IMG/VR virus record: IMGVR_UViG_3300028558_000791
Span: 416,839 to 480,838 of that record
Direction: 5' to 3' (one strand)
Length of the DNA stretch: 64,000 nucleotides
In this document: positions 1 through 64,000 of the stretch, in pieces
Numbering within the stretch: position 1 is the first letter of the stretch
How the letters are laid out: the number at the start of each line of letters is the position of its first letter
Program-made: the position numbers and the translations under genes
The notes under the pieces: generated by a model
What the model was told of the DNA's origin: nothing
Databases searched by the model: none
What the model saw: the letters and a program-made list of their open reading frames with translations, nothing else

Positions 1-318
1 CGTTATTGCAATCAACCATGTCGCCTAATCACAAAAGGCTCTTTGCCCGATGGACTGGCAGAAAACAGAATCGCCCACTGCGACCCATGCAATGTCAAAT
101 ACTTCGATAGATTCCATGTCCTGGTCTGCAATATCAAAGATACCGAATACTCCGTCTCCTATATGGATGACCACCCAAACCACTGGACTTCTATCTACCA
201 ATACAACAAAAAGGAAAGGCCCAGGGTGCATGATATCGCCCTGAGCTTCCAATTCCATGTTAGGTTCACCCCAGCTAACTTCAAAGAAAAGCTAAAGATA
301 TACCTGCTGTTCAGTTAG
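1..318 (+). CDS. Hypothetical Cys-containing protein, probably 5'-truncated by the window edge
   Basis: Frame is open from base 1 (RYCNQPC...HCDPC) to TAG 318; converges on the 315..1013 gene. Confidence 0.5.
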   Translation, partial: RYCNQPCRLITKGSLPDGLAENRIAHCDPCNVKYFDRFHVLVCNIKDTEYSVSYMDDHPNHWTSIYQYNKKERPRVHDIALSFQFHVRFTPANFKEKLKIYLLFS

Positions 319-1013
319 TTAGGACAGTTAGTCAACACAGGTCCACCATCAGGTACCTGACTGCTATTAACTGGCTCCCCATCCACACAATAGTTCAAGT
401 TCCTAAGCTCCAAATCAAAGAAAGCAGATACCTTAACCATGGTATCATAATCAATGCACTGAAACCTGGCTCGACTATAATGCGGATACATCAACCTCTG
501 ACCCACATGACCCGATCCCATCAAATGACCAATCTCATGTAATGTCACACCATAAACATCATCATTCCCAAGTCTATCACGTACTAAGTACATGTGATGT
601 CCACCAACTTGCTCGCAAAAACCAATGGTCCAATAACCCTTGTCGTTAATCGGTACCATCTTGTTCTTACTGTCAACCTTCAAGAATAACCACCCGCCAC
701 TATTCACCTGAGTAACTATCTTATCAATCTCCATATCAAACTTAGTATCAACTACCTTCAATTTAACATAGCCATTCATAGCAAAGTTCCAAGCGTTAAT
801 AGCATCGTCAATAGCTAACTTGTCAGCTTCCCCAAAATTAATATCAATCCATATCGGTATCTCCCTAATAGGAGCCTCCTCAAAGACCGGTACATGTGTG
901 TAATGATACAAACCTAGCTTAGGATTACTAGGATTTAATGTAACACCAGCGCAACCAACTATAATAGCCGCAATAATAACAACTATTAATAAGACAATAG
1001 CAGTCATCTTCAT
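315..1013 (-). CDS. Matrixin/metzincin-like zinc metalloprotease, predicted lipoprotein
   Basis: HEIGHLMGSGH = HExxHxxGxxH followed by a Met-turn (LMYP); hydrophobic N-terminus ending IIVGC. Confidence 0.8.
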   Translation of the reverse strand: MKMTAIVLLIVVIIAAIIVGCAGVTLNPSNPKLGLYHYTHVPVFEEAPIREIPIWIDINFGEADKLAIDDAINAWNFAMNGYVKLKVVDTKFDMEIDKIVTQVNSGGWLFLKVDSKNKMVPINDKGYWTIGFCEQVGGHHMYLVRDRLGNDDVYGVTLHEIGHLMGSGHVGQRLMYPHYSRARFQCIDYDTMVKVSAFFDLELRNLNYCVDGEPVNSSQVPDGGPVLTNCPN

Positions 1014-1036
1014 GATAACACCTAAAATAAGGTTAC

Positions 1037-1939
1037 TTACTTCTTGACCGATTTGTTGTTGTTGCTGTCCAAAAAACTTGCAATCGTGTCACGGTGTACA
1101 AAGAATCCAACCTCTGGAGCACGAGTAATACGAACCGCAATGCCAATTAACTCGCCATAATCATTGAAACATCCACCACCAGAGTTACCATAGAAAATTG
1201 GTGACTGTACCTGCATGTATGGTCCCCTAGCATCATCCTTGCCAGCACTCAAACGCTTGTAATGATCAGCATCACGGTAAGCAGCAACCTGACCACCCAT
1301 GTACGTCCAGTATAATCCAGTCTGATGACCAACTACATTAACATGCTCGCCAAGTGCCGGTGTCTCACTAGCAATACGAGCTACCTTGTGTGCCGGTACT
1401 AAATCTCCCTGCGCCTCAAGTAACGCTAAATCATGCGCTTCATCAAATGCAACCGCCTTGCTCAAATGCCAGCCAGATGGCTCGGCCGCAACTCCCATAA
1501 CTTCCTTCTCTACAATGTAGTGAATCTTAAGACCCTTCTTCTCTACCTTGTCAGCCTCTTGTGGTCCTCCACTGCCACCACCAAATAGCTTCTGAAGCAT
1601 CTCTTGAAGACTCTTAGGCTCATCATTGCTGCCTTCCTTGCGCTTGTCAAGCCTCTCCTGCTGCCATTCAAGCTCTCCCTCAATACAATGATTAGCTGTG
1701 AGAATGTGAGTCTCATCAACCCAAACTCCAGTACAAAATGGACGATAACCAGTAGTAATAGTGGTCTCCTTATCGTCGTGGTATCCCATCAATGCAACAG
1801 TGGCTCCACCTTCCTGTATGATTAAATCGTGTGCGCTCAGCTTCGACTTAGGTATTACCCCAGAGTCTTTTAAACTAGCACAGCCGCCTAAAGTAACACT
1901 CAAAATAACTAATAGTAGCAAACTGAAATAACGTTTCAT
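1037..1939 (-). CDS. Trypsin-like (S1) serine protease, predicted lipoprotein
   Basis: LTANHC (His), HDLALL (Asp), GNSGG (Ser); lipobox-like LGGC. Confidence 0.85.
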   Translation of the reverse strand: MKRYFSLLLLVILSVTLGGCASLKDSGVIPKSKLSAHDLIIQEGGATVALMGYHDDKETTITTGYRPFCTGVWVDETHILTANHCIEGELEWQQERLDKRKEGSNDEPKSLQEMLQKLFGGGSGGPQEADKVEKKGLKIHYIVEKEVMGVAAEPSGWHLSKAVAFDEAHDLALLEAQGDLVPAHKVARIASETPALGEHVNVVGHQTGLYWTYMGGQVAAYRDADHYKRLSAGKDDARGPYMQVQSPIFYGNSGGGCFNDYGELIGIAVRITRAPEVGFFVHRDTIASFLDSNNNKSVKK

Positions 1940-2047
1940 GAAACCCCGACGAGGTTCAGTAGGCTACCGTACTTGGCAACCCAAGATTACAAAGATACAA
2001 GAATACATACCAAACCGTTACTCAAATGTTTCTTATACATTGTATAA

Positions 2048-2617
2048 TCAGTAATTTATATTACTATCTTTATAACCTATTGCGTCAATTAACAATGGCT
2101 GAGTTGCATCAATTACCTTCTCACCTCTTAAGAGTATAGCCGTATGATACTCCCTACTACAACCATCATCCGACCAGTCATGCCAGCGAGCCTCAAATTG
2201 GCTGCTAGAGAGACGTGCATACCGCCCAGCCACGCTGGGGTCCATTAGGTCCACAAAACCATTTATAAGGTTAACCAGGACCACGTAATGACCGTCTTCC
2301 CAGACCTCCGAGAAGTCCGTATCAGGCCCGTAATTACCCCAAGCTTGAATATTAAGAATACATGTGTATCCAGAATCTAAATACTCTTTAAGATCAGTTA
2401 TCTTTAGGTTATTACGATACAACACTTCTAACCCATAAGATACTGCTAGTTCTATAATGCTATAGCCAGAAGTACCATCGCAGTTTGTTCCAAGTAATGG
2501 GTATAACTCTGGTTCGCGCCCTGACCAAACTCCCCAATAGTATAAACAACTAGCTAAAGATGCTGCCCCACAACTGTAATCATAGGCTTGTCTAACTAGA
2601 GGAACATAGGTTGGCAT
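2048..2617 (-). CDS. C39-like papain-fold cysteine peptidase
   Basis: VRQAYDYSCGAA, GHYVVL, LMDP; likely start is MPTYVP at 2617. Confidence 0.8.
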   Translation of the reverse strand: MPTYVPLVRQAYDYSCGAASLASCLYYWGVWSGREPELYPLLGTNCDGTSGYSIIELAVSYGLEVLYRNNLKITDLKEYLDSGYTCILNIQAWGNYGPDTDFSEVWEDGHYVVLVNLINGFVDLMDPSVAGRYARLSSSQFEARWHDWSDDGCSREYHTAILLRGEKVIDATQPLLIDAIGYKDSNINY

Positions 2618-2972
2618 GTTGAATCTCCTGCTATTGAGAAAGTGAGAGAGTAAAAGAGAGAGAGAGGGTACAATCTGCCTGTATGCCATTATAGCCCAAG
2701 CGTATGCCTAACTGCAAAAACATATGTTTATAATGCGATAAGATGCTTTGAGAAATACCTAATTTATATTTGCTAGTTTTGTCGTACCTATATCCTGAAT
2801 AGACGCTAATAGGACACCCATATCGTCCATATGGGATACCAGAGCACACTCTAACTGCCCCAGATAGTCACTTGATGGTCACTTGATAGCTGTTAGACCC
2901 CTATTTGGGAGGCGAACTGCCACCGCGCACGACAATGGCCCACACTTTTCCAGTAGGGGTATAATGGGGCTT

Positions 2973-3005
2973 TGGCATAGCCTTTGCAATATGCAATCTA
3001 TGCCA
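2973..3005. promoter_or_regulatory. Sigma54-like palindrome, copy 1 (reverse half imperfect)
   Basis: TGGCATAGCCTTTGCA is GG-N10-GC on +; reverse half has N8 spacing; TATAAT at 2960. Confidence 0.5.
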
Positions 3006-3079
3006 ACTACATGTAGTATGATCTCTTTCCTTTCGATCACATCACATTATGTGTAGTATATTTCAATACATAGCAGAGA

Positions 3080-3114
3080 TGGCATGAGTATTGCAAAAAG
3101 CAATCAATATGCCA
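3080..3114. promoter_or_regulatory. Double opposed sigma54-like site, copy 2
   Basis: TGGCATGAGTATTGCA-AAA-AGCAATCAATATGCCA; GG-N10-GC on both strands. Confidence 0.6.
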
Positions 3115-3183
3115 GGTGGGATAAGGTGAGAGGTCTTTGGCTCCCATTCACTGTCTGATCTTACCCAAGATCGAGGTGATTCG

Positions 3184-3558
3184 ATGAACAAGAGCCAGGT
3201 TTCCGCCATCCTCGCAAGCAATCCTCGTGCCGTCACCAAGGCCGTTGTCCTACTCTTCGGCTTGCAGACCCACCAGGAGCGTGGGACACATCGCACCATC
3301 GACGACAACGGGGTCGGGTTCAGCGCGGCCGACGCTGACTTCGGCACCTACTGCGCGATGTGGGTGCTCAACATCCACAAGACCACTCCGCCTCACATCG
3401 TGGCCGACCGACTGGCCCACTACTTGCAGGGCGACAACCACCGCAGGTATCGCACCCTGTCGGGGAAGTTCCTCCAACGTGCGCTGGAGATGACACCGCG
3501 CTACTGGCGGCAGCTCTCACATGCTGCGAAGGTGAAGGCGGAGTCGGTTCCCTTCTGA
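3184..3558 (+). CDS. Conserved phage hypothetical protein
   Basis: GAGG RBS, 11-mer upstream; QTxxE...NGVGFSxxDA pattern familiar from phage early proteins. Confidence 0.7.
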   Translation: MNKSQVSAILASNPRAVTKAVVLLFGLQTHQERGTHRTIDDNGVGFSAADADFGTYCAMWVLNIHKTTPPHIVADRLAHYLQGDNHRRYRTLSGKFLQRALEMTPRYWRQLSHAAKVKAESVPF

Positions 3559-3574
3559 CATCAGGCGACTCGTC

Positions 3575-3610
3575 GGGAGAGGTAGGACATCCTACCTCTC
3601 CTTTCTTTTG
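3575..3610 (+). terminator. Intrinsic terminator
   Basis: GGAGAGGTAGG-acat-CCTACCTCTCC followed by TTTCTTTTG, after the 3558 stop. Confidence 0.7.
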
Positions 3611-3623
3611 TCTACAGTGTGGT

Positions 3624-3659
3624 TGGTATAGTCGTTGCAATATGCAAGGTGCCATGCCA
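3624..3659. promoter_or_regulatory. Sigma54-like palindrome, copy 3 (reverse half N11)
   Basis: TGGTATAGTCGTTGCA-ATA-TGCAAGGTGCCATGCCA. Confidence 0.5.
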
Positions 3660-3760
3660 GGTAAGTGCGAGCCAGGTAAAAGGGCGCGGCTCCCATTCAC
3701 TGACTACCCAGGCCGGAAGGTGCGACGCCAACCCAAACCGAACGAAAGAGAGATACCGCC

Positions 3761-4456
3761 ATGTCCGACCTTTCCCTCTCGCCCGACAACATCATCGCTC
3801 TCCTCCTCTCGCAGCACACGTCGCACCAGGTCGCACACGAGGCGACCAAGGTGACCACCACCATCATCCGCAACGCGGAGCCCAGCAAGAAGCAGGCCAA
3901 GCAGGCCGAGGCCCGCAAGGGCGAGGTGAAGGCTCCCATTCACAACGGCCCCAAGGTGTTCGGTGTGGCGATGCCCGACCGCAACACGCTGGATGCCAAA
4001 GGCTTCCTGATGGCTTGCCGCGATGCCGGCAAGCGCTCCTTCCAGACGGTCAACGAAGTGACCGGCGAAGTTACCTCGGTCGTCAAGCGTGACGAGCGAG
4101 AGGTGCGCAACGATCTCATCAAGGCGATTCACGCCTACTGCGGTTACGACAACGGCCGTGACTTCGGCTCGCAAGACACGGCGGCCAGGGCGAAGGCCAG
4201 TCGCGAGCTGAGCGGCAAGCCCATCGTCCTCGGTCCCTCGCGAGAGGAGCAGAAGGCGGCCGAGCGGTCAATGACCGGCTACGTTCACGGCATGCCGAAC
4301 TACATGGCGTCCAAGGTGGCCGAGCTGACGGCACGTGAGACGGCCACGGCAGAGGAGCTGATCGATGCCCGCAAGGAGGGCAACGAGGTGGAGGTGGCAC
4401 GCTTGACCGCACTGCTCTCCAACGTGCGAGGCGAGCTGAGCCGCCTCGGTCTCTGA
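3761..4456 (+). CDS. Hypothetical protein
   Basis: 231-aa ORF, strong C/G-ending codon bias, 11-mer upstream and one internal copy (KAPIH). Confidence 0.8.
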   Translation: MSDLSLSPDNIIALLLSQHTSHQVAHEATKVTTTIIRNAEPSKKQAKQAEARKGEVKAPIHNGPKVFGVAMPDRNTLDAKGFLMACRDAGKRSFQTVNEVTGEVTSVVKRDEREVRNDLIKAIHAYCGYDNGRDFGSQDTAARAKASRELSGKPIVLGPSREEQKAAERSMTGYVHGMPNYMASKVAELTARETATAEELIDARKEGNEVEVARLTALLSNVRGELSRLGL

Positions 4457-4529
4457 CACACACACGGACTTACATCAGAGAGGGCTGCACCTGGCGGGGT
4501 GTGGCCCTTTCGTTTTTCCGCAATCGGCT

Positions 4530-4564
4530 TGGCACGGACGTTGCAGAGTGCAAACGATGTGCCA
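4530..4564. promoter_or_regulatory. Double opposed sigma54-like site, copy 4 (closest to consensus)
   Basis: TGGCACGGACGTTGCA on + and TGGCACATCGTTTGCA on -. Confidence 0.7.
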
Positions 4565-4810
4565 CGGAGATCCGCCTCTCCACACAAGAAAGAGAGTGCC
4601 GCTCCCATTCACTGACAGTCGAGAGCGAGAAGCGCAGCAACGAACGGACGGCAGCAAGCGCAAGCAAGCGCAGCGCATGTAGGATGCGTGACTAGGAGAC
4701 CCCGAAGACGTGCCCGAATGTGAGGGCATGTAAGTCACCCTACCCGATGACCATAGCGCAAGTCGTCCAGCCGAGCTGCTCCCATTCACCGCTCGCTGAA
4801 AGGAGTGAGC

Positions 4811-5050
4811 ATGAGACGCCGCAACGAAGTCGATACCAACGCACTTCCGGATCTGATGCCACGTGTGGCACGCATGTTGGAAGTGACGGGCGTGAGCATC
4901 GAAGACGTGGTGGCAGAATTGCGCACTACGGATCTGACGGAGTACAACATCTTCCTCACCATCAAAGGTGCGGCCATGTGTTACCCTCACGTCAAGCAAG
5001 CGCTCGCTGATGCCTGCCCCGACACTCTGCCCTCTCCCATTCACGACTGA
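4811..5050 (+). CDS. Hypothetical protein
   Basis: AGGAG RBS, 11-mer at 4779; ends PSPIHD, encoded by the next 11-mer. Confidence 0.65.
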   Translation: MRRRNEVDTNALPDLMPRVARMLEVTGVSIEDVVAELRTTDLTEYNIFLTIKGAAMCYPHVKQALADACPDTLPSPIHD

Positions 5051-5106
5051 CTCGAAACGATAAACGCCGCAAGGCAATCACCGCAACGAACGAAAGAGAG
5101 ACCATC

Positions 5107-5295
5107 ATGGAAAACGTCAAGTTCACCCGCAACGGCGACAAGCTCACCATCGAAGTCGACCTCGCCTACCGTGGGCAGGTGTCCGCCACCGGCAAGACCC
5201 TTCGGGTCGCCAGCACCGAAGGCAACGTCCCCTGCGACGGTTCCCCCGAGATCAAGATCGGTCTCAACATCTTCGCCCCTGTTCCCAAGAAGTAA
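5107..5295 (+). CDS. Small beta-rich hypothetical protein, paralogue of 11486..11662
   Basis: KLTIEVDL...TGKTxRVASTEGN; about 40/58 residues identical to the second copy by hand alignment. Confidence 0.85.
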   Translation: MENVKFTRNGDKLTIEVDLAYRGQVSATGKTLRVASTEGNVPCDGSPEIKIGLNIFAPVPKK

Positions 5296-5366
5296 TTCGC
5301 CTACATCGGCGAGCCCCCTGCAATCCCGATACCAACAGGTACGCAAGGGACAGGGGGCTGACTCTT

Positions 5367-5453
5367 CGCCAGTGCTACACGAAAAACGGGGCGGGACGCC
5401 TCGGCCTTCCAAGGTGGTGTAGCGTAAGGGTTCGATTCCCTGACTGGCGACCC
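5367..5453 (+). ncRNA. tRNA-like element with non-canonical core (degenerate Gly-UCC-like loop)
   Basis: CGCCAGT/ACTGGCG acceptor, AGGG-TTCGATT-CCCT T-arm, CTTCCAA loop in a mismatched stem, extra GCTACAC/GTGTAGC helix. Confidence 0.5.
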
Positions 5454-5500
5454 TGGCTCCCATTCATGAGCCAGTAGATTCCAACATCGGAGGTTCCAAC

Positions 5501-5788
5501 ATGAAGTCACTCGACATGGCAGACAAGTATCCCCCGGCCGAAGACTTCGATGATGAGGACACCACCGTCCGCATGCATGTGCCTACCTTCCTCCCCAAGG
5601 TCATCGTCGAGGATGAGGGTGAGGACGAGTACGACCTCTGGGGAGCTAGGGATACCATCCCCTGCCCACCTCCCTACCCTCATCCCCACATGAAGCGAGA
5701 AGTCAATTGGGGTGCAGTCGGCATCCTTGCCTTCACCATCGTCTTCTGGTGGACCGTCGGCTACATGCTCTACTGCTGGATCTACTGA
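5501..5788 (+). CDS. Acidic protein with C-terminal transmembrane helix
   Basis: GGAGG RBS; hydrophobic C-terminus. Confidence 0.7.
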   Translation: MKSLDMADKYPPAEDFDDEDTTVRMHVPTFLPKVIVEDEGEDEYDLWGARDTIPCPPPYPHPHMKREVNWGAVGILAFTIVFWWTVGYMLYCWIY

Positions 5789-5872
5789 CCAGCTCCCTGG
5801 CCCGACCTCCCATTCACTGGGAGGCGGGCTTTAGGCATTATCAGGGGGCATGGGCAATGTCCCCATCTGTGT

Positions 5873-6014
5873 AGGAGGAATGCCGAGTAGTCGCTCAAGC
5901 CTGGAACATGGCGACACGAGCGTAAAAAGACTAGCAGGTGTCACACACCGTTTGGGCTAACTAGCTCCCGAGTGTGTGAAACTGTAATCTAGTGTAGCTA
6001 CTCGTAACTCTCCT
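5873..6014 (+). ncRNA. Candidate multi-stem structured RNA
   Basis: Nested complementary segments AGGAG/CTCCT, CGAGTAG/CTACTCG, CGCTC/GAGCG, ACTAG/CTAGT, TCACACAC/GTGTGTGA in a non-coding gap. Confidence 0.5.
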
Positions 6015-6054
6015 TGTGTTCTCTCCCATTCACAACTCACCCTGAGGTGCAGCC

Positions 6055-6303
6055 ATGGCGTACGGTCTTTGGAATGTGAGCGGTAAGGTCATCATCCCCG
6101 GCACGCGCAAGAGCGCCAGCTTCGGTCCCGTTCGCATCGGCGATAAGGATCGTCAGACCGCCAGCAAGTGGCTGGCCTGCATGCTGAACGACAAGTTCAA
6201 GCGTGACCTGCGCGGAGGTGCGAAGTTCTCCGACCACTTCGCCCTCATGAACCTGAAGTGGGAAGATGTCGGCAAAGCTGCGCCGGCTCCCGCACAGACG
6301 TGA
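6055..6303 (+). CDS. Hypothetical protein
   Basis: GAGG RBS, 11-mer at 6023, phage-like codon bias. Confidence 0.7.
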   Translation: MAYGLWNVSGKVIIPGTRKSASFGPVRIGDKDRQTASKWLACMLNDKFKRDLRGGAKFSDHFALMNLKWEDVGKAAPAPAQT

Positions 6304-6350
6304 GGTGGATGGCTCCAGGGTAATACCTGGGGCCGTTCTTCAAAAGGCGG

Positions 6351-6385
6351 TGGCACGCCCGTTGCACTCTGCATCCCGCATGCCA
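6351..6385. promoter_or_regulatory. Double opposed sigma54-like site, copy 5
   Basis: TGGCACGCCCGTTGCA-CTC-TGCATCCCGCATGCCA. Confidence 0.65.
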
Positions 6386-6430
6386 TCGCCGCTTCGGCTC
6401 CCATTCACAACCCCCTGGAGAGCAACGAAC

Positions 6431-6577
6431 ATGGCAACGTCATTCGTCATCAAGCTCCCCAAGCAGAAAGCGCGTAACCCCCTGGGTCACATGCAAGAGC
6501 GGAAGCAGATCATGCGTGACCGTCGCAACCGGCGTCCCAAGGATGCCCGCAAGCAACGCGAACCCTTCGAGTCCTGA
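6431..6577 (+). CDS. Small Arg/Lys-rich peptide
   Basis: GGAG RBS, 11-mer at 6398; MATSFVIKLPKQKARNP... Confidence 0.6.
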   Translation: MATSFVIKLPKQKARNPLGHMQERKQIMRDRRNRRPKDARKQREPFES

Positions 6578-6600
6578 ACCCTCCCATTCACCGCCAACAA

Positions 6601-6795
6601 GTGGAGATGCACATGAGCAAGCAAACGTTCCGAGTGGTCGAGATGACGATTGTCCCTGGCCAGGAGCCGGCGACCAAACTCGTGCAGGGCAACCTCCCCA
6701 AGGGCAAGGCTCAGTCTCTCCAGGAGAAGCTGGAAGAGAAGCTCGGCGACTTCGACCCGCAGAAGGTGGTCTCCTACCTGGTCCAACCAGCATGA
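6601..6795 (+). CDS. Hypothetical protein
   Basis: 11-mer at 6581, GGAG RBS before the internal ATGs. Confidence 0.65.
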   Translation: MEMHMSKQTFRVVEMTIVPGQEPATKLVQGNLPKGKAQSLQEKLEEKLGDFDPQKVVSYLVQPA

Positions 6796-7378
6796 CTGTA
6801 GCACCGAACCTTGCCAGCATCCAAAGCGTAGGATGCTGGTACGAGGACCAGGAACGTACGCAACCCATGCGGTACCAGGTGTGTGTACGCCAGTTCCGTA
6901 GAGGTGAGTGGGAAGTCATGATGGGTAGCATCGTAACCTACCTGTCACCCGAAGACTACTGCGACATGCATCAGCTACTACTGGTGGAGATGTATCGTGG
7001 CACGCGCCATGCACTCTCACACGAACGCACGGAGTTGATCTAACGATCCTCCTACAAGTCAGCAGAGCTGGGGAGGATGTCATGTAACATCACACGGTTG
7101 ATGACCGTTGTTTACTTGCGCCGACAACCAGAGAGATAGTAGCGACTCCCATTCATCGACACCCTCAAACCAAAGGAATCGAGATGCTGGGTTTAGTCGG
7201 GCGGGAGTGAGTCCCGCCCATCCTTGGCTACAGTGCTGCCCACGCGACTCTATGGGCTCTAGCTGCAAGGTAATTAGGTAACGTAGTCTGCAACGTTCTC
7301 ACATAAGCGTTCCGGGTTTAGGAACCAGTGAGTCATATCCTTCTAGGATGTGGGGATACGTCAGCTACCTACCGTTGG

Positions 7379-7406
7379 ATTGGGGCCTGGCGAGGCCCCA
7401 ATTTTA
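7379..7406 (+). terminator. Intrinsic terminator-like hairpin
   Basis: ATTGGGGCCT-ggcg-AGGCCCCAAT followed by TTT. Confidence 0.55.
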
Positions 7407-7494
7407 ATACGAACGCACCTACCCCGCACCACAGCACAGCACACACGGCGCCATCAGGGCGCTTTTTGTTAGCGTACATGTAGGGAAAGGTAGT

Positions 7495-7529
7495 TGGCAT
7501 GGGCAGTGCATATTGCAAACGATATGCCA
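7495..7529. promoter_or_regulatory. Double opposed sigma54-like site, copy 6
   Basis: TGGCATGGGCAGTGCA-TAT-TGCAAACGATATGCCA. Confidence 0.6.
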
Positions 7530-7579
7530 GCAGGTTCCGCCCGCACAATCAAGCGACCGAAGGTGTGGGATAAGGTGGT

Positions 7580-7614
7580 TGGCATGGCCGTTGCATATTG
7601 CGAAGGCTATGCCG
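7580..7614. promoter_or_regulatory. Double opposed sigma54-like site, copy 7
   Basis: TGGCATGGCCGTTGCA-TAT-TGCGAAGGCTATGCCG. Confidence 0.6.
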
Positions 7615-7794
7615 GGCTGGGCGCGAGGGTGCAAGGGAAGCGGCTCCCATTCACGGATAGCCGGCGACCGAAAGCGCCGCAACCAACCACGAACAAGCAA
7701 ACGAGTCACACACTCACAATGACTCACAAGGTACGGAACGGCAGCTCCCATTCACGGCGCATCGAACGCCAAGGTCACGACGGAGGAAACGAAC

Positions 7795-7995
7795 ATGGGT
7801 AAAGTCATCGTCATCATTCTGGCCACGTGTGCGGCACTGGGTATCCTGGTGCACTTCCTGGGCCATGCGACTATGGGGTCAACGGCCGTCACTGTCCCCA
7901 ACACGGAACACACTCCCGCATTCGGACTTACATGGTTCGTGATCGGTGGTCTGTTCATCGGCGGTCTCTTCTACAAGCTCGTCAAGGGCAAGTAG
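7795..7995 (+). CDS. Small two-helix membrane protein
   Basis: GGAGG RBS; two hydrophobic segments. Confidence 0.7.
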   Translation: MGKVIVIILATCAALGILVHFLGHATMGSTAVTVPNTEHTPAFGLTWFVIGGLFIGGLFYKLVKGK

Positions 7996-8202
7996 GAGGG
8001 CCTGTAGGAATCTGGGTATACCCCCTACCCCTAAAAAAGTTTTACCTGTTTTCCCAAAAACGGTAATCGGGGTTCGGTATACGCATACCATTCCTGTAGG
8101 TTTTCATGGGTGGGGTGTCAAGCCCCCAGCAAGTCTAGCTAGGAGCCTACCTTGGTTGCCAACTAGCTAGCTCCCATTCACTGCACGTCGAGAGGTGAAA
8201 GC

Positions 8203-8457
8203 ATGGCACACTCAATCGGTCTCGGCGATATCGTCTCTCTCCAGTGGAGTGATGGGTACGACAACGGTACTGTCTGTCAGGTCCACAAGGACGGAACGGT
8301 AGACGTCTTTCGTCCCTACGTCCACAATGCTGACTTCTCATGTGCAGGTAGTCACGAGGGTTCACTGTCGGTCATCTGCTACATTGGAGTCGAGACTAGC
8401 AAGGGTATCAATCCCGAGCGTCTCAAGGTACTCCGCAAGGGCGGCACGATTCGATAG
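8203..8457 (+). CDS. Hypothetical protein
   Basis: GAGGTG RBS, 11-mer at 8171. Confidence 0.7.
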   Translation: MAHSIGLGDIVSLQWSDGYDNGTVCQVHKDGTVDVFRPYVHNADFSCAGSHEGSLSVICYIGVETSKGINPERLKVLRKGGTIR

Positions 8458-8493
8458 CCTCCCATTCACGGCGGCAGGAAAGCGACAATAGCA

Positions 8494-8695
8494 ACGGCGG
8501 GCTAGACTCTGGGTACATGGCATACTTGGTCGCTACCCAAGTAGGTCCCAACTGAGACAGTATCTTGTAGCGAGGGAATGTCTTGGGGGCCACAAGCTCC
8601 CCACATAGGGGTTCGACTCCCCACTACTATCCAAGTGGTAGGAGACCAGGTTGGCTGGGTGTGTGTTGGCATGAACCTAGAGTCTAGCCCATCGT
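8494..8695 (+). ncRNA. Long terminal-stem RNA enclosing a compact tRNA-like domain (8565-8633)
   Basis: GGGCTAGACTCT/AGAGTCTAGCCC end stem; internal GGGG-TTCGACT-CCCC T-arm, G-rich anticodon-like arm, ...TCCA. Confidence 0.55.
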
Positions 8696-8731
8696 CGGGC
8701 TCCCATTCACGGCCCATCAGCGGAGGATGAC

Positions 8732-8962
8732 ATGAGCAACAACAACGCAACGGCGCAGCAAGTCACGGCAGGCATCAGAGCAGCGGCGGCCATTGGTGAG
8801 GTAATTCGAGACTTGGGCTCTGTCCCCTCGGGGCACCTGTATGCCCGACTCATGGGACGTATGAGCCTGGACACCTACAACAGTCTCATCGGACTACTCA
8901 AGCAAGCCAATCTGGTGGAGGAGTCTAACCACCTTCTCACCTGGGTCGGCCCCAAAGAGTAA
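8732..8962 (+). CDS. Small winged-helix-like protein
   Basis: Helix-turn-helix pattern followed by LVEESNHLLTW wing; GGAGG RBS. Confidence 0.55.
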   Translation: MSNNNATAQQVTAGIRAAAAIGEVIRDLGSVPSGHLYARLMGRMSLDTYNSLIGLLKQANLVEESNHLLTWVGPKE

Positions 8963-8971
8963 CCATCTCAC

Positions 8972-9229
8972 ATGAAAAAACATCTCATCATCCTACTCAC
9001 GCTTACCCTGATGGTGGCGGCAGGTGTTCACTGCGGGGAGCGTGAGTTGGAGTCAGAGTGTGACTCTTTCGGTCCCACATCCACACACTGTCAGTGGAAG
9101 ATCGAAAACAGGTATGCGGGACTCTGCTGTCCTGGCACACATCCCTACTGCGGTAGAGAGGGTACTACCTGTCCAGTTGGTAGTTGCTGCGAGTCGGCAC
9201 CTCTGTACACACATCTACACACCAACTAG
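8972..9229 (+). CDS. Secreted Cys-rich protein
   Basis: Signal-like N-terminus; CC and CG motifs. Confidence 0.6.
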   Translation: MKKHLIILLTLTLMVAAGVHCGERELESECDSFGPTSTHCQWKIENRYAGLCCPGTHPYCGREGTTCPVGSCCESAPLYTHLHTN

Positions 9230-9261
9230 CTCCCATTCACGGCAGACCGGAGAGCAAGGTC

Positions 9262-9483
9262 ATGAAGACCGCAATCGAGGTTCCCAAGGCCATTGTCATC
9301 CAGGTGGCTACGTGGTACGATGGTGAGCTGGTACTGGAGACGGTGTGTCGAGACTACGACCACTACACCACACTACCCAACGTGGTAGTCTACGAAGGGG
9401 TGGAGTGTGGTAAGACGGGTTGGAGTAGTGATAACCACTATGCCTGCTACAAGTCAGGAGCCAGTATCGCACATGGGCGCTGA
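9262..9483 (+). CDS. Hypothetical protein
   Basis: 11-mer at 9230, GGAG/AAGG RBS. Confidence 0.6.
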   Translation: MKTAIEVPKAIVIQVATWYDGELVLETVCRDYDHYTTLPNVVVYEGVECGKTGWSSDNHYACYKSGASIAHGR

Positions 9484-9622
9484 TTCCAAGAGCAAGCGTG
9501 AGCGTTGGGGCGAGGTAGTTAGCAAGACGGGGAAGTGTCCCTTCTGCCCACCTCACAACGGGGAGAACGCCAAGAGGCGTACTCGTACGGACAAGTACAA
9601 GAGCAAGCGCAAGGGCCGCTGA
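9473..9622 (+). CDS. Small basic CxxC peptide
   Basis: KCPFCPPH; overlaps the upstream stop. Confidence 0.5.
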   Translation: MGADSKSKRERWGEVVSKTGKCPFCPPHNGENAKRRTRTDKYKSKRKGR

Positions 9623-9670
9623 GGGCTCCCATTCACGGTCGAACGAAACCCAAGGTCGGAGGCAACGAAC

Positions 9671-10300
9671 ATGGCTGACACGAAAGAGCGCAAGATGACC
9701 CCCAAGGGATTCTTGCACAAGACCACGACCAAGGCCGCAAACTCGGCCATCGCGTTTCTGACTCAGTACCGGGAGTATCTGACCACGGGTGAGGTGAAGG
9801 AAGCCTGCGCCCCCATCATCGCCAAGGTGGACTCTGGTGAGCTTCTGCCCACCCCTGCCCTCAAGGAGATTCAGTATGCGGTGATGACGCACATCATCGT
9901 CTCTGACTCCACCAAGGCCGACAAGTCAGCGGTGGAGCCCAAGGTCAAGGGGCAGACACGCAAGGCATGGCGGTCAACCATCTACGATGCGGCTGGTGTA
10001 GTCCAGACTCGCACCAACGGCAAGGGTGAGGAGGAGGATCTCATTCAGGGGTTCGATCTCTCACAACGTGCCAACGAGTGGGCAGACCGGCGCTTGTTCG
10101 AGGGGACGCATGGCTGGTATGCCATCGTGGAGCACACTGTCATCCCCAACATCTCCAGTCGAATCGAGCGAGGGGATTCCATGGCACGAATCCTGAAGCA
10201 GCCCAAGGGGCCGGCCATTCAGCAGAAGGGCAAGAGCACCAAGACTCTCGGGTTCGGGGTCAAGGCCAAACAGACACGAGTGACTTTCTCGGGTAGCTGA
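9671..10300 (+). CDS. Hypothetical protein
   Basis: 209-aa ORF, GGAGG RBS, 11-mer at 9626. Confidence 0.8.
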   Translation: MADTKERKMTPKGFLHKTTTKAANSAIAFLTQYREYLTTGEVKEACAPIIAKVDSGELLPTPALKEIQYAVMTHIIVSDSTKADKSAVEPKVKGQTRKAWRSTIYDAAGVVQTRTNGKGEEEDLIQGFDLSQRANEWADRRLFEGTHGWYAIVEHTVIPNISSRIERGDSMARILKQPKGPAIQQKGKSTKTLGFGVKAKQTRVTFSGS

Positions 10301-10369
10301 GACAAGGGAGGGGCAGGTAGGTTGTCGTGGGCCTGACCTGCCCCTCCCATTCACGGAAGGACGAGTGAC

Positions 10370-10663
10370 ATGGCTATGACGTTGACCGAAGCAATGAAGG
10401 CACTGGGTACGACAACCGAGTCAGTCACGGCCAAGCTGAGGGAGAAAGGTATCAAAGGGTACCGTCGTCTGGCACACTCGTGTCCCCTCGCCAAGTATCT
10501 CAAGCAAGAGTGTCAGGTCCAGGATGTGACTGTCGGCACCACGGCTAACATCTACCAGGGTGAGAGTCAGACACCGGATGAGAGTTACATGCTCCCCGAT
10601 GGTGTCAAGGTGTGGGTGCAGAACTTCGATGATGGGATGTATCCGGAGTTCTGGTTGGACTGA
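10370..10663 (+). CDS. Hypothetical protein
   Basis: 11-mer at 10344; CPLAxYL pattern. Confidence 0.7.
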   Translation: MAMTLTEAMKALGTTTESVTAKLREKGIKGYRRLAHSCPLAKYLKQECQVQDVTVGTTANIYQGESQTPDESYMLPDGVKVWVQNFDDGMYPEFWLD

Positions 10664-10895
10664 AGGTCCCTTGCTGGAGTAGGTGTAGACCCCCCACCCC
10701 TAAAAAAGTTTTCGGTCAATTCTCAGAATCGGTAATCGGGCCTTGGAATCCACATAGTTTTTTCCAGGGTTTTTTGGCTCCCATTCACTGAGCGAATCTA
10801 GCGGCGGATCGGAAAGGGTGTATGTCGCCATGAGAACCTGGGAAGAGTACGAGGAAGAGACCAGCAAGTTTCCCTGGTGGTACACGGGGGACTAG

Positions 10896-11156
10896 GTGGA
10901 CACCGACGAATTCGAGATAACTGCAACACATCCACACATGGAGGCACGTGTGTGGACTAGGAGTCGCTACGAAGTAGCCAAGGCAATTGCTGATGGGGCG
11001 GTTACCAAGCTAGGGTATAGCAAGGTAGTAGTCATCAACACCTTCGGTGGCCATAGGAGCGATACCTTGTACGAGGTAGTGTCGGGCTCCCATTCACGGG
11101 ACTACGTGGAGGAGGAACGCAATGCAAGTCACCAAGCGTTCAATGCTCAGCGGTAA
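10896..11156 (+). CDS. Hypothetical protein
   Basis: GTG start; 11-mer near the 3' end. Confidence 0.5.
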   Translation: MDTDEFEITATHPHMEARVWTRSRYEVAKAIADGAVTKLGYSKVVVINTFGGHRSDTLYEVVSGSHSRDYVEEERNASHQAFNAQR

Positions 11157-11319
11157 AGAGCACACTCTGGAGATTGACATCACCTGGGAACAGATGCATC
11201 GTTGGAAGATGGGTGGAGAGCTACTACAGAACGTGTGTCCCCACTTGTCGGTGGATGACCGAGAGTTTCTCATCAGTGGTTCCACCAAGGAAGAGTGGGA
11301 TAACTTCTTCAAGCGATAA
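11122..11319 (+). CDS. Conserved small phage protein
   Basis: SMLSGKEHTLEI...LLQNVCPHLSVDDREFLISG pattern common in phages; GGAGG RBS. Confidence 0.75.
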   Translation: MQVTKRSMLSGKEHTLEIDITWEQMHRWKMGGELLQNVCPHLSVDDREFLISGSTKEEWDNFFKR

Positions 11320-11485
11320 GGGGCCTGCGAGTCTGGGTAGAACCAGTAAGGATCCCTTCACGTAAACCTGTAATAGTAACCTAAACCCTTGGCCCGTACC
11401 TATCGAAAGATGGGGCGGGCATAAGGCATTGAAACAACTTGGGAGATGCAATGCTCCCATTCACCAACGCAACGGAGCAATGCAC

Positions 11486-11662
11486 ATGGAAAACGTCAAG
11501 ATGTCGGTCAACGGAACGAAGCTCACCATCGAGGTGGATCTCGCCCATCGTGGTGCGAAGTCCAGCACGGGGAAGACGGTGCGAGTCGCTTCCACCGAGG
11601 GGAACATCGAGTGTCCCGAGAATCCGGCCATCAAGGTTGGCCTGAATATCTTTACGAAGTAA
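11486..11662 (+). CDS. Paralogue of 5107..5295
   Basis: GGAG RBS; shared KLTIEVDL/TGKT/VASTEGN. Confidence 0.85.
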   Translation: MENVKMSVNGTKLTIEVDLAHRGAKSSTGKTVRVASTEGNIECPENPAIKVGLNIFTK

Positions 11663-11723
11663 TTCGTAAGGGTAGGATCAACTCCCATTCACCAAACAAC
11701 CAAACGAGAGACACAACATCAAC

Positions 11724-11921
11724 ATGTGCGGCAACAAGCGGGATGCAGTCGAGAACGTCCAGATCAACCTCAACTACATGAAGGAGGACGTCAGCAGCGC
11801 ACTCTCCTACGCCAGTGATGTGGGCGACCCGGAGCTGACCAAGCAGCTCACGGAGCTGAAGGACAAGACCCAGGGCGTCAAGGACTACATCAAGTCCAAG
11901 GCCGACCCCAAGAAGGGCTGA
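11724..11921 (+). CDS. Small helical hypothetical protein
   Basis: 11-mer at 11682; strong codon bias. Confidence 0.7.
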   Translation: MCGNKRDAVENVQINLNYMKEDVSSALSYASDVGDPELTKQLTELKDKTQGVKDYIKSKADPKKG

Positions 11922-11986
11922 AGCACAAGACGGGCATTGGACCGATAGCTATCTAACCATACCTCCCTCTGGCGGTAGCTATCCGA

Positions 11987-12116
11987 GGTCCGAAACAAGG
12001 TAAGTGAAAGTATATAGGTAGGGTCCCTGTCACACTAGCGGTGGTGATGTCAGCCGTCCCGACCATGCGAGTAACTACCTTGTCCCCAGCGTAGGGCGCT
12101 GGGCTGATGAGCCAAC
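11987..12116 (+). ncRNA. Hammerhead ribozyme (type II-like permutation) with large insertion in stem III
   Basis: GAAA 11992-95; stem III ACAAGGTA/TACCTTGT; GUC at 12082-84; stem I CCCAGCG/CGCTGGG; CTGATGAG 12104-11; stem II is non-standard. Confidence 0.7.
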
Positions 12117-12284
12117 CATGAAGTATCTCCTCCCATTCATAGTAGTAGTGATGATAGGTTGCAGGACGGTACTACCCAAGGAAGACTACAGCATAGTCAT
12201 TACCTCTCATGTCTGCGATGTAGACGGAGGTGCGTGTCACAAGGAGACGAAGGTTCTCCCATTCACGGCGGAGGGTTCAAAGTG

Positions 12285-12533
12285 ATGGCAATCGGTACAA
12301 CGCTGACGGTTCAAGGAATCACTTGGGCATCCATGAAGTACAATGGCAAGCTAGCCCTGGGATACAGGAAGCATGCCATCGCTTGGGATTGTGGTAGTGG
12401 CAAGTATCACATCTTGGAAGAGGGTCGCAGTATCTTCTCTGACTCAAGTGTGACTGCCTGCTTGGAGAACGCGGCAGCACTGGTGTGGGACTACTACGCC
12501 AGCAAGATCATTCCCTCTTGGGAAGTGGCATAG
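12285..12533 (+). CDS. Hypothetical protein
   Basis: GGAGG RBS, 11-mer at 12256. Confidence 0.65.
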   Translation: MAIGTTLTVQGITWASMKYNGKLALGYRKHAIAWDCGSGKYHILEEGRSIFSDSSVTACLENAAALVWDYYASKIIPSWEVA

Positions 12534-12616
12534 GGACGAAGGCGCTCCCATTCACGGGACGCCGGCACGAACGAACAACCGAGCAATCACGCTCAACTGA
12601 AAAGGACGAATCAATC

Positions 12617-13069
12617 ATGGCTTGGGACAAGACCCCCTCTCAGAAGGAAGCCGTCAAGGCGTTTCTCGTGACCACGGATGGCAAGACGGATCTGGAGGCT
12701 TCGGTGGAGAAGTACCGCCAGGTGTGTCTCGGATACATCGCTGGTCAGACGGCAGAGCAGGATCTCGTTGCATCCTGCATGACGGAGCTGTTCAACTTCC
12801 GCAAGGGAGCCACGCTCAACCTGGACTACATCAAGAGCCAGACGGTGGCTCTGATGGTCAAGCGTGAGCCCAGCCTCAGCGACCCCACGCTGTTCGCCAT
12901 GCTGAGTGGTCGGGTGGAGGACTACCTCCATGCCAACTGCAACCAGCCGGCGCAGGAAGCCAAGGGCAAGCGTCCTGCCAAGGAAGCTGTCACTGGCCAG
13001 ACCTACTCGGTCCGTCGTGGTCTGGGTGGCGGGTTCTACCGCGACACCGACCAGGCGCCTACCAAGTGA
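12617..13069 (+). CDS. Winged-helix-like protein, paralogue of 29579..29995 and 19708..20187
   Basis: LVTTDG..D..AS, TELF, LSGRVEDY, RRGLGGG. Confidence 0.8.
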   Translation: MAWDKTPSQKEAVKAFLVTTDGKTDLEASVEKYRQVCLGYIAGQTAEQDLVASCMTELFNFRKGATLNLDYIKSQTVALMVKREPSLSDPTLFAMLSGRVEDYLHANCNQPAQEAKGKRPAKEAVTGQTYSVRRGLGGGFYRDTDQAPTK

Positions 13070-13167
13070 GGTTCATTCGCCGACAGTGGGCCAAGGTGGT
13101 TCACTGGATCAACGACGGAACGCACGGTCCCTGCGACTGGTAGGGTTACCATTCACGGAGAGTCAGC

Positions 13168-13791
13168 ATGCGTAATTCAATTGCGGTGATGTTGTGCTGC
13201 TTGGTTTGCGCATGCGGCTCTTTTGCTTCAGAGGATGAGGCGAGTGATACTGTTGCTGCTACCACTGATTATGGTAGTAGCAGCAACAGTGATAGTGGGA
13301 ATGACAACATTGTTGTCATCATTCACAAGGGAGTTTTCACTTTCTACAACGACAGTGATTCTCAGGTGAGTGACTCTGGTGTCGAGACCAGTGTGGATGT
13401 GTCGGATGCTGGAGTGGATTCCAGTGACGATGATGCATCGGCTGGTGATGATGCCGGCCTGAGCGAACCGACTTGCGAGACAGGAACCTACGTTGTCGGG
13501 CATTGCCTATACAACATGGCTACTGTTTGTCAGGAATACTTTTCTGACCATGAAGCTGACTGCAAGAGTCTGACGGTTCATCCTATGGGAGGGTCTTGGT
13601 GGCCTGGACCATGTGGTGGTGAGCCTGGCACTGACCTTCACCGTTCATCTGGTGGCTGTATGAACGAGTGTGGGAGCATTACTTGGAGTTACCGCCTGGG
13701 TGGTGGTCCTCCTGACGAGGTATCGATTCAGGGCGAGAAGGATCTTTGCGAAGCCTTCCCTGGTTATACCTACATCATGACTGGATTCTGA
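13168..13791 (+). CDS. Cys-rich, acidic lipoprotein of myxobacterial style
   Basis: LVCAC lipobox-like; D/S/A-rich linker (DAGVD, DASAGDDAG); paired Cys. Confidence 0.7.
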   Translation: MRNSIAVMLCCLVCACGSFASEDEASDTVAATTDYGSSSNSDSGNDNIVVIIHKGVFTFYNDSDSQVSDSGVETSVDVSDAGVDSSDDDASAGDDAGLSEPTCETGTYVVGHCLYNMATVCQEYFSDHEADCKSLTVHPMGGSWWPGPCGGEPGTDLHRSSGGCMNECGSITWSYRLGGGPPDEVSIQGEKDLCEAFPGYTYIMTGF

Positions 13792-13990
13792 CACGAGGTT
13801 TCCTAGACAGAGTGACGGTTGCCTCCCTGAATAAGACAGAGGGTTACTATGCAATGGTCAAGCGCCAGTAACCGGGACGCAGCTTGATAGGACTGACCAA
13901 CTAACAAGTCAGTGGGTTTCGACTCCCATTCACGGCAGAGAACGTCGTGAGCTATATGAGGCAGGCGTCACCCTGTTTAGGAGATACATC

Positions 13991-14350
13991 ATGTGCAATC
14001 CCGATGTGGATACTAAGGTCGAGTTGGCGAGACTGCCACAACTCCTACGGGAGAGGGGATGGTCAAGCTCAGAAGTCAAGAAGGACTATCCTGGTTCTTC
14101 TGGTCCTGGCGACTGGATCCAAGGTTCCTCGGGGCCAACCGAAACCCACCAGGGGATCACTTTCTTCTCTGGCACACCATTCCAGGTGATTGCCCGTGAG
14201 GATGACCTAAAGGTACGAGTAGGTTGGCCGGCACAAGGAACGACTACCTATACTTGCTTCTCAGCAGAGCAGGTGGAATGGTGGTTGGGTAAGATACTGG
14301 AGATGGCCGACAAGGACATTGCTGATAGACGACGGGCCTTACTAGTCTGA
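13991..14350 (+). CDS. Hypothetical protein
   Basis: AGGAG RBS, 11-mer at 13923. Confidence 0.65.
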   Translation: MCNPDVDTKVELARLPQLLRERGWSSSEVKKDYPGSSGPGDWIQGSSGPTETHQGITFFSGTPFQVIAREDDLKVRVGWPAQGTTTYTCFSAEQVEWWLGKILEMADKDIADRRRALLV

Positions 14351-14353
14351 GAT

Positions 14354-14433
14354 GTAGCTAAGAGAGCGTAGGTTCGCTCAAGGGTGTTGTAACCCTGGCC
14401 TGATCAACCGTGGTTCGAGTCCACCTAGCTACC
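14354..14433 (+). ncRNA. Cloverleaf tRNA-like RNA with 6-nt anticodon loop
   Basis: GTAGCTA/TAGCTAC acceptor; GAGCG/CGCTC D-like arm; AGGGT-GTTGTA-ACCCT; GTGG-TTCGAGT-CCAC. Confidence 0.6.
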
Positions 14434-14566
14434 CGAGCTGACTGTCACACCGAAGGATACGACCCTCTCCAAAGAACCCCCAGGGAGGCTACGGAGGATC
14501 TTTTCGTCCCTCGATGGACTAGGTGGCACATCCCCGAAGGTGGTTGGGGAAGTGTGCAACGACAGT

Positions 14567-14601
14567 CGGCTCTCTAATTGCACTCTGCAAAACAGGAGCC
14601 A
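14567..14601. promoter_or_regulatory. Double opposed sigma54-like site, copy 8
   Basis: CGGCTCTCTAATTGCA-CTC-TGCAAAACAGGAGCCA; GG-N10-GC on both strands; 11-mer 6 nt downstream. Confidence 0.55.
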
Positions 14602-14643
14602 TCGGTGCTCCCATTCACGGCACGACGAAAGCCGAGGGAGTCG

Positions 14644-14832
14644 ATGTATCCTATCGTTTGCAAACATCACAAGGAACATTGCGAGGACTGCGCTATGTGT
14701 CGTAACTTCGACCAGGCTGTCCAACAGAGCTTAGTGAGTTTCAAGCCTCATCCTAGCCAACACTCCACGGTCATGATGCCGAGAATCAAGGCTTGGATTG
14801 ACTCAGTGTTTCCGGTTCCCATCAAGTCATAG
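14644..14832 (+). CDS. Small Cys/His-rich protein
   Basis: GAGGGAG RBS; CKHHKEHCEDC. Confidence 0.5.
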   Translation: MYPIVCKHHKEHCEDCAMCRNFDQAVQQSLVSFKPHPSQHSTVMMPRIKAWIDSVFPVPIKS

Positions 14833-14838
14833 GGCCAC

Positions 14839-15207
14839 ATGAAACTCCTACTCAACGCCATTCAATGTCTGTCATGTGATGAAGTGATTGTCTCTCGGGA
14901 CCGTCATGACTTCAAGACATGCAAGTGTGGTAAGGTTAGCGTGGATGGTGGGTTGGACTACAAACGGCGTGCCTTCCAGGGAGTACATAGTTACTTGGAG
15001 CGTTGTGCCTGGACCTATTCCAAGAACACCAATCCCAGCGATGTGGTAGACAAGTTCATTGTCTGGAGTCCTGGCGGCAAGACCAATCCTGGAGTCATCT
15101 TCGACTATCAGGGCGATGCCGAAGCATCGGCCAAGGAACTATCGGCCAGGGTTCCAGAGAGTGATTGGTACGTGGCACAACTGTATCACGTGCCCACTAA
15201 GCCATGA
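14839..15207 (+). CDS. Zn-binding phage protein
   Basis: NAIQCLSC...HDFKTCKCGKVSVDGG, a pattern common in phages. Confidence 0.75.
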   Translation: MKLLLNAIQCLSCDEVIVSRDRHDFKTCKCGKVSVDGGLDYKRRAFQGVHSYLERCAWTYSKNTNPSDVVDKFIVWSPGGKTNPGVIFDYQGDAEASAKELSARVPESDWYVAQLYHVPTKP

Positions 15208-15911
15208 TTCGCTGGCTACTTGCCAAGCTCTGGGAGAAGGTCAATCTACCTGCTGTCTATCGAGAGATGAAAGCTCTTGGTAAGAAGCATGGTCGAAGAT
15301 TCTTCTGGGCGGCTATCATCTGGGAAGCCATCGAAGACATCGTGCTCCCATTCATCGCCTGGTTGTGCGGAGTGCCAGAGTTGATTCCGGTCTTCCTGGT
15401 CCTGCACTTCGAGCCCATCGTTTACCCTGCCTTCTTCTGGGGATTCAAAACCTGGGACCGGCTACATGGTAGGGAACCTTGGGAGCCTAATCGAGAAGCT
15501 CAGTCTACACACTGGCGTTCTATCCTGAAAGGACTCACACTTCATCTGACTGTCTCTGGCTGGTTGTTACAGGTTGTTGCCTGGAAGCCACTAGCTATCC
15601 TGATGGTACTGATGAGTCTCTTTGGATTCATTCACGAGCGTATCTGGCATGATACTAACTATGGTATCATTGGAGATGATGTAGTTCAGTATCGGCGAAG
15701 CCTCGCTAAAGCTGGCACCTACTTGCTCATCTCCAGCATGACACTGTATCCTCTCCTGAAGGTTACTGGCTCGGTGCATATTCTGCATTCGTTGCTACTG
15801 GCTCAAGGTATAACGGGTTTCTTGTACCTGTTGTTGGAGAGTGTGTGGGCCAAGTCTAAGTGGGGTGTGACTCCCATTCACCCGCCTGATGACCCCGAGG
15901 AACATCGATAA
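15204..15911 (+). CDS. Multi-pass membrane protein with DUF2061-like repeats
   Basis: RSILK...FIHERIW and RSLAKAGTY...LESVW; several TM segments. Confidence 0.65.
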   Translation: MIRWLLAKLWEKVNLPAVYREMKALGKKHGRRFFWAAIIWEAIEDIVLPFIAWLCGVPELIPVFLVLHFEPIVYPAFFWGFKTWDRLHGREPWEPNREAQSTHWRSILKGLTLHLTVSGWLLQVVAWKPLAILMVLMSLFGFIHERIWHDTNYGIIGDDVVQYRRSLAKAGTYLLISSMTLYPLLKVTGSVHILHSLLLAQGITGFLYLLLESVWAKSKWGVTPIHPPDDPEEHR

Positions 15912-15916
15912 AACAT

Positions 15917-16108
15917 ATGCTGACTCCCGAGGAAGCTGTTGCCTATCACTTCATCAAGGCTTGGTTGGCGTGGGAAGAGGCCCATGACATTCAAGAATGG
16001 ATGGAGCGAGGTTTCAAGTTCAACGACGCTGATAGCCATCTCTATCAGGCCATTGGGCTTGCTGGATTGAAGTGGCCTTGGGAGTATCGCCTTCCCCGCA
16101 AGAGGTAG
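15917..16108 (+). CDS. Hypothetical protein
   Basis: Gene-packed position, upstream 11-mer at 15871. Confidence 0.55.
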   Translation: MLTPEEAVAYHFIKAWLAWEEAHDIQEWMERGFKFNDADSHLYQAIGLAGLKWPWEYRLPRKR

Positions 16109-16112
16109 CAAC

Positions 16113-16718
16113 GTGGCCTACACTGGACAACAACGGTTCCTACTCAGAGACGCTGACAAGTATCTCGAATTGGGATATCGAGTTGGCCTAGCTAAGGACA
16201 AGAAGTTCCTCAAGGAATACAAGAACACAACGACCATGACCTTCTGGGGTCCAATGCAGACTACTCCAGAAGTGAACGTTGACTTCAATGGCATCTCAAT
16301 CATCCCCGATGAGATTGTCTGCGTGGACATTGACATACCAGACTTCAGTGTTGTGTACGAGGAACTACCTCCTACCTTCAAGGAGAAGACGCCACGTGGT
16401 TGGCATCTCTGGTATCGTCTACCACAAGTGATTGGCGCACCCTGGTCACCGCAGATCAAGTGGCGCCCGCATGTTGACTTACTGACAACAGAGAAGATTG
16501 TCACACTCAGTCTTGGTTCTCCCTTCAAACGGCGGTCTCGCTATGACACTGGGGATGACGATGATGGGCAAGACGAACCGGCCATCGTCTCACACTGGGG
16601 TGAGCATGTGCTAAGCAGTGGAACTACAGGCTATCAACGAATGTGGCCTGATGAGACTCCTGCAAAAGCTGATCTTCCGATGGCGCCTCAATGGCTCCAA
16701 GACGCGCTGCTCAAGTAA
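16113..16718 (+). CDS. Prim-Pol (bifunctional primase/polymerase N-terminal)-like domain protein
   Basis: VCVDID and KTPRGWHLWY match AEP motifs DxD and T..G.H. Confidence 0.65.
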   Translation: MAYTGQQRFLLRDADKYLELGYRVGLAKDKKFLKEYKNTTTMTFWGPMQTTPEVNVDFNGISIIPDEIVCVDIDIPDFSVVYEELPPTFKEKTPRGWHLWYRLPQVIGAPWSPQIKWRPHVDLLTTEKIVTLSLGSPFKRRSRYDTGDDDDGQDEPAIVSHWGEHVLSSGTTGYQRMWPDETPAKADLPMAPQWLQDALLK

Positions 16719-16730
16719 GGGCTCCCATTC

Positions 16731-17042
16731 ATGGAACCGGCTAAGCTGACTCATGTGGCGGTTCGAGTAAGAGGAGTCCTCTACTCACTACCGTCTCCCA
16801 ACAGACACCATCATATCCTCTGGATTCTTGCCAAGAGAAAAGGCGATGAGGGTGCGCCAGAGGTGGCTGACGAGCACCTGCTAACGGAGACCTTGAATGC
16901 TGGCGATAACAGTCAAGGTTTCTTGGATGCCGATGGTCAGTACCTAAACAGGGCTGACGGTCTAATCAGGGCGCAAGCTACTGGACAGATCAAGAACGGG
17001 AAGACTATCGGAAGTGTTCTCACTTCGGAGGACTTGTGGTAA
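16731..17042 (+). CDS. Conserved phage hypothetical protein
   Basis: PNRHH...QGFLD..GQYLNR...LTSEDLW pattern; ATG overlaps an 11-mer variant. Confidence 0.75.
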   Translation: MEPAKLTHVAVRVRGVLYSLPSPNRHHHILWILAKRKGDEGAPEVADEHLLTETLNAGDNSQGFLDADGQYLNRADGLIRAQATGQIKNGKTIGSVLTSEDLW

Positions 17043-17221
17043 TGGCCAACGAACAATCGGTTGCGGTCAACATCGAGAAGCTGGGTGAGTTTCATACTCG
17101 CCAAGACAAGTGCCCGAGCTGCAAGAGCAAGGACATCAAACAGACTGACCCACCGGAGAACGGTACGCACTCCAAGGAGTGCAACATCTGTGACTATCAC
17201 TGGATGGAAACGCTTTCGTAG
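17042..17221 (+). CDS. Small zinc-ribbon protein
   Basis: CPSC...CNIC. Confidence 0.6.
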   Translation: MANEQSVAVNIEKLGEFHTRQDKCPSCKSKDIKQTDPPENGTHSKECNICDYHWMETLS

Positions 17222-17256
17222 CGCCTCCCATTCACGGCACATCGGGGGCCGAAGCC

Positions 17257-17655
17257 ATGAGCAAGCAGAACGAAATCGTACTCAAGCTGTATGACGAAGA
17301 GGGAGACGAGGTGGAGCACACCTTCCCTTCCAAGAACGAAGTGTGTCCGACCTGTGAAGGATTCGGTACTCACCTCAACCCCAGCATCGGCAACCATGCT
17401 TACACCATGGAAGAATTCAACGAGTCCTTCGATGAAGAAGGTAAGGAAGAATACTTCCGTCGGGGCGGCATCTACGATGTCACCTGCGAAGAGTGCAAGG
17501 GCAACAAGGTCATCCAGGTAGTGGATGAGGACCATCTTAGCGATGAGCAGAAGAAGCTTTACGCAGAGTGGGAAGAGCAAGAGGAAGAACGAATCAGTGA
17601 TGAGAGGGCTGATGCTCGCACTCGCTACTACGAATCTGGAGGCTACGATTACTGA
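17257..17655 (+). CDS. DnaJ-type zinc-finger-like phage protein
   Basis: CPTCEGFG...CEECKG. Confidence 0.75.
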   Translation: MSKQNEIVLKLYDEEGDEVEHTFPSKNEVCPTCEGFGTHLNPSIGNHAYTMEEFNESFDEEGKEEYFRRGGIYDVTCEECKGNKVIQVVDEDHLSDEQKKLYAEWEEQEEERISDERADARTRYYESGGYDY

Positions 17656-18008
17656 TGCCATCTCCCATTCACAATCCGTCGTTCGTCCAACGTAATCCAG
17701 CCACCAAGGAAATTGATGTGCAAGCCAGCCTGCGTATCATTGCCAAGGACTTGATTACTCAGAGGGACGAAGAGAAGCGGGTTCGCTCCAGTCGTCGGTA
17801 TCGCAATGCGGTCCGGGCTGTCCTTCTCGCCAATAACAACATCCCCATGACCAGGGCAGAGTTGGTCCGTGGTGCCATCACCAAGCTCAGAGTCAAGGAT
17901 TCCGAACGGACCAAGACGCTGGATGACTTGTGGAACCATGTCACCGCCAACCGCGAATTCGGCTACCTGTATATGGCAGGCCGAGGAATGAATCTCAAGC
18001 AACCATGA
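17655..18008 (+). CDS. Basic helical hypothetical protein
   Basis: TGATG coupling; internal 11-mer (PSPIH). Confidence 0.7.
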   Translation: MPSPIHNPSFVQRNPATKEIDVQASLRIIAKDLITQRDEEKRVRSSRRYRNAVRAVLLANNNIPMTRAELVRGAITKLRVKDSERTKTLDDLWNHVTANREFGYLYMAGRGMNLKQP

Positions 18009-18334
18009 AGCTCCCATTCATCGCCTCACTCATCGCTCTCGTCAGTGTCGTGGGTTGTGCAGCAGCCCCGCCCCCTGCACCGTTGCCTCCAGTGGTGGTG
18101 ACCATCAGGGACATCCCGACTCCTCCCGTCAGGGGTGAAGTTGTGGAGGACTCGGTTGTGGTGGTGGAGTCTGTCCAAGAGGAGACTCACGAGGCCATGA
18201 ATCCCGAGGACTACCAGAGGTTGTCTGGTCTTATTCACCGTGAGACGGCCAGCATCAAGTGTGTCTGCACTGCGGGTGACCCGCACTGCTTCTGCCGACT
18301 GCCCAACGGCCCCAAGATTCTTCCCAAGGAGTGA
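18005..18334 (+). CDS. Pro-rich lipoprotein
   Basis: MKLPFIASLIALVSVVGC lipobox. Confidence 0.7.
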   Translation: MKLPFIASLIALVSVVGCAAAPPPAPLPPVVVTIRDIPTPPVRGEVVEDSVVVVESVQEETHEAMNPEDYQRLSGLIHRETASIKCVCTAGDPHCFCRLPNGPKILPKE

Positions 18335-18337
18335 GTC

Positions 18338-18649
18338 ATGAGTGAGTATCTCAATAAGAACGGACTAGTGCAGGGTCTCATTCCTGCCAATACCGCTTGT
18401 CCGTTCTTGGAGAACTGCAAGCTCAAGGTTCACACCTGTCCTGGTGTGGATGGCAAGATGAAGCCAAACCACTTCTCTTGTGCCGCTGCCAGACTACACT
18501 CCGCAATCGCTCAAGCGGCTGATGCTCCCGCCTTTCAAGCTAAGGCTAGGAGTATCGTGGAGAAAGAGCCAACTCTCTTCGAGATTAGGCGCGGCAAAGC
18601 TTACATTACTTTTGGTAGTATGCCTGCCGTCAAGGATCCCAACAAGTGA
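18338..18649 (+). CDS. Cys-containing hypothetical protein
   Basis: CPFLENC...HFSCAAAR. Confidence 0.65.
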   Translation: MSEYLNKNGLVQGLIPANTACPFLENCKLKVHTCPGVDGKMKPNHFSCAAARLHSAIAQAADAPAFQAKARSIVEKEPTLFEIRRGKAYITFGSMPAVKDPNK

Positions 18650-18778
18650 AACCGTCTCCCATTCACTGCAAGGTCTGTCAACACAACATGGGACGGTCCA
18701 GGGTCAAGGGTGGCCGAGTGCGGTGTAATAACTGCAAGACGGTTTATATCGTTACCATAGTCCCCAAGAAAGACTGAC

Positions 18779-19105
18779 ATGGCTACCTACAAAGTCGAGC
18801 TGGATGCTGATGGACGTACTCACTATGTGATGGACTTGAAGTCTGGTCACGGCAAGGAGAAGTATGCTCACACCATGCTCATCTACTACTACCCGGCAGG
18901 TGACATCGACACTCGTATGAAAGACGCTCATATGATGTATGGCGCCCTTTACGATCTCTTCCAGACTCACGATGACTTGAAGGAAGGCGACATCTTCGAG
19001 ACTGAGTTTGGTCACTACCGATGTGAAGGGGTTCACGTTCTACCCAACTTCGAGTTGGGGCCGCAGCCCGAGTACATGACTCGTCAACACAACTTGGAGT
19101 GGTAA
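18779..19105 (+). CDS. Hypothetical protein
   Basis: 108-aa ORF, typical codon usage. Confidence 0.65.
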   Translation: MATYKVELDADGRTHYVMDLKSGHGKEKYAHTMLIYYYPAGDIDTRMKDAHMMYGALYDLFQTHDDLKEGDIFETEFGHYRCEGVHVLPNFELGPQPEYMTRQHNLEW

Positions 19106-19142
19106 ACCCGCTCCCATTCACGAACCGCAAACGAGGAAGACC

Positions 19143-19343
19143 ATGGACAACACCACACCGCCCCGTGATCGTCGAGTGACTGTCTCCGACCTGAAGCGTC
19201 AGAAGAAGGCGCTGACCAAGGCTCTCCGCAAGGAGCGCAAGCGTCAGGATGAGATCGCCAAGCTCCGTAAGGAGAACGAGGATCTCTACATCCAAGTCTC
19301 TCGTGTCAGAGACGCGAGGAACAACACTGGTGAGTGCTGCTAA
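19143..19343 (+). CDS. Small coiled-coil basic protein
   Basis: GAGGA RBS, 11-mer at 19111. Confidence 0.7.
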   Translation: MDNTTPPRDRRVTVSDLKRQKKALTKALRKERKRQDEIAKLRKENEDLYIQVSRVRDARNNTGECC

Positions 19344-19344
19344 C

Positions 19345-19473
19345 ATGAAGCGTCACCTGCAACGTGGTTACACGTTGGTCGAGCTGGTCACCATCCTTGG
19401 ATTGTTTGGTCTCTTCCTGGGGAGTCTTGCTCTCCTTGGAGTCATCATTCACTTCATCATCAAGCTATGGTGA
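19345..19473 (+). CDS. 42-aa type IV prepilin-like mini-peptide
   Basis: MKRHLQRG-YTLVEL-hydrophobic helix: class III signal with G|(F/Y)xxxE. Confidence 0.7.
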   Translation: MKRHLQRGYTLVELVTILGLFGLFLGSLALLGVIIHFIIKLW

Positions 19474-19480
19474 GTGTGAC

Positions 19481-19711
19481 ATGATCGAGATTCGAGAGGG
19501 CATGCGGATCAGGTTCAAGTCCATCGACGGAACTGGGCCAATTCACAATAAGACTGGTATTGTCCAGCCTGGAGTTGGATTGCCCAATCACCCTCACAAA
19601 GTCATCTTCGATGGAGAAGTAGATGTCTCTTATTGTGGTAGGGCCTACTTGGTTCCTATCGACGATAAAGGGCATCCGCTGGAAGATTCTGAAGGAGAAA
19701 CATTCCAATGA
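19481..19711 (+). CDS. Small SH3-like hypothetical protein
   Basis: Gene-packed; GMRIRF...TGIV pattern. Confidence 0.55.
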   Translation: MIEIREGMRIRFKSIDGTGPIHNKTGIVQPGVGLPNHPHKVIFDGEVDVSYCGRAYLVPIDDKGHPLEDSEGETFQ

Positions 19712-20187
19712 GCTGCGGACCGTGTAACTGTAGTGACTGTCGCATCGACCGATTGGAAGAGGACGAGAAGCCGCCTCCCATTCGCAGGATGACGTGGGAC
19801 GAAGCTGCGCCGGCCAACGAGACTCAGGCCAAAGCGTGGATGGGTTACATCAACGAGGTGTATGCCCAGTATCCGACCAATACCATCCCGATGCAAGCGA
19901 TGCTCAGCATGGTCTGTCAGAAGATTCCCGGTCTCAAAGCCGAGAACTATCTGGGAGTCATGGCTTCAGTGGAGCGATTCATTCGTGAGTCGCCTAGCTT
20001 GGAGCTTCGCAAGGGCAAGAATGGTGGAGTCTTTCGCAAGACTCTCTACATGGATCTACATCCCATGACGGGTGTGCCGGACATGATTACCGGCAAGTTG
20101 ACAGACAACTACACATGTGGTTGCGGCAACACCAAGCTCAACAGGACTGAGAAGTCTTGCTGGAAGTGTGGCGCGGCAATCACATGA
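19708..20187 (+). CDS. Winged-helix-like paralogue flanked by Cys clusters
   Basis: EVYAQY..IPM...SMVCQK...EN...RKGKNGG; CGPCNCSDC and CGCG...CWKC. Confidence 0.75.
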   Translation: MSCGPCNCSDCRIDRLEEDEKPPPIRRMTWDEAAPANETQAKAWMGYINEVYAQYPTNTIPMQAMLSMVCQKIPGLKAENYLGVMASVERFIRESPSLELRKGKNGGVFRKTLYMDLHPMTGVPDMITGKLTDNYTCGCGNTKLNRTEKSCWKCGAAIT

Positions 20188-20342
20188 ACGACTTCGACAA
20201 GCGCTTCAAGGCTCATCAGAGTCTCATGGCCAAGGGCATCACTGTCTTCTGGTTCATCTGGTTCTTGGCGGCATGCGCAGGATTGGCCGGTTCGATCGCC
20301 CTGGTGTATGTCGCCATTCACTTCCTCGCCAAGTTCTGGTAA
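20184..20342 (+). CDS. Small membrane protein
   Basis: ATGA overlap; hydrophobic. Confidence 0.6.
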   Translation: MNDFDKRFKAHQSLMAKGITVFWFIWFLAACAGLAGSIALVYVAIHFLAKFW

Positions 20343-20356
20343 TTGTATAAATTACC

Positions 20357-20659
20357 ATGAGCGAGAAGGCCCTACAACTCTTCAAGGAACATCAAAGGAG
20401 ACGAATGGAAACTGGAACCTTCACCATCGAGTTGGACTGTCCGCCCGGTGGTATTCGCCCTGGTGACCTCATCGCTGATGTCATCGAGGGAACGGGTCTT
20501 CCCGAAAGAGATCCGGTCAGTAAGGTCTTTGGTCAGTGGACTTGGGAGTATGGTGATGTCGAAGGCATCGCTGCTCTCTGGCCCAACATCAAACCAAAGC
20601 TCAAAGAGCGCATCGAAAAGCTCTACCATCGTGGAGTGATTCGGTTCGGAAGCTGGTGA
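20357..20659 (+). CDS. Hypothetical protein
   Basis: LDCPPG..RPGDL...WGSW-like pattern. Confidence 0.7.
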   Translation: MSEKALQLFKEHQRRRMETGTFTIELDCPPGGIRPGDLIADVIEGTGLPERDPVSKVFGQWTWEYGDVEGIAALWPNIKPKLKERIEKLYHRGVIRFGSW

Positions 20660-20913
20660 GTAGGCCGGTGGCGGTGATGGGTTTGGATGCTGACGATGGC
20701 AAGCACATTGCTGTCGTGGTATGTCTAGACCCACCCGAAGCCTACGCCAACAAGGATCAGAAACATCTCGGGTTCATCGTTGCTGCCAAGCTAGTTCCTG
20801 CTCCCAAAGCAGAAGTAGTTAGCGAACGAGAACATGCTCTCATCATTCGGGCTCACTTCGCATTGCGAGGAGCCCTTGACAATCTCCGAACGATTCAAAA
20901 GGACTGGCCATGA
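20656..20913 (+). CDS. Hypothetical protein
   Basis: GTGA coupling on both sides. Confidence 0.55.
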   Translation: MSRPVAVMGLDADDGKHIAVVVCLDPPEAYANKDQKHLGFIVAAKLVPAPKAEVVSEREHALIIRAHFALRGALDNLRTIQKDWP

Positions 20914-21308
20914 AGATCAACAGGCTCTTTCTCGCACTGATTCTTCTGACTGGCTGTGCCGGTTGGGAACGTGACTGCAACTCCAGTGTTGCCAGTTCAT
21001 TCGGTGCTGACTGGATCGTTCTCCAGTATGGGTTCGATGGTACGCCCATCAACTGCTGGAAGCTGACCAACACCGGCATCACCAACGAGCAGGGAACTGA
21101 TGGTATCTACTGGCAGAACCCTGGTGGTCACCTGGTTCACATCTCTGGCTGGTACAACCGAGTCCAGGTCAGCGGTGGTGACTTCGCTGGTGCTGCCAAG
21201 TCGATTGGTGTCGAGGTGGAGCGCTGCACTGGTGGCAAGTATGTCACCGACAAGAAGACCGGCTACTACAACTCCTATCCCACGCCTTGGGCATTCGCTC
21301 AGAACTGA
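20910..21308 (+). CDS. Lipoprotein
   Basis: LILLTGC lipobox. Confidence 0.75.
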   Translation: MKINRLFLALILLTGCAGWERDCNSSVASSFGADWIVLQYGFDGTPINCWKLTNTGITNEQGTDGIYWQNPGGHLVHISGWYNRVQVSGGDFAGAAKSIGVEVERCTGGKYVTDKKTGYYNSYPTPWAFAQN

Positions 21309-21318
21309 AAGGTCGAAC

Positions 21319-21618
21319 ATGAAAATCGGACTCATCGCTCTTGCAACCGTGGCTGTTCTCTCCGTGACTGGCTGCGGCGTCACCGCCGAGAACAACCGCC
21401 TTCGTTCCCAGGTGGATGCTCAGCAGCAGCACATCCGAGAGCAGGACTACAAGCTCGCAGAACTTCAGAAGGCCAAGGATGCTGGAGCATCCACCTTCGA
21501 CCAGGCATGGGATTGGGTCAAGGTCCATTCTGCGGAAGCCTGGAACAGCGACACTTCGGTGGATGCACGGGAACGATTCCGTCGCTGCTGGATCGACCTG
21601 AAGACGGCCACCAAGTAA
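21319..21618 (+). CDS. Coiled-coil lipoprotein
   Basis: VLSVTGC lipobox; AAGG RBS. Confidence 0.75.
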   Translation: MKIGLIALATVAVLSVTGCGVTAENNRLRSQVDAQQQHIREQDYKLAELQKAKDAGASTFDQAWDWVKVHSAEAWNSDTSVDARERFRRCWIDLKTATK

Positions 21619-21808
21619 GTCTCCCATTCACGGGTGAGATGGGCAAGCGCAAAGAAGAGAAGAAGAGACTCAAGAAAAAAGCTCAGTTCTTTTACATTGA
21701 GGGACACATACTCAATGAGAAGACGGGCATACTGGAACCGTACAAGAAGAAAGTATATTGGTATCCAGTAGGGCGCTGCGGAACGTAGCTCCCATTCACG
21801 GTGAAGCA

Positions 21809-22201
21809 ATGTATTGGTTCAAACTAGTAACGTGGTTCAAGCGTACATGTTTGACCATTATCTGTAACATGGTGGGCGGAGGCTCGATAGTAGGTCTGGC
21901 CTATGTGATGCGTGACAATGACGCACCATGTGGTAACGCCGCAACGCATATGGAGAGAGGGCAAGACGCCCCAGTATGTGTGGCTAATGCAGAGGTTGCC
22001 TCTGCAATACAAGCGGGATACACGCACGCTTATGTTCATCATCCAGTTGCCGAGATCGTTGCGACTACCGTAATTGGTATTGCTTACGCAACGATCTCGA
22101 TAGCTATCACAATCACGTTGTGGTTTCTTTTTCTACACATGGTATGGCAATTCTTCAATGCAGTTCGAGGGAAGCCTACATCATGGGGAAAAGATACATA
22201 G
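21809..22201 (+). CDS. Membrane protein
   Basis: Two hydrophobic segments; AT-richer codons; bracketed by 11-mers 21789 and 22207. Confidence 0.55.
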   Translation: MYWFKLVTWFKRTCLTIICNMVGGGSIVGLAYVMRDNDAPCGNAATHMERGQDAPVCVANAEVASAIQAGYTHAYVHHPVAEIVATTVIGIAYATISIAITITLWFLFLHMVWQFFNAVRGKPTSWGKDT

Positions 22202-22238
22202 GGCAGCTCCCATTCACGGCTCACCGAGGGCGTTGAAC

Positions 22239-22433
22239 ATGCCGAAGCAAAGCAAAGCGGACAAGGCGCTGGACCGCGAGATCGACGAACTGTACCGAGA
22301 GAACTGCGCCAACATTCAAGTGTCCATCATGGACATCCCACGTATCTTCTCCGAGGCCAAGAAGGCTAGGTCAGAAGGTCGGGACATGAAGGACGCAATC
22401 ATCTCATTCGTCAACAGCATCCGAAAGAACTGA
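22239..22433 (+). CDS. Small helical hypothetical protein
   Basis: GAGGG RBS, 11-mer at 22207. Confidence 0.65.
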   Translation: MPKQSKADKALDREIDELYRENCANIQVSIMDIPRIFSEAKKARSEGRDMKDAIISFVNSIRKN

Positions 22434-22584
22434 ACGTGAACCAGGATAACAAGATGACGGTCCCCGCTATGCCGGCGGCCATCAAGAAGCTGCATCGTCC
22501 CACCCTCGTCATGAAAACGGCTGTCGAGACCAAAGAGGAGCGAGAGCCTGGGCGCTACAGCGTCATCGTTCCGAGGGCTCAACA

Positions 22585-22956
22585 GTGAGTCAGAAACGTA
22601 AGGAACGTATTCGAGAACTGCGACAGCAAGTCGACCAACTCAACAAGAAGAAGAATGAGTTGTTTGATGAGATCGTAAGGCTTGACCTGGAAGAACGCAA
22701 GGAAGAATACTCCTGTCTTTGCGTCAGGCTGAACAGAGACATCGATGTGTTCGATATGGCGGAGCAGGAGCACAAGCACCGAAACCCTTTGAGTGTTGGC
22801 GGTTTCGTTGCTGACACGCTGTCAGCTCGCAAGGACTGCACAACCTGTCAAGGCACTGGCAAGCCCAAGACACAACCTCAGCACAATCACTTCGGTGAAG
22901 TCTTCATGCCTGATACGTGTCCAGCGTGCCGGTTACTTCAACGCAACATCGATTAG
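22585..22956 (+). CDS. Coiled-coil protein with Cys motifs
   Basis: CTTCQGTG; CPAC. Confidence 0.65.
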   Translation: MSQKRKERIRELRQQVDQLNKKKNELFDEIVRLDLEERKEEYSCLCVRLNRDIDVFDMAEQEHKHRNPLSVGGFVADTLSARKDCTTCQGTGKPKTQPQHNHFGEVFMPDTCPACRLLQRNID

Positions 22957-22962
22957 GATAAC

Positions 22963-23556
22963 ATGGATACATGGTTCATCAGTGACACTCACTGGGGTCA
23001 CGCCAACATCATCAAGTATTCCAACCGTCCCTTCAAGGACGTGGATGAGATGAACGAGAAGATGTTGATCGAGTGGAACAAGGTTGTCAAACCTGGTGAC
23101 AAGGTGTACCACAATGGGGACGTGGCCTTCATGCCATACCCCAAGCTCAAGAACTATCTCTGGCGCCTCAATGGTGACATCGAGTTGGTCTTAGGGAACC
23201 ATGACAAGGCCATCATTCAGAACGAACACGACCTTCTCAAGCAAGGGAAGATCAAAAGCATCGCTCACTACAATGAGCTGAAGCTTCCTGGCACTCCGAT
23301 GATTGTTCTGTTCCACTATGGACAACGTGTGTGGAACAAGTCGCATCATGGAAGCATTCATCTGTATGGACACTCGCACGGCTCACTGCCGCCGCATGGT
23401 CTGTCAGTGGATGTCGGAGTAGATAGCAAAGAGATCACTACCGAGTACCGTCCTATTCACTTGGATGAGGTACTCTCGTACATGAGTAAGCGACAGAAGG
23501 CTGTCGTGGATCACCATGGAATGACCGAGGAACAGGGGACCGACGAGTCACCCTGA
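22963..23556 (+). CDS. Calcineurin-like metallophosphoesterase
   Basis: SDTHWGH, NGD, LGNHD, FHY, GHSHG. Confidence 0.9.
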   Translation: MDTWFISDTHWGHANIIKYSNRPFKDVDEMNEKMLIEWNKVVKPGDKVYHNGDVAFMPYPKLKNYLWRLNGDIELVLGNHDKAIIQNEHDLLKQGKIKSIAHYNELKLPGTPMIVLFHYGQRVWNKSHHGSIHLYGHSHGSLPPHGLSVDVGVDSKEITTEYRPIHLDEVLSYMSKRQKAVVDHHGMTEEQGTDESP

Positions 23557-23566
23557 CGAGGCAATC

Positions 23567-24016
23567 ATGATTCGGGCTCCGAAACTTTTCAACGGGACCT
23601 TCATCAATCGTCACCTCTTCCCCAGCTTCTTCAAGTATAACAGGCTCAGCGTCATCAATAGTGGGCGCTGCTACGATTGGGCGTACTTCGCTCACCGTTT
23701 GTTTGGCGCGAAGCTTTGGTCAACGGACTATCATGCCTGGGTTCAATACGGCAAGAAGTTCTACGATTCAGAAGCGGGCCTGCACGGGGTCTCAAACTTC
23801 TTGGCGCTGAAGTGCAACAAGAGGAATTGTTTCCCTCTTCCTTGGGATGAGATGCCGCCTGCCACTATGGATCTCAAGCAATTCAAATCCTTTTGGGACA
23901 GTAATGGTGGGGGACATCGAAGGCATTGGGATTCCATGTTGGAACCTCAGTTGCAAGAGGTGTTGGGTAAGCGGTACAGTGAACTGACTCCCATCTTTCA
24001 TCCAAGGAAAATGTAA
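23567..24016 (+). CDS. Putative papain-like Cys-His-Asp protein, paralogue of 39678..40091
   Basis: INSGRCYDWA...HAWV...KFYDSE. Confidence 0.65.
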   Translation: MIRAPKLFNGTFINRHLFPSFFKYNRLSVINSGRCYDWAYFAHRLFGAKLWSTDYHAWVQYGKKFYDSEAGLHGVSNFLALKCNKRNCFPLPWDEMPPATMDLKQFKSFWDSNGGGHRRHWDSMLEPQLQEVLGKRYSELTPIFHPRKM

Positions 24017-24192
24017 TGAAGTGTCCCCGCTGTAACGAGCGGTTCAAGCCCGAAGAGAATGAGGGCAAGACTGGCCGAGTGGCCACTGGTGACGGCAAGC
24101 TGGATTACATTCTAGCTTGCTACACCTGTCACTGGCAGGTACACATCAGAGAGCTGGAAGTCTGGCTCAAGAGATACGGGTATCGCAAGTAG
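24016..24192 (+). CDS. Small zinc-finger protein
   Basis: CPRC...CYTCH; TAATG coupling. Confidence 0.55.
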   Translation: MKCPRCNERFKPEENEGKTGRVATGDGKLDYILACYTCHWQVHIRELEVWLKRYGYRK

Positions 24193-24226
24193 GGCTCCCA
24201 TTCACGGCGGGCAAACGAGGACGACC

Positions 24227-25048
24227 ATGAGCAAGTTTCTGTTGACGGACTGGGAAATCAACGGGTACGACGACTCTGACTTCATGTGTTCGTACTACGA
24301 TGATGTGACCAACACCATCGGGTTCAACTGCTACGGCAGCACTCGGTATCCTTCCGCCTCTGTCATTGGCATTGGTGGAGGCATCAGTTCAGTTGTGGTG
24401 GATGGAGACAATCTCCTGATGCCCGACGCTATGGTAGTGGAGAAAGCACGACTGGTTCTGGAGGAAAGTATCTTTCAGAAGCTGGTGTCCTCTGACAAGC
24501 GGCTGGTAGATACTCCAGATGTGGAAGACCTCAAGGAAGGTCTGGCCATTCGGTTGACTGCCAAGGCAAAGATGCAGATTCGTGAGTCGGCTCCCTGTCA
24601 GAAATGCAGTGGTTCTGGCAAGTGGATCAATCCTCGCAATGCCAACGACAAGCGAGACTGCTTTGCATGCAATGGCAGTGGTCAGCATGTTGGGGCTAAG
24701 CGCAAGAACGAGCAAGGCAAGCAGGTATATGAAGAGTTACCTGCTGGCCTCTCGGGTAAGGTTGTGGACTGGACCAGTTTTGGTCAGTTCTATGCCGGCG
24801 GGTACAACAAACCCAACCGAGAGAACACGACGGTTCAATTCCGTTTGGCTGATGGCAAGGTTGTTCGAGCCAGTCTATCCAAGATGAGATTGGATCGTGA
24901 CTATCGCCCGGCTGAGGAGTTGAGAGATAGGGCTCGTGACCTTTCATTCAACTACAGCTTCAGTGCATTGTATCCCAGGTTCGCTTGGGACACTCACAAC
25001 TTCGCTGTTCAAGTAGCTAAGGCTGCCGCTCCCATTCACGCCGCATAG
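24227..25048 (+). CDS. Hypothetical protein with DnaJ-like Zn finger
   Basis: NGYDDSDF; CQKCSGSG...CFACNGSG. Confidence 0.8.
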   Translation: MSKFLLTDWEINGYDDSDFMCSYYDDVTNTIGFNCYGSTRYPSASVIGIGGGISSVVVDGDNLLMPDAMVVEKARLVLEESIFQKLVSSDKRLVDTPDVEDLKEGLAIRLTAKAKMQIRESAPCQKCSGSGKWINPRNANDKRDCFACNGSGQHVGAKRKNEQGKQVYEELPAGLSGKVVDWTSFGQFYAGGYNKPNRENTTVQFRLADGKVVRASLSKMRLDRDYRPAEELRDRARDLSFNYSFSALYPRFAWDTHNFAVQVAKAAAPIHAA

Positions 25049-25060
25049 GCCGAGGGTGTC

Positions 25061-25807
25061 ATGACGGTCGATTACAAGTCTCTCGCTGATAACGGACTCA
25101 GCATCATCATTGGTGCGGTGCAAGTCAACAAGTCTTTCACCTACCACAACAACCACTTCGAGACTGCTGCGTGGTGGGAAGACCAGGAAGCACAGGTAGG
25201 AGTCCACCCAGTTTATCTGGGGCGACAGTACAACTACCCGAAACACCTGACTCTCACCGCTCAAATCAAGGCCAAGGTGACTGACGATTGGTTCCCTGGT
25301 CTTTGGGGTGGCGTTCGCATCAGCAACGAGCCCTACGTTCCCAAGCACATTGGGGAAGAGCGCACCATTCGACAGAGCATCGAGGTGGTGGAAGCCATCG
25401 AGCGCACTGGTAACTCGCCAGGTAGTGATCTCGATTGGTTCATTCACCCTTCATGGTGGCGTATCTTCACGGAAGAAGCTATCACAAACCTTCGTGAGGA
25501 CTATCGCAGACTCCCGGAATTCTGGGAGCCGTGGGATAAGCTGGACCAAGTTGGTGCTGCTTCTTTCAAACCCAACAAGAACCAAAAGGATCTTCGTTGG
25601 GACTTCGATGATGAGTATCGTTCCAAGGTTGGAATGATTGCTCACTTCGGTTCCAACCTGGAGACGTGGGCCAGGCGCATCGAGAAGATCAATTGGCGTT
25701 CTCAGTATCACAAGGTGGGCAGTCATTACGACACCGCTTACCAGCGTGACAACTTCGCCAAGAACACCGAGTGGACCAAGGGGATTCAGATTCAGGTGAT
25801 CGATTGA
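25061..25807 (+). CDS. Hypothetical protein
   Basis: 248-aa ORF, GAGGG RBS. Confidence 0.75.
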   Translation: MTVDYKSLADNGLSIIIGAVQVNKSFTYHNNHFETAAWWEDQEAQVGVHPVYLGRQYNYPKHLTLTAQIKAKVTDDWFPGLWGGVRISNEPYVPKHIGEERTIRQSIEVVEAIERTGNSPGSDLDWFIHPSWWRIFTEEAITNLREDYRRLPEFWEPWDKLDQVGAASFKPNKNQKDLRWDFDDEYRSKVGMIAHFGSNLETWARRIEKINWRSQYHKVGSHYDTAYQRDNFAKNTEWTKGIQIQVID

Positions 25808-26009
25808 GCAATAGAAAGTACGCCAGGATCTTCCACGATGCTGGCAACTTCTTCGTGTGGGCCGTCATGTCGGATGAAGAGCAAGTCATTCGGCGTTCCG
25901 GTATCTCTGACCGGAACATCAACGAATTCGTCAAGGTGTTTACCGACCAGAATTACCACGTCAGTCTTTACACCGTGAGTAATCCACAATACTTTGCGGA
26001 GACTAAGAC

Positions 26010-26228
26010 ATGAGAGCCCATCTGTTCATCATGGAGAACAACGAGAAGAAACTCCTTGCCAAAGTAGATGGGGTTGAGGTTGTTCCCCGTGGACTTTATG
26101 TGGTGGATGGAGCGGTTTACCAGTACACTGGACAGCCGACCTTCATCATCGAGAAGGTCCCATACCTTCATGGTGGTAACCACATGATGACTCACGTGGA
26201 GCTAACAGTAGAAAAAGTCGAGCAATGA
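26010..26228 (+). CDS. Hypothetical protein
   Basis: ATGA couplings. Confidence 0.6.
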   Translation: MRAHLFIMENNEKKLLAKVDGVEVVPRGLYVVDGAVYQYTGQPTFIIEKVPYLHGGNHMMTHVELTVEKVEQ

Positions 26229-26941
26229 CTACTCAACCAAGGGTCATCATCCTTGCTGACGGAGCTGGGACTCGGTGGACTGCCGATACTCCCAAGCATC
26301 TAGCGATTGTGGATGGTGAGCCCATCCTTCTTCGCACTGTACGTCAGTTGACAGAGCGGGGAATGACTGACCTTTGGTTGACTTCTCGACTAGAGCGATA
26401 TGACTCGCTTCAGCCGACCGTAAAACGTTACGTACCGATTGACAATCGTTTCAAACTTGACCAGTTTTATGCTTGTCGTGAGATATGGTCAGGTCATGAC
26501 GATGTAGTTTTTATCTACGGTGACGTTCGCTTCAGCGATGCAGCGATGGATACGATTCTCAAAACAATTCCACAAGACTTCGTTTACTTCCAACGGACAC
26601 GTGGTAGCACAATCACTGGTAAAGGTTGGAAAGAAGGTTTCGCTATGCGGGTTTGTGATACCCACATGTTCGAGACCTCTCTCAAGTATCTGCGTACAGG
26701 GATTGAGAACGGAAGCATCGCTCAGATGCACCATCAAGTTCAAGGTTACCTAGAAGGTAAAGGTGTAGGAGAGTTCAAGGGCATCGGATCTCATGGCGTT
26801 GAGATTGATGATGAGACCGATGACTTCGATTACCCAACAGATGTTAGGGTCTGGACTCAAAACGTGGCTATGTGGCGAACTGGCTATTCAGCCACTAAGA
26901 ATCTTTCGCCGCTACGTAAGAAAGATGACAAAAAAGAGTAG
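26225..26941 (+). CDS. NTP-transferase (sugar/phosphocholine nucleotidyltransferase-like)
   Basis: IILADGAGTRW...PKHL...GEPIL..TVRQL; YGDV; EIDD..D. Confidence 0.8.
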   Translation: MTTQPRVIILADGAGTRWTADTPKHLAIVDGEPILLRTVRQLTERGMTDLWLTSRLERYDSLQPTVKRYVPIDNRFKLDQFYACREIWSGHDDVVFIYGDVRFSDAAMDTILKTIPQDFVYFQRTRGSTITGKGWKEGFAMRVCDTHMFETSLKYLRTGIENGSIAQMHHQVQGYLEGKGVGEFKGIGSHGVEIDDETDDFDYPTDVRVWTQNVAMWRTGYSATKNLSPLRKKDDKKE

Positions 26942-27096
26942 GTAATGTACGGACTCTTCATCGTAATCAGTTTGGCAGTAACCAGCTTCACGTTGTGGTG
27001 TGTTTACACACAGCAACCAAGTGAAACCTGTGGACTCAACCTGCTGAATATGCTGTTGAGTTTTGAGTTGGTTAGGCTTCACGGAAAGAAAAGAAC

Positions 27097-27288
27097 ATGG
27101 GCGACAAAATCAAGCCGTGGCACGACCGGAAACCCAAGCACGGCAACAAAGAACACAAGCGAAAGCGAGTAGTTCCACTTCAGCCTGGCAACGAACGAGT
27201 CTCTCCCCTTCGTACTGGTGATGACGGGGTGTCTCCCCTGACTAATGACAGCTACGATGACTGGGATGATGAGCGTTGGGAAACTTGA
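27097..27288 (+). CDS. Small charged hypothetical protein
   Basis: Basic N-half, acidic C-half. Confidence 0.45.
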   Translation: MGDKIKPWHDRKPKHGNKEHKRKRVVPLQPGNERVSPLRTGDDGVSPLTNDSYDDWDDERWET

Positions 27289-27807
27289 CATGCATTCAGA
27301 ACACAAGCTTCTGGCTGTCCTTTTCGTTTCCATTGCTGTAGCAGTCAGTTGCATTGCTATCACAGTGGCGTACACGGAAACGCACAAGCAGCAGTGCAAG
27401 TGACGTCATGAAAGATGCTATCTGGGTCTTTCGTTCCTTCGGTTTCAAAGCCGGAATCCTTTTCGTGGTAGGAGTAATCTCCACGGGAATCAAACGACTC
27501 TTCGGTCGGGCCAAAAAGCCCAAGAGATTCGAGGAGTTATCTGACGAAGAAGCCCAACAAGTTGCCAGGGCTTTTGGAATCTTCACGTGGCAGGATCGTC
27601 AAGACCTGAACGAGAAGATTGGCAACAACGATGAAAGAGTTCTGCACTAACATGCGGTTCACAGATGATGATTCTCCGGATTCTAGTGAAGAAATTTCGG
27701 AACCAACTCTTCCACCTGAGAAGTTGGAAGAGCAGAAAAAGCAAGAAGAGTTCTGGTCTGACCCTTGTTGGACGGAACCTCTCAACAAGTAGCAACAAGA
27801 TGTCGCA

Positions 27808-27842
27808 TGGCATCCTGATTGCACTCTGCAATTGAGAGGCCG
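27808..27842. promoter_or_regulatory. Double opposed sigma54-like site, copy 9
   Basis: TGGCATCCTGATTGCA-CTC-TGCAATTGAGAGGCCG; 11-mer 27 nt downstream. Confidence 0.6.
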
Positions 27843-27908
27843 TGTTGCAAACGCAGTGAAACCAACAAGCTCCCATTCACCATGATGGGATTACAAGGAC
27901 AGAGTCAC

Positions 27909-28262
27909 ATGAAGTTCTCGAAGGGCCGTACGTACAACACACACGACACCAGCGTGGAAAAAGGACCGGACGGTCGCATCGCCATCAACCAGGAACGAGG
28001 CGTCAAGTCTCGTTGTGACCTGGTGCTCCACGCTCTGCTTCGCTTCGGCCCCAAGGGAGCCACTGCGGACATCACTGCCGACCATCTCAATCGGCGTCTC
28101 AAGGCGAACTACACCCCCAGTGACATTCGGACGGCTCTGAACCGTCTGGTCAACGAGGGCGTCATCCGTGTCAACCGTGGTGGTCGTGGTGAGCACACCA
28201 TCTACCGTGCCACCAAGAGCGCCGAGGCTCACTGGCGGCGCATCCCGAAGGACGTTCTCTAA
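27909..28262 (+). CDS. Winged-helix DNA-binding protein
   Basis: TPSDIRTALNRLVNEGVIRV...IYRA recognition helix plus wing. Confidence 0.7.
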   Translation: MKFSKGRTYNTHDTSVEKGPDGRIAINQERGVKSRCDLVLHALLRFGPKGATADITADHLNRRLKANYTPSDIRTALNRLVNEGVIRVNRGGRGEHTIYRATKSAEAHWRRIPKDVL

Positions 28263-28455
28263 AGAACTTACGGAGTTTCCGATAAAGGCTCTCCATAAAA
28301 AGCCTCATCAACATGGTTATGTGTTATGAAGACCCCTGACTCAACAAACCCGACTAGTAGTGGTTGAGAGTAGCGGCCATCACCTAAACACTTCCTACGC
28401 CCATGATGGTAATTGGGCTTCATTCCTCATGCCAACGAAAGAAGGATCGTTCGAC

Positions 28456-28992
28456 ATGGCTTTGCAAGTTCTCGTAACGTTTCCAGGAACCATGACTCTC
28501 GGTGCATTCGAGGATCGTGTCAAGCTCCTGAAGAAGATGGGTTGCGCTATCCATCTTGGAACCGACCTGGCTCAACCTCTTGGTGAGATGAAGATCGCCA
28601 ACGTCTTCAAAACCAAGAAGACCACAAGCGATGTGATGACCGAGGAGCTTTCGCCCCAGGAGATCAGTCTCTTGGACCAGGGACTCCAGGCCATCTATGA
28701 CAGTAAGTCCTCTCCACTGCTGGATGCAATGGAGATGTCTGGCTCACTGCGTACCAGGCCCAACATGACCCAGGAAATCAAGAAGTTCTTCAAGGAGAAT
28801 CCTGGTCAAAGTTCCAATGTGGCGGCGGCAGCGCTAGCCAACAAGTTCGAGGCGAACTATCGGGACATCAACGATGCTTACAAGCGAATCAAATCGCTTA
28901 TCAGCTCCATGTCTTCTCCCAATAGTCCCCAGCATGCGCTCGATAAGCGTGGTGGATGGGGTGCACAAGCTCAAATCTTCCTCCTCGCTTGA
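28456..28992 (+). CDS. Hypothetical protein, possible C-terminal winged helix
   Basis: AAGGA RBS; helical C-terminal domain ending KRGGWG. Confidence 0.7.
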   Translation: MALQVLVTFPGTMTLGAFEDRVKLLKKMGCAIHLGTDLAQPLGEMKIANVFKTKKTTSDVMTEELSPQEISLLDQGLQAIYDSKSSPLLDAMEMSGSLRTRPNMTQEIKKFFKENPGQSSNVAAAALANKFEANYRDINDAYKRIKSLISSMSSPNSPQHALDKRGGWGAQAQIFLLA

Positions 28993-29578
28993 GTAATAAA
29001 GTCCCATAAGGGATAAGGAAGGTCTATAGTGTTCATGGTTCGGCAACAAGGAAAAGTGATTGGGTCATTCGACCTATTCGTCGATGCCTGGTTGTACGTG
29101 TACCTAGAATGCGAATGCTTCGCGCTCATCTTGGAGCGGGGTTCCAATGCAGTTTGGATAATCAATCCTGCATACATCACTTCTCACCCCATAAACTAAA
29201 CAAACTTAGCTGTTACTGTAGTCACCGGGTATGAATAGCAAATTCCGTTGACACTGGAACGGCTCCCATTCACGGCCCGCCGAACGGCGGAACCGCGAAA
29301 CGCAACGTAAGTAACATAAACGGGGCAGACCTGAGCCCCATTGAATGACGGAGCTAAACTCTCTTACTTAGCAGTCTTGATAGAGCGGATAATCCGAGTT
29401 ACATACTGACTGCTTCGTCATAGAGCGGATGCAACGGCAAACGATGCCGGCTCCTAACCTGTCTCGTCATCAGGACGAGACGCAACTTCTCTTAGTTCGT
29501 CGCTACAAGCTAATAGCTTCCCGGTTACCGGGGCTAGGATAGTGAGTAGTATGTCTCGTCAAAAAGGATTCACACATC

Positions 29579-29995
29579 ATGTCCAATCTCTCTATCACGG
29601 TCGATCTCGTCACCACGGACGGAGCCATCGACATCGATGCTTCGGCCCAGGCGTTCCGCACGGCGGCTCTCAAGCGCCAGGCGGAGCTGGAAACGGAGGG
29701 CGCGGAGATCGCTCTCGCTTGCAGCGAGCTGTTCGACCAGTACCGCGGCAAGGCCATCCCGATGCCGACCGTCGGCAGCATGGTGGCGCAGAAGCTCAAT
29801 GCGCAGCCCGAGAACTTCAAGGTCCTCAGCGACCGTGTTCTCGACTACGTTCGAGCCAACTCGCAGACCACGGGGTCGGAGGAGGACGGCAACCTGGAGC
29901 AGCACCCGGATTCGCTGTTCGTCATCGGCAAGGGCAAGGGCGGCGGTTGCAGCCGTCGTGCTGACGTGCCGGCCAAGCCCGCCAAGAAGGCGTGA
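29579..29995 (+). CDS. Winged-helix-like paralogue with long structured leader
   Basis: LVTTDG, SELFDQY, IPM, SMVAQK, GKGKGGG; very strong codon bias. Confidence 0.8.
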   Translation: MSNLSITVDLVTTDGAIDIDASAQAFRTAALKRQAELETEGAEIALACSELFDQYRGKAIPMPTVGSMVAQKLNAQPENFKVLSDRVLDYVRANSQTTGSEEDGNLEQHPDSLFVIGKGKGGGCSRRADVPAKPAKKA

Positions 29996-30052
29996 GGCCG
30001 AGGTGAACAGGAGCTAATCTCAATCGTCGAGGCTAGCTCCCATTCACCAACA

Positions 30053-30087
30053 AGCTACGAGTGAGATTACCTATCAATCTCGTAGCT
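30053..30087 (+). promoter_or_regulatory. Conserved leader hairpin (second copy at 32743-32772)
   Basis: AGCTAC-GAGT-GAGATT-ACCTATC-AATCTC-GTAGCT. Confidence 0.6.
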
Positions 30088-30123
30088 CCAATGACTTCCA
30101 ACTCAACCGCCACGGAGATTTTC

Positions 30124-32208
30124 ATGACTCTCAACGCCACCAACATCCTTCTTCGTCACAACCTCATCGACATCACTCCGACCTCGGGTGAGGATATCCA
30201 GCTTGCTGGTGACGAAGCGCGGGCTACCGTGCTGATGAATCTCGCCTACTACGGCAGGGGACTCAGTACGGAAGGTTACAAGGCGTTCCTCCAGCTTGGC
30301 AAGGGATCCATCGTCGACTTCTGGGCTCGCATCGAACCCGAGTTGAAAGACATTACGGGAGCCGATCGTAAGATGGGCGACTTCGTTGTCTACAAGAACT
30401 TCCCCAAGGAGGTTCTCGACAAGGACGCAGCGGCCTACTGGATTCCCCAGCTCCTCATGTACTGGGGATTCCCCAAGGACTACTTCACTGACCCGGTTGT
30501 TGCTCGTCCCAAGATGGATAAGCAGCCTGCCGTCACGGTTCTCAAGCTGTCCAAGAAGGATACGCTCAAGAGCATCCTCGATTCTCACGTGCAGTCTCCT
30601 GCTCGTTGGAAGGATCAGGAGTTTCAGGAAGTGGTTTTCCTTTCGGAAACCCTGCCTGTCAACTTCGCCAAGCTGGTGTTCAAGGAGAACCTCGTCAAGC
30701 TGGCGACTCACTTCATGACCAGTGGCCGCAAGGTCAACATCACCACGGCAACCGACGTTCTTCGTCTGGCTGCTGGCCTGAGTGATGGTGACGTGTCGCT
30801 CCGAACCAAGTTCAAGTTCAAGTCTTTCAAGAAGCCGATGCGTCGGTTCCTCCTTTCCATCCTGGAAGGGTGTGCCAACTTGGAAGAGGACGTGGCACGC
30901 CGACCGGAACTGTTCAAGCGCCTGTTGCACAACCTGCATGCAGGTGACTTCAAGCGTTCCTACCCCCGAGTCATCAAGGTGGCCGATGATCTCTACAAGG
31001 ATCGTCTCGTCACTTTCAATGGCAAGGTGGAGAGCATGCTTCTCGCCAAGAACTCCGAGGTTCTCGACGTGCTCTCGACTCGCCCTGGTGACTTCCGAAG
31101 GCGCCTGGTTCACACCTTGGACCTTTTCGGCAAGCAAGCAGCCCAGGCTTTCACGTCTGCTGACGTGTTGAGCAAGTTGACGGTCAATCAGCTCGTTGCA
31201 ACCCGTTCCTTTCTGGGAATGGCCAACGAGAGGAAGGCTCGCATCTTCCCGCCCAAGGGGAATTGGAGTCTTGCCAAGTTTGGTGAGCCCAGGCCGGTCA
31301 CCAAGTCCAGTCTAAAGATCATCGACAAGGCTCTTGCTGCTGCTCTTCGTGAGCGAGTGCCTGCTGTTGGTGTGCTCGACCCTGCCACCAGCAAGGTCAA
31401 GTTGCCGAACAACGGTGAGGAGGGACCGTACACTCGTGGTACTGTCTTCCCGATTCCGGAAGGAACGGACTTCATCCGTACGGCTTCCTACTGGAACGTC
31501 AACGCCAAGGGCTACACCTGGTTCGACAATGGCTGGAACTTCTTCAGCGATGATTGGAAGCCGGTGGGCGCTTGCTGTTGGAGCAGCCCCAAGTTCCCCG
31601 GTCATCGTTGGGACATGAAGGCCAACGACCAGAACACTGGAGCGGTCTTCTCTGGAGACCCGACCATTGCCAAGGGCAAGGCGTGTCAGATGATCGACCT
31701 GTATCCCGAGCAGCTTCGTGCTGCTGGTGTCAGGTACGCTGTCTGGAGCGTTCTCTGCTACTCGGGAATGACCTTCAACGATGCAGAGGAAGTCTTCGCT
31801 GCATTCCAGTGGGGCAAGGATGCCAATAAGGGTAGGCTTTTCGAGCCGGCCCGTTGTCAGCTTGCCATCCCTCTCAAGGGTCAGCAGTTGACCAAGTACG
31901 TCGTTCTCATCGACCTCGATAAGAACGAGATGATCTATCTGGATGCAGGACTCAAGAGCAGCGTTCGTAGCGCTGAGTCGAATGGTCCTCTTCTCCAGAA
32001 GAATCTTCCGGCCTTCATGGAATACATCAAGGCACTTCCCTCTGTCCATGACCTCTTCCGAGAGTCTGTGGATGCAGGTAGCAACACTAAGATCCTCTAC
32101 TCCGATAAGGATGCGAGCCTTCGAGGTGAGTCTGCCTACGTCTTCAAGCAGGAGAACAAGGACAGCAAGTACAAGTCGGTGGACCTGAACGGTCTATTGG
32201 CGAAGTGA
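30124..32208 (+). CDS. ROT/TROVE-like helical repeat protein with C-terminal TerD-like domain (RING-less relative of the Prok-RING4-associated family)
   Basis: NLAYYG, YKNFP, TATDVLRLA..LSDGDVSL, RPGDFRRRL, then a beta-rich TerD-like part (SYW, FSGD, QMIDL, RYAVWSV.CYSG); GGAG RBS supports ATG 30124. Confidence 0.7.
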   Translation: MTLNATNILLRHNLIDITPTSGEDIQLAGDEARATVLMNLAYYGRGLSTEGYKAFLQLGKGSIVDFWARIEPELKDITGADRKMGDFVVYKNFPKEVLDKDAAAYWIPQLLMYWGFPKDYFTDPVVARPKMDKQPAVTVLKLSKKDTLKSILDSHVQSPARWKDQEFQEVVFLSETLPVNFAKLVFKENLVKLATHFMTSGRKVNITTATDVLRLAAGLSDGDVSLRTKFKFKSFKKPMRRFLLSILEGCANLEEDVARRPELFKRLLHNLHAGDFKRSYPRVIKVADDLYKDRLVTFNGKVESMLLAKNSEVLDVLSTRPGDFRRRLVHTLDLFGKQAAQAFTSADVLSKLTVNQLVATRSFLGMANERKARIFPPKGNWSLAKFGEPRPVTKSSLKIIDKALAAALRERVPAVGVLDPATSKVKLPNNGEEGPYTRGTVFPIPEGTDFIRTASYWNVNAKGYTWFDNGWNFFSDDWKPVGACCWSSPKFPGHRWDMKANDQNTGAVFSGDPTIAKGKACQMIDLYPEQLRAAGVRYAVWSVLCYSGMTFNDAEEVFAAFQWGKDANKGRLFEPARCQLAIPLKGQQLTKYVVLIDLDKNEMIYLDAGLKSSVRSAESNGPLLQKNLPAFMEYIKALPSVHDLFRESVDAGSNTKILYSDKDASLRGESAYVFKQENKDSKYKSVDLNGLLAK

Positions 32209-32352
32209 ATGAGCAGCAATACTGGAAGGCTAGGACATACTTGTCCTTCCAGTACGCTAAAACTCCTGTCAAAGACAGGAACAACAAACCACCAACTCCT
32301 TCCGAGTGCCTCTTGTATGAGATGGTATTCGAGTATCAACGGGGAGTTGAAA

Positions 32353-32736
32353 AGTTAGTCGGGCCATGAAGATCCTTCCTTCTACAAAAAAATGGAAAAA
32401 CAGGGTCTACGCTTTCCCGACGCTAACTACCTTCTAGGAATGCTAGCCAGTGTAAGGCTTTCCCTTGGTCCACCTATAAGCGACATGATGCATAGGCGTG
32501 TCGGGGAACCTAGCTAGAAGGTACAATGTCATGGGCTATAAGGAGTCTTCCTTCTACTCACAGGCCAAAAGCCTGTATCAAAAATAGACTCCTTGCTTTC
32601 CCATACTGATGAGCCATGAGAATCCTTCCTTCTAAAAACGGATAAAACAGGGTTCTTGCCTACTCATCATTGACGAGCCATGTAAGGTCTTCCTTCTAAT
32701 ACATGCTAAATAAAACAGACCTTACGCCTTCTCGTC
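32353..32736 (+). ncRNA. Tandem array of at least four covarying structured RNA units
   Basis: Units 32358-32421, 32531-32604, 32607-32669, 32672-32736: stem-GC(C/T)AT-9 bp stem-TCCTTCTA-A-rich loop-stem'-GC-pyrimidine bulge-stem'. Confidence 0.8.
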
Positions 32737-32742
32737 TCTAGT

Positions 32743-32772
32743 CCTGAGTGAGATTACTTATCAATCTCAGGG
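32743..32772 (+). repeat. Second copy of the 30053 hairpin with a different outer stem
   Basis: CCT-GAGT-GAGATT-ACTTATC-AATCTC-AGG. Confidence 0.7.
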
Positions 32773-32852
32773 CACCGGCGCCACGAACACAAGTAAGTCC
32801 TTTCCTTCCAGGCAATGTAGTTTGATGGCGCCTCTAATTGTAATAGAGGAAT

Positions 32853-33116
32853 ATGGAACACATCGAAGACCCTCCTCCTTGTCGTCATTGCGGGCGCTGT
32901 GTTTTCTGTGGTCCTCCATGCTGTGATGGTATGGCTGCTGACCAAGAAGCTTGGTACAAATCTCCAGAGTATCTGGAATTAGTTCGCAAGCAAAAGGAAG
33001 AGAGCATACGTGCCAAGGCAGAAAGAAAAGCTGCCAAGAAATTGAGGCGAGCCAAGCAGCTTGCCGAACGAAACGGCCCTCCCATTCACGGCAACCCGCA
33101 ACCACAAGAAAAATGA
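32853..33116 (+). CDS. Cys-rich basic hypothetical protein
   Basis: CRHCGRCVFCGPPCC; GAGG RBS. Confidence 0.6.
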   Translation: MEHIEDPPPCRHCGRCVFCGPPCCDGMAADQEAWYKSPEYLELVRKQKEESIRAKAERKAAKKLRRAKQLAERNGPPIHGNPQPQEK

Positions 33117-33709
33117 ACAAGCCCTACATCCAACTGAATCAGGACTTTCCCGGAATCGTCAGCCTCTTCATGTACGACAAGGAGACGGCCAAGAACATCT
33201 CTGCATTGGCAGAGACTATCATGCGGCGGGCTCGGCCTCAGGGTCTTTCGGTTGGTCAACGAGAGCTGATTGCTTCGTTCGTCAGCAAGGTGAACGAGTG
33301 CAACTTCTGCTGCGACTCCCATTCAGCGTGCACCGCCGAGTATCTCGGGCAGGACGTGGTGGATGAGGTGATTCGCAATCAGAACGCGGAGTATCTTCCG
33401 CCCCGGATGCAGTCACTTCTCAGTGTGGCGGCATGCGTAGCACTGTTGGATCGTGAGCAGCTCTCGAAACAGATCGCCATTGCCAAAGAGCAAGGGGCGA
33501 ATGACGAGGAGATTCACGATACGGTCCTGGTGGCTGCCATGTTCTGCATGTGCAATCGCTACGTGGATGGTCTCGGCACTACGTTCAAGGCTGGAGAGCC
33601 TGAAGAGGGTGGTCGTGGTCTTGCCAAGTATGGGTACAACTTCGGTATCCGACGCTTCTTCGGTGAAGTCTTTCCGAAGATGTGGTCCAAGTTTTGGAAT
33701 AGACCATGA
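33113..33709 (+). CDS. AhpD/carboxymuconolactone decarboxylase-family protein
   Basis: RELIASFVSKVNECNFCCDSH. Confidence 0.85.
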   Translation: MNKPYIQLNQDFPGIVSLFMYDKETAKNISALAETIMRRARPQGLSVGQRELIASFVSKVNECNFCCDSHSACTAEYLGQDVVDEVIRNQNAEYLPPRMQSLLSVAACVALLDREQLSKQIAIAKEQGANDEEIHDTVLVAAMFCMCNRYVDGLGTTFKAGEPEEGGRGLAKYGYNFGIRRFFGEVFPKMWSKFWNRP

Positions 33710-33886
33710 AATTCCTAATCACATTCAAAACTCCTGATGTAATCGAATATGCTGCCGATAACTATCCCGAAGAAAATCGGGAAGAAATCAGAGAAGCGGC
33801 TAAAAAGTTCGTTACGTATGGTGAATACATAACCGTCTTGTTCGACTCCCAAAAGAAAACAGCTACTGTCCTACCTTCTCGGTAGG
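33706..33886 (+). CDS. Small conserved phage protein
   Basis: MKFLITFKTPD...YGEYITVLFD; ATGA coupling. Confidence 0.55.
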
Positions 33887-33905
33887 CCACCAAAGAAGAT
33901 GAAAG

Positions 33906-34283
33906 ATGCCTAAGTTCCAGAAGCTTCTGACCATGAATCGTCAGGGCGAGTTCACGATTCTCACGACAGGGGATAGCCATTGTGGCACCTTGACCAACCA
34001 GTTCCTTCCGGTCAAGTATCACATGGTATGTGAATGCGAGAACGTTCTGGACAGTCGTGGCTTCCTGTTCGAGCAAGTCAACGTGGACAGGTTCTTCAAG
34101 AACCTGAAGCGGACGACTCTCTCGTGTGAGAGGCTGACAATCTCTTGCTGTAAGAAGCTGGTCACGCTCATCAAGAAGGACAACCCAGTGTGTCGAGTGC
34201 GAAGCATCAAGCTGACGCTCTCGCCTCATCCCTTCCAGGCAAGCATGACCTACTCAGTCGAACCCATTCTCCTGAACGCTTGA
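33906..34283 (+). CDS. Hypothetical protein, weak T-fold (QueD-like) resemblance
   Basis: HCG...YHMVCE...LDSRGFLFE...SCERL. Confidence 0.45.
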   Translation: MPKFQKLLTMNRQGEFTILTTGDSHCGTLTNQFLPVKYHMVCECENVLDSRGFLFEQVNVDRFFKNLKRTTLSCERLTISCCKKLVTLIKKDNPVCRVRSIKLTLSPHPFQASMTYSVEPILLNA

Positions 34284-34325
34284 AGAAGCGCAGGACCAAT
34301 CTTCCTAACCCCAACGAGGCATATC

Positions 34326-34661
34326 ATGGCTGACAATCGCAAGTACGAAAACAAGAACCGCAACGATCGCAATGGTCCCCGACAGGATCATCGCAACGAG
34401 CAGGTGGAGTTGGAGGAAGAGGACAAGTGGAATCCGACTCCCGAACAGTTCGCTGCTTACCAGGCCAATGACGCCAAGCTGGCCAGCAACAATCTCAAGT
34501 TGCTTCTCGCCGGGCGGAGCGGTCAGACGCTCAAGGACCTGAAAGACTCGGCGCTTCACACGTCGAGCACCATCGAAGCTCAGTTGAGCGAGTGGGTCAA
34601 GTCCGGCTTTGTGGTGGAAGTCAAGGGGCGCTACTCTTTGGCCTCTACTCAGGCTCGCTGA
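34326..34661 (+). CDS. Winged-helix protein
   Basis: TLKDL...STIEAQLSEWVKSGFVVEVKGRYSL. Confidence 0.7.
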   Translation: MADNRKYENKNRNDRNGPRQDHRNEQVELEEEDKWNPTPEQFAAYQANDAKLASNNLKLLLAGRSGQTLKDLKDSALHTSSTIEAQLSEWVKSGFVVEVKGRYSLASTQAR

Positions 34662-34933
34662 TGTTCCCGTCTCCGAAAGAGTTGGATGCCCAATCAGAAA
34701 TCCAAGTGGACGACTGGTTGGACATCGACTCGGAAAGATGGCGAGAGACGGATCCTGATCCTGGTCTAACCAAAAAATGGTTGGCCATGCTGATGAAGGA
34801 GCCTGCTTACCTCTTTACCGATTCAATGGGTAGAGTCTGGGGTAAAGGTGAGAACGGAAAATACTATCCGTATCACTACGACTACGGCAAGAAGCTGTAC
34901 GGCATTCGTATCTCTAAGAAGGCGGCCAACTAA
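34661..34933 (+). CDS. Hypothetical protein
   Basis: TGATG coupling. Confidence 0.6.
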   Translation: MFPSPKELDAQSEIQVDDWLDIDSERWRETDPDPGLTKKWLAMLMKEPAYLFTDSMGRVWGKGENGKYYPYHYDYGKKLYGIRISKKAAN

Positions 34934-34966
34934 GCTCCCATTCACGGAGCATCGAGGAGCACGGTC

Positions 34967-35683
34967 ATGGAACGCGAAAACATCATCGACAAAATCCGCA
35001 AACTCCGTGCTCTGGCAGACAACGCTGCCGCCACTGTTGACGAAGCTGCGGCTGCTGCAAGGGCAGCCGAGCTTCTCATTCAGAAACATGCCTTGCAAGA
35101 GGCTGAGTTGGGAGCTGTCTCTCAGGAAGTCTTGGAAAGTATCATCGATGATGATACTCCTCTGACCGACTGGGCCAAACGACAGAAGGTTTGGCAGAAC
35201 GTTCTTCTCCATGCAATGGCAGAGAACTACAACTGCTCCAACGTGATGAAGCGTGTTGGTGGTATCTCTAACATCTACACCATCGGCCGAGCATCTGACA
35301 TCGCTGTTCTGCGATATCAGTTCGCTTACTTCGTGGTGGAGTTGACTCGTCTGGCTCATCTCCTCGCTCCGTCTGACCTCAAGCGAGGCAGTGGTAAGAC
35401 GTGGCACAACTCGTTCTATCATGGAGCGACGGATGCCATCATCGCTTCCATGAAGTCGGCCAAGAAGGAAGTCATCAAGGACGCATCCTCAACTGCATTG
35501 GTGTTCATCAGCGAACACATGCGCAAGGTGGAGGAACTCAAAGCTCAGAAGTATCCTTGGAGTCGAACCAGTCACTCTGCACGACGGTTGGATCCCGAGG
35601 CATACGAGATGGGCAAGATGGCTGGTGCAGGGCTTCAAGCAAAGCCCGCCTTGGCTCCAGGTGTTCGCGGTCTTCTCAAGTAA
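34967..35683 (+). CDS. DUF2786-domain phage protein
   Basis: IIDKIRKLRALA...EA.AA...A..L..KH. Confidence 0.8.
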   Translation: MERENIIDKIRKLRALADNAAATVDEAAAAARAAELLIQKHALQEAELGAVSQEVLESIIDDDTPLTDWAKRQKVWQNVLLHAMAENYNCSNVMKRVGGISNIYTIGRASDIAVLRYQFAYFVVELTRLAHLLAPSDLKRGSGKTWHNSFYHGATDAIIASMKSAKKEVIKDASSTALVFISEHMRKVEELKAQKYPWSRTSHSARRLDPEAYEMGKMAGAGLQAKPALAPGVRGLLK

Positions 35684-35694
35684 AGGAAAAGAAA

Positions 35695-36243
35695 ATGGCT
35701 AAGCAATTCATGGTTCCTCTTTATCACCTGGAACTGGTGCGTGAGAGGGACATTCCCTACCGCTCTGTCGTCAAGAAAGAGGCGGCGGTGGAAGTGTTTC
35801 ATGAGATGCTAGACTCGGCTCATGTCGAGAAGTTGGCAATGATTCACTGCAACTCCGGTCTCGATATGATTGGAGCAGAGATTGTGGCCATGGGCAGCCT
35901 GGAAATGGTTGGCACCACCATGAGCGAACTGTTCAAGGGAGCACTGCGTAGCAATGCTGCTGCGGTGTACCTGTCTCACAATCATGTGGATGGTCGGGTG
36001 AAGGCTTCTCTGCCCGATTACAAGTTCACGTTGCGTGCTCTCCAGGCTGCTCAGATTCTGGAGATTCCGCTCATCGACCACATCGTGGTTGGTCCTGGGG
36101 CACACTACTCCATCATCGAGCACCAATACGAATTGGAGAATGACTTGCTTCGTTGGGAGCAGAAGCAGCGTCTCAAGATGCTGAAGGGAATGATTCCCGT
36201 GCCCCATGGAACCAAGGGTCTCAAGGGTTTGTTCGGAGGATAA
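35695..36243 (+). CDS. radC: RadC-like JAB-domain protein
   Basis: E...ELFKGAL..NAAAVYLSHNHVDG...S..D...IPLIDHIVVG. Confidence 0.85.
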   Translation: MAKQFMVPLYHLELVRERDIPYRSVVKKEAAVEVFHEMLDSAHVEKLAMIHCNSGLDMIGAEIVAMGSLEMVGTTMSELFKGALRSNAAAVYLSHNHVDGRVKASLPDYKFTLRALQAAQILEIPLIDHIVVGPGAHYSIIEHQYELENDLLRWEQKQRLKMLKGMIPVPHGTKGLKGLFGG

Positions 36244-36253
36244 AAGGAATACC

Positions 36254-36478
36254 ATGTCTAGTCGAGAGGTCACTGTCAAACTGGGAGGGTCGGGAGTTAG
36301 CTTCACGGCTCTCTTGGGCCTTCTCTTCATCGGGCTCAAGCTGGCTGGAGTCATTACCTGGTCTTGGTTCTGGGTTCTCTGCCCGTTCTGGATTGGGCTG
36401 GCGATCTTCAGCGTCTTCGTGTTGATCGCTCTCATCTGCTTTGTGGTCGGAGCTATCATCCACATCTGTCTTCGATAG
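36254..36478 (+). CDS. Small phage membrane protein
   Basis: LLFIGLKLAGVITWSWFWVLCPFW. Confidence 0.8.
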   Translation: MSSREVTVKLGGSGVSFTALLGLLFIGLKLAGVITWSWFWVLCPFWIGLAIFSVFVLIALICFVVGAIIHICLR

Positions 36479-36484
36479 AGTGTC

Positions 36485-36976
36485 ATGGCACTCCATCCTG
36501 TTTCCCAGAGTAACCACACGGGTTGTTTCATTGCTTGTGTGGCAATGCTTCTAGGGAAAAGTTACAGCGAAGCTTTCAAACTACTGCATCCTGGTAAGGA
36601 CGAATTCATTACGTACCCTCATGGGTTTAGTGATGTCTCCATGGAGAATGTAGCTCACAAGCATCTCCGAGGTTTGGGATTCGAGACACATACCGGAAGG
36701 TATAAGAAGTTCCAAACCTATCGGAACCGCTCCAGCAAGCACGCTATCATGATCGTCAGGTGGGAATTCGATCCCATCATGTGTCACTGTATCATGTTTG
36801 ATGGTGAGACCAAACGATTCATCGAGCCTGATGGTGGTTACATTGTGGAGAGTAAGTACAAGCTCAAGAGTTTGCAACGTCAGCTTGATTGCTCCATTGT
36901 GATCGATAAGATTCCTAACCTGGTAACCGCCCATGACGTTCATCGAAGTCCTGATCCTCTTGGACTCGCGTGGTGA
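36485..36976 (+). CDS. C39-like cysteine peptidase
   Basis: Q....GCFIACVAM; HCIMFD; FIEP. Confidence 0.6.
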   Translation: MALHPVSQSNHTGCFIACVAMLLGKSYSEAFKLLHPGKDEFITYPHGFSDVSMENVAHKHLRGLGFETHTGRYKKFQTYRNRSSKHAIMIVRWEFDPIMCHCIMFDGETKRFIEPDGGYIVESKYKLKSLQRQLDCSIVIDKIPNLVTAHDVHRSPDPLGLAW

Positions 36977-37144
36977 GAAAATTGTCTCTGACAAAACTCA
37001 CACTATCATGACAGACAAGTTTACTTATTCCCGTGAGCCGAATGGTGACTGGATTCAGAAAGACCTGCCTGTCACAACCATCGTAGTGGACAAGTTCCCT
37101 CCACTGGAATCTGTTCTTCCTCCAGCGCTCAAGAAGAAAAAGAA

Positions 37145-37363
37145 ATGAAAGCTCGTGATGTTTCCGTTTCAGTAGTGGACTTTGGTAACGATGGGCTTCA
37201 CGTGATGGTCACGCTCAAGTTGTCGGGCCATCATCTTTCGAGAGAGGCTACCCACCCAAGCGGTGATATGTACAAGGGAGTACGTGTCAGCGAAGCTTCT
37301 CGACGACAGAAAGCTAAGGAGCTTCAGAGACTTCTGGAGTCAGTGGAGTTTCCTAATGGCTAG
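37145..37363 (+). CDS. Hypothetical protein
   Basis: ATGA coupling. Confidence 0.55.
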   Translation: MKARDVSVSVVDFGNDGLHVMVTLKLSGHHLSREATHPSGDMYKGVRVSEASRRQKAKELQRLLESVEFPNG

Positions 37364-37691
37364 AACTAAATTTGAACTGAGCAATCTCCAGCAGGAACGC
37401 ATGGATGCCTGGTTCAAGCATCATTGGGATGTTGTCCATAAGGGATGGCGTCCGCCGGATATGTCTGGCTTCGCTGGTCACTTTCGTTTCGGGCCAACTG
37501 GAGATGGGTGCAACGTTGATTACGAATGCGCCTGGTGTCTGGATGGTTCCCCTCATCAGAAGGTGATCCTCACTGATGACGATGATGGTGACTTCATCTA
37601 CGAATACGATGAGAACTGGAATCGTCTTCCAGCACCTTGGGAGAAAACCAATGACACGGCTGGAAGCGATCCAAAAGATTCGTCGGGGTGA
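37356..37691 (+). CDS. Hypothetical protein
   Basis: F.F.PTGDG..V...C pattern. Confidence 0.6.
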   Translation: MARTKFELSNLQQERMDAWFKHHWDVVHKGWRPPDMSGFAGHFRFGPTGDGCNVDYECAWCLDGSPHQKVILTDDDDGDFIYEYDENWNRLPAPWEKTNDTAGSDPKDSSG

Positions 37692-37920
37692 ACGACTGAT
37701 AGTTGTAATCTCGGCCGAGACCAATGGTATCGAGCGAGACATCGAAGTTTGGATAAACTATGAGGAATCTTGTAGTGGTTTCCAAGCACGAAGAAGACAC
37801 GAGCATCAATCAATCGGTCCACTTCATCTTCGGTTCTGGGCAGTTTCTATGCCCGACTGGCTTCACATCAATCCTAAACAACTTCTCGGGTTCATTCGTA
37901 GGAACTACCCAAGAAAGTGA

Positions 37921-38445
37921 ATGGTTATGTTTACTTACGGATTCTGGTTCTACGAAGAACTGGCTGAGCGTGTAGGTGTGGGACCTGGCAAACACCGTGG
38001 AGACAAGGTGGATGCCTACATAGACCTGGAGACGCCTACTGGTGGCAACTTCATGGTCAAGGTGTCAAGCCTGCGCTTGGAGTTGTTCCGCCAGAATCCG
38101 AAGTGTGTTGCGTGTGAACGCATCGGGGCTCTTTGGATTCTCGAATCGCATCATCGCAACGAACCGCCTCACCTCAATCTCTATCACGTTGGTGACGAGA
38201 TCGAAGAGTGGAAGAAGCTTTCCAAAGACGGGTTGGTCATGATGACAAAGGACCACATCATTCCTCGCTCTAAAGGTGGACCGACTACTTTAGAGAACCT
38301 TCAAACCATGTGCGCCATCTGTAATGGTAAGAAGGGTAATCAGATGCACAGCCAACTGAGTAGACTGCGGCGGTCACAAGATCCGCTCATCGTTGTCCCA
38401 GAAGGTTCGATGCAAAACATGAACGGTAAAGTTCAATTCCTATAA
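37921..38445 (+). CDS. HNH endonuclease
   Basis: CVAC...TKDHIIPRSKGG....NLQTMCAICNGKKG. Confidence 0.9.
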   Translation: MVMFTYGFWFYEELAERVGVGPGKHRGDKVDAYIDLETPTGGNFMVKVSSLRLELFRQNPKCVACERIGALWILESHHRNEPPHLNLYHVGDEIEEWKKLSKDGLVMMTKDHIIPRSKGGPTTLENLQTMCAICNGKKGNQMHSQLSRLRRSQDPLIVVPEGSMQNMNGKVQFL

Positions 38446-38454
38446 GGTGTAGTC

Positions 38455-38916
38455 ATGGAAATTTGGACGCTAGAGTGGTCGTGTCCCTCTGATGGTGAAA
38501 CTGAGATCACTCTCTGGGAAAATGAGATTGATGCTCTCAAGAGGGGAGTCAAAGAAGTCGGGGACTACATTCAAAGAACCTTCGATTTCGATAACTCTAA
38601 TGATGAATCATGTGCCACCGATGTCAATGATATGATTGGTCGCGGGCAATACAAAGAAGCCATCCGTCGCTTCAATGATCATCAGGACGATCACAACCCA
38701 GACTACGCACAGTATTGGTTTGTCGTCAAAAAGCCTGTTCATGGTTCGGAAGGAATCAAAAAACAGGTTGCTGCATCGACATACCATTCAAACGGTGCAA
38801 CGTGTCGTGGACCTTGCAAGCAGCATAACCCATACGCCAACGCAGATCAATCTGATGGGACGTATGTGTGTCGGCAGTGCTCTACCTTCCAACACATCTT
38901 CGGAACCAAGTCATGA
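38455..38916 (+). CDS. Hypothetical protein with C-terminal Zn ribbon
   Basis: CRGPC...YVCRQC. Confidence 0.7.
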   Translation: MEIWTLEWSCPSDGETEITLWENEIDALKRGVKEVGDYIQRTFDFDNSNDESCATDVNDMIGRGQYKEAIRRFNDHQDDHNPDYAQYWFVVKKPVHGSEGIKKQVAASTYHSNGATCRGPCKQHNPYANADQSDGTYVCRQCSTFQHIFGTKS

Positions 38917-39245
38917 GTGAGGAATTCAATTCAGTCACATGCAACTCTTGTGGCTTGGAATTCAAGTTCCCCAAGAAGGTTGAGGAATTGTGGAGGAACT
39001 CTGAAAAGACCTTCTACTGTCCCAACGGTCATGGGCTTGTCTGGAACAAGCCGAAAGAATCTCCAGAACAAAAGGAGCTAGTCAAGCTCCGAGCAGAAGT
39101 CAAGTCTTTGAAAGATAAGCTTGACGAAGCTATTACCAAGGCGGCAGAGTATAGGGTGAAAGTTCAGGAGCTTACCTCTGAACTGGAAATCTGGCGGCCG
39201 TCCACACCACTCGAAGAGAAGGTTGAACAAACCAATGGCAGCTAG
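38913..39245 (+). CDS. Zn-ribbon plus coiled-coil protein
   Basis: CNSCG...FYCPNGH. Confidence 0.7.
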   Translation: MSEEFNSVTCNSCGLEFKFPKKVEELWRNSEKTFYCPNGHGLVWNKPKESPEQKELVKLRAEVKSLKDKLDEAITKAAEYRVKVQELTSELEIWRPSTPLEEKVEQTNGS

Positions 39246-39677
39246 TAAGCTGGTTCTGGAAATCGAATTGGGCAATGATGCCATGAAGTTGCCTGCTCAC
39301 GTAGCAGAAGCGCTGGCAGCCGTTGCCAAGCAGGTTCCCCACGTCATCATGTCGAAGGGAATCTCCACGAAGATCAAGGATGTCAATGGCAACACCATTG
39401 GTCACTGGTCATACAAGTGATGTTTCGTATCAAAACAAAACCTCCAACGATGGACCTTCTCAATTCCGATTGGCAGGGTATCTTGGAGCAGCTTCATAAG
39501 TCTGACCCTAGAACTGATGAGTTCTTTTTGATCGTCATCAATAAGGGACAGTCGGATGAATACCGAACCAAGTTCATGACGTACCAGGAGACAGCAGAAC
39601 TAATCATTCTGGCCCTGGAAAAGAAAAGGCTACGAATTCCGTTGTCGTTGTAATTCCTCCCATTCACGGAACGCCGA

Positions 39678-40091
39678 ATGAAACGGTTGAACGGCCCGCT
39701 TGACGTACAGTTCATCAACAACAACTTCTTCTCCCACCATGCCAGACCTTCTGACATCAATAAGGGCGAGTGTTTTCTCTGGGCATACTACGCTTATCGC
39801 CTGTATCCAAATGTAGAACTTTGGGACATGGGTGCTCACGCCTTCGTACGGGACAAGGTCACTGGTAAATTCTACGATTCCGAGAGGCCCAATGGCGAGG
39901 AAGACTGGCAGGACCTGCCTGCCACTAACTTCGGCAAGGGGTGTGGTTGCCCTATCTGTAGGCGGCCTGCTCGTAAGTTTGGAGTGGCTCGCAAGTTTCG
40001 TAAAGCATGGCGTGGTATGACTAAGAAGTTCAATGTGAAGTGGAATATCATTCACCTCAAAGTCAAACACACTATCGAGAACTACGCATGA
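39678..40091 (+). CDS. Putative papain-like Cys-His-Asp protein, paralogue of 23567..24016
   Basis: INKGECFLWA...HAFV...KFYDSE. Confidence 0.7.
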   Translation: MKRLNGPLDVQFINNNFFSHHARPSDINKGECFLWAYYAYRLYPNVELWDMGAHAFVRDKVTGKFYDSERPNGEEDWQDLPATNFGKGCGCPICRRPARKFGVARKFRKAWRGMTKKFNVKWNIIHLKVKHTIENYA

Positions 40092-40253
40092 AAGCGAATT
40101 GGGAAACGATCTCTGTTGGATTGGACCAGCTTTGGTTCACGCCATTCGGTGACTGCGAATCCCCTCAAGACCGGGCTGATGCAATCGAAACCTTCCTTCA
40201 GTCCAATGGTTGGACTTGGGATGAGGTTCTCAATGAGATTGGAAAAGATTCCT

Positions 40254-40805
40254 ATGGACAACCAGACGTTCGTAACTGAACTGAGCAAGCTTCGCCCCGG
40301 TTCAACCTTCCTGACTGTCAGGGGTTACCGAAATGAGGCCAGCGAGATTGCTGACTACAGCATCGCCTTCCACTTCTCCTACGAGAATGCTCTCAAGAAG
40401 AGCATCGAGACTCTGGCGAAGTTGGATCTCAAGGAAGCCCTGGAGATTCAGGCGAGGGATGAGCTGATCAGCAGCTTCAAGACTTCGCTGGCTCGTGGTG
40501 CGGCATCTCCCGAGTTGGAGGAACGTGACCCGACGTTCTCTTACTTCAAGGACAACAACGGCAACTACGTCAAGGGCGTCAAGCTTCACGAGGCAACCAA
40601 CACGCTGCATCTCTACGGCCTGGTGGTTCACAAGAAGGTTCTGATGCCTGGTTTGTATGCTCCCAAGAACTCTCGTCCTCTGACGGTTGCCAAGGGCAAG
40701 CTCCGGTATCTCACGCCGGTTGGCAAGTTCCGGTCCTTCAAGATGACCCCGTTCCAGGTCGACTACATCGCAGTGGAGAACATCTCCCTTCTGCCCCCGG
40801 AGTAA
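40254..40805 (+). CDS. Hypothetical protein
   Basis: Strong codon bias; 183 aa. Confidence 0.75.
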   Translation: MDNQTFVTELSKLRPGSTFLTVRGYRNEASEIADYSIAFHFSYENALKKSIETLAKLDLKEALEIQARDELISSFKTSLARGAASPELEERDPTFSYFKDNNGNYVKGVKLHEATNTLHLYGLVVHKKVLMPGLYAPKNSRPLTVAKGKLRYLTPVGKFRSFKMTPFQVDYIAVENISLLPPE

Positions 40806-40806
40806 C

Positions 40807-41121
40807 ATGGAACTCTATACTGCTGAAGGCGTACGTCAGTCACTCGCTCCTATGTGGGATACTTACTACGCCAAGTTGGCAGTAGGCCAGCCTCCGAACT
40901 GGAAGTGTGACGAGCGCACCAAACTGAATTTCTGTCTGACTCAATGGATGATGGATGAATGCCCTAAGATAGGGTGCAGTCCCGAAGACACACGAGTCTT
41001 ACTGCGGGGATTCAATCGCTGGGCCAGAGCCGACTCTGATCTGTATGAAGTGGCTGCTCACTTCATGAACTCGTGGTTGAACAACGACATCCAAAGATAC
41101 GATGGAATGAGAAGGCACTGA
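40807..41121 (+). CDS. Hypothetical protein
   Basis: Gene-packed ORF. Confidence 0.6.
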   Translation: MELYTAEGVRQSLAPMWDTYYAKLAVGQPPNWKCDERTKLNFCLTQWMMDECPKIGCSPEDTRVLLRGFNRWARADSDLYEVAAHFMNSWLNNDIQRYDGMRRH

Positions 41122-41547
41122 AGTCATGAGCAAACAACCCATTGCATACTACCTGATTGCCCTGGTAATTTGCGTGTGTGCTTTGGGCAACGCTCAGTAC
41201 CATAGAGCCGATGCTCTCAGAGAGTCTCGGGTGAATGGTTCTCTCAACTTCCAGAATGAAATTCTTCAAAGGCAAGTCAAGGAGCTAGAGCACAAGCTCG
41301 AAACGTGTAGGTAGGGGTAAGATGAAAGACGACCTCAAAGTTCCGTACGAAGTCATGGCGTTGGAGGTTGACAAGCTCTACCCGCCGCACTACGTTCTCA
41401 AAGCCGGCGAGACCATCGAGCAACACTTGATGGACATCGAAGCGTTCATCGAGTCATGTGGATGGACAACCGAGGAATATCTTGCGGAGTACATCCATCG
41501 TGCTGTGCATGAATTCTTCCCTAACCCCAAAGACATGAACTGAAGTC

Positions 41548-42039
41548 ATGAGTTTCACATTCGAGAATGTCAGGGAGTTTCTAACATCGTGGGGACTTCA
41601 CTTCGATACTCCTAACGGGGAGTCCAACGACATTCCATACCCTCAAGTGTATGAGCGCATGAAGGAAGACGCAGGTGATGTGGGTGGTGACAAGCTTCAG
41701 AAGTTTGTCTCATCCATTACGAACACAACGGATAGTCGCACCTATCTTTCTGCCGATGACTGGGAAGAAATGGAGCAGGCTTGGGATGCCTTGGACACTC
41801 CTGAAGTCAAGAAGATGCGTGAGCATCCGATTCAGTTTGAGTATTGCGAATGTGGCTGTCATTGCCATGCCGCCTATTCCAAAGGGATTGGTTACACCAT
41901 CTACAATAGTCTTCAAGGAAAGAAATCTCTTTCTTTGAGGCGAGGTCATGGGATTCTTGGAACACAGATTGGACCTCTTCGAGATTCTTTCGAGGAGTGT
42001 GTCAAGGCTGCCCAAGATGACTTCGATAAAATTCCATGA
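41548..42039 (+). CDS. Hypothetical protein
   Basis: CECGCHCH cluster. Confidence 0.65.
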   Translation: MSFTFENVREFLTSWGLHFDTPNGESNDIPYPQVYERMKEDAGDVGGDKLQKFVSSITNTTDSRTYLSADDWEEMEQAWDALDTPEVKKMREHPIQFEYCECGCHCHAAYSKGIGYTIYNSLQGKKSLSLRRGHGILGTQIGPLRDSFEECVKAAQDDFDKIP

Positions 42040-42236
42040 AGGAGGAAAGGAAACTCCATCTGGTTGGCAGTAAATACGAAGTAAGGGAATTGTATACTGC
42101 CAAATCTTGGGAGAACGATAAGCTACTTGCATCTTGCACTTCATTGGAAGCTATGTATGCAGCAGCAAGGTTACTCTCAATTCCCTAAACAACAAACCTG
42201 AATCGCATTAGCGAGTACCATAAGGAACAGGACAAC

Positions 42237-42692
42237 ATGGCTGACGACAAGAAGACTGAGAAGACGGACAAGAAGACCAAGGCGGAGAAGGCTGCGGAGG
42301 CAGAGCAGTCTGCACGTGGTGACCGTGGTGAGTTGGGGACGGCTACGCCCAAGCTGACCATCACGCAGCTCTGGCATGCGGCGCACTTCACTCGCAAGGA
42401 TGCCAACGACAAGGGCAACTTCCGAAAGCGCCTCTACGTCCCCAACCACGGCGCCCCATCGCTGAAGAAGTTCGCCCGTGAGCTTCTCAAGGCTGGTGAC
42501 CCGGTGGCCAAGGCTTGGTTCGCCAACAAGGTTGGAGCCAAGAACGAGAAGCGCAACGACAAGAACACGGCCCGCATCTCGGCGGAGAAGATTGCCAGCA
42601 AGGCGGCTCGTCGTAAGAAGAGCCAAGGCAAGCAGGGCAAGGCTGCAACCGACACGGCAGCTCCGGCTGCTGCGGCGGCTGGAAAGAAGTAA
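42237..42692 (+). CDS. Highly basic Lys/Ala-rich protein (possible nucleic-acid binder)
   Basis: AAGGA/AGGA RBS, extreme codon bias, K/A-rich tail. Confidence 0.75.
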   Translation: MADDKKTEKTDKKTKAEKAAEAEQSARGDRGELGTATPKLTITQLWHAAHFTRKDANDKGNFRKRLYVPNHGAPSLKKFARELLKAGDPVAKAWFANKVGAKNEKRNDKNTARISAEKIASKAARRKKSQGKQGKAATDTAAPAAAAAGKK

Positions 42693-42695
42693 ACC

Positions 42696-42917
42696 ATGGA
42701 AACCATCGCATCTCTCATTCGAGAGTTTCCATTCGGTAGCTTCCTGATCATCACTGCATTCATTGCTGGTGGTGTCAAAGTAGCTACGGCCTTTGTCAAT
42801 CGCAACAAGCCCGAGTGCAACTGCGAACGGGACTGTGAGTGCGAGGATGATGATGACGACTGTGATGATGACGAGGGCGAAGGTCCGGCCATCATGGGCG
42901 GTTCGGAAGAGGATTGA
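42696..42917 (+). CDS. Small membrane protein with acidic Cys-containing tail
   Basis: TM helix followed by CNCERDCEC and poly-D. Confidence 0.6.
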   Translation: METIASLIREFPFGSFLIITAFIAGGVKVATAFVNRNKPECNCERDCECEDDDDDCDDDEGEGPAIMGGSEED

Positions 42918-43176
42918 AAGACTAAGGGAGAAATCCCGAGGACCATCTCATACGGCAGGCGGTATGAGAGGTGACACAAACAGCTTGATGCAACCATGTT
43001 CTCGCTGGTCGGCACGTGGTGAAGTAATTTATAATAAAAGCCCAGCAAGCGTAGTCGGGTTGCGCTTGATATTCCGACAAAAAATCCTGGTCCCATGTAT
43101 ATCTGGAGGCGGTCTCTGAACTACCGACATTCATGGGGCCAGGTAACTTTCTAAACAATTCCAAAAGGAAAAACGA

Positions 43177-43476
43177 ATGAGTAACCACGGTCCGATCTTC
43201 ATGGCAGGCGATGCAGTTTACTACAATGGTGAGAAGCACAAGCAAGCTCTTTCTAACAAGGAAGGTAAGCCTTTCAAGGGTTGGATTCATGCGGCGGTAC
43301 AGAACGAACCGGGTGCATTCGTGGTCTGGTTTCCGGATACGAAGGAATCCGACTCGTACGTTCTCAGTGCGCAGAACCTGACCAAGGCTCGGCCCATCGT
43401 GGAGAAGGTTACGAAGACCCATGATGGTCCAGTGGTGGAGCACATGCCGAGCCGCCGCAAGCACTCGGAAGACTGA
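43177..43476 (+). CDS. SH3-like hypothetical protein
   Basis: AAGGA RBS; GDAVYY...GWI. Confidence 0.65.
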   Translation: MSNHGPIFMAGDAVYYNGEKHKQALSNKEGKPFKGWIHAAVQNEPGAFVVWFPDTKESDSYVLSAQNLTKARPIVEKVTKTHDGPVVEHMPSRRKHSED

Positions 43477-43699
43477 GGAGAGACGTCATGATTGGGTGGA
43501 TGATGGGTTGGTTATGGTGGTTTGCTTGGAGGCTAGTAGTATCAATCGCCTGCTTGTGGACCATCCAAAACGTCATCCACCAAGAAGGCTATTACATAGA
43601 GTTTCGTATTCTAGTAATAGCCGCTGTCTGTGCAGTTGTAGGCATTCGCGTTTGGATGCCTTCGGCTAAAGAAAATACCTCACATAAAGATTGACACCA

Positions 43700-45199
43700 A
43701 TGTCCCGCTACGAAGAAGAAGAGAACCGCATTCTCCGCAAAGCAATCGATGATGCCAAGAAGAAGTTGGCAGAGCAGGACGCTGTCCTCAAGCAACTTCT
43801 TGCCCTACCAACTGTTCAGGGTGTCGCCATCAACGTTCGAGGGACGAGAGTCCTGGTGTCAGCGCCCCAGGGTCTGGTAGAGGTAGAGTTTCCGTCCAAA
43901 CCTGTGGATGGAAAATACCTGAGCGTTCGTGCGGGTTCTCCCGTTCGTATGATCACACATCCCGAAACTGGACTTCTCTCCATCATCGATGTTCTCTCAT
44001 CTGATGATTGGTTTGGTGACCTGGTGGTTGCCAGCAAAGAAGCCAAGAACGGTGAAGTCGAAGTGGAATGGAACGGTAACACCCGTGTCATTCGCATCGG
44101 CGCAGGGATCAAGGTTCCAGAAGCAGGCGACCGCCTGATGATGGATGACAAGGTCACGGTCGCTCTCAAGAACTTCGGTCCCGATGAGTCCAAGTTCTCT
44201 TTTCAGGGAACCTCCACGGTTTCTTGGGATGACATCGGTGGCTTGGCATTGGCCAAGCAGACTCTGGTGGAAAGCATCGAGCTTCCCCACCAGTACCCGG
44301 ATCTGTTCAAGCTCTACAACAAGAAGCAAGTCAAGGGCGTTCTGCTCTATGGCCCTCCGGGATGTGGTAAGACCATGCTTGGCAAGGCTACGGCTTCCTC
44401 TCTTGCGAAGAGCCACGGCAAGCAGGCGACCAACACCGGATTCATCTATGTCAAGGGGCCGGAGCTTCTCGATAAGTTCGTTGGAAACTCGGAAGCTCAC
44501 ATCCGAGGCTTGTTTGCACGAGCACGCAAGCATCAGAAGAAGTTCGGCTATCCGGCTGTCCTCTTCATCGATGAGGGTGATGCCGTTCTCGGCAAGCGTG
44601 ATGGTCGACCTGGCATGGGCATCGAGGCAACTACGGTTCCTCAATTCCTGGCAGAGATGGATGGCCTGGATGAAACCGGACCCATCGTTCTCATCGCCAC
44701 CAATCGTCCTGACTCGCTCGACTCGGCCGTCACTCGTGATGGTCGTGTGGACCAGAAGGTTCAGGTCACTCGGCCTGATAAGTCTGGGGCCAAGGATATC
44801 TTCAAGCTCTACTTGAGCAAGATTCCTTTGGCTAAGGGCCTGGACGTGAATGAGGCGGCAGAGTTTTCTGCGGCACTCATGTACGACAACAAGTTCGAGT
44901 TCTACAATCTGTTCAACTCGAATGGAACCAAGGTCAACTTCACGTTGGCCGGGCTGGCAAACGGTGCAATGATTGCTGGTGTGGTCGATAAGGCCACCAT
45001 GCAGGCAATGCAGCGTGACATCGCAGCAGCTCAGCGCAAGCTGCACAACGATCGTGGTGTGACTCTGGAAGACATTCGTCTCTCCATCGAATCCACCTAT
45101 CACCAGAACAAGCATCTCAATCATGAGGTCGAGGTGAAAGAGTTCGTCGAGAACAATCAACTGTCGGTCGACAGAATCATCAAGGCTCAGGCGGCCTGA
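43700..45199 (+). CDS. ARC/Mpa-like proteasomal-type AAA+ ATPase
   Basis: N-terminal coiled coil, beta-rich inter-domain, GPPGCGKT, VKGPELL.KFVG pore loop, LFIDEGD, ATNRPD.LD.AVTRDGR.D, GAMI; no C-terminal HbYX. Confidence 0.85.
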   Translation: MSRYEEEENRILRKAIDDAKKKLAEQDAVLKQLLALPTVQGVAINVRGTRVLVSAPQGLVEVEFPSKPVDGKYLSVRAGSPVRMITHPETGLLSIIDVLSSDDWFGDLVVASKEAKNGEVEVEWNGNTRVIRIGAGIKVPEAGDRLMMDDKVTVALKNFGPDESKFSFQGTSTVSWDDIGGLALAKQTLVESIELPHQYPDLFKLYNKKQVKGVLLYGPPGCGKTMLGKATASSLAKSHGKQATNTGFIYVKGPELLDKFVGNSEAHIRGLFARARKHQKKFGYPAVLFIDEGDAVLGKRDGRPGMGIEATTVPQFLAEMDGLDETGPIVLIATNRPDSLDSAVTRDGRVDQKVQVTRPDKSGAKDIFKLYLSKIPLAKGLDVNEAAEFSAALMYDNKFEFYNLFNSNGTKVNFTLAGLANGAMIAGVVDKATMQAMQRDIAAAQRKLHNDRGVTLEDIRLSIESTYHQNKHLNHEVEVKEFVENNQLSVDRIIKAQAA

Positions 45200-45210
45200 A
45201 AGGAAACGTC

Positions 45211-45462
45211 ATGTTCGAGTTCATCAAGAAGAAGAAGGTCATCGGTGGTGGTGGTGGTAACGGTCCCGAGAAGGGCAACAGTGACGAGGAAGCCATCGAA
45301 GCCCCGGAAGTCGATGACACTCTGAGTGACCTGGACGCAGCTCTTGCTGCGGCCGATAAGGTCAAGGATCAGAGGGCCAAGGACGAGAAGCGAGCGCAAG
45401 AGCGTGAGGCTGCACTGGAGCGCGAGCGCCGTAGCTACGGTAGCCGTTGCGGTTGCGGCTGA
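45211..45462 (+). CDS. Pup-like small protein ending in CGCG
   Basis: KK..GGGGG, acidic linker, VDDTLSDLDAAL helix; AAGGA RBS directly after the ATPase. Confidence 0.6.
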   Translation: MFEFIKKKKVIGGGGGNGPEKGNSDEEAIEAPEVDDTLSDLDAALAAADKVKDQRAKDEKRAQEREAALERERRSYGSRCGCG

Positions 45463-45463
45463 G

Positions 45464-45772
45464 ATGAGCCTGCTTTCGTTTCTCTTCCTTGGTTTGTGCT
45501 GCGGCACAATCTCCTACACAATTACAAAGGGGTCCATCTTCGGACCCCTGCGTGTGTGGATGATTGAGCGCACCTACTGGCTAGGGAAGTTGATGCAGTG
45601 TCCTTACTGCATGTCTCATTGGGTTGCGGCTCTGGCTATGCTGGCGCTTCAACCCAAGATGATCGGTGGCAATGTTGTTGCCGATTATGTTGTAACCGGA
45701 TTCGCATTGACTGGACTGTCTGCGCTGACTGCTGGTTGCATCTTCAAACTCTTCTACGTCAAAGAAGACTGA
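45464..45772 (+). CDS. DUF1360-like membrane protein
   Basis: IFGPLR...LGKLMQCPYCMSHW. Confidence 0.75.
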   Translation: MSLLSFLFLGLCCGTISYTITKGSIFGPLRVWMIERTYWLGKLMQCPYCMSHWVAALAMLALQPKMIGGNVVADYVVTGFALTGLSALTAGCIFKLFYVKED

Positions 45773-45773
45773 T

Positions 45774-46031
45774 ATGAAAATCAAGGATCTTTTCGACAGT
45801 GCCAAGGGCGGATGCCAAATGCCTGGTTGCGATCATGCTCATGATAACGAGCCACTGATCTTGACTTCACGTTGTCATCCCGCTTCTGGCACTACGTTCT
45901 CAATCAACGTGGTTCAGAAAACTATGCAAGTGGTATGTGCCACTTGCAGCAAACCAATTATCATCATCAACTGTGCTGATCAATTGGAAACAAACAATCG
46001 GCTGTTGCCGAGCAACAAGGATACAAACTGA
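45774..46031 (+). CDS. Cys/His-rich hypothetical protein
   Basis: CQMPGCDH, RCHP, CATC. Confidence 0.6.
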   Translation: MKIKDLFDSAKGGCQMPGCDHAHDNEPLILTSRCHPASGTTFSINVVQKTMQVVCATCSKPIIIINCADQLETNNRLLPSNKDTN

Positions 46032-46349
46032 ATGTTCGTCTGTCAAGTTACTGGTAAGCTGAGCCGTCGTGGTGACCCGCGTATCGGGGAACTGCAATAC
46101 ATTCATGAGACCAAGGGTGATGACGTTCGTGGGAGCGAGAAGCTCAATCGAATCGTGGTCGCTACTCGTGAGCGCATCTACACTCGGTGGGTCAAAAACG
46201 AGGAGACTCACAAGTACGAAGAGGTCGAGGCCGGTCGTGGCTGGGAAATCGTTCGTGAGATCAATGCCAGCGATGAGGGCCTTGCTCTCTGGAATGGCTG
46301 GAACGAAGATGAGCGGGCGGCTTTCCTCAAGCACCTGGACGCTCGCTGA
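46032..46349 (+). CDS. Hypothetical protein
   Basis: MFVCQVTG...GWEIVRE pattern. Confidence 0.7.
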   Translation: MFVCQVTGKLSRRGDPRIGELQYIHETKGDDVRGSEKLNRIVVATRERIYTRWVKNEETHKYEEVEAGRGWEIVREINASDEGLALWNGWNEDERAAFLKHLDAR

Positions 46350-46409
46350 ACAAGGATTGATATTCTGTCTTTCCTTTTGAAACCGAAAAAGAAAACAAGG
46401 AATACTACA

Positions 46410-46748
46410 ATGGCTATGACACGCGAACAGGTTCTGGCAGAGATGGAAGCGAGCTTCAACGAGATGACCGAGGAGGAGCAGACGTCTGTTCTCTTCACGG
46501 ATGGAGGTGTCGACTGGACGCCTACGCTTCTCTTGGCGGAGGTTCGTCATGACACGGAGACCGGCCAGAAGTACGTCAAGAGCTGGGATGATAACAAGCA
46601 GAGCAATGCTCTTCTGGAAAGCCTTCTGGCTTCCCTCCTCGGTGGCGGCATGACCTGCGGTGACCCGGACTGTCCGAACTGCCATGGCGAGGTTCGGCCC
46701 TTCGGTGAGCTTCCGGCCACTGGCACCGACGACCCCACGATTCACTGA
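46410..46748 (+). CDS. Hypothetical protein with SEC-C-like Cys motif
   Basis: AAGGA RBS; CGDPDCPNC. Confidence 0.65.
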   Translation: MAMTREQVLAEMEASFNEMTEEEQTSVLFTDGGVDWTPTLLLAEVRHDTETGQKYVKSWDDNKQSNALLESLLASLLGGGMTCGDPDCPNCHGEVRPFGELPATGTDDPTIH

Positions 46749-47048
46749 GACGATAGAGTTTCCAGCTTCTCTTTCAAAAAGCTGGTGGAGCGGGACGACA
46801 ATTTTTTACGAGGATAATACAATGGCAAGTTCACAAACATGGGAAATCTGGCACAATCCCAAGATTCTCAACAAGGGTGAGGATGAGGACATCCTTTCCA
46901 TGATTAGTGATGTGGTCGAAACCATTCACAACCTGGAACGGATGTACGGCAACACGGTTGCACGTCTGACTGTGCGCAGTCTTCTACAAGAGTATCACGC
47001 TCTTACTAGCATTGCTGAGGCGAGAAACATTCGTAATTACGTGCGACC

Positions 47049-47537
47049 ATGAACTGGTTGTTACGACTGTTTGGGTTGGGGCCGAAGGCACTTCCGCCCG
47101 CTCCCATTCACGAGCCCGGCCCAGCAGCATACATCGAGCCACCCACTGCCCCTCTTCTCAGCGATATCTTTAGAGAGGCTATCCAAGAGACTCATGATGA
47201 GATCAATCAGCTTGAGAGGGAACTGTTGGATGATGTCAAACTTCGACAGTATATCAAGAATACTGTCAGAGCAATGACTCTTGGACTCAACAAAGATTCA
47301 TACGACTTCATTCTCATTCATCCTTCTGATGCCAAAATCTCTGACAAGATATGGCGTCCCTTTGCCCAGATCATGGTTCAGCTCTGCGCTGAAATTGGAA
47401 TCAAAGCGAAGGATGAGACAACCTATCTGAACGTAGACAAGAAAGAAGTTCGGAAGGCTTTCGCCAACCTCAAGAAACAAGTCGTTGATATCGACGAACG
47501 AACGCGAGCAATGCTGAGTCAAGGAATCTATCGATGA
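47049..47537 (+). CDS. Hypothetical protein
   Basis: Internal 11-mer (PAPIH). Confidence 0.7.
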   Translation: MNWLLRLFGLGPKALPPAPIHEPGPAAYIEPPTAPLLSDIFREAIQETHDEINQLERELLDDVKLRQYIKNTVRAMTLGLNKDSYDFILIHPSDAKISDKIWRPFAQIMVQLCAEIGIKAKDETTYLNVDKKEVRKAFANLKKQVVDIDERTRAMLSQGIYR

Positions 47538-48136
47538 ACTTCGATCGTATTGAGCGTTCAATTACGAAGGACACTCAAGCTGTTTTGCAAAAGAAATTGC
47601 AGTGGCTTGTTTTGGAGTTAGGTGTCAGAGAAGATAACTACCATATTGGTACTGGACTTGGAGGTAACAATGCTCAGTTGTTTGCACTCATGAGTTTCTA
47701 CCATGAAGTGGTTGTCAAGGATGACCTTACCATTCAAATTGATGATGGCGTTATGCGATGGGGATATGCCTGGTTCGAAAGGGCCAGTAAGAAAGATATT
47801 CGACGTGAGTTGGATATCAAACTTCCTGTCGTGAAAGGCGCCTCGTTGGACGATGTTCGGAAAGATCCGAGATTCTCTCTCGGCCCCAATGTCTCCAATT
47901 GGAGTGTACTCAGCTTTGCTGATATTCTATGTCAGAAGCTTGCTTCTGAACTAGATAACGGCGATGAATCCAATGTCGGCCCGACTGCTTTTGCATTGGC
48001 AGGCTTCCCAATGGAAGTGGTGCTAATGACTGTCAGAAGGCAGATTCAAATCGATAGACTCATTCGTCACAATCTGGACGAACATCCTCACTTCGGTAAA
48101 ATTCTCCACTCAATCAACAAGACCGTTGATTCATAA
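47534..48136 (+). CDS. Hypothetical protein
   Basis: ATGA coupling; 200 aa. Confidence 0.7.
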   Translation: MNFDRIERSITKDTQAVLQKKLQWLVLELGVREDNYHIGTGLGGNNAQLFALMSFYHEVVVKDDLTIQIDDGVMRWGYAWFERASKKDIRRELDIKLPVVKGASLDDVRKDPRFSLGPNVSNWSVLSFADILCQKLASELDNGDESNVGPTAFALAGFPMEVVLMTVRRQIQIDRLIRHNLDEHPHFGKILHSINKTVDS

Positions 48137-48327
48137 AAAGGAACACTATCATGGCCCGTCGCAATCATTCTACCGGAACGAAGTCCTGCACCTGCAACAA
48201 GTGTCTCGCTACTGCCGTGGCCCCTGCTGGGACCACGCACCGACGCTGCCCCGGTCAGCCCGAGCAGCCCCTTCGCCCCAAGGGCCAGGGCATCGAGCCG
48301 GCCCAGCGCGGCAAGTGGGAATGATAG

Positions 48328-48936
48328 ATGAAGGTCAATCTCAAGGAAGGTGAGATGGTCGTCAAGATGAACGACTTTGGATTCTTAGTTGAGTCCTACG
48401 TTCAGAAGCTTCTCAAGTACAATCCGTACGTGGCCGACGGCCCTCATGGTACGGATGCAAGGTTGCGTGAGTGGTGGCCTCTCCTAGAGGATTACTACAA
48501 GCGCCATATCCAAACGGCAATCGAAGTTGCGATTGCTTTGGATGACCCGCCCCGTTACAATCGGGAACCACTTCAGAACAAAGAGCTTTGGGTTCAGTTT
48601 CTCAAAGACTTCCGACCTGGAAAGTCTGCCTTCACTGTGAAGTATCATTGTCACAAGTGCAAAGCGAAGAACGTCAAACTCTGGCGAGGCGTACACGGGA
48701 GTGCAGATGAGAACGGACATGAGTTGCTTTGCGCAGCCTGTCTAGCACCCGGTGTCAAAGTAAGTGACCAAGGTAAAGCCAACTGGAAATATGATGGGAT
48801 GTCCGACATGGACTCTGATCAAATCAATGGCTGGTTACCAGCAATCCCTGTGGATAATACCTACTGGGGATATAGCAGCGTTCCCTCACAAGACGTGGAG
48901 TGGTGGGTAGGTCTACCAACCTATCCGTCAAAGTAA
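48328..48936 (+). CDS. Hypothetical protein with Zn ribbon
   Basis: CHKC...VKLWR...LCAAC...GW.PA.P...WGY pattern. Confidence 0.7.
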   Translation: MKVNLKEGEMVVKMNDFGFLVESYVQKLLKYNPYVADGPHGTDARLREWWPLLEDYYKRHIQTAIEVAIALDDPPRYNREPLQNKELWVQFLKDFRPGKSAFTVKYHCHKCKAKNVKLWRGVHGSADENGHELLCAACLAPGVKVSDQGKANWKYDGMSDMDSDQINGWLPAIPVDNTYWGYSSVPSQDVEWWVGLPTYPSK

Positions 48937-49840
48937 AAATGTTCGACGAAAACGGACTTCTCAGTAAGCTGGCAGAGGCAGAGAAGAGTTTGCACGAAGC
49001 AAGGAATGCTTTGGCAGATGCAAAAAGGAAATGGACCGCGGCAGAAACCGAAGTCATCTCTGCTAAGATTCATCGAGACCGTGTCAAGGAAGAACTGCGA
49101 GTATATCGCATCACAACGCCTCGATACGAACAATCTCCCCAAGACGTGGACTTGGAAAGATTCCGCAAAGAAAATCCCGAACTAATGGAGTGGGTTCGGG
49201 AAAGAGACTCTAAAAAGGATGATGAGGAATGAGGTTCTCCACTGGTGGCATCAGGTTATATCCCTGGCATTCAATCAATCTCATTCCTCAGGCGGCAATC
49301 GTTTCAATCGTGGATGACAGTGAGCCATACAAATACTACTCCATGGTGGAGTTAGTTGTTCTGGGTCACGTACTCCACGTGGACATGCCGTTCAAAGTCT
49401 CTCGTGGTTGGAGTACCCCGCTTCTGGGACCACTCTGGAGCAAACGTAAGAAGAAGTGGTACAGAGCCCCGAAATAAAAACCGAAGTGATATATTAGGCA
49501 AACAATGTTTGGAACAATAATTCTTGTGGGTGGTGGTATTGTATACGTAGTCGGAAGCGTGTTTACGTTTGCCGTGCTGGCTACGACATTTCCACTTAGC
49601 AAATCACAAGAATTAATCTTACCCAGCCTAGCCTGGCCAGTAGTTCTGCCTATCATAGTAATTGGATTAGGTGGGTAACGTGAGCACAATAGAACAGGTA
49701 GATTACCTACTAAGTATCATCGACATCATCTTATGTTTGATTGATATCGGTTTGATCATCTACCTGTTCTTCTACCGCTTCCCACCAGAGAAGAAAAACA
49801 AGTTCGACAAGTTTGGTTACTATCGCAAAAGAAAACGTCG

Positions 49841-50269
49841 ATGAAGACCCCTGTTACCATAGAAGTTTCTGTAGAGATTGTGGATTGGGATCCCGCTTTT
49901 GTAAAAGAAGGTGCAGTCTCTTTCGCCTCTGAAAAGGAAGCTGCCTTCTTTTGGTTCCGTCGGTCTGACTTCAATAGTCACTGCACCATCTCACAAAACC
50001 CACACACTAAACGATGGGTAATGGTGACAGAGATTTATGTTCCCAAATCCAAAGCAGAAGAGGTTGCTCTTTTTTGGAAAGAGGGTTGGGATACGCAGAG
50101 GGATGCGTATGGCCAAGCATGCTGGGACGAATACTACCGTGGTGTTCGTGATGCAGAACTGAATACAGTTTTTGATCGAGAGGGCTTTGGTGAGAAGATC
50201 ATTCAACGCCTGGCCAAAGCGATGCCTAAGTGGATGTTCGCAAATAAACAGTTGAAGGAAAACAAATGA
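49841..50269 (+). CDS. Hypothetical protein
   Basis: ATGA coupling to the RNA ligase gene. Confidence 0.6.
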   Translation: MKTPVTIEVSVEIVDWDPAFVKEGAVSFASEKEAAFFWFRRSDFNSHCTISQNPHTKRWVMVTEIYVPKSKAEEVALFWKEGWDTQRDAYGQACWDEYYRGVRDAELNTVFDREGFGEKIIQRLAKAMPKWMFANKQLKENK

Positions 50270-51360
50270 AGTTCATGGCATGGCCGGAGATTGAATCGTT
50301 CCACAATATTAGGAAGTTCATCCGTGTTGATCCGGGTGAGTGGTGGCACAAGAAAGAACTTCTTGCCGGCACGAGTGTTGTGTCCTACAAGGCCAAGGTC
50401 AAGCTGCACGGAACCAATGCGGCTGTACGAATTGATTCTAGTGGTAACGTCACGGCTCAAAGCCGAACCAACATCATCACTCCCGAGAATGACAACGCAG
50501 GCTTCGCCCGCTGGGTGAAGGCCAATGAGAATGAGTGGAAGAAGACGGCAGCCGTTCCTACTAAGGATAATCCTGCCGACCACTATCTCAATGTGGTTTA
50601 CTACGGTGAGTGGATTGGCCCTGGCATTCAAAAGAATGTTGCCGTATCTGAGATTCCCAAGAAATGTTTCGCCGTCTTCGCCATGAAAATTCTTGGCAAG
50701 GATGAAGAGGAAGTTCTTTTCGAGGTTGAACCTAAACGTATCGAGATGTATCTCGGCAAGAGTGGAATCAAGTTTGCTTTTTCAGAAGAAGCCAACCTTC
50801 CTGATGTCTATGTTCTTCCCTGGTATGAGCAGTCAATCGACATCGACTGGAAGCAGAACGATGAAGAACTGAGCAAGACCATTGCACCCATCAACGATTG
50901 GGTAATGGCTATCGAAGCCAATGACCCGTGGGTTGAGAAGACCTTTGGCGTCAAGGGAACTGGTGAAGGTTTAGTCTTCTATCCAGCTTCCGTTGCACAT
51001 AAGAACAGCTTCGAGCACTTCACCAACCTTTGCTTCAAGGCTAAAGGAGAGAAGCATAAGAACATTGCTACTGCCAAGCCCGTCCAGGTAAGTGCAGAAG
51101 CGGCTGCCAGCATCGATGCCTTCGTTGCCATGGTCCTCACTGAAGCTCGACTGGAGCAAGGGGCGACTAAGGTTTCTCCAGGTGGTGCACTTACCTATGA
51201 CATGAAGAATACGGGTAAGTTCGTCACATGGGTAAGTGCGGATGTGGAAAAAGAAACTCAGGACGAGTTGGCTGCAAGCAGTCTGACTTGGAAGGAAGTT
51301 CAGAAACCCATCAGTGACAAGGCCCGCTCCTGGTATCTCACTAAGGCTAAGGGATTTTGA
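50266..51360 (+). CDS. RNA ligase, Rnl2-type
   Basis: Motif I KLHGTN, YGEWIG.GIQK, FAVF, GEGLVF, FKAK. Confidence 0.85.
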   Translation: MKFMAWPEIESFHNIRKFIRVDPGEWWHKKELLAGTSVVSYKAKVKLHGTNAAVRIDSSGNVTAQSRTNIITPENDNAGFARWVKANENEWKKTAAVPTKDNPADHYLNVVYYGEWIGPGIQKNVAVSEIPKKCFAVFAMKILGKDEEEVLFEVEPKRIEMYLGKSGIKFAFSEEANLPDVYVLPWYEQSIDIDWKQNDEELSKTIAPINDWVMAIEANDPWVEKTFGVKGTGEGLVFYPASVAHKNSFEHFTNLCFKAKGEKHKNIATAKPVQVSAEAAASIDAFVAMVLTEARLEQGATKVSPGGALTYDMKNTGKFVTWVSADVEKETQDELAASSLTWKEVQKPISDKARSWYLTKAKGF

Positions 51361-51361
51361 T

Positions 51362-51967
51362 ATGAGCGATGCAGTTAGAGGCATGATTGTCTACCATCGC
51401 GTAGCTCATTCCCGTGGTACGGTCACGGCAGGCAATCAATCCAACGGAATGATTGCTGTTCAGTGGGATGATGGTGGTAGGCAAATCATCCACGTAAGCA
51501 ATCTGATGAGCGAGAAGCTCTACAACGAATTCAAAGAAGAAGAAAGAGTAAATCAAATGGCACTCAAGCCAGCAGAAGTAATTCTGGATGCAGTTGTATT
51601 CCAGGTAGGGAAGACTCCGCCGCTCAACAAGGGCAAGATTGTTGGACCATTGAATGGTTCACTTGCTATTGTCGAGTGGGAAGGCGGCCACATCAGCAAA
51701 GTGGATATCAAGAATCTGCTTGCCGAAGTGGCTGGCATCGCTGAGAACCAGCGCTTGCAAGATGAGAAGGATCGTTTGGAACGAGAGTTCGCTACGGTCG
51801 AGGTTGCTGTCAAAGACAAGTTGGCTGATGCAGCCAAGCTGGTCAATGAAGCGGCGGCCATTGCCAACAAGGGCAACGTGGACATCCAGGATATGTATGA
51901 TGCAACTCGTGACCTGGAACGTGCCATGGAGAACGCCGGCTGGAACACTTCGTCCTGGCATTGTTAG
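51362..51967 (+). CDS. SH3-like repeat/coiled-coil protein with C-terminal GWxxSxxxC
   Basis: Two GxxVxVxWxxG units; ends AGWNTSSWHC. Confidence 0.75.
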   Translation: MSDAVRGMIVYHRVAHSRGTVTAGNQSNGMIAVQWDDGGRQIIHVSNLMSEKLYNEFKEEERVNQMALKPAEVILDAVVFQVGKTPPLNKGKIVGPLNGSLAIVEWEGGHISKVDIKNLLAEVAGIAENQRLQDEKDRLEREFATVEVAVKDKLADAAKLVNEAAAIANKGNVDIQDMYDATRDLERAMENAGWNTSSWHC

Positions 51968-51974
51968 AGGCAAC

Positions 51975-53465
51975 ATGTATAAGAGAATCATTGTTTGTAG
52001 CCTAATTGTCTTGGTAGGGGCAGCCTGCAATGGATTAGACTCTCATACCTCTAATAAAAATACACCATCTACTCTGCCGTCTTTTGAAGATGATGCATCC
52101 ACATCCACATCCACATCCAATGACGCCGATTCTGGTGTAACATCTAACGATGCATCATCAGAACCTGATACTAGTGCTCCTCCAGTGCCCCATTGTGGTG
52201 ATAGCTCTCAACCTCAATGCCTTTTAGGAGAAGGGTGTAGAAGGAATGATGACTGTGCAAGCGGAGCCTGTGATTACCATAGTAAATGTATCAACGAAAA
52301 AAGTTGTACCGTCCACTTTGGTGGTGATACCTGTGGACAAGGAGAAGTAGGAGACCCTACTGCCGTTCACGAGTCTTGCTGTAAGTCTAATCTTGTTAAT
52401 GGTTACTCTGATCAAACCCATCCGGGCAAGGACGTTTACCTTGACAAGTACGAGATTACGGCTGGCCGTATTAGGGCTTTCGTTCAAGCAATCAATTCTA
52501 TTCCTGGCGGGATAAGGGCGTCTCTTACTACTAACCCTCCAACAATCTGGGATTCTTCTTGGAATAAGTTTCTCCCTGCACGAGAAAACGATCAGATTGT
52601 CATTGCCAGGTTACTACTTGGCGACCCTCGGCATGATGGTCAGACTCAAGCCCAAGCAGGGCCTGGAGTTGTTCTTCCTCCTACCACTGACCAAGCAGTA
52701 AGCCTTGGAATTACCCATCAGTTTGGTGGGCAAGTCTTTGCTGATGTTCATGGTAATAACTGCGGCACGTATGCAGGTGCGTATGGGTTCCCAACCTATT
52801 ACTATCCTGCTGATGTCATGGTTACGAATGGGGAGGTTCCCCGTTCCCTTAGTCAAGATGTTCTTGATACCAAATCAATGAACTGTATTACCAATGCGAT
52901 GCTTCAAGCATTCTGCACTTGGGATGGCGGGCAGCTTGCCACATCTGAAGTGATGGACTATGTAACAGATAGTTCAAGCGGGTCTAACGATGTCTCTGGT
53001 TGTGGTACTCAACATGATTCTCATGGGGAGTTACTCGGTAACATCTTTACTAACACGGTTCAGTCAGGTGGTACGTGCCCTCCTGTTAGCGTAGTCAATG
53101 CTACCTTCGATGCCGGCGATGCTTTGCCGGTTCCCGGTAGCTTTCTCAATACACACAACTACAGCTTCCCTGATGTGGGACCAACAACTTCCGATAAAGT
53201 CTGGGAGATTGCTGCGCCTGGTAGGATAGCGGCTGACAACATTAAGGGCTGGATGGATCTAGCCGGCAACCTTAGTGAGTCGGTGTTAGTAACGAATAAT
53301 GGTTCTTTTACAGGTCGTTTTGGATTGAAGTATCGTGGCATTGGTTATGGTAGTTCTCGTTCAGACTTGAACGTTACCTACATGCCAGGAGAATCAATCC
53401 TGCGAGTGGAGCGTCCCGAAGTCAAAACTGCTTTGGCTGGTGGTAGATGCATGCGATTCAAGTGA
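51975..53465 (+). CDS. Secreted FGE-sulfatase/SUMF1-fold lipoprotein of myxobacterial type
   Basis: VGAAC lipobox-like; ESCC, YLDKYEITAGR.RAFV, NCI...AFCTWDGG.L, DLAGNL.E, GGRCMR. Confidence 0.75.
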   Translation: MYKRIIVCSLIVLVGAACNGLDSHTSNKNTPSTLPSFEDDASTSTSTSNDADSGVTSNDASSEPDTSAPPVPHCGDSSQPQCLLGEGCRRNDDCASGACDYHSKCINEKSCTVHFGGDTCGQGEVGDPTAVHESCCKSNLVNGYSDQTHPGKDVYLDKYEITAGRIRAFVQAINSIPGGIRASLTTNPPTIWDSSWNKFLPARENDQIVIARLLLGDPRHDGQTQAQAGPGVVLPPTTDQAVSLGITHQFGGQVFADVHGNNCGTYAGAYGFPTYYYPADVMVTNGEVPRSLSQDVLDTKSMNCITNAMLQAFCTWDGGQLATSEVMDYVTDSSSGSNDVSGCGTQHDSHGELLGNIFTNTVQSGGTCPPVSVVNATFDAGDALPVPGSFLNTHNYSFPDVGPTTSDKVWEIAAPGRIAADNIKGWMDLAGNLSESVLVTNNGSFTGRFGLKYRGIGYGSSRSDLNVTYMPGESILRVERPEVKTALAGGRCMRFK

Positions 53466-53509
53466 AGTGGGGTGGGGTGAAACTTTTAAACGTATCGGAA
53501 TAAAAATCA

Positions 53510-54016
53510 ATGAAGAATCTTCTGCTGTGTTGTTTTGCGGTAGTGGTATCGGCCTGTGGAATCAAGGCAGTTACGGATCATAAAGACGCTGTAACGACTA
53601 GCGAGGCAGATAGTGGCAGTGGTAATTCTGTCGTAGCAGAAGATGGAAGCGTTACTCCTACCGATGATGCTTCTGTTCCCGTCACTGATTCGTCACTACC
53701 TCCTGTTGTTCAAAGCTGTTTGGACACATGCACATCTAAGCACCCGGTTGGTGTGAAGCTGGCCGCAGACATTGACACCTGCTGGAATGCACACTGCAAG
53801 AATCAGTGCGAGCTTGCCGGTGATCCTTCTGGCAAGGTGTATGGTCCTGATGCAAGCGTCAATGATGGTGGTACCTGTCAGACTCAGGTGCTTACTCCAT
53901 TCGAGAGTTGCTCTGAGTGTACTGTTACTTTCTGCTGCACTCCTTGGGATAAGGCATTCACCAATGATGATGCACTTGCACTGAATGAATGCACTAATGC
54001 TTGTTGGGGTAAGTAA
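53510..54016 (+). CDS. Cys-rich myxobacterial-style lipoprotein
   Basis: VVSAC lipobox; CLDTC, C...C...CC...C...C. Confidence 0.7.
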   Translation: MKNLLLCCFAVVVSACGIKAVTDHKDAVTTSEADSGSGNSVVAEDGSVTPTDDASVPVTDSSLPPVVQSCLDTCTSKHPVGVKLAADIDTCWNAHCKNQCELAGDPSGKVYGPDASVNDGGTCQTQVLTPFESCSECTVTFCCTPWDKAFTNDDALALNECTNACWGK

Positions 54017-54019
54017 ATC

Positions 54020-54271
54020 ATGGACTTGGAAGAAGAGTTTCAAAAGCTGATGCAAGGTGTGGTGGATCAAATCCAAGACAAGGTTACTGCTGGTACCTTA
54101 TCCGCGATTGATGGCGCCGACCTTGTTCGTATGGTTAGGGAGCGTAGTGCTCCGACCGAAGAAGCTTGGTCTTCTTCCACGCAGTCATGCATGGACTCAT
54201 ATCAGTATGCCGAGCCTGATGAAGATTCACGTGGATGGCAGCGTTCATCCTGGTGCGGAGATAACGGATGA
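54020..54271 (+). CDS. Small protein with two WxSS..C-like motifs
   Basis: AWSSSTQSC, GWQRSSWC. Confidence 0.65.
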   Translation: MDLEEEFQKLMQGVVDQIQDKVTAGTLSAIDGADLVRMVRERSAPTEEAWSSSTQSCMDSYQYAEPDEDSRGWQRSSWCGDNG

Positions 54272-54693
54272 GTCTATTTACATATGAATCTGGCATGCGG
54301 ATTCGCAACCGTGAAGGTAGCGATACTGGAGAAATTGTTGATGTCGATCGGGGCGCTGAAGAGATGCGTGTTCATTGGGATTCCAATGATACTATTTCTT
54401 GGACCGAAGCTCGTTTCATCATGCCAGATACACCCGAAGCGGCTCAACAGCTCGCCGAATTGAATCGAAAGATTCAGGCCAATATTGATGAGGCTACCTC
54501 TCTTTTGGAGCAAGCCTTCAAGAAGTGGCGGCTGGCCAACGCCATGGAGATGGAAGGGGTAGACAATCCCGGTCCTGATAGTGGTTACTTCGAGGGAGCA
54601 TATGCCCTTCGTAATAATGAAGAGCTGGACCTTTCCAAGTTCGAGGAAGTGGTAGAAAGCAATGGCTGGAGCACTTCATCTCTCTACTGTTGA
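54268..54693 (+). CDS. SH3-like/coiled-coil protein with C-terminal GWxxSxxxC
   Basis: Ends NGWSTSSLYC. Confidence 0.75.
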   Translation: MSLFTYESGMRIRNREGSDTGEIVDVDRGAEEMRVHWDSNDTISWTEARFIMPDTPEAAQQLAELNRKIQANIDEATSLLEQAFKKWRLANAMEMEGVDNPGPDSGYFEGAYALRNNEELDLSKFEEVVESNGWSTSSLYC

Positions 54694-54920
54694 TGTAATT
54701 ATCAAGGGACTCAAAAAGTCTAAACGAGAGTTACGTCAACTACTGAATACCATTCCTGATGAGGATGCGTATGCCACACCATACTCAATCATCGTTGATG
54801 GTATCAACGAACTTGATAATCTAATCAACGAAATCAAACCATCTATCAAAGATGCTAAAGAGCATCGTAAACAAAACCCTGACCAATTCCCTAACCGGGC
54901 TAAGAAATGGTGTGTGATAA

Positions 54921-55844
54921 ATGATTCTCGTAGGAAGTCGAGCGCTAGCTCTGAGGAAACCGGCAGCTCTCATGAGGAAACCGCTTGACTTCGATTGGGT
55001 TTGTACCTTTTCTGAGTATGAAGCTTGGATGGAGAAGAACTCATCTAAAGTCAAGCCGACCAAAGTGTACTCGGAGACTGGCCACAACTTCCACAAGATG
55101 ATTGTGGAAGGAACTACCAACTGCGAATTCGAGATCATTCAAGAGGGGCAAAGTTCGGAAATTCTCCAGAAATTTGTGGAAGGTAATTCCGAAAGTTTGG
55201 AGACGCCCTTCGGTTGGGTTCCGACTTTCGACATGTTGTTCACCATCAAGCAGTCTCATCGCTACTTGAGAAACAGCCCGCACTTCTGGAAGACATTGGT
55301 CGATTGGCATACCATGAAGCACATGGGCGCGGTGGTTCGTCCAGAGTACAAAGACTTCCTCAAGATGCGAGAGAAGGAAACCTATTGGTACAAGCATCCT
55401 AAGCTCAATACCACTAAGGAAAACTTCTTCAAGGATGATATGATCGACTACGTGTGGGACCATGATGATATCCATAAGTCGGTGGCTATCTATGACCGCC
55501 CTGCTTACACCTATTACCTGAAGGATGGAGCCCAGGTAGATTGTGATAAGGATAAGTTCTTTGCAATCTCTCAAGAGCTTCGTCTAGCCGGTGTAGTGGA
55601 AGAGGCCGCTGTCTTGGCAGTCGAGCGTAGTTTGGTTCCACACCCGAACGTATGGACTCCCGAGTACGCTTGGAAGTTTGCTCTAGCTAAGGTCTGCTCC
55701 AGCATTACGTCTGGATGGTTTCGTCAGTTCGCATACGAGAATGCGCCCAAGGTTCTCAAGCTTTACCCAACAGGGTATTGGGAGAAGTTCCAAACGGATT
55801 GCGCAAGCGGTCTGGTCAAACCTTTCACCGGAAGCAAATACTGA
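54921..55844 (+). CDS. Conserved large-phage protein with nucleotidyltransferase-like N-terminus
   Basis: LVGSRAL...DFDW (GS-x-DxD); K.SH; HD.IH. Confidence 0.65.
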   Translation: MILVGSRALALRKPAALMRKPLDFDWVCTFSEYEAWMEKNSSKVKPTKVYSETGHNFHKMIVEGTTNCEFEIIQEGQSSEILQKFVEGNSESLETPFGWVPTFDMLFTIKQSHRYLRNSPHFWKTLVDWHTMKHMGAVVRPEYKDFLKMREKETYWYKHPKLNTTKENFFKDDMIDYVWDHDDIHKSVAIYDRPAYTYYLKDGAQVDCDKDKFFAISQELRLAGVVEEAAVLAVERSLVPHPNVWTPEYAWKFALAKVCSSITSGWFRQFAYENAPKVLKLYPTGYWEKFQTDCASGLVKPFTGSKY

Positions 55845-55845
55845 A

Positions 55846-56322
55846 ATGAAGTTTCAAATCAAAGACAAGGTCATTCCCAAGGATACCATCAGGGCTCATA
55901 CCAACTACCTCGTCTCAGAGGTAGTTGCGTACCTGGATGGACACGTACTCACTATGATGTGGGGCGATGGTTTTGGTGATGAGATTCATCACTACGACTT
56001 TTTGGAAGACACTAAACCCGGTGACCGAAGCTGGGGTACCGCTATCCATCGATATCAGGAGAGCGATCTCTTTACTCCTGAAGAAGCTCTTGTTGAGCTT
56101 CGTAGGCTGGAAGCAATCAAAGACAATCTAGATGAAGAGTTCGAGGGTGTACGTGCAAGCATCCGAGCGAAACTAGATGCGGCTGCCGTCCTTGTTCAAG
56201 AGGCGGCAGATATTGCCAAGCCGTTCAACAAAGAGTTGGATGACCTGAGCCGAGATGAATGCAGGAAGCTGTTTGATGCTCAGGAAAAGAATGGCTGGCG
56301 AGCTTCACACGTCAGGTGCTAA
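55846..56322 (+). CDS. Coiled-coil protein with C-terminal GWxxSxxxC
   Basis: Ends NGWRASHVRC. Confidence 0.7.
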   Translation: MKFQIKDKVIPKDTIRAHTNYLVSEVVAYLDGHVLTMMWGDGFGDEIHHYDFLEDTKPGDRSWGTAIHRYQESDLFTPEEALVELRRLEAIKDNLDEEFEGVRASIRAKLDAAAVLVQEAADIAKPFNKELDDLSRDECRKLFDAQEKNGWRASHVRC

Positions 56323-56324
56323 AA

Positions 56325-56837
56325 ATGAAATACGATGATAATGTAGAATCACGATATGGAATCAAGTTGGTCGATGACCGGACGATCCGAAAGGAAGCGG
56401 AGTTTTCTCAGCGCGAAAACTTCGAGTGGATTCGTAAGCTGGTTCTCCACCTGATTGCCAACCCTGATCCGATGGTTGTCCCTATCTATCGCTTCGAGGT
56501 AATCACGGAGACTTCGGATAGAGACGATCGTAGGTGGGGTCACTACAAGTACGCCTACGAGATGATGCGTCTGCCCATGCTCACGCATGATGAGAAAGAA
56601 CTCATCACTGCTATGATTCAGAGGCGATGGACATCCAACAATCCACCTCCCGATGCTACCATCGAAGAGGGTCGAAGGAACTTCCCTGACCTAGTTGCAT
56701 TCATGACTCGTGTATTGGCTGAAGGCAACTACACTGACCTCCATGACAACAACTTCCTCAAGGATGAGCAGGGCAACTATCGCATCATCGACCTGGAAGG
56801 CTTCTCTCGATACCCTTCAATCGGTAATCGGCAATGA
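56325..56837 (+). CDS. Kinase-like (ePK/APH fold) protein
   Basis: YTDLHDNNFL...YRIIDLE. Confidence 0.65.
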   Translation: MKYDDNVESRYGIKLVDDRTIRKEAEFSQRENFEWIRKLVLHLIANPDPMVVPIYRFEVITETSDRDDRRWGHYKYAYEMMRLPMLTHDEKELITAMIQRRWTSNNPPPDATIEEGRRNFPDLVAFMTRVLAEGNYTDLHDNNFLKDEQGNYRIIDLEGFSRYPSIGNRQ

Positions 56838-57027
56838 AAGCTTCAGTAATGATTAGGTTTGGCTATGTAATGACAGCCGTTTACTTAGTCATAGCTCTGT
56901 GGTTCTGGCTTGCAGGAGGAGAAGACTCCCGAGAGCACACACTCATGTTCCTGGCCGGAGCGGCCGCCTGGGTCATTGGGCTGTTAGTCTGGTACAAAGT
57001 CTTAGAGCAAGAGCAAGAGGAGTGAAC

Positions 57028-57420
57028 GTGAAAGAGTGGATGGAAATAGATGAGGATAAATGTCGGTGTCGCGGTCTGGGGTGGGCCGAGGTACCGAGTG
57101 ACAAGTACATCGAATGCCCCATCCATTATGAAGGTCAACTTCATCCTGACACTCGGGCTCTTCTGTTTGATGAGCCCAATCGTTTGGCCGAAGAGGAACG
57201 TAAAAGCCGACTTCACTATCAAATTAGAGAGGGGCGAGCTAGGATTACTGAGTTCCAAAAACAAATCAAGCTGGAGCAAGAGAAGCTTGTCAAGCTGGAA
57301 TTGGAACTAATCAACCGAACGCCTACCGTCAAAGCTATGCCGGCCTTTCAGTATGAGTCGATTGAGGCTCATGAGCTTAGTGATGATGATATTACTTACT
57401 TGGAGGGAGATTCTATATGA
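57028..57420 (+). CDS. Hypothetical protein
   Basis: GGAG RBS, GTG start; CRCRG.GW...CP.H. Confidence 0.6.
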   Translation: MKEWMEIDEDKCRCRGLGWAEVPSDKYIECPIHYEGQLHPDTRALLFDEPNRLAEEERKSRLHYQIREGRARITEFQKQIKLEQEKLVKLELELINRTPTVKAMPAFQYESIEAHELSDDDITYLEGDSI

Positions 57421-57573
57421 ATACCAGCGAATACATGATTCAAGTTGCTGATGCTATGCGTAAGGGCGCGGCAGAAAATATCGTGCGCCTAGCCATGCAT
57501 GCAGACGGATACCCCTCCTATCGAATTGAAACCATCATTCGGTGGTGCAAACTCTACAACGAAAGAACCGCTG

Positions 57574-58011
57574 ATGAGTACCGAGAAGAAAATTTTTCCC
57601 TATCTCAAACTGAAAGATAACCATCCCACCATGGTCAAACTCTACAAGTTGTATGAGTTTGCTGAGGGGCTTGGAATCCATATCAGCTTCGCTCCACATC
57701 GGACTATTATTCAAGACAGCGATCGTGACAGCAATCTTCCTCCTCTCTTCTTGGAAGACATCGACAATGGTGAGGCCATTCAAGAATGGCCGCCTGTCTT
57801 TGAGTTCAAGGTTATCTATGATAACCCGGAGCATCTTGCTAAACAAAAAGCAGAGCAGGATGAGCGAGAGAAGGCTCGTGAATCTGAAAGGGTTCAACGA
57901 GAAGAGAAGCGTAAGGCACAAGAGTTAGCTGAAAGGGAAGCGCGTAAGCGTGCTGAAGAACAAAGGGAGCGAGCCGAATTGGCTCGTCTAAAGGCAAAGT
58001 ACAATGACTAA
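57574..58011 (+). CDS. Hypothetical protein with charged coiled-coil tail
   Basis: E/R/K-rich C-terminus. Confidence 0.65.
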   Translation: MSTEKKIFPYLKLKDNHPTMVKLYKLYEFAEGLGIHISFAPHRTIIQDSDRDSNLPPLFLEDIDNGEAIQEWPPVFEFKVIYDNPEHLAKQKAEQDEREKARESERVQREEKRKAQELAEREARKRAEEQRERAELARLKAKYND

Positions 58012-58206
58012 GAAGGACTACATCAAAGCTGCTAAGATGGTAAAGCAGATGCGCATGGATGCGCACTCTACTTCACGTTCCATTGGTCCTAAGCAGCGTC
58101 TCTACGAAGAGAACGTCTCTGTTGAGATGGAGGATTCTTTCGTTAAACTTTTCCAGGACAACAACCCCCGCTTTGACGAGAAACGTTTTCGTCAGGCATG
58201 TAAGGA

Positions 58207-58560
58207 ATGATAAACATGGATACGATTACGTATGACGATTTCGTCAAGGTGGATATTCGAGTTGGTACCATTACCAGCGCGGAGCTTGTTCCCAAGAGCA
58301 AGAAGCTGGTCAAGCTGGAAGTCTCTTTTGGAACAGAGACTCGTACCATCCTGGCTGGCATTGCATCCATGATTCCTTTCCTCTTGGATAGCAAAGTAGA
58401 GAACTTCGCAGGGCGGCAGGTTGTGGCGGTTCTCAACCTGGCACCTCGTGAAATGATGGGGATTCAAAGTCATGGAATGCTACTGGCCGCGCATGGCGCA
58501 GATGGTAATCTCTCACTTGCTTCCTGTCCAGGAGCCCCTGACGGAGCAGCTCTCGGCTGA
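58207..58560 (+). CDS. tRNA-binding OB-fold protein (CsaA/Trbp111/MetRS C-terminal-like)
   Basis: DDFVKVDIRVGTI...SKKLVKLEV...RTILAGI...NLAPR...S.GMLLAA. Confidence 0.9.
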   Translation: MINMDTITYDDFVKVDIRVGTITSAELVPKSKKLVKLEVSFGTETRTILAGIASMIPFLLDSKVENFAGRQVVAVLNLAPREMMGIQSHGMLLAAHGADGNLSLASCPGAPDGAALG

Positions 58561-58573
58561 ACCAGAGGAACCA

Positions 58574-58795
58574 ATGGAAAAGATTCCTGCGACCTACAAG
58601 CTGGACGAAGACGATCTCCGTGAAGCCATTACCGAATGGTTGAACGAACATCACTGTGATGATGGTTACTCATATGACTTCGTCATCACATTCAATACTA
58701 CTGAGAAACGATCTCCTGGTAGGGGATTGCCTGGTGGGATGAATGACGACATTGTAACCACTGTTATCTCAGCGGTGGCTACCAAGGACGAGTAA
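58574..58795 (+). CDS. Hypothetical protein
   Basis: GAGGA RBS. Confidence 0.55.
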   Translation: MEKIPATYKLDEDDLREAITEWLNEHHCDDGYSYDFVITFNTTEKRSPGRGLPGGMNDDIVTTVISAVATKDE

Positions 58796-59017
58796 GCGGC
58801 CGGCTCCCATTCACGGGCCGTCCGCACCGAAGGGTGCGCTCCATGCTCAGAATCAGAACCAAGATAGGAGAGGGTAGAGTATTCACTCTCTACTTCCAAG
58901 GCGAGTGGGTAACCATTATGTCTGGTATGGGCAAGACTCAATCAACTGAAGCTGACACTCTGGTGGGTGCCGGTATCAACCATCTAGCATACTGCCAAAA
59001 ACTGAAGGAGATCACCA

Positions 59018-59227
59018 ATGAAAGAGGAAGACTTGCTGAAAAGCTACTTCACGGAGCAGGACATTCACGGCTTGACTCAAACAGAATTTCAGTTGGCAAT
59101 GATGGGTCTCATCGAGAAGGGCTTGATGGAAATGATCGAGAAGGACGGTATTCAGTTCTATCGACCGACTCCCCTGGCTCGGAAGATGAAGAGCCACCTC
59201 AACTCTAATCCCAAGAATCAGAACTAG
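59018..59227 (+). CDS. Small winged-helix-like protein
   Basis: AAGGAG RBS; AMMGLIEKGLM...FYRPT. Confidence 0.6.
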   Translation: MKEEDLLKSYFTEQDIHGLTQTEFQLAMMGLIEKGLMEMIEKDGIQFYRPTPLARKMKSHLNSNPKNQN

Positions 59228-59230
59228 ATC

Positions 59231-59647
59231 ATGGAACAGAAAGAATTCGAAGCTAAACTAGTCAAGGAGTTTCCCAATCTATACAGGAACATGCGCGGAG
59301 ACCCGCGTGTGACCTGTATGGCCTGGGGGATTGCCGTCGGAGCTGGCTGGTGGGATATCATCTACGACCTCTCCCAGAAGTTGGAGACGATGATTCAGAA
59401 TATTCCCGAAGACAAGAGGCCAGAATACATGGCTGCGCAAGTCAAAGAGAAGTTCGGCGGGCTTCGTTTCTACATGGAGGCATCTACTCCAGAGATGAAT
59501 GCGTTCATCAATGAGGCTGAGGCTAAGTGTTGGCATACCTGCGAACAGTGTGGCCGGCCTGGCAAGCTGGTCAAGGCTGGATGGCTCTATGTATCCTGCA
59601 AAGAGCATGCGAAGAAAGAACATCAAACCCAATTCGAGGACACATGA
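59231..59647 (+). CDS. Conserved phage protein
   Basis: GAGWW.II...QVKEKFGGLRFY...TCEQCG.PG. Confidence 0.85.
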   Translation: MEQKEFEAKLVKEFPNLYRNMRGDPRVTCMAWGIAVGAGWWDIIYDLSQKLETMIQNIPEDKRPEYMAAQVKEKFGGLRFYMEASTPEMNAFINEAEAKCWHTCEQCGRPGKLVKAGWLYVSCKEHAKKEHQTQFEDT

Positions 59648-59940
59648 GCAACGAAAAAGTCGAAACCCTGGACAACCAAATCTTCACTGCCGATGCGTGG
59701 CGCCCTGACCAAGGACTCAATGCTCAGTACAAGGATGTGACTCTCAAGATTCAGGTGGGTGAGTTCCCGGTTGGTAGCAAGTTCCCCTTCGCTATCCTAC
59801 TTGGAGACGCATCCATGCTCGTGCTCGTGGATGAGGCCCATAAGGAACATGGGTTCCGTTTGGCCCTGAACGTTGGTGAGTCTGTGGATCTGTCCGAGCT
59901 TCAATGCCAGGACGAGAACTGCACCCATCATCACGGATAA
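59644..59940 (+). CDS. Hypothetical protein
   Basis: L.VQVG.F..G...P pattern; ATGA coupling. Confidence 0.7.
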   Translation: MSNEKVETLDNQIFTADAWRPDQGLNAQYKDVTLKIQVGEFPVGSKFPFAILLGDASMLVLVDEAHKEHGFRLALNVGESVDLSELQCQDENCTHHHG

Positions 59941-59944
59941 GACT

Positions 59945-60480
59945 TAGACTTACCAAACCAAAAGGACGCTGATGGTGAGGTAGGGCTGACAAGTACAGTC
60001 AGCTTTCGGTTCAACGACCTGCGCAACAGGTAGTTGGTTCGAGTCAAGGGGTTGCTAGCTGCACCTGTCCATCAATGGATTAAATTAGCTAGGGTATCAA
60101 CTTCCATAAGTTGAAGCGTAGGCGGTCAAGTCTTATACATAGCCCCGGTTCTTGTTCAATATTGCCGGTCTCAATATTGGTCTTAGGTCAACATCTCAAA
60201 CACCGAATGAAATTCGAGATCAGTGTTGCTGACTTCTGAAGTAGTAGAAGGTTAGGGGCACTCCTGCCCATACCCGTGAGCGTCAGTTTTCGCTTCCGTT
60301 TTGAGTACGAAAACATAAGCACATGCTTAGTAACCAACTTGCAAGGGTTACGGTGTAGGTGCCTATAAAACGGAGGATCAATCTTATAGGAGAGTGTACT
60401 GTGGCAACTTGAGCGCCACCATAACGAATGGAGATAGTTATGACACCCGCTGTTTGACCGTGGCGTTCAACGGTCTAAGC
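59945..60480 (+). ncRNA. Candidate large structured ncRNA upstream of tRNA-Glu
   Basis: About 530 nt without a convincing ORF, with at least 10 hairpins. Confidence 0.45.
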
Positions 60481-60481
60481 C

Positions 60482-60556
60482 GGCCCCATCTTCTAGCGGC
60501 TAGGATGCGAGACCTTCACTCTCGTCACACGGGTTCGAGTCCCGTTGGGGTCACCA
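60482..60556 (+). tRNA. tRNA-Glu (anticodon UUC) with encoded CCA
   Basis: GGCCCCA/TGGGGTC acceptor, CGAGA-CCTTCAC-TCTCG, ACGGG-TTCGAGT-CCCGT, ACCA; C at position 33. Confidence 0.85.
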
Positions 60557-60568
60557 GGAGAATACACA

Positions 60569-60838
60569 ATGGATTCAGTACCGCTCAAAAAGATTCGAGA
60601 AAAAGCCGAGGCATACGATAAGAAACTCCTGGCCACTGACCCTCGATTCCGAAGGGCAGTTACCATCCAACATGAAGATGGATCAGTTCTATATTTCAAT
60701 CACGCTTTCTTAGCAAGGATTGATGATTGGGTTGTGTGTTTCACTGAGCACCATGGCGTACACGTTTATCACTCTGGGGATTTATATTCCTATGAGGAAC
60801 ACACTCGAAGGCACGAGGCTATTGAGGAACTACCATGA
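60569..60838 (+). CDS. Hypothetical protein
   Basis: AGGAG RBS; FTEHHG. Confidence 0.7.
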   Translation: MDSVPLKKIREKAEAYDKKLLATDPRFRRAVTIQHEDGSVLYFNHAFLARIDDWVVCFTEHHGVHVYHSGDLYSYEEHTRRHEAIEELP

Positions 60839-61113
60839 TTGATGTGGATGCGACATTCAAAACGATTCGCAACATCTACCAGACTGTCACTGGTAAATCG
60901 GACAGTGATGTGACTCTCTCTTTCGAGACAAGTCTTGGTGTTACGAAGCCTTGGAAGGCTAAGATTGAGGCCAGGGAAGTGAAGCACGAGCAGTATGACG
61001 GGGCCTTGACTGGCCTTCTCGCCATGCTCAAGAAAGAATTGGCAGACAAAGTAAAGTCTGCCGAGAACGAAGCCAAACGATTGCAGCAGGCTTTCAACCA
61101 GCTAGGTAATTGA
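60835..61113 (+). CDS. Coiled-coil hypothetical protein
   Basis: ATGA coupling. Confidence 0.65.
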   Translation: MIDVDATFKTIRNIYQTVTGKSDSDVTLSFETSLGVTKPWKAKIEAREVKHEQYDGALTGLLAMLKKELADKVKSAENEAKRLQQAFNQLGN

Positions 61114-61431
61114 ACATGATTCGAGTACGATATTCAAACTTAGAGGTGGTAGAGTACAGTGATGTTGAGCTGGCCAACTTCATGGCCATCAATACCTTGT
61201 TCGCTACTCACGGATACATCGAACCTATCGAAGCGGTAGAGGTGATGGGTCATACTTCTGGTGGAGTATCAGTGGAGCGAGTGCTTTCAATCAAGCTTGG
61301 ATTCATTCAGTCCGGCTGGGATGCCTGAACGCGAATTTAATGGGGCCGCACTTGCCCGCCAGGTAGGGCCGCCAGGGAGCCGGGGCAACCATACGCCCAC
61401 ATACACACACACGAATAGTAGGTAATCAATC

Positions 61432-62304
61432 ATGACTCTTGGTGGATACAGCGATCACGCTACAGTAAGCGCCATTCGATATGAACAACCCAAGCTCTCT
61501 GCTGAGAACCCTATTGAGTTTAATCCTAAAGGACTCTGGACTCCTACCATTGACTCTGATAACATTGCTTATCAGTCATTGTTCAAGCCATTCAATCTGA
61601 ATCAATACTTGTACCCACGCCCACCTATTGATATGGGGCTGACGGCTCCCATTCACGGTGGCTGCCCGAACGTGTTACGGATGCCGCTCAAGTTTCCTGG
61701 GACAATCTACAAGATTCCCCGTCAATTGGAAGCGTTGGAACCATTGATTCAGAGAGTTGCGGAGTACGAGAAGTTCATTAACAAGGACCACGACTCCTGT
61801 TTTAGCCATATTACCTGTGATTTCTCCAACGTTTCGTCTGGTGAGTATCATCGCTTCCCAGGTTTCCATGGTGATGGCATTCAAGGAACTAAGCTTTCAC
61901 CGAAGGTGAATGTGGAACACTCTTACATTCTCACGTGGGATCCTCCTACGGAGTTTTGTTTGCAGCCGTTCTTTCTCAAGCACTTGGATGAGGCTAAGCA
62001 CAACTACTTCTTGGAGTTTGATCGTCAAGCCAAGGAGGTCAATCTGTACGGAACGATTCCATATCACCTGTATCTGATTGACCCTTACATGGTGCATCGC
62101 ACTCCTAAAATCAAACAGAGAACTAGCCGATTGTTCCTGCGTATCACTTACGCATTCACGGAGCTACAGCATCCCAAGAACACAATCAACCCACTCTTTG
62201 ATGGACAGGAATATCATAAGCGGATAGACATCCGTGAGAACCTGTGTGCCAATGAGTTTGAAGTACCGTGGCATCTGTACGGACTAACCAGGAATGACCA
62301 ATGA
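61432..62304 (+). CDS. 2OG-Fe(II) dioxygenase-like protein
   Basis: GFHGDG (HxD), MVHRTP (distal His), RLFLRI (Arg). Confidence 0.6.
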   Translation: MTLGGYSDHATVSAIRYEQPKLSAENPIEFNPKGLWTPTIDSDNIAYQSLFKPFNLNQYLYPRPPIDMGLTAPIHGGCPNVLRMPLKFPGTIYKIPRQLEALEPLIQRVAEYEKFINKDHDSCFSHITCDFSNVSSGEYHRFPGFHGDGIQGTKLSPKVNVEHSYILTWDPPTEFCLQPFFLKHLDEAKHNYFLEFDRQAKEVNLYGTIPYHLYLIDPYMVHRTPKIKQRTSRLFLRITYAFTELQHPKNTINPLFDGQEYHKRIDIRENLCANEFEVPWHLYGLTRNDQ

Positions 62305-62494
62305 GAAAGATTCAAGACACTGACATCGTCGGAAAGACTGTCAAATCAATCGAGAACAATGCAGTCAATGTTCTTAGACTGACATTCACGGATGGTACAA
62401 CCGTTGAGTTGTGGGCAGAAGATGCTGTTCATACTCAGTTTGGAAACATCCCTGGTATCTTCGTGGATGATCCTGCTGTACAAGTAGGATAACC

Positions 62495-62773
62495 ATGAGC
62501 ACAACTAACTGGATTCAAGTGCCGGAGCCTGGTGGCGTTCATGGTTATACCAGAAATGAAACCTACAAGCCTGGCACTTCCAAAGAAAGAAACTTCTATC
62601 TCTTCTTAGAGGAAGTGAAAGAAGCCCGCTTCAACTGGAAGCTAACTGTATCCGAGAATGATGGTATCCTTTTCACTAAGGAATTCTATCTCGGAGATGC
62701 CCTCAACACACCAGCCATTGCTAAACAAACGGCTGACTCGATTATGGCGAACTTCATAAAAGGACTACCATGA
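62495..62773 (+). CDS. Hypothetical protein
   Basis: AGGA RBS; ATGA coupling. Confidence 0.55.
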   Translation: MSTTNWIQVPEPGGVHGYTRNETYKPGTSKERNFYLFLEEVKEARFNWKLTVSENDGILFTKEFYLGDALNTPAIAKQTADSIMANFIKGLP

Positions 62774-63483
62774 ACGGCGCAATCTACGTTTCTGATTCAG
62801 GCAACCGCAAGATCATGGGGTCTAAGAAAGCGGATGCCACCTACACCTCAATCAAGACGAGCTGCCCTAAGAGCTGCCCTCTGATGGGGGAAGGGTGCTA
62901 CGCTGAATTGGGATACGTAGGCATCACTTCTCATCGTCTAGATGATGAGGCCAAGGGCAACTCTCCTTTGGATACGGCTCGTGCGGAAGCGAAAGCTATC
63001 GACGAAAGCTACAAGGGTGGAGCAGTTCCCACTGGTCGGGATATGCGAATCCATGTGGCTGGAGACTCGCGTACCATTCTGGGTACAAGGCTTATCAACA
63101 AGGCTGTTGCTCGCTGGAAGCAGCGTGGTGGTGGTGATTGTTGGACCTATACCCATGCCTGGTCTCACGTCCCCCGTGAAGAGTGGAGCAACGTTTCTAT
63201 CCTTGCTTCTATCTCCGACACTTCGGAAGTGGAAGCTGCACGAGCGCAGGGATATGCGCCTGCAATCGTGGTTCCTGAGCACCCCAGTGAGAAGGCTTTC
63301 CAGTTGGATGGTTGCGATACCAAGTTCATTCCTTGCCCGGCTCAAACGAGGGGTATCGGTTGTACCGATTGTAGGTTGTGCTTCAACGCAAACAGGTTGC
63401 ATGATAACAATTTTGGTATTGCTTTTGCTGTTCATGGTGTCATGAAAGACAAAATGAAACGACACCTAAATGTCGTTAAGTGA
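62770..63483 (+). CDS. Cys-cluster phage protein (possible Fe-S/radical-SAM-related, gp88-like)
   Basis: SCPKSCP...CYA, RIHVAGD, YTH, CPAQ...CTDCRLC...FAVHG. Confidence 0.6.
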
Positions 63484-64000
63484 ATGACATGGAGCTATAG
63501 GTCGCTATAATTTCATGAGCCCATTTGAGTAAATCAATTACTCTCTGGCCTCCTGGTTGATTAGTAGACCATAGCTCCAAGTTTTCAATTCGATTATCTA
63601 ATTTGTTTCCATTCTTGTGATGGACAGTTTCAGTAGATAGTAGTGGACGGCCAAGATGCCGCTCCATTACGAATCTATGTTCATAGAATTCTACTTTCTC
63701 ATCTCCAATTCGTTTGGAGAACTTCTTGTATCCGTTGGAGGCAATGCAACCTTCACCAGCTTTCCTAATCTTTTTGATCGGTGAAAGCGGTAGTCCTTTT
63801 AGTTTCTGCCTATCGTGGGGTTCACATAAACCATGACGGAAATTACGACGCCCACAACCTTTAAACGTACATACTTTGATTGCAATTCTAATCTCAGTTA
63901 GAGGGTGACCTCGTCGTATCTGTCTGATATGACTTGAACAGTAACCTTCTTTTGAGTCTCGTTTTCTTCCGCAGTCAATAAAAATACAAATTTTCGACAT
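63476..64000 (-). CDS. HNH homing-type endonuclease
   Basis: HRFVME.HLGR.L...[21 protein letters not shown]; repeated Cys/His N-terminal units; AT-rich. Confidence 0.9.

What the first reader, a model, noticed from the sequence alone, without database searches (positions are those of the whole stretch)
19345..19473. Pilin-like mini-peptide consisting only of the prepilin signal and N-terminal helix
Seen: MKRHLQRG|YTLVELVTILGLFGLFLGSLALLGVIIHFIIKLW. Established: G|F/YxxxE is the prepilin peptidase (PilD) site, and type IV pili are common phage receptors and drive myxobacterial S-motility. Inference: a dominant-negative pilin or PilD decoy for superinfection exclusion or motility control.
Basis: partly seen in the sequence, partly recalled or inferred. 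Interest (0 to 1): 0.6.

Follow-up and report, generated by a model that had tools for sequence, protein, structure and literature searches.

The report
Phage mini-peptide with a prepilin signal
The 42-residue ORF is a real, conserved gene of a huge uncultured phage. It belongs to a previously uncatalogued family of tiny phage membrane peptides, about a fifth of which start like a bacterial pilin, so they may tamper with the host's pilus or secretion machinery.

Summary

**It is not a chance ORF.**
- A 45-aa homologue in an unrelated metagenome contig keeps Q-R-G-Y-T-L-V-E-L-V unchanged, although 8 of those 10 codons differ synonymously.
- A 35-aa homologue in a 34% GC contig starts M-E-K-G|F-T-L-I-E-L.
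- Both homologues have strong ribosome-binding sites.

All these peptides end H-F-x-x-K-[F/L]-W-stop. Searching for that ending alone recovered at least 106 distinct phage peptides of 25-74 aa. One is a paralogue 840 bp downstream in the same operon.

**Link to prepilins.**
- 21 of the 106 carry a prepilin-type N-terminus, against 0 of 838 other small hydrophobic ORFs in the same contigs.
- Pfam N_methyl scores reach 31.5 bits in the family. The window's copy scores 20.1, just under the 21.2 cut-off.
- No Pfam or PHROG model covers the family as a whole.

**Context and function.**
- The genes sit in early or replication regions, not in lysis cassettes.
- The host is unknown, and a myxobacterial link is unsupported.
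- The phage carries no prepilin peptidase or pilus genes.
- Interference with type IV pili or type II secretion, by a headless pilin mimic working as PfsE does, is the best guess but is untested.

The parts
19345..19473 (+). Gene for the 42-aa mini-peptide (stop codon included)
   Evidence: Searches give the ORF. One search shows codon usage favours this frame. Searches give homologues of 45 and 35 aa with their own ribosome-binding sites. One search shows 18 synonymous-only codon differences against 13 replacements.
19345..19368 (+). Prepilin-type leader M-K-R-H-L-Q-R-G. The predicted prepilin-peptidase cut is after Gly8.
   Evidence: Read directly from the sequence. The Pfam N_methyl alignment covers residues 4-28. 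Q-R-G is identical in the 45-aa homologue.
19369..19398 (+). Y-T-L-V-E-L-V-T-I-L, the mature N-terminus with Glu at +5 (19381-19383)
   Evidence: Y-T-L-V-E-L-V is identical in the L006 homologue. Across Q-R-G-Y-T-L-V-E-L-V, 8 of 10 codons differ synonymously. The same Q-R-G-Y-T-L-V-E opens more than 30 ordinary pilin-like proteins, mostly 150-600 aa.
19450..19470 (+). C-terminal family signature H-F-I-I-K-L-W
   Evidence: It is shared with the paralogue, L006, L040 and at least 106 distinct viral peptides. The aromatic at -11, outside the search pattern, is Tyr in 64% and Trp in 12% of members. The window's copy has Gly there.
19329..19334 (+). GGTGAG, a weak Shine-Dalgarno-like element 10 nt before the ATG. 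The upstream gene's stop ends 1 nt before the ATG, which suggests translational coupling.
   Evidence: The same TGGTGAGTG precedes the next gene's ATG at 19481.
20184..20342 (+). Paralogue of 52 aa with the same C-terminal signature (H-F-L-A-K-F-W). Its N-terminus is degenerate (K-G-I-T-V-F-W, no Glu at +5).
   Evidence: The alignment is ungapped, 13 of 38 identical, and both peptides end at the same residue. phmmer gives E 0.006 among 10,061 genome ORF segments. Pfam finds no N_methyl match.
19111..19121 (+). Nearest upstream copy of the repeated strand-specific motif CTCCCATTCAC, a probable promoter or 5' UTR element of the unit that holds both family members
   Evidence: There are 54 copies in the window against 1.55 expected, 53 of them on the + strand. 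The commonest distance to an ATG is 21 nt. The next exact copy is at 21621.
19143..19343 (+). Upstream co-directional gene of 66 aa, lysine/arginine-rich, with only weak coiled-coil-type Pfam hits below threshold
19481..19711 (+). Downstream co-directional gene of 76 aa with no family match
   Evidence: It was called as a gene on the source contig.

Best explanation
The ORF is a translated gene for a bitopic inner-membrane peptide. It lies in a block of small, same-strand genes marked by a repeated promoter-like motif, probably the early region of a roughly 480-kb uncultured phage.

It belongs to an uncatalogued phage family of one-helix peptides (25-74 aa) that end Y-x-x-x-H-F-x-x-K-[F/L]-W at the carboxy terminus.

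The window's copy is one of the roughly 20% whose N-terminal half is a canonical class III (prepilin) signal. The most likely course of events, all of it inferred, is this:
1. The peptide inserts with its N-terminus in the cytoplasm and its C-terminus outside.
2. The host prepilin peptidase cleaves it after Gly8 and N-methylates the new N-terminus.
3. This leaves a 34-residue 'headless pilin', meaning the membrane-embedded first half of a pilin helix without the globular head.
4. With Glu5 and the pilin-like N-terminus, it docks where pilins dock, at the type IV pilus or type II secretion assembly platform.
5. The conserved aromatic, His and Lys C-terminal patch at the periplasmic face then blocks or poisons assembly.
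6. The infected cell loses pili or secretion. Rival pilus-dependent phages are shut out, much as the 30-residue PfsE of Pf4 does by binding PilC.

Shown here: the gene is real, conserved and selected, and the family exists and is enriched for prepilin signals. Inferred: topology, cleavage, target and effect.
For: **The gene is real**
- ORF and frame.
- The exhaustive HMMER search found a 45-aa homologue (E 6e-4 against 1.8 billion proteins).
- That homologue is 68% identical in protein but only 60% in DNA, with 18 synonymous-only and 13 replacement codon differences. dS is saturated and dN is 0.31.
- The homologues have canonical ribosome-binding sites.

**The prepilin signal is real**
- Pfam N_methyl gives 20.1 bits for the window's copy and 22.3, 22.7, 23.2, 21.9 and 31.5 bits for five relatives, against a cut-off of 21.2.
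- 10 of 68 members match at E <= 0.01.
- NCBI names WP_223191138.1 a prepilin-type protein.
- 12 of 68 family members carry the motif against 0 of 838 background small hydrophobic ORFs (Fisher P about 1e-14). With the larger set the count is 21 of 106.
- The same opening Q-R-G-Y-T-L-V-E heads more than 30 ordinary pilin-like proteins, mostly 150-600 aa.

**The phage must rely on host enzymes**
- The phage record has no Peptidase_A24 gene and no secretion ATPase.
- The one member with a known host sits in a Paraburkholderia genome that has three Peptidase_A24 genes.

**Context fits an early or host-takeover role**
- Members lie beside RecT, SbcC-like and DNA polymerase genes, not lysis genes.
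- The window's copy lies in a block studded with a promoter-like repeat.

**Precedent**
- PfsE is the smallest Pf4 protein. It sits in the inner membrane with its N-terminus in the cytoplasm, has an aromatic motif, binds PilC and blocks pili and superinfection (PMC8764522).
Against: - About 80% of the family, including the paralogue in the same operon, has no prepilin motif. The conserved C-terminal function therefore need not involve pili or prepilin peptidase.
- Prepilin-type members do not cluster together by their mid-helix sequence (0.19 observed against 0.19 expected).
- No conserved neighbour gene points to a target.
- The window's copy is just under both curated thresholds and has Tyr rather than Phe at +1.
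- The host is unknown.
- No transcript data exist.
- The complex prediction with P. aeruginosa PilD gave no verdict.
Confidence: 0.4

Rival explanations
1. The family is a general membrane-active or regulatory micro-peptide whose target has nothing to do with pili. It could be a small helix that modulates another inner-membrane complex, the membrane potential or lysis timing. In this reading the prepilin-type N-terminus in a fifth of members only fixes topology and trims the leader.
For: - Most members and the in-operon paralogue lack the prepilin motif yet keep the C-terminal signature.
- Prepilin-type members are scattered through the family.
- No pilus genes lie nearby or anywhere in the phage.
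- Family loci span GC 0.24-0.67, including members in Thermoactinomycetaceae, Patescibacteria and Chitinophagales assemblies.
Against: - A buried Glu at +5 is costly in a membrane helix and is not needed for topology. Even so, the full G|[F/Y/W]-T-x-x-E-[L/I/V] motif recurs in 21 diverged members and is held under synonymous change.
- None of 838 other small hydrophobic ORFs has it.
- The genes are not in lysis cassettes.
Confidence: 0.33
2. The peptide is a substrate decoy. It is made in bulk early in infection and saturates the host prepilin peptidase. Host pilins and pseudopilins then stay unprocessed and no filament or secretion piston forms.
For: - The leader and cleavage site are canonical.
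- The peptide has no other domain.
- The phage lacks its own peptidase.
Against: - A decoy would not need the strictly conserved C-terminal motif or Glu+5. By established knowledge, Glu+5 is not required for cleavage.
- The complex prediction gave no verdict.
- No expression level is known.
Confidence: 0.1
3. The peptide is a true structural mini-pilin. The host machinery polymerises it into the pilus or pseudopilus core and so changes the fibre's properties, for example its receptor surface.
For: - The N-terminal 20 or so residues are what pack in the core of pilus filaments.
- By recalled knowledge, natural short pilins exist (Flp, Geobacter PilA-N).
- The motif is complete, including Glu+5.
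Against: - The mature length of 31-34 residues is shorter than any known pilin and has no head or C-terminal extension to stabilise a fibre.
- The family signature is shared with members that cannot be pilins.
Confidence: 0.07
4. It is a chance ORF in an intergenic gap, not translated.
For: - The JGI gene caller did not call it.
- The window's copy has only a weak ribosome-binding site.
- No RNA data exist.
Against: - Homologues are conserved under synonymous divergence and have strong ribosome-binding sites.
- Codon usage favours the frame.
- The family has at least 106 members.
- The ORF fills the 137-nt gap between its neighbours almost exactly.
Confidence: 0.02

Closest known systems
Type IV pilins and type II secretion pseudopilins (class III signal peptide; Pfam PF07963 N_methyl, NCBIfam TIGR02532)
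   Same: - A short basic leader ends in Gly.
- An aromatic residue sits at +1, Thr at +2 and Glu at +5, followed by a hydrophobic helix of about 20 residues.
- The identical opening Q-R-G-Y-T-L-V-E heads many ordinary pilin-like proteins.
- Relatives pass the Pfam threshold.
   Different: - There is no globular head at all, and the protein ends inside or just beyond the membrane helix.
- The C-terminus carries its own conserved motif.
- It is encoded by phages with no pilus genes.
- The window's copy falls just below both curated thresholds.
PfsE of Pseudomonas filamentous phage Pf4 (PMC8764522)
   Same: - It is a phage-encoded inner-membrane peptide of about 30 residues with its N-terminus in the cytoplasm.
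- It has a conserved aromatic cluster.
- A C-terminal tag abolishes its function.
- It blocks type IV pili and superinfection.
   Different: - PfsE has no prepilin signal, and its motif is Y-x-W-G-W in mid-helix.
- It comes from a temperate inovirus.
- No sequence relationship was tested or is expected.
- PfsE's target (PilC) is shown by experiment. The target here is only guessed.
Phage pilus inhibitors Tip (D3112) and Aqs1 (DMS3)
   Same: They are small phage proteins that shut down type IV pili and exclude other phages (reviewed in PMC11436027; also mentioned).
   Different: They are soluble cytoplasmic proteins that act on the PilB ATPase. They are not membrane peptides and have no pilin mimicry.
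Naturally short pilins (Flp/Tad pilins; Geobacter PilA-N). Recalled knowledge, not tested here.
   Same: They are very small prepilin-peptidase substrates made almost entirely of the N-terminal helix.
   Different: - Flp uses a different cleavage motif (G|xxxxEY) and its own peptidase.
- Both are 45-60 residues when mature, are chromosomal and sit in pilus operons.
- Neither ends in the H-F-x-x-K-F-W signature.

Membership tests
Class III (prepilin-type) signal peptide proteins | A short, positively charged leader ending in Gly at -1 | tested here: met
   M-K-R-H-L-Q-R-G. The 21 prepilin-type relatives keep a leader of 3-10 residues ending in Gly, usually preceded by K, R, Q or N.
Class III (prepilin-type) signal peptide proteins | A hydrophobic or aromatic residue at +1 and Glu at +5, followed by about 20 hydrophobic residues | tested here: met
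   Tyr+1 and Glu+5 are followed by an uninterrupted hydrophobic stretch. The motif is conserved under synonymous change.
Class III (prepilin-type) signal peptide proteins | A score above the curated thresholds of PF07963 and TIGR02532 | tested here: not met
   The window's copy scores 20.1 against 21.2 bits and 12.5 against 16.3 bits. Five relatives pass PF07963 with 21.9-31.5 bits.
Class III (prepilin-type) signal peptide proteins | Cleavage and N-methylation by a prepilin peptidase (Peptidase_A24) | not testable with these tools
   The phage has no peptidase. The Paraburkholderia host of one relative has three. The complex prediction with LEP4_PSEAE gave no verdict.
Type IV pilins and pseudopilins (structural subunits) | A C-terminal globular alpha-beta head domain after the N-terminal helix | tested here: not met
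   The protein ends 34 residues after the predicted cleavage site. All family members are 25-74 aa.
Type IV pilins and pseudopilins (structural subunits) | Encoded with, or in a genome that has, the assembly ATPase, platform protein and peptidase | tested here: not met
   The 480-kb record has no PF01478 match and no PF00437 match above cut-off. No conserved neighbours were found in 68 loci.
H-F-x-x-K-[F/L]-W phage mini-peptide family (defined here) | A single hydrophobic helix that ends with the H-F-x-x-K-[F/L]-W motif directly before the stop codon | tested here: met
   The window's copy ends H-F-I-I-K-L-W. There are at least 106 distinct members in viral contigs.
H-F-x-x-K-[F/L]-W phage mini-peptide family (defined here) | Similarity beyond the motif that was searched for | tested here: inconclusive
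   Across the family, the aromatic at -11 is Tyr in 64% and Trp in 12% of members, and Gly is enriched at -14 and -15. The window's copy has Gly at -11. It is clearly homologous to P0003 (E 6e-4 library-wide) and weakly to its paralogue (E 0.006).
PfsE-like pilus-blocking phage peptides | Binds PilC and abolishes twitching and pilus-dependent phage infection | not testable with these tools
   The resemblance is functional only. No experiment was possible.

The most novel reading that the evidence does not exclude
Phages from very different hosts (contig GC 0.24-0.67) share a one-helix 'warhead' peptide with a fixed H-F-x-x-K-F-W end. Either repeatedly or ancestrally, they have fused it to a perfect copy of the pilin N-terminus. 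The host's own prepilin peptidase and pilin-docking sites would then deliver it into the type IV pilus or type II secretion platform. This would be the first viral mimicry of the class III signal pathway and a new, very small, membrane-embedded inhibitor of pili or secretion.
Probability: 0.3. Interest if true: 0.8.

Novelty: new variant of a known kind. Interest (0 to 1): 0.64.

Why it matters
[quoted passage not shown] The known phage-encoded inhibitors (Tip, Aqs1, PfsE) are few and come mostly from Pseudomonas phages.

A family of more than 100 phage peptides, a fifth of them headless pilin look-alikes, would add three things:
- A new and easily synthesised class of probes or inhibitors for the membrane steps of pilus assembly.
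- A case of a virus borrowing the host prepilin peptidase.
- A concrete function to test for one of the many tiny unannotated ORFs in huge phages.

The case also shows that gene callers miss such genes. The JGI call on the source contig skipped this one.

Tried and rejected
- **Word-index protein searches.** The peptide and the two-member alignment found only themselves.
- **Viral-contig protein scan.** `search for related loci` with the two-sequence alignment confirmed nothing. The family appeared only when I searched for the C-terminal motif as a degenerate DNA pattern.
- **Cultured phages.** megablast of 5 kb around the locus found nothing. tblastn with the 42-aa and 29-aa peptides also found nothing, probably because of the low-complexity filter.
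- **PHROGs.** No family fits the peptide or the 68-member set.
- **ESM Atlas.** No usable hit.
- **Complex prediction.** The run with P. aeruginosa prepilin peptidase (LEP4_PSEAE) scored 0.00. The tool's verdict is 'no answer', so I count it neither for nor against.
- **Sequencing runs.** Only DNA runs from rhizosphere and peat metagenomes hold the stretch, and none is RNA. I did not use `read laying`, so expression is untested.
- **Conserved neighbours.** Clustering of flanking ORFs found none outside closely related phage groups.
- **Clade test.** The nearest-neighbour test for whether prepilin-type members form a clade gave no signal. Fourteen helix residues probably carry too little information.
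- **Promoter and terminator scan.** The sigma-70 and terminator scans found nothing near the gene.
- **Host inference.** The terminase and a 715-aa protein give only distant hits (26% to assorted phages, 41% to Xanthomonas jumbo phage XacN1), so I name no host.
- **Integration hypothesis.** I considered whether the high-GC block is an element integrated at the tRNA. I found no flanking direct repeat apart from the dispersed promoter-like motif.

Full report
**1. The observation**

ATG is at 19345 and TGA at 19471-19473 on the + strand, giving 42 codons.

- The product has an eight-residue basic leader ending in Gly.
- Then come Tyr-Thr-Leu-Val-Glu and an unbroken hydrophobic stretch to the C-terminal Trp.
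- Pfam's N_methyl model matches residues 4-28 at 20.1 bits, against a gathering score of 21.2 (E 4.4e-4).
- NCBIfam's TIGR02532 gives 12.5 bits against 16.3.
- Both are near misses, not passes.

It is the only N_methyl match in six frames of the whole 480,838-bp record. It is also the only regex hit with a proper leader and helix.

**2. Where it lies**

The window is the last 64 kb of an IMG/VR record labelled 'provirus' and rated 100% complete. The record is cut from a 498,445-bp rhizosphere-metagenome contig.

- The record carries a terminase-like gene near 233 kb, only 26% identical to those of assorted phages.
- Window genes have jumbo-phage relatives. A 715-aa protein is 41% identical to one of Xanthomonas phage XacN1. 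There is also an RNA ligase, a RadC-like protein, an AAA ATPase and a DUF7275 protein.
- I take the record for a huge phage of unknown host. Nothing points to myxobacteria.
- The phage has no prepilin peptidase and no secretion-type ATPase above threshold.

Bulk GC is about 0.42, but it jumps to 0.55-0.65 at window position ~3000 and stays near 0.5 for the next ~58 kb. This block is studded with a strand-specific motif, GCTCCCATTCACGG.

- There are 54 copies in the window against 1.55 expected, and 53 are on the + strand.
- Genome-wide the count is 60 on + and 0 on -, with 52 inside the window.
- The commonest distance to an ATG is 21 nt.
- It looks like a promoter or 5' UTR element of a block of small, probably early, genes.

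The nearest copy upstream of the target is at 19111-19121, and the next exact copy is at 21621. The predicted unit runs from 19143 to about 21600. Its genes abut or overlap. The target starts 1 nt after the previous stop, and GGTGAG lies 10 nt upstream.

**3. Is it a gene?**

Codon usage favours the frame: +0.33 bit per codon against -0.48 and -0.14 for the shifted frames.

The word-index search found only the peptide itself. The exhaustive HMMER search of 1.84 billion representatives found one relative, P0003 (45 aa, E 6e-4). It lies on a 7-kb metagenome contig of small same-strand genes (L006).

- The two peptides are 68% identical, but their DNA is only 60% identical.
- 10 codons are identical, 18 differ synonymously only and 13 change the residue.
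- dS is saturated and dN is 0.31.
- In Q-R-G-Y-T-L-V-E-L-V, 8 of 10 codons differ and no residue does.
- P0003 sits behind AAGGAGA.

The metagenome scan added L040, a 35-aa peptide on a 34% GC contig, behind AAGGAGG. It starts M-E-K-G|F-T-L-I-E-L and ends exactly like the window's peptide.

The other 33 scan hits are ordinary pilin-like genes, mostly 150-600 aa, that open with the same Q-R-G-Y-T-L-V-E. So that opening is a genuine pilin N-terminus.

Two nearly identical short contigs from other samples show that the same phage recurs. The gene is therefore real and under purifying selection, most tightly on the prepilin-type motif.

**4.

The window's peptide, P0003, L040 and a 52-aa ORF 840 bp downstream (20184-20342) all end H-F-x-x-K-[F/L]-W-stop.

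The downstream ORF aligns without gaps over its last 38 residues (13 identical). Its phmmer E-value is 0.006 among 10,061 ORF segments of the genome. Its N-terminus reads K-G-I-T-V-F-W, with no Glu at +5.

I turned the C-terminal motif alone into degenerate DNA patterns and scanned the collections.

- After filtering for a hydrophobic helix, at least 106 distinct peptides of 25-74 aa (median 39) remained.
- Almost all come from viral contigs with GC 0.24-0.67. Several contigs exceed 200 kb.
- Among 185,579 species genomes, only five loci hold family members. These lie in a Paraburkholderia isolate genome and in assemblies labelled Thermoactinomycetaceae (with an identical copy in an unclassified bacterial MAG), Patescibacteria and Chitinophagales.
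- Outside the searched positions, the family shows an aromatic at -11 (Tyr 64%, Trp 12%) and Gly at -14 and -15.
- No Pfam or PHROG model covers the family.

**5. Link between the family and prepilin signals**

21 of the 106 distinct members have a leader of 3-10 residues ending in Gly, usually preceded by K, R, Q or N. It is followed by [F/Y/W/I]-T-x-x-E-[L/I/V].

- Pfam N_methyl matches 10 of the first 68 members at E <= 0.01.
- Five relatives pass the threshold with 21.9-31.5 bits.
- Among 838 other small hydrophobic ORFs in the same 97 viral loci, none has the motif. That is 12 of 68 against 0 of 838 (Fisher P about 1e-14).
- Nine of those 12 came from the scan for the C-terminal pattern alone. 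The other three are the window's copy, P0003 and L040, which was found by similarity to the target.
- NCBI already labels the Paraburkholderia member (WP_223191138.1, 40 aa) a 'prepilin-type N-terminal cleavage/methylation domain-containing protein'.
- That genome has three Peptidase_A24 genes.

Prepilin-type members do not group together by their mid-helix residues. The motif was therefore either gained and lost often, or the helix is too short to tell.

**6. Context elsewhere**

Flanking genes show no conserved partner. Where neighbours can be named, they are RecT-like or Bet-like annealing proteins, an SbcC-like protein, a metal-dependent hydrolase and a DNA polymerase. These are replication or early regions, not lysis cassettes. 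Two loci, the window and L264, carry two copies.

**7. Mechanism**

Shown here:
- A selected, one-helix peptide family of phages.
- A strong enrichment of complete class III signals within it.

Inferred from established knowledge of prepilin processing:
- Gly-1 is the critical residue for cleavage.
- Glu+5 is needed for methylation and assembly rather than for cleavage.
- The first ~20 residues are the membrane anchor and filament core.

From this I infer that the window's peptide inserts with its N-terminus in the cytoplasm, is cut after Gly8 and methylated by the host enzyme, and remains as a 34-residue headless pilin. A buried Glu is costly, and topology alone does not need it. Its conservation argues that the peptide uses pilin-specific contacts.

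The best precedent is PfsE of Pf4 (PMC8764522).
- It is the phage's smallest protein, about 30 residues long.
- It is an inner-membrane peptide with its N-terminus in the cytoplasm and an aromatic motif.
- It binds PilC and blocks pili and superinfection.

I therefore favour interference with the type IV pilus or type II secretion platform. The pilin-like half would act as the address and the conserved C-terminal patch as the effector.

The main rival is that the family's target has nothing to do with pili and that the signal only sets topology. That 80% of members lack the motif keeps this rival nearly as likely.

A pure peptidase decoy or a polymerising mini-pilin is less likely, and a chance ORF is excluded.

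**8. What could not be settled**

- No RNA run holds the stretch.
- The one complex prediction (with LEP4_PSEAE) returned 'no answer' and is not evidence either way.
- The host is unknown.
- Searches of cultured phages found nothing, possibly because the low-complexity filter masks the helix.

**9. Verdict**

The prepilin signal is real and selected. The pilus-interference role is plausible but untested. The myxobacterial framing is unfounded.
- The larger result is a previously uncatalogued phage mini-peptide family with a fixed C-terminal motif, of which this is a prepilin-type member.
- I rate it a new variant of a known kind, a headless, phage-borne class III signal peptide protein. It is of fairly high interest because simple experiments would decide it.

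Noticed in passing
window 3141-61656, densest 3.1-25 kb (for example 17225, 19111, 21621, 22207): The strand-specific motif GCTCCCATTCACGG occurs 54 times in the window against 1.55 expected, 53 times on the + strand. Genome-wide it is 60 on + and 0 on -, with 52 inside this window. The commonest distance to an ATG is 21 nt. It is probably an early promoter or a shared 5' UTR element of the phage.
   Followed up: partly
window ~3000 (GC 0.44 to 0.55-0.65) through ~62000; G000 1-420 kb has GC ~0.42: A block of about 58 kb has much higher GC than the rest of the 480-kb record, and it coincides with the motif-rich array of small + strand genes. This could be an acquired region, a distinct expression class or an assembly chimera. 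No flanking direct repeat was found.
   Followed up: partly
window 20184-20342 (+): A second family member of 52 aa lies in the same predicted operon. It has the C-terminal signature but a decayed prepilin motif (K-G-I-T-V-F-W). It is a natural control for experiments. Locus L264 also carries two copies.
   Followed up: yes
L001 9162-9290 (identical to window 19345-19473): The JGI gene call on the source contig left this ORF uncalled, in a 137-nt 'intergenic' gap. The ENA call on a second sample's contig (L002 690-818) included it. Mini-genes of this family are likely under-annotated.
   Followed up: yes
window 60482-60556 (+): A tRNA-Glu (anticodon TTC) is the only tRNA in the window. It lies near the right end of the high-GC block.
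   Followed up: no
window 315-2689 (-): In the low-GC part before the block, three minus-strand genes include a trypsin-like peptidase (1037-1939) and a Peptidase_C39-like protein (2048-2689). The strand and composition differ from the rest of the window.
   Followed up: no
G000 as a whole; source contig Ga0265326_10000001: IMG/VR labels the record a 'provirus', trimmed from a 498,445-bp contig by about 17.3 kb on the left and 0.3 kb on the right. Yet it carries a terminase-like gene at ~233 kb and jumbo-phage genes throughout. The label may be a boundary-calling artefact on a huge phage genome. No terminal repeat was found.
   Followed up: partly
L186 (Paraburkholderia panacisoli contig5), the same peptide as in L110 (IMG/VR UViG of 67 kb): This is the only family member with a named host. 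It is a 40-aa prepilin-type peptide (WP_223191138.1) in a predicted prophage of a genome with three Peptidase_A24 genes. That makes it a cultivable system for testing.
   Followed up: partly
window 30061-32208 (+): A 715-aa protein of unknown function (phrog_33734) is 41% and 38% identical to proteins of Xanthomonas jumbo phages XacN1 and Xoo-sp13. These are the closest cultured relatives seen for any window gene.
   Followed up: no

What the first reader, a model, noticed from the sequence alone, without database searches (positions are those of the whole stretch)
30053..32772. TROVE-like/TerD protein followed by a tandem array of covarying ncRNAs: candidate Ro60/Y-RNA-like RNP system
Seen: four units follow the 30124..32208 gene (32358-32421, 32531-32604, 32607-32669, 32672-32736). 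Their stems differ in sequence but stay paired: outer GTCGGG/CCCGAC, ATGGG/CCCAT, TGATGAG/CTCATCA, GACGAG/CTCGTC; inner GAAGATCCT/AGGGTCTAC, AAGGAGTCT/AGACTCCTT, GAGAATCCT/AGGGTTCTT, GTAAGGTCT/AGACCTTAC. A GC(C/T)AT...GC internal loop and an unpaired TCCTTCTA are invariant. Compensatory change across four copies indicates selected RNA structure. Established: Ro60 (TROVE) genes are typically adjacent to the Y RNAs they bind, and ROT/TROVE-like repeat + TerD proteins have been proposed to act in RNA processing. Inference: this phage encodes a Ro-like protein with its own multi-copy RNA ligands, acting as scaffold, decoy/sponge or RNA-quality-control module.
Basis: partly seen in the sequence, partly recalled or inferred. 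Interest (0 to 1): 0.9.

Follow-up and report, generated by a model that had tools for sequence, protein, structure and literature searches.

The report
New hairpin RNA family with protein partner
A giant phage carries four copies of a previously uncatalogued small structured RNA next to a large uncharacterised protein, and this RNA-protein pair recurs in many phages and seven or more bacterial phyla, so it is probably a new RNA-protein particle that resembles the Ro60/Y-RNA system in layout but not in ancestry.

Summary
The four units (32358-32421, 32531-32604, 32607-32669, 32672-32736, + strand) are two-helix hairpins. They share an invariant UUCCUUCU at the start of the apical loop and a conserved GG-CYAU / GCUUY-CC internal loop.

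A covariance model built from them finds 89 units in all (the four here included) beside homologues of the 694-aa protein:
- in 14 phage loci;
- in 40 of 45 bacterial chromosome loci (Myxococcota, Cyanobacteria, Actinomycetota, Bacteroidota, Proteobacteria, Chloroflexota, Leptospiraceae).

Covariation is strong: 91.6% of cells paired against 58.5% when shuffled, and 14 of 16 pairs show double changes. No other gene is conserved next to the protein.

In phages the RNA is amplified to 2-8 copies and often alternates with tRNAs. One myxobacterial copy carries a YrlA-like tRNA-like module.

The protein is an alpha-solenoid plus a TerD-fold domain. It is not detectably TROVE (Pfam, Foldseek and hhalign against genuine Ro60 are all negative). 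The RNA is absent from Rfam 15.

Best reading: a new RNP that is Y-RNA-like in logic only. Its function is unknown and is inferred to lie in RNA or tRNA metabolism.

The parts
30037..30047 (+). Copy of the phage-wide 11-mer CTCCCATTCAC (promoter-like motif), about 85 nt upstream of the start codon. The next copy is at 33079, beyond the array.
   Evidence: 54 copies in the window, 53 on the + strand, against 1.55 expected. None lies between the gene and the array, so co-transcription is plausible. This is inference.
30053..30087 (+). 5' bracketing hairpin. The stem is AGCUACGAG/CUCGUAGCU, and its top carries the 23-nt element GAGTGAGATTACCTATCAATCTC.
   Evidence: The 23-mer occurs only twice in the window, at 30059 and 32746. 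The fold has z -5.3. It is absent from related loci other than the window's own contig.
30124..32208 (+). Gene for a 694-aa protein: an N-terminal alpha-helical solenoid (about residues 1-430) and a C-terminal TerD-fold beta-sandwich (about 438-694).
   Evidence: AF2 model with pLDDT 90.3 and pTM 0.88. TerD structures match the C-terminal part. phrog_33734, function unknown. Partial match to NF041916, below its cut-off. More than 600 homologues.
32215..32258 (+). Strong hairpin directly after the stop codon, with no U-tract.
   Evidence: Fold -20.4 kcal/mol, z -4.6. A hairpin lies at the same position in L005 by reading of the sequence; it was not folded. It is not called as a terminator.
32358..32421 (+). 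Hairpin RNA unit 1
   Evidence: R2 69.7 bits, E 4.7e-16. Fold z -3.6.
32531..32604 (+). Hairpin RNA unit 2, with an extra small hairpin in the variable loop.
   Evidence: R2 58.5 bits, E 2.1e-13. Fold z -5.6.
32607..32669 (+). Hairpin RNA unit 3
   Evidence: R2 42.2 bits, E 1.5e-9. Fold z -3.4.
32672..32736 (+). Hairpin RNA unit 4
   Evidence: R2 69.9 bits, E 4.2e-16. Fold z -5.3.
32741..32773 (+). 3' bracketing hairpin. It carries the same 23-nt top element as the 5' one (one C/U change) on a different lower stem (CCUGAG/CUCAGG).
   Evidence: z -2.9.

Best explanation
The region is a two-component module: a protein gene and an array of small RNA genes that most likely encode the protein's RNA ligands.

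The RNA. Each is a rigid two-helix hairpin of about 65-90 nt. It displays two invariant pyrimidine-rich single-stranded elements about one helical turn apart:
- UUCCUUCU, directly 3' of an invariant U-A closing pair;
- the GCUUY strand of an internal loop closed by two invariant G-C pairs.
The rest of the apical loop is free to vary, from 10 to more than 90 nt. It sometimes holds an extra hairpin and, in one case, a whole tRNA-like module.

Proposed mechanism. The alpha-solenoid/TerD protein recognises the invariant elements, and the variable loop serves as an adaptor or regulatory surface. This makes it a Y-RNA-like RNP in logic, built from a non-TROVE protein and a new RNA family. Giant phages have captured the module from bacteria, amplified the RNA to 2-8 copies, and express it like tRNAs, either from their own strong promoters or inside tRNA arrays where tRNA-processing enzymes would release it. 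The likely field of action is RNA or tRNA metabolism or surveillance during infection.

Shown here: the RNA structure, the gene-RNA linkage, the fold of the protein, and the absence of TROVE homology.
Inferred: binding of the RNA by the protein, expression of the RNAs, and the function.
For: 1. Linkage.
- Units lie within a few hundred nt of the gene in all 14 phage loci found by protein similarity.
- They also lie there in XacN1 and Xoo-sp13, L066 and 40 of 45 bacterial loci.
- More distant homologues at 22-25% identity (RcXuper, LpeD, WXIN) keep hairpins at the same place with a drifted loop motif, UACUUCUA. This suggests co-evolution of protein and RNA.

2. The reverse test holds. Of 80 stretches found by an RNA pattern alone, 30 match the model, and 19 of those 30 hold the gene inside the stored stretch. 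None of the 50 chance pattern matches does.

3. No other conserved neighbour exists.

4. The structure is under selection.

5. The RNAs act in trans as separate genes.
- Units lie upstream or downstream of the gene.
- Four bacterial units lie on the opposite strand.
- Some units sit in tRNA arrays with no gene in the stored stretch, alternating with tRNAs at gaps of 0-22 nt.
- In XacN1 the array has 12/12 and 11/12 sigma-70 consensus promoters of its own.

6. Modular, Y-RNA-like design. The L036 unit carries a YrlA-type T-arm, closed acceptor stem and D-arm in its apical loop.

7. The protein's invariant residues are rich in Arg, Lys, Trp and Tyr and include no His. The two domains pack as one body (pTM 0.88).
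Against: - There is no expression data and no binding data.
- The protein has no recognised RNA-binding domain.
- Two bacterial loci with full flanks (L052, L038) have no unit within 2.5 kb.
- Some phage units have no gene within 4 kb or more (L089, L138).
- Most bacterial units lie inside the probable UTRs of the gene, which also fits a cis-acting element.
- The tRNA-like module is seen in only 1 of about 90 units.
- Alignments fitted to a covariance model lean towards its structure, although the independent alignment agrees.
Confidence: 0.6

Rival explanations
1. The hairpin is a cis-acting autoregulatory element. It lies in the gene's own 5' or 3' UTR, and the protein binds it to control its own translation or mRNA stability. 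It would not be a free small RNA.
For: - In bacteria the unit starts at the stop codon (the Dactylosporangium loci) or 20-90 nt before the start codon.
- Most of the 50 bacterial units at E<=1 are on the gene's strand (4 are not).
- In the window no promoter-like motif or terminator separates the gene from the array.
Against: - Four bacterial units lie on the opposite strand (L023, L028, two in L036).
- Phage units sit between tRNAs with no gene in the stored stretch.
- Phages carry up to 8 copies, on both sides of the gene (L093, L145).
- XacN1 has its own consensus promoters in front of the units.
Confidence: 0.15
2. The hairpins are decoys or sponges aimed at something other than the neighbouring protein, for example a sequence-specific ribonuclease, a tRNA- or rRNA-binding factor, or the ribosome. 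The invariant pyrimidine motif would mimic a universal cellular RNA site. The protein would then process, stabilise or deliver the RNAs.
For: - UUCCUUCU is invariant in 89 of 89 units across phyla, where a purely protein-specific site might be expected to drift.
- Copy number is amplified in phages.
- Units are embedded in tRNA and tmRNA islands.
- The layout of multiple hairpins, each with one invariant loop motif, recalls the CsrB/RsmZ sponges (my own knowledge).
Against: - The motif does drift together with the protein in distant family members (UACUUCUA in RcXuper and LpeD, GCUUUC in WXIN).
- Bacterial copies are single and have no tRNA context.
- No complementary AGAAGG site was found in the adjacent tmRNAs.
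- No specific target was identified.
Confidence: 0.12
3. A type III toxin-antitoxin-like pair: a toxic protein held in check by an adjacent array of repeat RNAs.
For: An RNA repeat array lies directly beside a protein gene, and the module is mobile and appears in unrelated genomic contexts.
Against: - There is no PADLOC match for six family members.
- The protein is a 690-aa solenoid plus TerD domain, not a small ToxN/AbiQ-type endoribonuclease.
- The units are diverged paralogues with conserved structure, not near-identical direct repeats.
- Bacteria usually carry one unit, which may lie downstream of the gene or on the other strand.
Confidence: 0.03
4. The hairpins are genomic punctuation without an RNP role: processing or terminator hairpins of stable-RNA operons, or a REP-like repeat.
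For: - In phages they alternate with tRNAs at gaps of 0-22 nt.
- Units 2-4 in the window are head to tail, 2 nt apart.
Against: - Invariant single-stranded motifs are kept across 7 or more phyla while the stems covary.
- The hairpins are strictly linked to one protein family in bacteria, where no tRNA is nearby.
- There is no U-tract.
Confidence: 0.03

Closest known systems
Ro60 (Rsr, TROVE + vWA) with Y RNAs (YrlA/YrlB, Yrn1)
   Same: - A large helical-repeat protein with a metal-binding-type C-terminal domain, encoded beside one to several small RNAs.
- Each RNA is a long stem formed by its 5' and 3' ends, with a conserved protein-facing motif and a variable or modular distal part.
- Present in bacteria and in phages.
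- One unit here (L036) even carries a YrlA-type tRNA-like module.
- Y RNAs are also multi-copy next to rsr (PMC4201824).
   Different: - The protein has no TROVE or vWA_Ro60 domain by Pfam, Foldseek or hhalign, whereas genuine phage Ro has both.
- The C-terminal domain is TerD, not vWA.
- The RNAs lack the GNCGAAN0-1G / GGUCCGA Ro-binding motif and, with one exception, the T and D arms.
- No link to rtcB or PNPase was seen.
TerD-family proteins (tellurite-resistance TerD/TerE; structures 2qz7, 3ibz, 2qng)
   Same: The C-terminal beta-sandwich matches at Foldseek probability 1.0, TM 0.62-0.65. By my own reading of the sequence, a conserved SGDP motif resembles the TerD calcium-site motif.
   Different: - The Pfam TerD model does not match.
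- The domain is fused to a 430-aa solenoid.
- It is not in a ter operon.
- It is linked to an RNA, which is not known for TerD proteins.
NCBIfam NF041916, MXAN_6230/SCO0854 family RING domain-containing protein
   Same: Clear sequence homology over profile positions of about 385-735 of 842, covering the rear of the solenoid plus the TerD domain. E values are 1e-34 to 1e-62 in six members.
   Different: - Scores are 119-212 bits against a cut-off of 600.
- The N-terminal third of the profile, which by the family's name should hold the RING domain, is not matched.
- Whether that family also has the RNA was not tested.
Protein-sequestering multi-hairpin sRNAs (CsrB/RsmZ with CsrA/RsmE)
   Same: Tandem hairpins that each present the same short single-stranded motif in the loop. 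The stems are free to vary.
   Different: - The motif is pyrimidine-rich (UUCCUUCU), not GGA.
- The partner gene is adjacent and unrelated to CsrA.
- Bacterial versions have a single hairpin.
Type III toxin-antitoxin systems (ToxIN, CptIN, TenpIN)
   Same: An RNA repeat array directly beside the gene of the protein it is thought to bind.
   Different: See the rival explanation: the repeats are not identical, the protein fold is different, and there is no defence-database match.

Membership tests
Ro60/TROVE - Y RNA system | Protein contains a TROVE domain (Pfam PF05731) | tested here: not met
   No TROVE hit at E<=1 in the window protein or in any of 53 family members. The positive control, phage ET08 Ro, hits TROVE at 4.7e-49. 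hhalign of the family profile against 18 phage Ro-like homologues (two confirmed by Pfam) gives a probability of 0.2-0.3%.
Ro60/TROVE - Y RNA system | HEAT-repeat ring plus vWA fold, as in the solved Ro60/Rsr structures | tested here: not met
   Foldseek against the PDB lists no Ro60 or Rsr chain in the top 50 for the whole model or for the N-terminal domain alone, where the best E is 0.27 and the matches are generic solenoids. The C-terminal domain is TerD. Caveat: fold searches are weak for helical repeats, and the ring shape could not be inspected.
Ro60/TROVE - Y RNA system | One or more small RNA genes encoded next to the protein gene | tested here: met
   This feature describes the layout and is not specific to the family.
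Y RNA / YrlA (Rfam RF02553) | Ro-binding motif near the 5' end (GNCGAAN0-1G in bacteria, GGUCCGA in animals), per PMC4201824 | tested here: not met
   The consensus of 89 units has GGCYAU, UUCCUUCU and GCUUYCC instead. There is no YrlA hit on the window units, even at E<=10.
Y RNA / YrlA (Rfam RF02553) | tRNA-like domain (T arm, D arm, closed acceptor stem) | tested here: not met
   Absent from the four window units. Present in only one related unit, L036 105-243, which scores 44.3 bits against the gathering score of 69 and matches model positions 23-86 only.
Ro60/TROVE - Y RNA system | Physical binding of the RNA by the protein | not testable with these tools
   Needs co-purification or a gel-shift assay.
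TerD family (Pfam PF02342) | TerD beta-sandwich fold | tested here: met
   Foldseek probability 1.0, E 6e-5 to 2e-4, TM (target) 0.62-0.65 to 2qz7, 3ibz and 2qng.
TerD family (Pfam PF02342) | Match to the family's sequence model | tested here: not met
   No TerD hit in Pfam for 53 members. No sequence hit in the PDB.
NF041916 MXAN_6230/SCO0854 RING-domain family | Score above the curated cut-off (600 bits), with the N-terminal RING region present | tested here: not met
   119-212 bits. Only profile positions of about 385-742 of 842 are matched.
Type III toxin-antitoxin | ToxN/AbiQ-like endoribonuclease with near-identical tandem RNA repeats upstream | tested here: not met
   No PADLOC match. 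The units are 65-73% identical to the reference unit and have different stems. The fold is unrelated.
Any Rfam 15 family | Covariance-model match at or near the gathering score | tested here: not met
   Window at the gathering threshold. The array at E<=10 gives only chance hits of 18 bits or less. Twenty related loci at the gathering threshold give only tRNA and tmRNA.

The most novel reading that the evidence does not exclude
This is a previously unrecognised and phylogenetically broad class of bacterial and phage ribonucleoprotein. A non-TROVE alpha-solenoid/TerD protein has its own dedicated hairpin RNA family (invariant UUCCUUCU). It has arrived independently at the Ro60/Y-RNA design, including occasional tRNA-like adaptor modules. 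Giant phages amplify it inside their tRNA islands to control or protect RNA during infection.
Probability: 0.4. Interest if true: 0.9.

Novelty: new variant of a known kind. Interest (0 to 1): 0.8.

Why it matters
If the pair is an RNP, three things follow.

1. It would add a second, independently built counterpart to the Ro60/Y-RNA system, which is so far the only widespread bacterial 'protein plus adjacent adaptor RNA' surveillance particle.

2. It would give a first functional handle on two large blocks of unannotated sequence:
- a protein family of more than 600 clusters, related to the MXAN_6230/SCO0854 RING family and to 'TerD-like' phage proteins;
- a structured RNA family with hundreds of members that is missing from Rfam.

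3. It would explain part of the unannotated intergenic DNA inside phage tRNA arrays, and would suggest that giant phages import host RNA-handling RNPs together with tRNAs and tmRNA.

The RNA is short, has sharply defined invariant elements, and has cultured sources: RcXuper on Rhodobacter capsulatus, LpeD on Lactiplantibacillus, and Neolewinella persica DSM 23188. Binding and structure are therefore directly testable.

Tried and rejected
Searches that returned nothing useful:
- Rfam at the gathering and E-value thresholds: no family.
- Pfam, PADLOC and PDB sequence search on the protein.
- Megablast of the region against phage records.
- A search for conserved neighbouring protein genes. Only spurious ORFs overlapping the gene itself clustered.
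- PHROG annotation of ten flanking ORFs in the window: uninformative.
- Literature searches for TerD+TROVE, TerD+tmRNA, SCO0854/MXAN_6230, the motif itself, and structured RNAs of phages: nothing on this pair.
- Two Aravind-group papers that may be the source of the 'ROT/TROVE-like + TerD' statement are not held, so that statement could not be checked.

Ideas considered and dropped:
- The loop as an anticodon-loop mimic (CUUCUAA resembles a tRNA-Arg UCU loop). The loop is not a closed 7-nt loop.
- The loop as an anti-Shine-Dalgarno mimic. The CCUCC core is broken, and Bacteroidota, which make little use of SD, also carry the module.
- Loop UCCUUCU forming a triplex with purine-rich 5' strands. 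The 5' strands are not purine-rich in relatives.
- The loop pairing with the adjacent tmRNA. There is no AGAAGG site in four tmRNAs.
- The 107-nt spacer as a decayed fifth unit. The model does not support it.

Not attempted:
- Inspecting the model for a ring shape, because no coordinates are available.
Full report
OBSERVATION

The four units are real and lie at the stated coordinates: 32358-32421, 32531-32604, 32607-32669 and 32672-32736, on the + strand. Each has the same layout:
- an outer stem of 5-7 bp, closed by G-C pairs in units 1-2 (A-U then G-C in units 3-4);
- an internal loop, C-Y-A-U on the 5' side and G-C-Y-U-W on the 3' side;
- an inner stem of 9-10 bp ending in C-G and U-A;
- a large loop that opens with UCCUUCUA and ends A-rich.

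On the + strand the folds have z-scores of -3.4 to -5.6, and none of 200 shuffles does as well. The - strand is worse for units 1 and 3, and U-G pairs fit only the + strand. TCCTTCTA occurs 6 times in the window against 1.57 expected. The 107-nt gap between units 1 and 2 is not a unit. The gene at 30124-32208 is a sound 694-aa ORF with a GGAG 7 nt before the ATG.

THE RNA IS A CONSERVED FAMILY LINKED TO ONE PROTEIN FAMILY

The protein has more than 600 homologous clusters, mostly on phage contigs of 200-500 kb. In the cultured Xanthomonas jumbo phages XacN1 and Xoo-sp13, whose proteins are 41% and 39% identical, reading the intergenic DNA showed three and two hairpins directly upstream of the gene. 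They have the same layout and the same UUCCUUCUA, but entirely different stems.

All 17 loci then in hand had TCCTTCTA two or more times (once in L007) on the gene's strand, next to the gene. A covariance model built from the four window units found 33 units in 14 loci, all on the gene's strand. A second model built from those found 89 units at E<0.01 in 62 sources.

Covariation on the 89 units:
- 91.6% of cells are paired, against 58.5% in shuffles and 42-51% when partners are slid by 1-3 columns.
- 14 of 16 pairs have changes on both sides.
- The covariation score is 0.795, against 0.179 in shuffles.

That alignment is fitted to the model, so I repeated the test with a plain MAFFT alignment of 30 units and RNAalifold. 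It predicts the same two helices, with compensatory changes in 13 of 14 pairs.

Invariant or nearly invariant positions:
- the two G-C pairs that close the outer helix;
- C and A of the 5' internal loop;
- CUU of the 3' internal loop;
- the U-A pair that closes the inner helix;
- UUCCUUCU, in 89 of 89 units.

DISTRIBUTION

A scan of one genome per species found homologues at 33-48% identity in chromosomes or large contigs of:
- Myxococcota;
- Cyanobacteria;
- Actinomycetota (Dactylosporangium, Virgisporangium);
- Bacteroidota (Saprospiraceae, Microscillaceae, Neolewinella);
- Alpha-, Beta- and Gammaproteobacteria;
- Chloroflexota;
- Leptospiraceae.

Forty of these 45 loci have one or two units within 2.5 kb. 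Of the five without, three are truncated contigs and two (L052, L038) have full flanks. In Dactylosporangium the unit begins at the stop codon. In other genomes it lies 20-90 nt before the start codon. Four units lie on the opposite strand (L023, L028 and two in L036).

Clustering all flanking ORFs showed no other conserved neighbour, either among phage loci or among bacterial loci. The RNA is the gene's only constant companion.

The reverse test also holds. An RNA-only pattern search of viral contigs gave many stretches. Of the first 80, 30 match the model, and 19 of those 30 contain the gene within the stored DNA. None of the 50 stretches that fail the model, which are chance pattern matches, contains it.

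Remote family members keep hairpins in the same place with a drifted loop motif: UACUUCUA in RcXuper (23% identity) and LpeD (22%), and GCUUUC in WXIN (24%). That is what co-evolution of a protein and its ligand would look like.

PHAGE-SPECIFIC FEATURES

Phages carry 2-8 units. L093, L145 and L181 have four on each side of the gene. In at least 19 phage loci the units lie in stable-RNA islands on the same strand as tRNAs. In L107 and L119 they alternate with tRNAs at gaps of 0-22 nt, so RNase P and the 3'-end tRNA-processing enzymes would release them. tmRNA genes lie beside the array in L003, L011, L018, L069 and L184. None of the 46 bacterial units has a tRNA nearby.

In XacN1 two sigma-70 consensus promoters, 12/12 and 11/12, stand directly in front of the units, and a G+C-rich hairpin separates the array from the gene. 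There the RNAs are therefore separate transcription units.

In the window, by contrast, no promoter-like element lies between the gene and the array, and the hairpin after the stop codon has no U-tract. Read-through from the gene is likely there.

THE PROTEIN

Pfam gives nothing. PHROGs gives phrog_33734, of unknown function. AlphaFold2 with 53 sequences gives a confident model with pLDDT 90.3 and pTM 0.88. It has an all-helical N-terminal part (about residues 1-430) and a C-terminal beta-sandwich with a helical insert.

Foldseek against the PDB matches only the C-terminal part, to TerD structures 2qz7, 3ibz and 2qng, at probability 1.0 and TM 0.62-0.65. Against viral models, full-length relatives appear in Lactobacillus phage LpeD and in Campylobacter phages IBB35 and CP21.

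NCBIfam shows clear but sub-threshold homology to NF041916, the 'MXAN_6230/SCO0854 family RING domain-containing protein', over profile positions of about 385-735 of 842. The family is therefore a RING-less relative of it. There is no PADLOC match.

IS IT TROVE-LIKE?

I tested this in three ways.
1. Pfam TROVE matches none of 53 members.
2. The N-terminal domain, modelled alone (pLDDT 88.6), has no PDB match better than E 0.27. The top hits are generic solenoids such as designed repeat proteins, PP2A B56 and MO25, and no Ro60 appears.
3. I fetched a genuine phage Ro (ET08 gp220) and 17 relatives. Pfam calls ET08 gp220 and the most divergent of them (L200) TROVE + vWA_Ro60. hhalign of this alignment against the family profiles gives probabilities of 0.2-0.3%.

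The only echo is that the best, insignificant alignment places the family's invariant TATDVLRLA over the Ro alignment's conserved WTHRDLLRLAH. Homology to TROVE is therefore not supported. A very remote relationship cannot be excluded.

THE Y-RNA ANALOGY

One unit in a Myxococcota genome (L036 105-243, minus strand) has, after UUCCUUCUA, a short stem, a T arm, a closed acceptor-like stem and a D arm. Rfam's YrlA model matches this insert at 44.3 bits, E 2.7e-7, over model positions 23-86 of 114. That is the tRNA-like domain but not the Ro-binding stem.

The hairpin can therefore serve as the protein-side stem of a modular RNA whose distal part is a tRNA mimic, as described for YrlA (PMC4201824). 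The window units do not have this module, and the family lacks the Ro-binding motif GNCGAAN0-1G. It is not a Y RNA by membership. The resemblance is one of design.

MECHANISM PROPOSED

The protein binds the two invariant pyrimidine-rich single strands, which the two covarying helices hold about one helical turn apart. The variable loop is the free or adaptor end.

Phages acquired the module from bacteria, multiplied the RNA, and express it with their tRNAs.

The field of action is most likely RNA or tRNA metabolism or surveillance. This part is inference from the phage context and from the one tRNA-like insert.

I put about 0.6 on 'RNP of this protein with these RNAs'. The four rivals are set out in the Rival explanations section, with confidences of 0.15, 0.12, 0.03 and 0.03.

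NOVELTY

Neither the RNA (Rfam 15) nor the gene-RNA pair (eight literature searches) appears to have been described. I file it as a new variant of a known kind: a protein with adjacent adaptor RNAs, as in Ro60/Y RNA. Both components are unrelated to the known ones by every test I could run.

Noticed in passing
window 3141-61656 (for example 30037-30047 and 33079-33089): The 11-mer CTCCCATTCAC occurs 54 times (allowing up to 1 mismatch), 53 of them on the + strand, against 1.55 expected. Copies are spaced 100-900 nt apart and are densest between 3 and 35 kb. It also lies in front of genes in the related phage L005. It is probably a phage-specific promoter or intergenic regulatory signal.
   Followed up: partly
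window 30053-30087 and 32741-32773: Two hairpins share a 23-nt top (GAGTGAGATTACYTATCAATCTC, itself a small inverted repeat) on different lower stems. They bracket the gene plus array exactly and occur nowhere else in the window. The related phage L005 lacks them. They could be processing sites, a protein-binding site, or scars of cassette insertion.
   Followed up: partly
L001 (Xanthomonas phage XacN1) 3663-3738: A 76-nt cloverleaf-like RNA lies between hairpin units 1 and 2, behind a perfect sigma-70 promoter. It has a 7-bp acceptor stem, a discriminator A, an encoded CCA and a T-arm-like hairpin, but no proper 7-nt anticodon loop. Neither ARAGORN nor Rfam calls it.
   Followed up: partly
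L036 105-243 (minus strand), Myxococcota MAG contig: A hairpin unit carries a YrlA-type tRNA-like module in its apical loop (Rfam YrlA, 44.3 bits, E 2.7e-7). It is the only such case among about 90 units.
   Followed up: yes
L003 808-1105, L011 2372-2789, L018 1880-2302, L069 4738-5049, L184 7798-8154: Phage-encoded tmRNA genes lie within 2 kb of the hairpin arrays. Two of them (L011, L018) are permuted, and the RcXuper copy (L018) also matches the alphaproteobacterial tmRNA model. The four tmRNAs checked (L003, L011, L018, L069) contain no sequence complementary to the hairpin motif.
   Followed up: partly
L010 1650-3761 and L117 2835-2913, 6491-6565: The homologue in L010 has one in-frame stop codon. 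L117 carries two tRNAs with anticodon CUA, that is, amber suppressors. Some of these phages may therefore read a stop codon as sense, or else the L010 gene is broken.
   Followed up: no
window 32427-32437 and 32510-32520: The spacer between units 1 and 2 holds a 10-nt inverted repeat, UACCUUCUAG / CUAGAAGGUA. One arm resembles the loop motif and the other is its complement. The overall fold is not significant (z -1.0), and the model does not call a unit there.
   Followed up: partly
window protein residues about 209-217 (window 30748-30774): The invariant TATDVLRLA aligns with the Ro alignment's conserved WTHRDLLRLAH in an otherwise insignificant profile comparison (probability 0.27%). This may be what suggested 'TROVE-like'.
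   Followed up: yes
L001 1721-2584, L002 1403-2263, L018 5608-6597: A gene annotated as a nucleotidyltransferase lies within 0.5-1.5 kb of the module in XacN1, Xoo-sp13 and RcXuper. My ORF clustering linked only the XacN1 and Xoo-sp13 copies, and the gene is not conserved across the other loci.
   Followed up: partly

What the first reader, a model, noticed from the sequence alone, without database searches (positions are those of the whole stretch)
30053..30087. Same conserved hairpin in the leader of the TROVE-like gene and at the end of its RNA array
Seen: GAGT-GAGATT-AC(C/T)TATC-AATCTC occurs at 30059-30081 and 32746-32768, with different but paired outer stems (AGCTAC/GTAGCT vs CCT/AGG). 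Inference: a protein-binding RNA element used once in the 5' leader (autoregulation) and once as a free ligand, or direct repeats delimiting a 2.7-kb mobile module.
Basis: partly seen in the sequence, partly recalled or inferred. Interest (0 to 1): 0.65.

Follow-up and report, generated by a model that had tools for sequence, protein, structure and literature searches.

The report
Widespread phage RNA hairpin, invariant loop
The two look-alike hairpins are real copies of an undescribed small RNA-type stem-loop, found in many large phages with a stem that varies freely and 17 apical bases that never change, so some conserved factor other than the neighbouring protein probably reads it.

Summary
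Observation confirmed. The 23-mer occurs at 30059-30081 and 32746-32768, twice in the 480,838-bp phage genome, with 0 expected by chance.

In 22 distinct copies from about 12 phage lineages, an 8-9 bp stem that includes GAG/CUC covaries at all nine pairs. It closes an invariant 17-nt module, UGAGAUUACNUAUCAAU, probably a 3x3 internal loop, a 3-bp helix and a pentaloop. G.U pairs occur only on the + strand (7, against 0 A.C). Every copy lies on the strand of the flanking genes. This points to an RNA element.

The hairpin is not tied to the neighbouring gene:
- Two complete relatives with the gene and its small-RNA array lack the hairpin.
- A 97%-complete 361-kb phage has two copies and no such gene.
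- Across 596 Gb of bacterial genomes the 17-mer has a stem only once, in a phage-like contig.

Contexts vary: just after promoter-like motifs (as here), after capsid genes, and inside non-coding RNA stretches.

Best reading: a cis-acting leader or intercistronic RNA signal read by a conserved but unidentified factor. Autoregulation by the neighbouring protein and "mobile module ends" are disfavoured. "TROVE-like" is unproven: the protein has a helical-repeat N-domain and a TerD-like C-domain. The motif is not in Rfam 15 or the searchable literature.

The parts
30038..30048 (+). Promoter-like motif CTCCCATTCAC, 5 nt upstream of hairpin copy 1
   Evidence: 48 copies in the genome, all on the + strand, mostly 20-40 nt before start codons, clustered in the window and the first 40 kb. 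Promoter function is inferred, not shown.
30053..30087 (+). Hairpin copy 1 (leader copy): 9-bp stem AGCUACGAG/CUCGUAGCU closing the invariant 17-nt module
   Evidence: (MFE -14.8 kcal/mol, z -4.9). The stem is replaced by CAG/CUG, UGG/CCA and AGCCAUCAG/CUGAUGGCU in relatives with 88-91% identical proteins.
30062..30078 (+). Invariant apical module UGAGAUUACCUAUCAAU. Proposed fold: 3x3 internal loop UGA/AAU, 3-bp helix GAU/AUC, pentaloop UACNU
   Evidence: Identical in all 22 distinct copies except the free position 10 and one A-to-C change in copy L100a. The fold comes from ViennaRNA. It fits the variants in L005 (loop AAC, U.G pair), L016 (22-nt hairpin inserted in the loop) and G006 copy 2.
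30088..30094 (+). CCAAUGA, conserved 3' flank of the leader copy. Its ATG (30091) is in frame with the gene in all 7 copies of the clade
   Evidence: Meaning unknown. The Shine-Dalgarno GGAG at 30114-30117 and the ATG at 30124 are also conserved, and 30124 matches the N-termini of the wider family.
30124..32208 (+).
   Evidence: phrog_33734, E 1e-122; TerD 2qz7 Z 14.8; NF041916, E 1.6e-53, below the curated cut-off.
32358..32736 (+). Array of four small-RNA units (32358-32421, 32531-32604, 32608-32668, 32672-32736), each with the invariant UUCCUUCUA. A roughly 105-nt structured insert lies between units 1 and 2
   Evidence: The same unit architecture lies next to homologues of the gene in every viral locus examined.
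32741..32773 (+). Hairpin copy 2: 8-bp stem GUCCUGAG/CUCAGGGC closing UGAGAUUACUUAUCAAU
   Evidence: The stem is replaced by GCUCUGAG/CUCAGAGC and CUCUUGUG/CACAAGGG in relatives.
32777..32832 (+). Divergent fifth unit: GGCGCC-closed hairpin presenting UAAGUCCUuUCCUUCCAGG. It always follows copy 2 in the clade
   Evidence: Alignment A4 and its consensus fold.

Best explanation
Both copies are instances of one small structured RNA motif that is widespread in, and apparently specific to, large tailed phages. The motif has an 8-9 bp stem of arbitrary sequence. The stem closes an invariant 17-nt apical module, UGAGAUUACNUAUCAAU. The module most likely folds as a 3x3 internal loop (U.U, G.A, A.A), a 3-bp helix and a tolerant pentaloop.

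In this phage the motif is transcribed on the + strand as part of the operon for the 694-aa protein and its small-RNA array. One copy sits at or near the 5' end of the transcript, 5 nt after an early-promoter-like motif. The other sits between array unit 4 and a divergent unit 5.

I infer that the invariant module is read by a highly conserved trans-acting factor, a host component or a phage protein still to be found, and not by the neighbouring 694-aa protein. I infer that the hairpin acts in cis as a leader or intercistronic signal that sets the fate of the RNA around it. Candidate effects are an end-protecting or processing mark that brackets the mRNA plus four units, or control of elongation or translation.

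Shown: existence, structure, strand, conservation, phage specificity and independence from the neighbouring gene. Inferred: that it acts as RNA rather than as + strand ssDNA, that a factor binds it, and what that binding does.
For: - Structure: all 9 stem pairs show compensatory double changes across 22 distinct copies with 21 different stems. 96.6% of cells are paired, against 20-50% when the partner is slid and 69% in shuffles (0 of 500 shuffles reach the observed value).
- Strand: the inner 8 pairs are 169 Watson-Crick and 7 G.U, with 0 A.C. All copies lie on the strand of the flanking ORFs in 10 of 10 lineages checked.
- Selection on the module: the 17 nt are identical between phages whose neighbouring proteins are only 58% identical (L021) and between unrelated phages of 33-55% G+C.
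- Variants keep UGAGA...UCAAU and change or expand only the loop (L005, L016, G006 copy 2).
- Specificity control: of the 51 places where RTGAGATTACNTATCAATY occurs in 596 Gb of prokaryote genomes, 50 have 0-4 flanking pairs. The single stemmed hit is a contig of the L104/L121 phage type. In viral contigs, 15 of 32 hits have 8-9 bp stems.
- No false positives with R1 at E up to 1 in 610 kb searched on both strands.
- Leader position: copy 1 follows CTCCCATTCAC by 5 nt. In G005 two copies each follow a repeated promoter-like cassette and precede a conserved leader and gene. L107 is similar.
- Independence from the 694-aa protein.
Against: - No RNA data exist. No RNA run holds the locus, so transcription, RNA ends and processing are unobserved.
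- No binding factor was identified. Genes shared by the hairpin-bearing genomes G000, G005 and G006 but absent from the hairpin-free G002 and G003 are only sugar-nucleotide enzymes, DHFR and an HslV-like peptidase.
- Contexts are heterogeneous: after promoters, after capsid genes, inside non-coding RNA stretches, and before a promoter in G006 copy 2. A single mechanism is therefore not evident.
- In L096 the promoter-like motif abuts the stem, so a transcript starting there might lack part of the 5' arm.
- The apical fold has no covariation support because it never varies.
- The pattern 'invariant loop plus covarying stem' is also that of ssDNA hairpins nicked by HUH enzymes.
Confidence: 0.55

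Rival explanations
1. Operator or ligand of the neighbouring 694-aa protein. The protein binds the leader hairpin to repress its own mRNA, and binds the second copy as part of its RNA cargo.
For: In this clade both copies bracket the gene and its array, and both were kept with independent compensatory changes. L021 also has its single copy within the locus. Copy 1 lies in the leader.
Against: The hairpin is absent from about 80 of 89 homologous loci and from two complete genomes with the protein and arrays (G002, G003). It is present twice in the 97%-complete G006, which has no homologue, and in 4 further large contigs with none found. The leader copy ends 26 nt before the Shine-Dalgarno sequence and 36 nt before the ATG, so it does not occlude the ribosome site.
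Confidence: 0.1
2. A DNA-level element. The + strand hairpin (ssDNA or cruciform) is a nick, recombination or origin site for an HUH-type or similar enzyme. The two copies could then be ends of a 2.7-kb mobile or shuffled module.
For: An invariant loop with a covarying stem is the signature of HUH nick sites. The loop contains TTAC and TCAA, which I recall as the IS608 cleavage tetranucleotides (from memory, not tested). L104 and L121 share the hairpin and the following ~25 nt but have different capsid genes upstream, which may be a recombination junction. G005 has two promoter-hairpin-leader cassettes.
Against: No transposase or Rep gene lies in or beside the module. Only 1-2 copies occur per genome, and every copy has a different stem, whereas copied ends share the whole sequence. 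No empty site or single-hairpin scar occurs in relatives, and L021 has one copy inside the module. No deletion joints appear in contigs of 4 metagenome runs (weak evidence, since contigs drop rare forms). Orientation always follows transcription.
Confidence: 0.1
3. A nut/put-like nascent-RNA element. Formed soon after initiation, it loads a factor onto RNA polymerase, or contacts the polymerase itself, and so changes elongation or termination downstream.
For: There are two copies per genome differing at one loop base, one just after a promoter-like motif and one further down the operon, as with lambda nutL and nutR (general knowledge). The hairpin follows promoter-like motifs in W, G005 (twice) and L107.
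Against: No boxA-like partner was identified, and the fold is not a GNRA-like pentaloop on a 5-bp stem. Some copies lie directly after a capsid gene or upstream of a promoter. No terminator-like site lies on the + strand in 29500-33300.
Confidence: 0.1
4. A small ligand-sensing aptamer (mini-riboswitch) in leaders.
For: A tiny, absolutely conserved internal loop sits in a stem of free sequence, often in 5' leaders.
Against: No expression platform is evident, as the hairpin lies 26 nt or more from the Shine-Dalgarno sequence and no terminator follows. Downstream genes are unrelated: the 694-aa protein, a methyltransferase, small unknown ORFs and non-coding RNAs. There is no Rfam match.
Confidence: 0.05
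5. An ordinary stabilising or terminator hairpin duplicated by chance, with no specific recognition.
For: Stable stems lie at operon boundaries.
Against: No U-tract follows either copy. The 17-nt invariance across unrelated phages, with stems free to vary, cannot be explained without sequence-specific selection.
Confidence: 0.02

Closest known systems
Phage operator-type RNA hairpins read by a protein through loop or bulge bases (lambda N-boxB at nutL/nutR; MS2/PP7 coat-protein operators; T4 gp43 operator)
   Same: A short stem of little sequence constraint presents a few invariant unpaired bases. It lies in leaders or between cistrons, with one or two copies per genome. As I recall, nutL and nutR also differ by one loop base (from memory, not checked here).
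   Different: The architecture differs: 8-9 bp, then a 3x3 internal loop, a 3-bp helix and a pentaloop. No cognate protein is known. Conservation reaches across phages of very different G+C and gene content, whereas those operators are lineage-specific.
T7-type intercistronic RNase III processing hairpins
   Same: Intergenic hairpins with an internal loop, on the transcribed strand, between genes and at operon borders. Cleavage there would leave end-protecting stems.
   Different: The helix is far shorter, about 15 stacked layers against 20 bp or more. Cleavage is untested, and the invariant sequence has no known relation to RNase III sites.
HUH-enzyme nick-site stem-loops (CRESS-DNA virus origins with an invariant nonamer; IS200/IS605 end hairpins; REP/RAYT)
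   Same: A covarying stem with an invariant loop, and strand specificity.
   Different: No HUH gene is nearby, copy number is low, and orientation is tied to transcription. G.U pairs are tolerated in the stem.
PeSL promoter/stem-loop cassettes of T4-type phages
   Same: A promoter-like motif directly followed by a stem-loop, repeated in front of different small early genes (G005, W).
   Different: The conserved part here is the apical module, and it is shared by unrelated phages with different promoter motifs. Cassette mobility was not observed.
Ro60 (TROVE) with adjacent Y RNA genes (for the neighbouring gene and array, not the hairpin)
   Same: A large helical-repeat protein is encoded next to 2-5 small stem-plus-large-loop RNAs on the same strand. 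Y RNA genes next to Ro60 are reported in more than 250 bacteria and phages (PMC4201824).
   Different: There is no TROVE or vWA signature. The C-domain is TerD-like. The RNAs carry UUCCUUCUA and GCUUUCC and match no Rfam Y RNA model.

Membership tests
Any Rfam 15 family | Covariance-model match at the gathering score, or at least E below 10 | tested here: not met
   Only a tRNA in the window at gathering score. Nothing overlaps either hairpin in 29950-32900 at E up to 10. Nothing on the hairpins in 8 related loci at E up to 1.
Intrinsic (Rho-independent) terminator | G+C-rich hairpin followed by a U-tract | tested here: not met
   Copy 1 is followed by CCAAUGAC and copy 2 by ACCGGCGCC. The scan finds no + strand terminator-like site in 29500-33300.
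lambda-type nut site (boxB) | About 5-bp stem with a GNRA-like pentaloop, boxA nearby, cognate N-type antiterminator | tested here: not met
   The stem is 8-9 bp with an internal loop and a 17-nt apical module. BoxA and an N protein were not searched for.
Mobile-element terminal hairpins (IS200/IS605, REP/RAYT, MITE) | Copies share the whole sequence including the stem; many copies or a transposase present; empty sites in relatives | tested here: not met
   21 different stems in 22 copies. 1-2 copies per genome. No transposase domain in the flanking ORFs. No empty site and no deletion joints.
HUH nick-site stem-loop | Invariant loop holding the nick site, covarying stem, and a Rep, relaxase or Y1 enzyme encoded by the replicon | tested here: inconclusive
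   The loop and stem pattern is met. The enzyme was not searched genome-wide. Orientation follows transcription.
RNase III processing site | About 20 bp or more of helix (may hold an internal loop), cleaved by RNase III | tested here: not met
   Only 9+3+3 stacked layers. Cleavage cannot be tested with these tools.
TROVE/Ro60 (claim about the neighbouring gene) | TROVE domain (PF05731) detectable by sequence | tested here: not met
   No Pfam hit at E up to 0.1 for the protein. No TROVE hit among 9 family members at E up to 1. No PDB sequence match with the family profile at E up to 10 beyond noise.
TROVE/Ro60 (claim about the neighbouring gene) | Ring of HEAT-like repeats followed by a vWA domain | tested here: inconclusive
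   The C-domain is TerD-like, not vWA (2qz7 Z 14.8, 2kxt Z 13.3). The N-domain model (pLDDT 84) aligns with phage phiLo Ro60 9l5y at Z 6.8 over 246 residues (rmsd 5.7) and with 1yvp at Z 6.0 over 195 residues. These are the longest moderate-rmsd alignments, but they fall below the tool's stated noise level for helical repeats. Foldseek finds no Ro60.
Y RNA / YrlA (claim about the array) | Match to the Rfam Y RNA models; Ro60-binding stem; tRNA-like domain | tested here: not met
   No such hit at E up to 10. The units instead share CYAU-stem-UUCCUUCUA...stem-GCUUUCC.

The most novel reading that the evidence does not exclude
The hairpin defines a new, phage-specific class of cis-acting RNA signal. 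It is a 35-nt module whose invariant internal loop is read by a universally conserved host machine such as RNA polymerase, the ribosome or a core RNase, or by a yet unknown phage factor. Unrelated large phages use it to mark 5' leaders and intercistronic boundaries of mRNAs and non-coding RNAs. In this phage it brackets an equally undescribed ribonucleoprotein operon: a helical-repeat/TerD protein plus an array of UUCCUUCUA small RNAs.
Probability: 0.4. Interest if true: 0.8.

Novelty: new variant of a known kind. Interest (0 to 1): 0.62.

Why it matters
If real, this is a compact and easily testable RNA motif shared by unrelated, mostly uncultured large phages. Its 17 bases are held fixed while everything around them changes. 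Such invariance usually marks contact with a conserved machine, so the hairpin could serve as bait to find a new phage-host RNA interaction.

It also corrects the picture of the locus. The hairpin is not the private operator of the neighbouring protein. The neighbouring protein with its small-RNA array is a separate, widespread and unannotated system, also present in the cultured Xanthomonas phages XacN1 and Xoo-sp13, where it can be studied at the bench.

Tried and rejected
- Rfam at gathering and permissive thresholds found nothing.
- The exact 23-mer is absent from IMG/VR. The hits came only after relaxing to the 17-mer core.
- Pairing partner for the loop: the longest complement in the locus is 8 nt (UAAUCUCA at 30015), and it is not conserved in relatives. 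Kissing or antisense models were dropped.
- The one extra 17-mer-like hit in G002 (2 mismatches, L093) has no stem and is chance.
- RNA evidence: no RNA run holds the locus. Laying 4 DNA runs on 3.6 kb gave only identical contigs and no joints between the repeats.
- Candidate trans-factor by gene co-occurrence (G000, G005, G006 against G002, G003): only RmlA/RmlD-type enzymes, an epimerase, DHFR, an HslV-like peptidase and two unknowns. There was no RNA-binding lead, and the sample is small.
- Cultured phages: blastn of the 35-mers against INPHARED gave only partial chance hits inside genes. The method is insensitive for a 17-nt core.
- Literature: the 17-mer occurs in no paper. The 13-mer hits are cloning primers. 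SCO0854 and MXAN_6230 occur in no paper.
- Downstream genes of the hairpins in other phages share no function.
- The in-frame ATG 3 nt after copy 1 (also seen after the L104/L121 copies) was considered as a hairpin-guided start codon. It was left open because the SD-ATG at 30124 is also conserved and matches the family N-terminus.
- Complex prediction, the large protein searches and the atlas searches were not used. The question did not rest on them.

Full report
**1. Setting**

The window is the last 64 kb of a 480,838-bp virus record (G000:C1:416839-480838). The same phage is seen at 100% identity in a rhizosphere metagenome contig (L020). It is also present in several rhizosphere DNA runs.

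The finding lies in a stretch of small + strand genes. Many of them are preceded by the motif CTCCCATTCAC. That motif has 48 copies in the genome, all on the + strand, mostly 20-40 nt before start codons. I read it as an early-promoter-like motif; this is an inference.

**2. The observation**

The sequence is as described. The 23-mer GAGTGAGATTACYTATCAATCTC matches only at 30059-30081 and 32746-32768 with up to three mismatches. Shuffles gave 0 matches. The whole genome has only these two copies.

- Copy 1 (30053-30087) starts 5 nt after a CTCCCATTCAC motif (30038-30048). It ends 26 nt before the GGAG (30114) and 36 nt before the ATG (30124) of a 694-aa ORF (30124-32208).
- Copy 2 (32741-32773) lies after the fourth unit of a small-RNA array.
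- Neither copy is followed by a U-tract, and no + strand terminator-like site is found in the region.

**3. Structure**

It gives a continuous stem that includes GAG/CUC, then a 3x3 internal loop (UGA/AAU), a 3-bp helix (GAU/AUC) and a pentaloop.

Comparative data decide between the two folds. A metagenome scan with the protein gave 78 loci. Eight of them encode proteins 78-91% identical to the window's. Wherever the contig reaches, these carry the hairpin at the same two positions, with changed stems:
- Leader copy: AGCUACCAG/CUGGUAGC, AGCUGCUGG/CCAGUAGCU, AACUGCUGG/CCAGCAGUU, AGCCAUCAG/CUGAUGGCU.
- Second copy: GCUCUGAG/CUCAGAGC, CUCUUGUG/CACAAGGG.

On these 13 copies the continuous stem is 97% paired, with 7 of 9 pairs changed on both sides.

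**4. The motif is much wider than this locus**

L021, a 422-kb contig whose protein is only 58% identical, has the exact 17-mer with an unrelated stem (GGCUAUAUG/CAUAUAGCU). It sits between the gene and its array.

An exact scan of IMG/VR for TGAGATTACNTATCAAT gave 32 loci. Fifteen of them have an 8-9 bp closing stem of unrelated sequence, representing about eight further lineages on contigs of 10-361 kb. The rest have 0-2 flanking pairs and are chance.

The pooled alignment of 22 distinct copies has 21 different stems:
- All nine stem pairs show compensatory double changes, and 96.6% of cells are paired. Sliding the partner gives 20-50% paired. Shuffles give 69%, and 0 of 500 reach the observed value.
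- The inner eight pairs are 169 Watson-Crick and 7 G.U, with 0 A.C. The + strand is therefore the one under selection.
- Column 9/27 switches from G-C to A-U in two phages. This supports the continuous-stem fold over a bulged alternative.

Natural variants keep UGAGA...UCAAU and alter only the apex:
- L005 has loop AAC and a U.G pair.
- L016 copy 2 has a 22-nt hairpin inserted in the loop.
- G006 copy 2 reads UGAGAU-CACG-UUCAAU.

The recognised part is therefore most likely the internal loop with its two flanking helices. This is an inference, because the apex never varies enough to show covariation.

**5. Specificity control**

In one genome for each of 185,579 prokaryote species (596 Gb), RTGAGATTACNTATCAATY occurs 51 times. 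Fifty occurrences have 0-4 flanking pairs, and several lie in a conserved Flavobacteriaceae coding sequence. The single stemmed one (L180) has the same sequence as the phage contigs L104 and L121.

The stem is therefore not a by-product of the 17-mer. The motif is phage-specific, and it is not a copy of a host leader. Covariance model R1 gives no false hit at E up to 1 in 610 kb searched on both strands.

**6. Contexts**

In every lineage checked, the hairpin is intergenic and on the strand of the flanking ORFs.
- W copy 1, both copies in G005 and the L107 copy follow a repeated promoter-like motif by a few bases. In G005 a conserved leader, a Shine-Dalgarno sequence and a gene then follow.
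- In L104 and L121 it lies 7-17 nt after the stop codon of the major capsid gene. The two capsid genes belong to different families. An ATG follows it by 3-4 nt; in L121 this ATG opens a methyltransferase gene.
- In L096, L107 and L124 it lies in ORF-free stretches with tRNA-like pieces.
- G006 copy 2 follows a terminator-like hairpin and precedes a sigma-70-like promoter.
- Downstream genes share no function.

**7. Relation to the neighbouring protein and array**

The 694-aa protein has no Pfam domain. It belongs to phrog_33734, of unknown function. It hits NCBIfam NF041916 (MXAN_6230/SCO0854 family) at E 1.6e-53, below the curated cut-off.

AlphaFold models have pLDDT 81 for the whole protein and 84 for the N-domain.
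- They show an all-helical N-domain and a C-terminal beta-sandwich.
- The sandwich matches TerD (2qz7 Z 14.8, 2kxt Z 13.3).
- The N-domain aligns with Ro60 of Thermus phage phiLo (Z 6.8, 246 residues) and with Xenopus Ro60 (Z 6.0). This is below the tool's stated noise level for helical repeats, and Foldseek does not find Ro60.
- 'TROVE-like' is thus a lead, not a result.

In all 12 viral loci examined, homologues of this gene are adjacent to same-strand arrays of small RNAs of one architecture. The architecture is: stem A, CYAU, 8-bp stem B, UUCCUUCUA, a variable loop, stem B', GCUUUCC, stem A'. There are 147 distinct units, and stem B has 7-8 of 8 pairs in 123 of them. This is reminiscent of Ro60 with adjacent Y RNA genes (PMC4201824), but no Rfam model matches.

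The hairpin is uncoupled from this system in both directions:
- Among 89 homologous loci, only the window's clade and L021 carry it.
- The complete genomes G002 and G003 have the protein and arrays but no hairpin.
- G006 (97% complete) has two hairpins and no homologue. Four other hairpin-bearing contigs have none found either.

Within the clade, copy 2 is always followed by a divergent unit that presents UUCCUUCC in its loop. In the relatives, the ~10 nt upstream of copy 1 (UCUCGUCUAG) resemble those upstream of copy 2. The leader copy therefore probably arose by duplication of the array copy. Both copies were then kept with independent compensatory changes.

**8. Mechanism**

What is shown: a + strand hairpin under strong selection for pairing and for a fixed 17-nt module. 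It is phage-specific, co-oriented with transcription, located in leaders and between cistrons, and independent of the neighbouring protein.

What I infer: it acts as RNA and is read by a conserved factor, so that it marks the RNA around it. In this phage it brackets the mRNA plus four units. The simplest roles are an end-protecting or processing mark, or a leader signal acting on elongation or translation.

I could not identify the factor. A small co-occurrence screen gave only metabolic genes, and no RNA data exist. The rivals and their weights are listed in the Rival explanations section. The most serious is a DNA-level HUH-type nick or recombination site. It shares the invariant-loop, covarying-stem pattern, but it lacks an enzyme gene nearby, copy number, shared stems or any sign of excision.

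**9. Novelty**

The motif matches no Rfam 15 family. Its 17-mer occurs in no searchable paper. It is a new family within the known kind 'phage cis-acting hairpin read through unpaired bases'. It is unusual for its breadth across unrelated phages.

No alternative genetic code was used. No sequence was altered or designed.

Noticed in passing
window 32358-32736; also L003 2540-2930, L004 2740-2890, and L005-L092 next to the homologous gene: An undescribed small-RNA family occurs in tandem arrays of 2-5 units. The unit is stem A, CYAU, 8-bp covarying stem B, invariant UUCCUUCUA, a variable loop, stem B', GCUUUCC, stem A'. Arrays always lie on the strand of the 694-aa protein's homologues, upstream or downstream of them, including in the cultured Xanthomonas phages XacN1 and Xoo-sp13. 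There are 147 distinct units. No Rfam match.
   Followed up: partly
window 30124-32208: The 694-aa protein has a helical-repeat N-domain and a TerD-like beta-sandwich C-domain (Z 14.8 to 2qz7). Part of it (residues 294-613) hits NCBIfam NF041916 'MXAN_6230/SCO0854 family RING domain-containing protein' at E 1.6e-53, below the cut-off, so a bacterial sister family exists.
   Followed up: partly
window 3142-61647 (48 sites), e.g. 30038, 33080, 34936: CTCCCATTCAC(GG) occurs 48 times, only on the + strand, mostly 20-40 nt before start codons of small genes. The sites are concentrated in the last 64 kb and the first 40 kb of the genome. It is a likely early promoter of a phage-specific or modified polymerase.
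   Followed up: partly
G000 420001-480000 (the window) against the rest of the genome: The window is 49-55% G+C, while the other 420 kb are 39-45%. This is a sharp compositional break that coincides with the promoter-rich early region.
   Followed up: no
window 32220-32255 and 32293-32350: Two further conserved structures lie directly after the stop codon: a strong hairpin ACUGGAAGG...CCUUCCAGU (z -4.1) and a roughly 58-nt hairpin (z -4.1). Both recur with changed sequence in L005, L015-L018 and L027.
   Followed up: partly
window 32424-32526: A roughly 105-nt insert lies between array units 1 and 2. It is closed by GUACCUUCUAG/CUAGAAGGUAC. It is absent from L017 and L019, and L016 and L018 carry other inserts at that point, one of them apparently with an ORF.
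   Followed up: no
L018 2300-2450, L019 6650-6800, L027 1810-1990, L005 7160-7260: Relatives carry a tRNA-like RNA downstream of hairpin copy 2. It has a T-arm GGGUUCGAGUCCC next to a long closing stem, and ARAGORN does not call it as a tRNA. The window lacks it. The divergent hairpin in L005 sits just upstream of this element.
   Followed up: no
L016 3989-4044: This hairpin copy 2 carries a 22-nt G+C hairpin inserted in its apical loop, while UGAGAUUACC...AUCAAU and the stem are kept. It is a natural 'loop is dispensable' experiment.
   Followed up: yes
L104 4857-4891 (-) and L121 977-1011 (+): The same hairpin, with the same stem, follows two major capsid genes of different families (phrog_334 and phrog_1005). 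L104 retains only the first ~25 nt of the methyltransferase gene that follows the hairpin in L121. This may be a recombination junction at the hairpin.
   Followed up: partly
window 30091-30123: An ATG 3 nt after hairpin copy 1 is in frame with the 694-aa ORF in all seven clade members, including one with a 3-nt indel. One third-codon position varies (GCC/GCA/GCT). It could be an 11-residue N-terminal extension or an upstream start.
   Followed up: partly
L131 1492-1526 and 2099-2133 (G005 290001-290642): Two promoter-like/hairpin/leader cassettes lie 607 nt apart and drive different small genes. One hairpin carries the only core substitution seen, UGCGAU.
   Followed up: partly
L021 1295-1404 and 6565-6707: A (ATGGCN)n tandem repeat falsely matches plant microRNA models. 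A tRNA model match spans 143 nt, suggesting a tRNA gene with a long insertion inside the small-RNA array.
   Followed up: no
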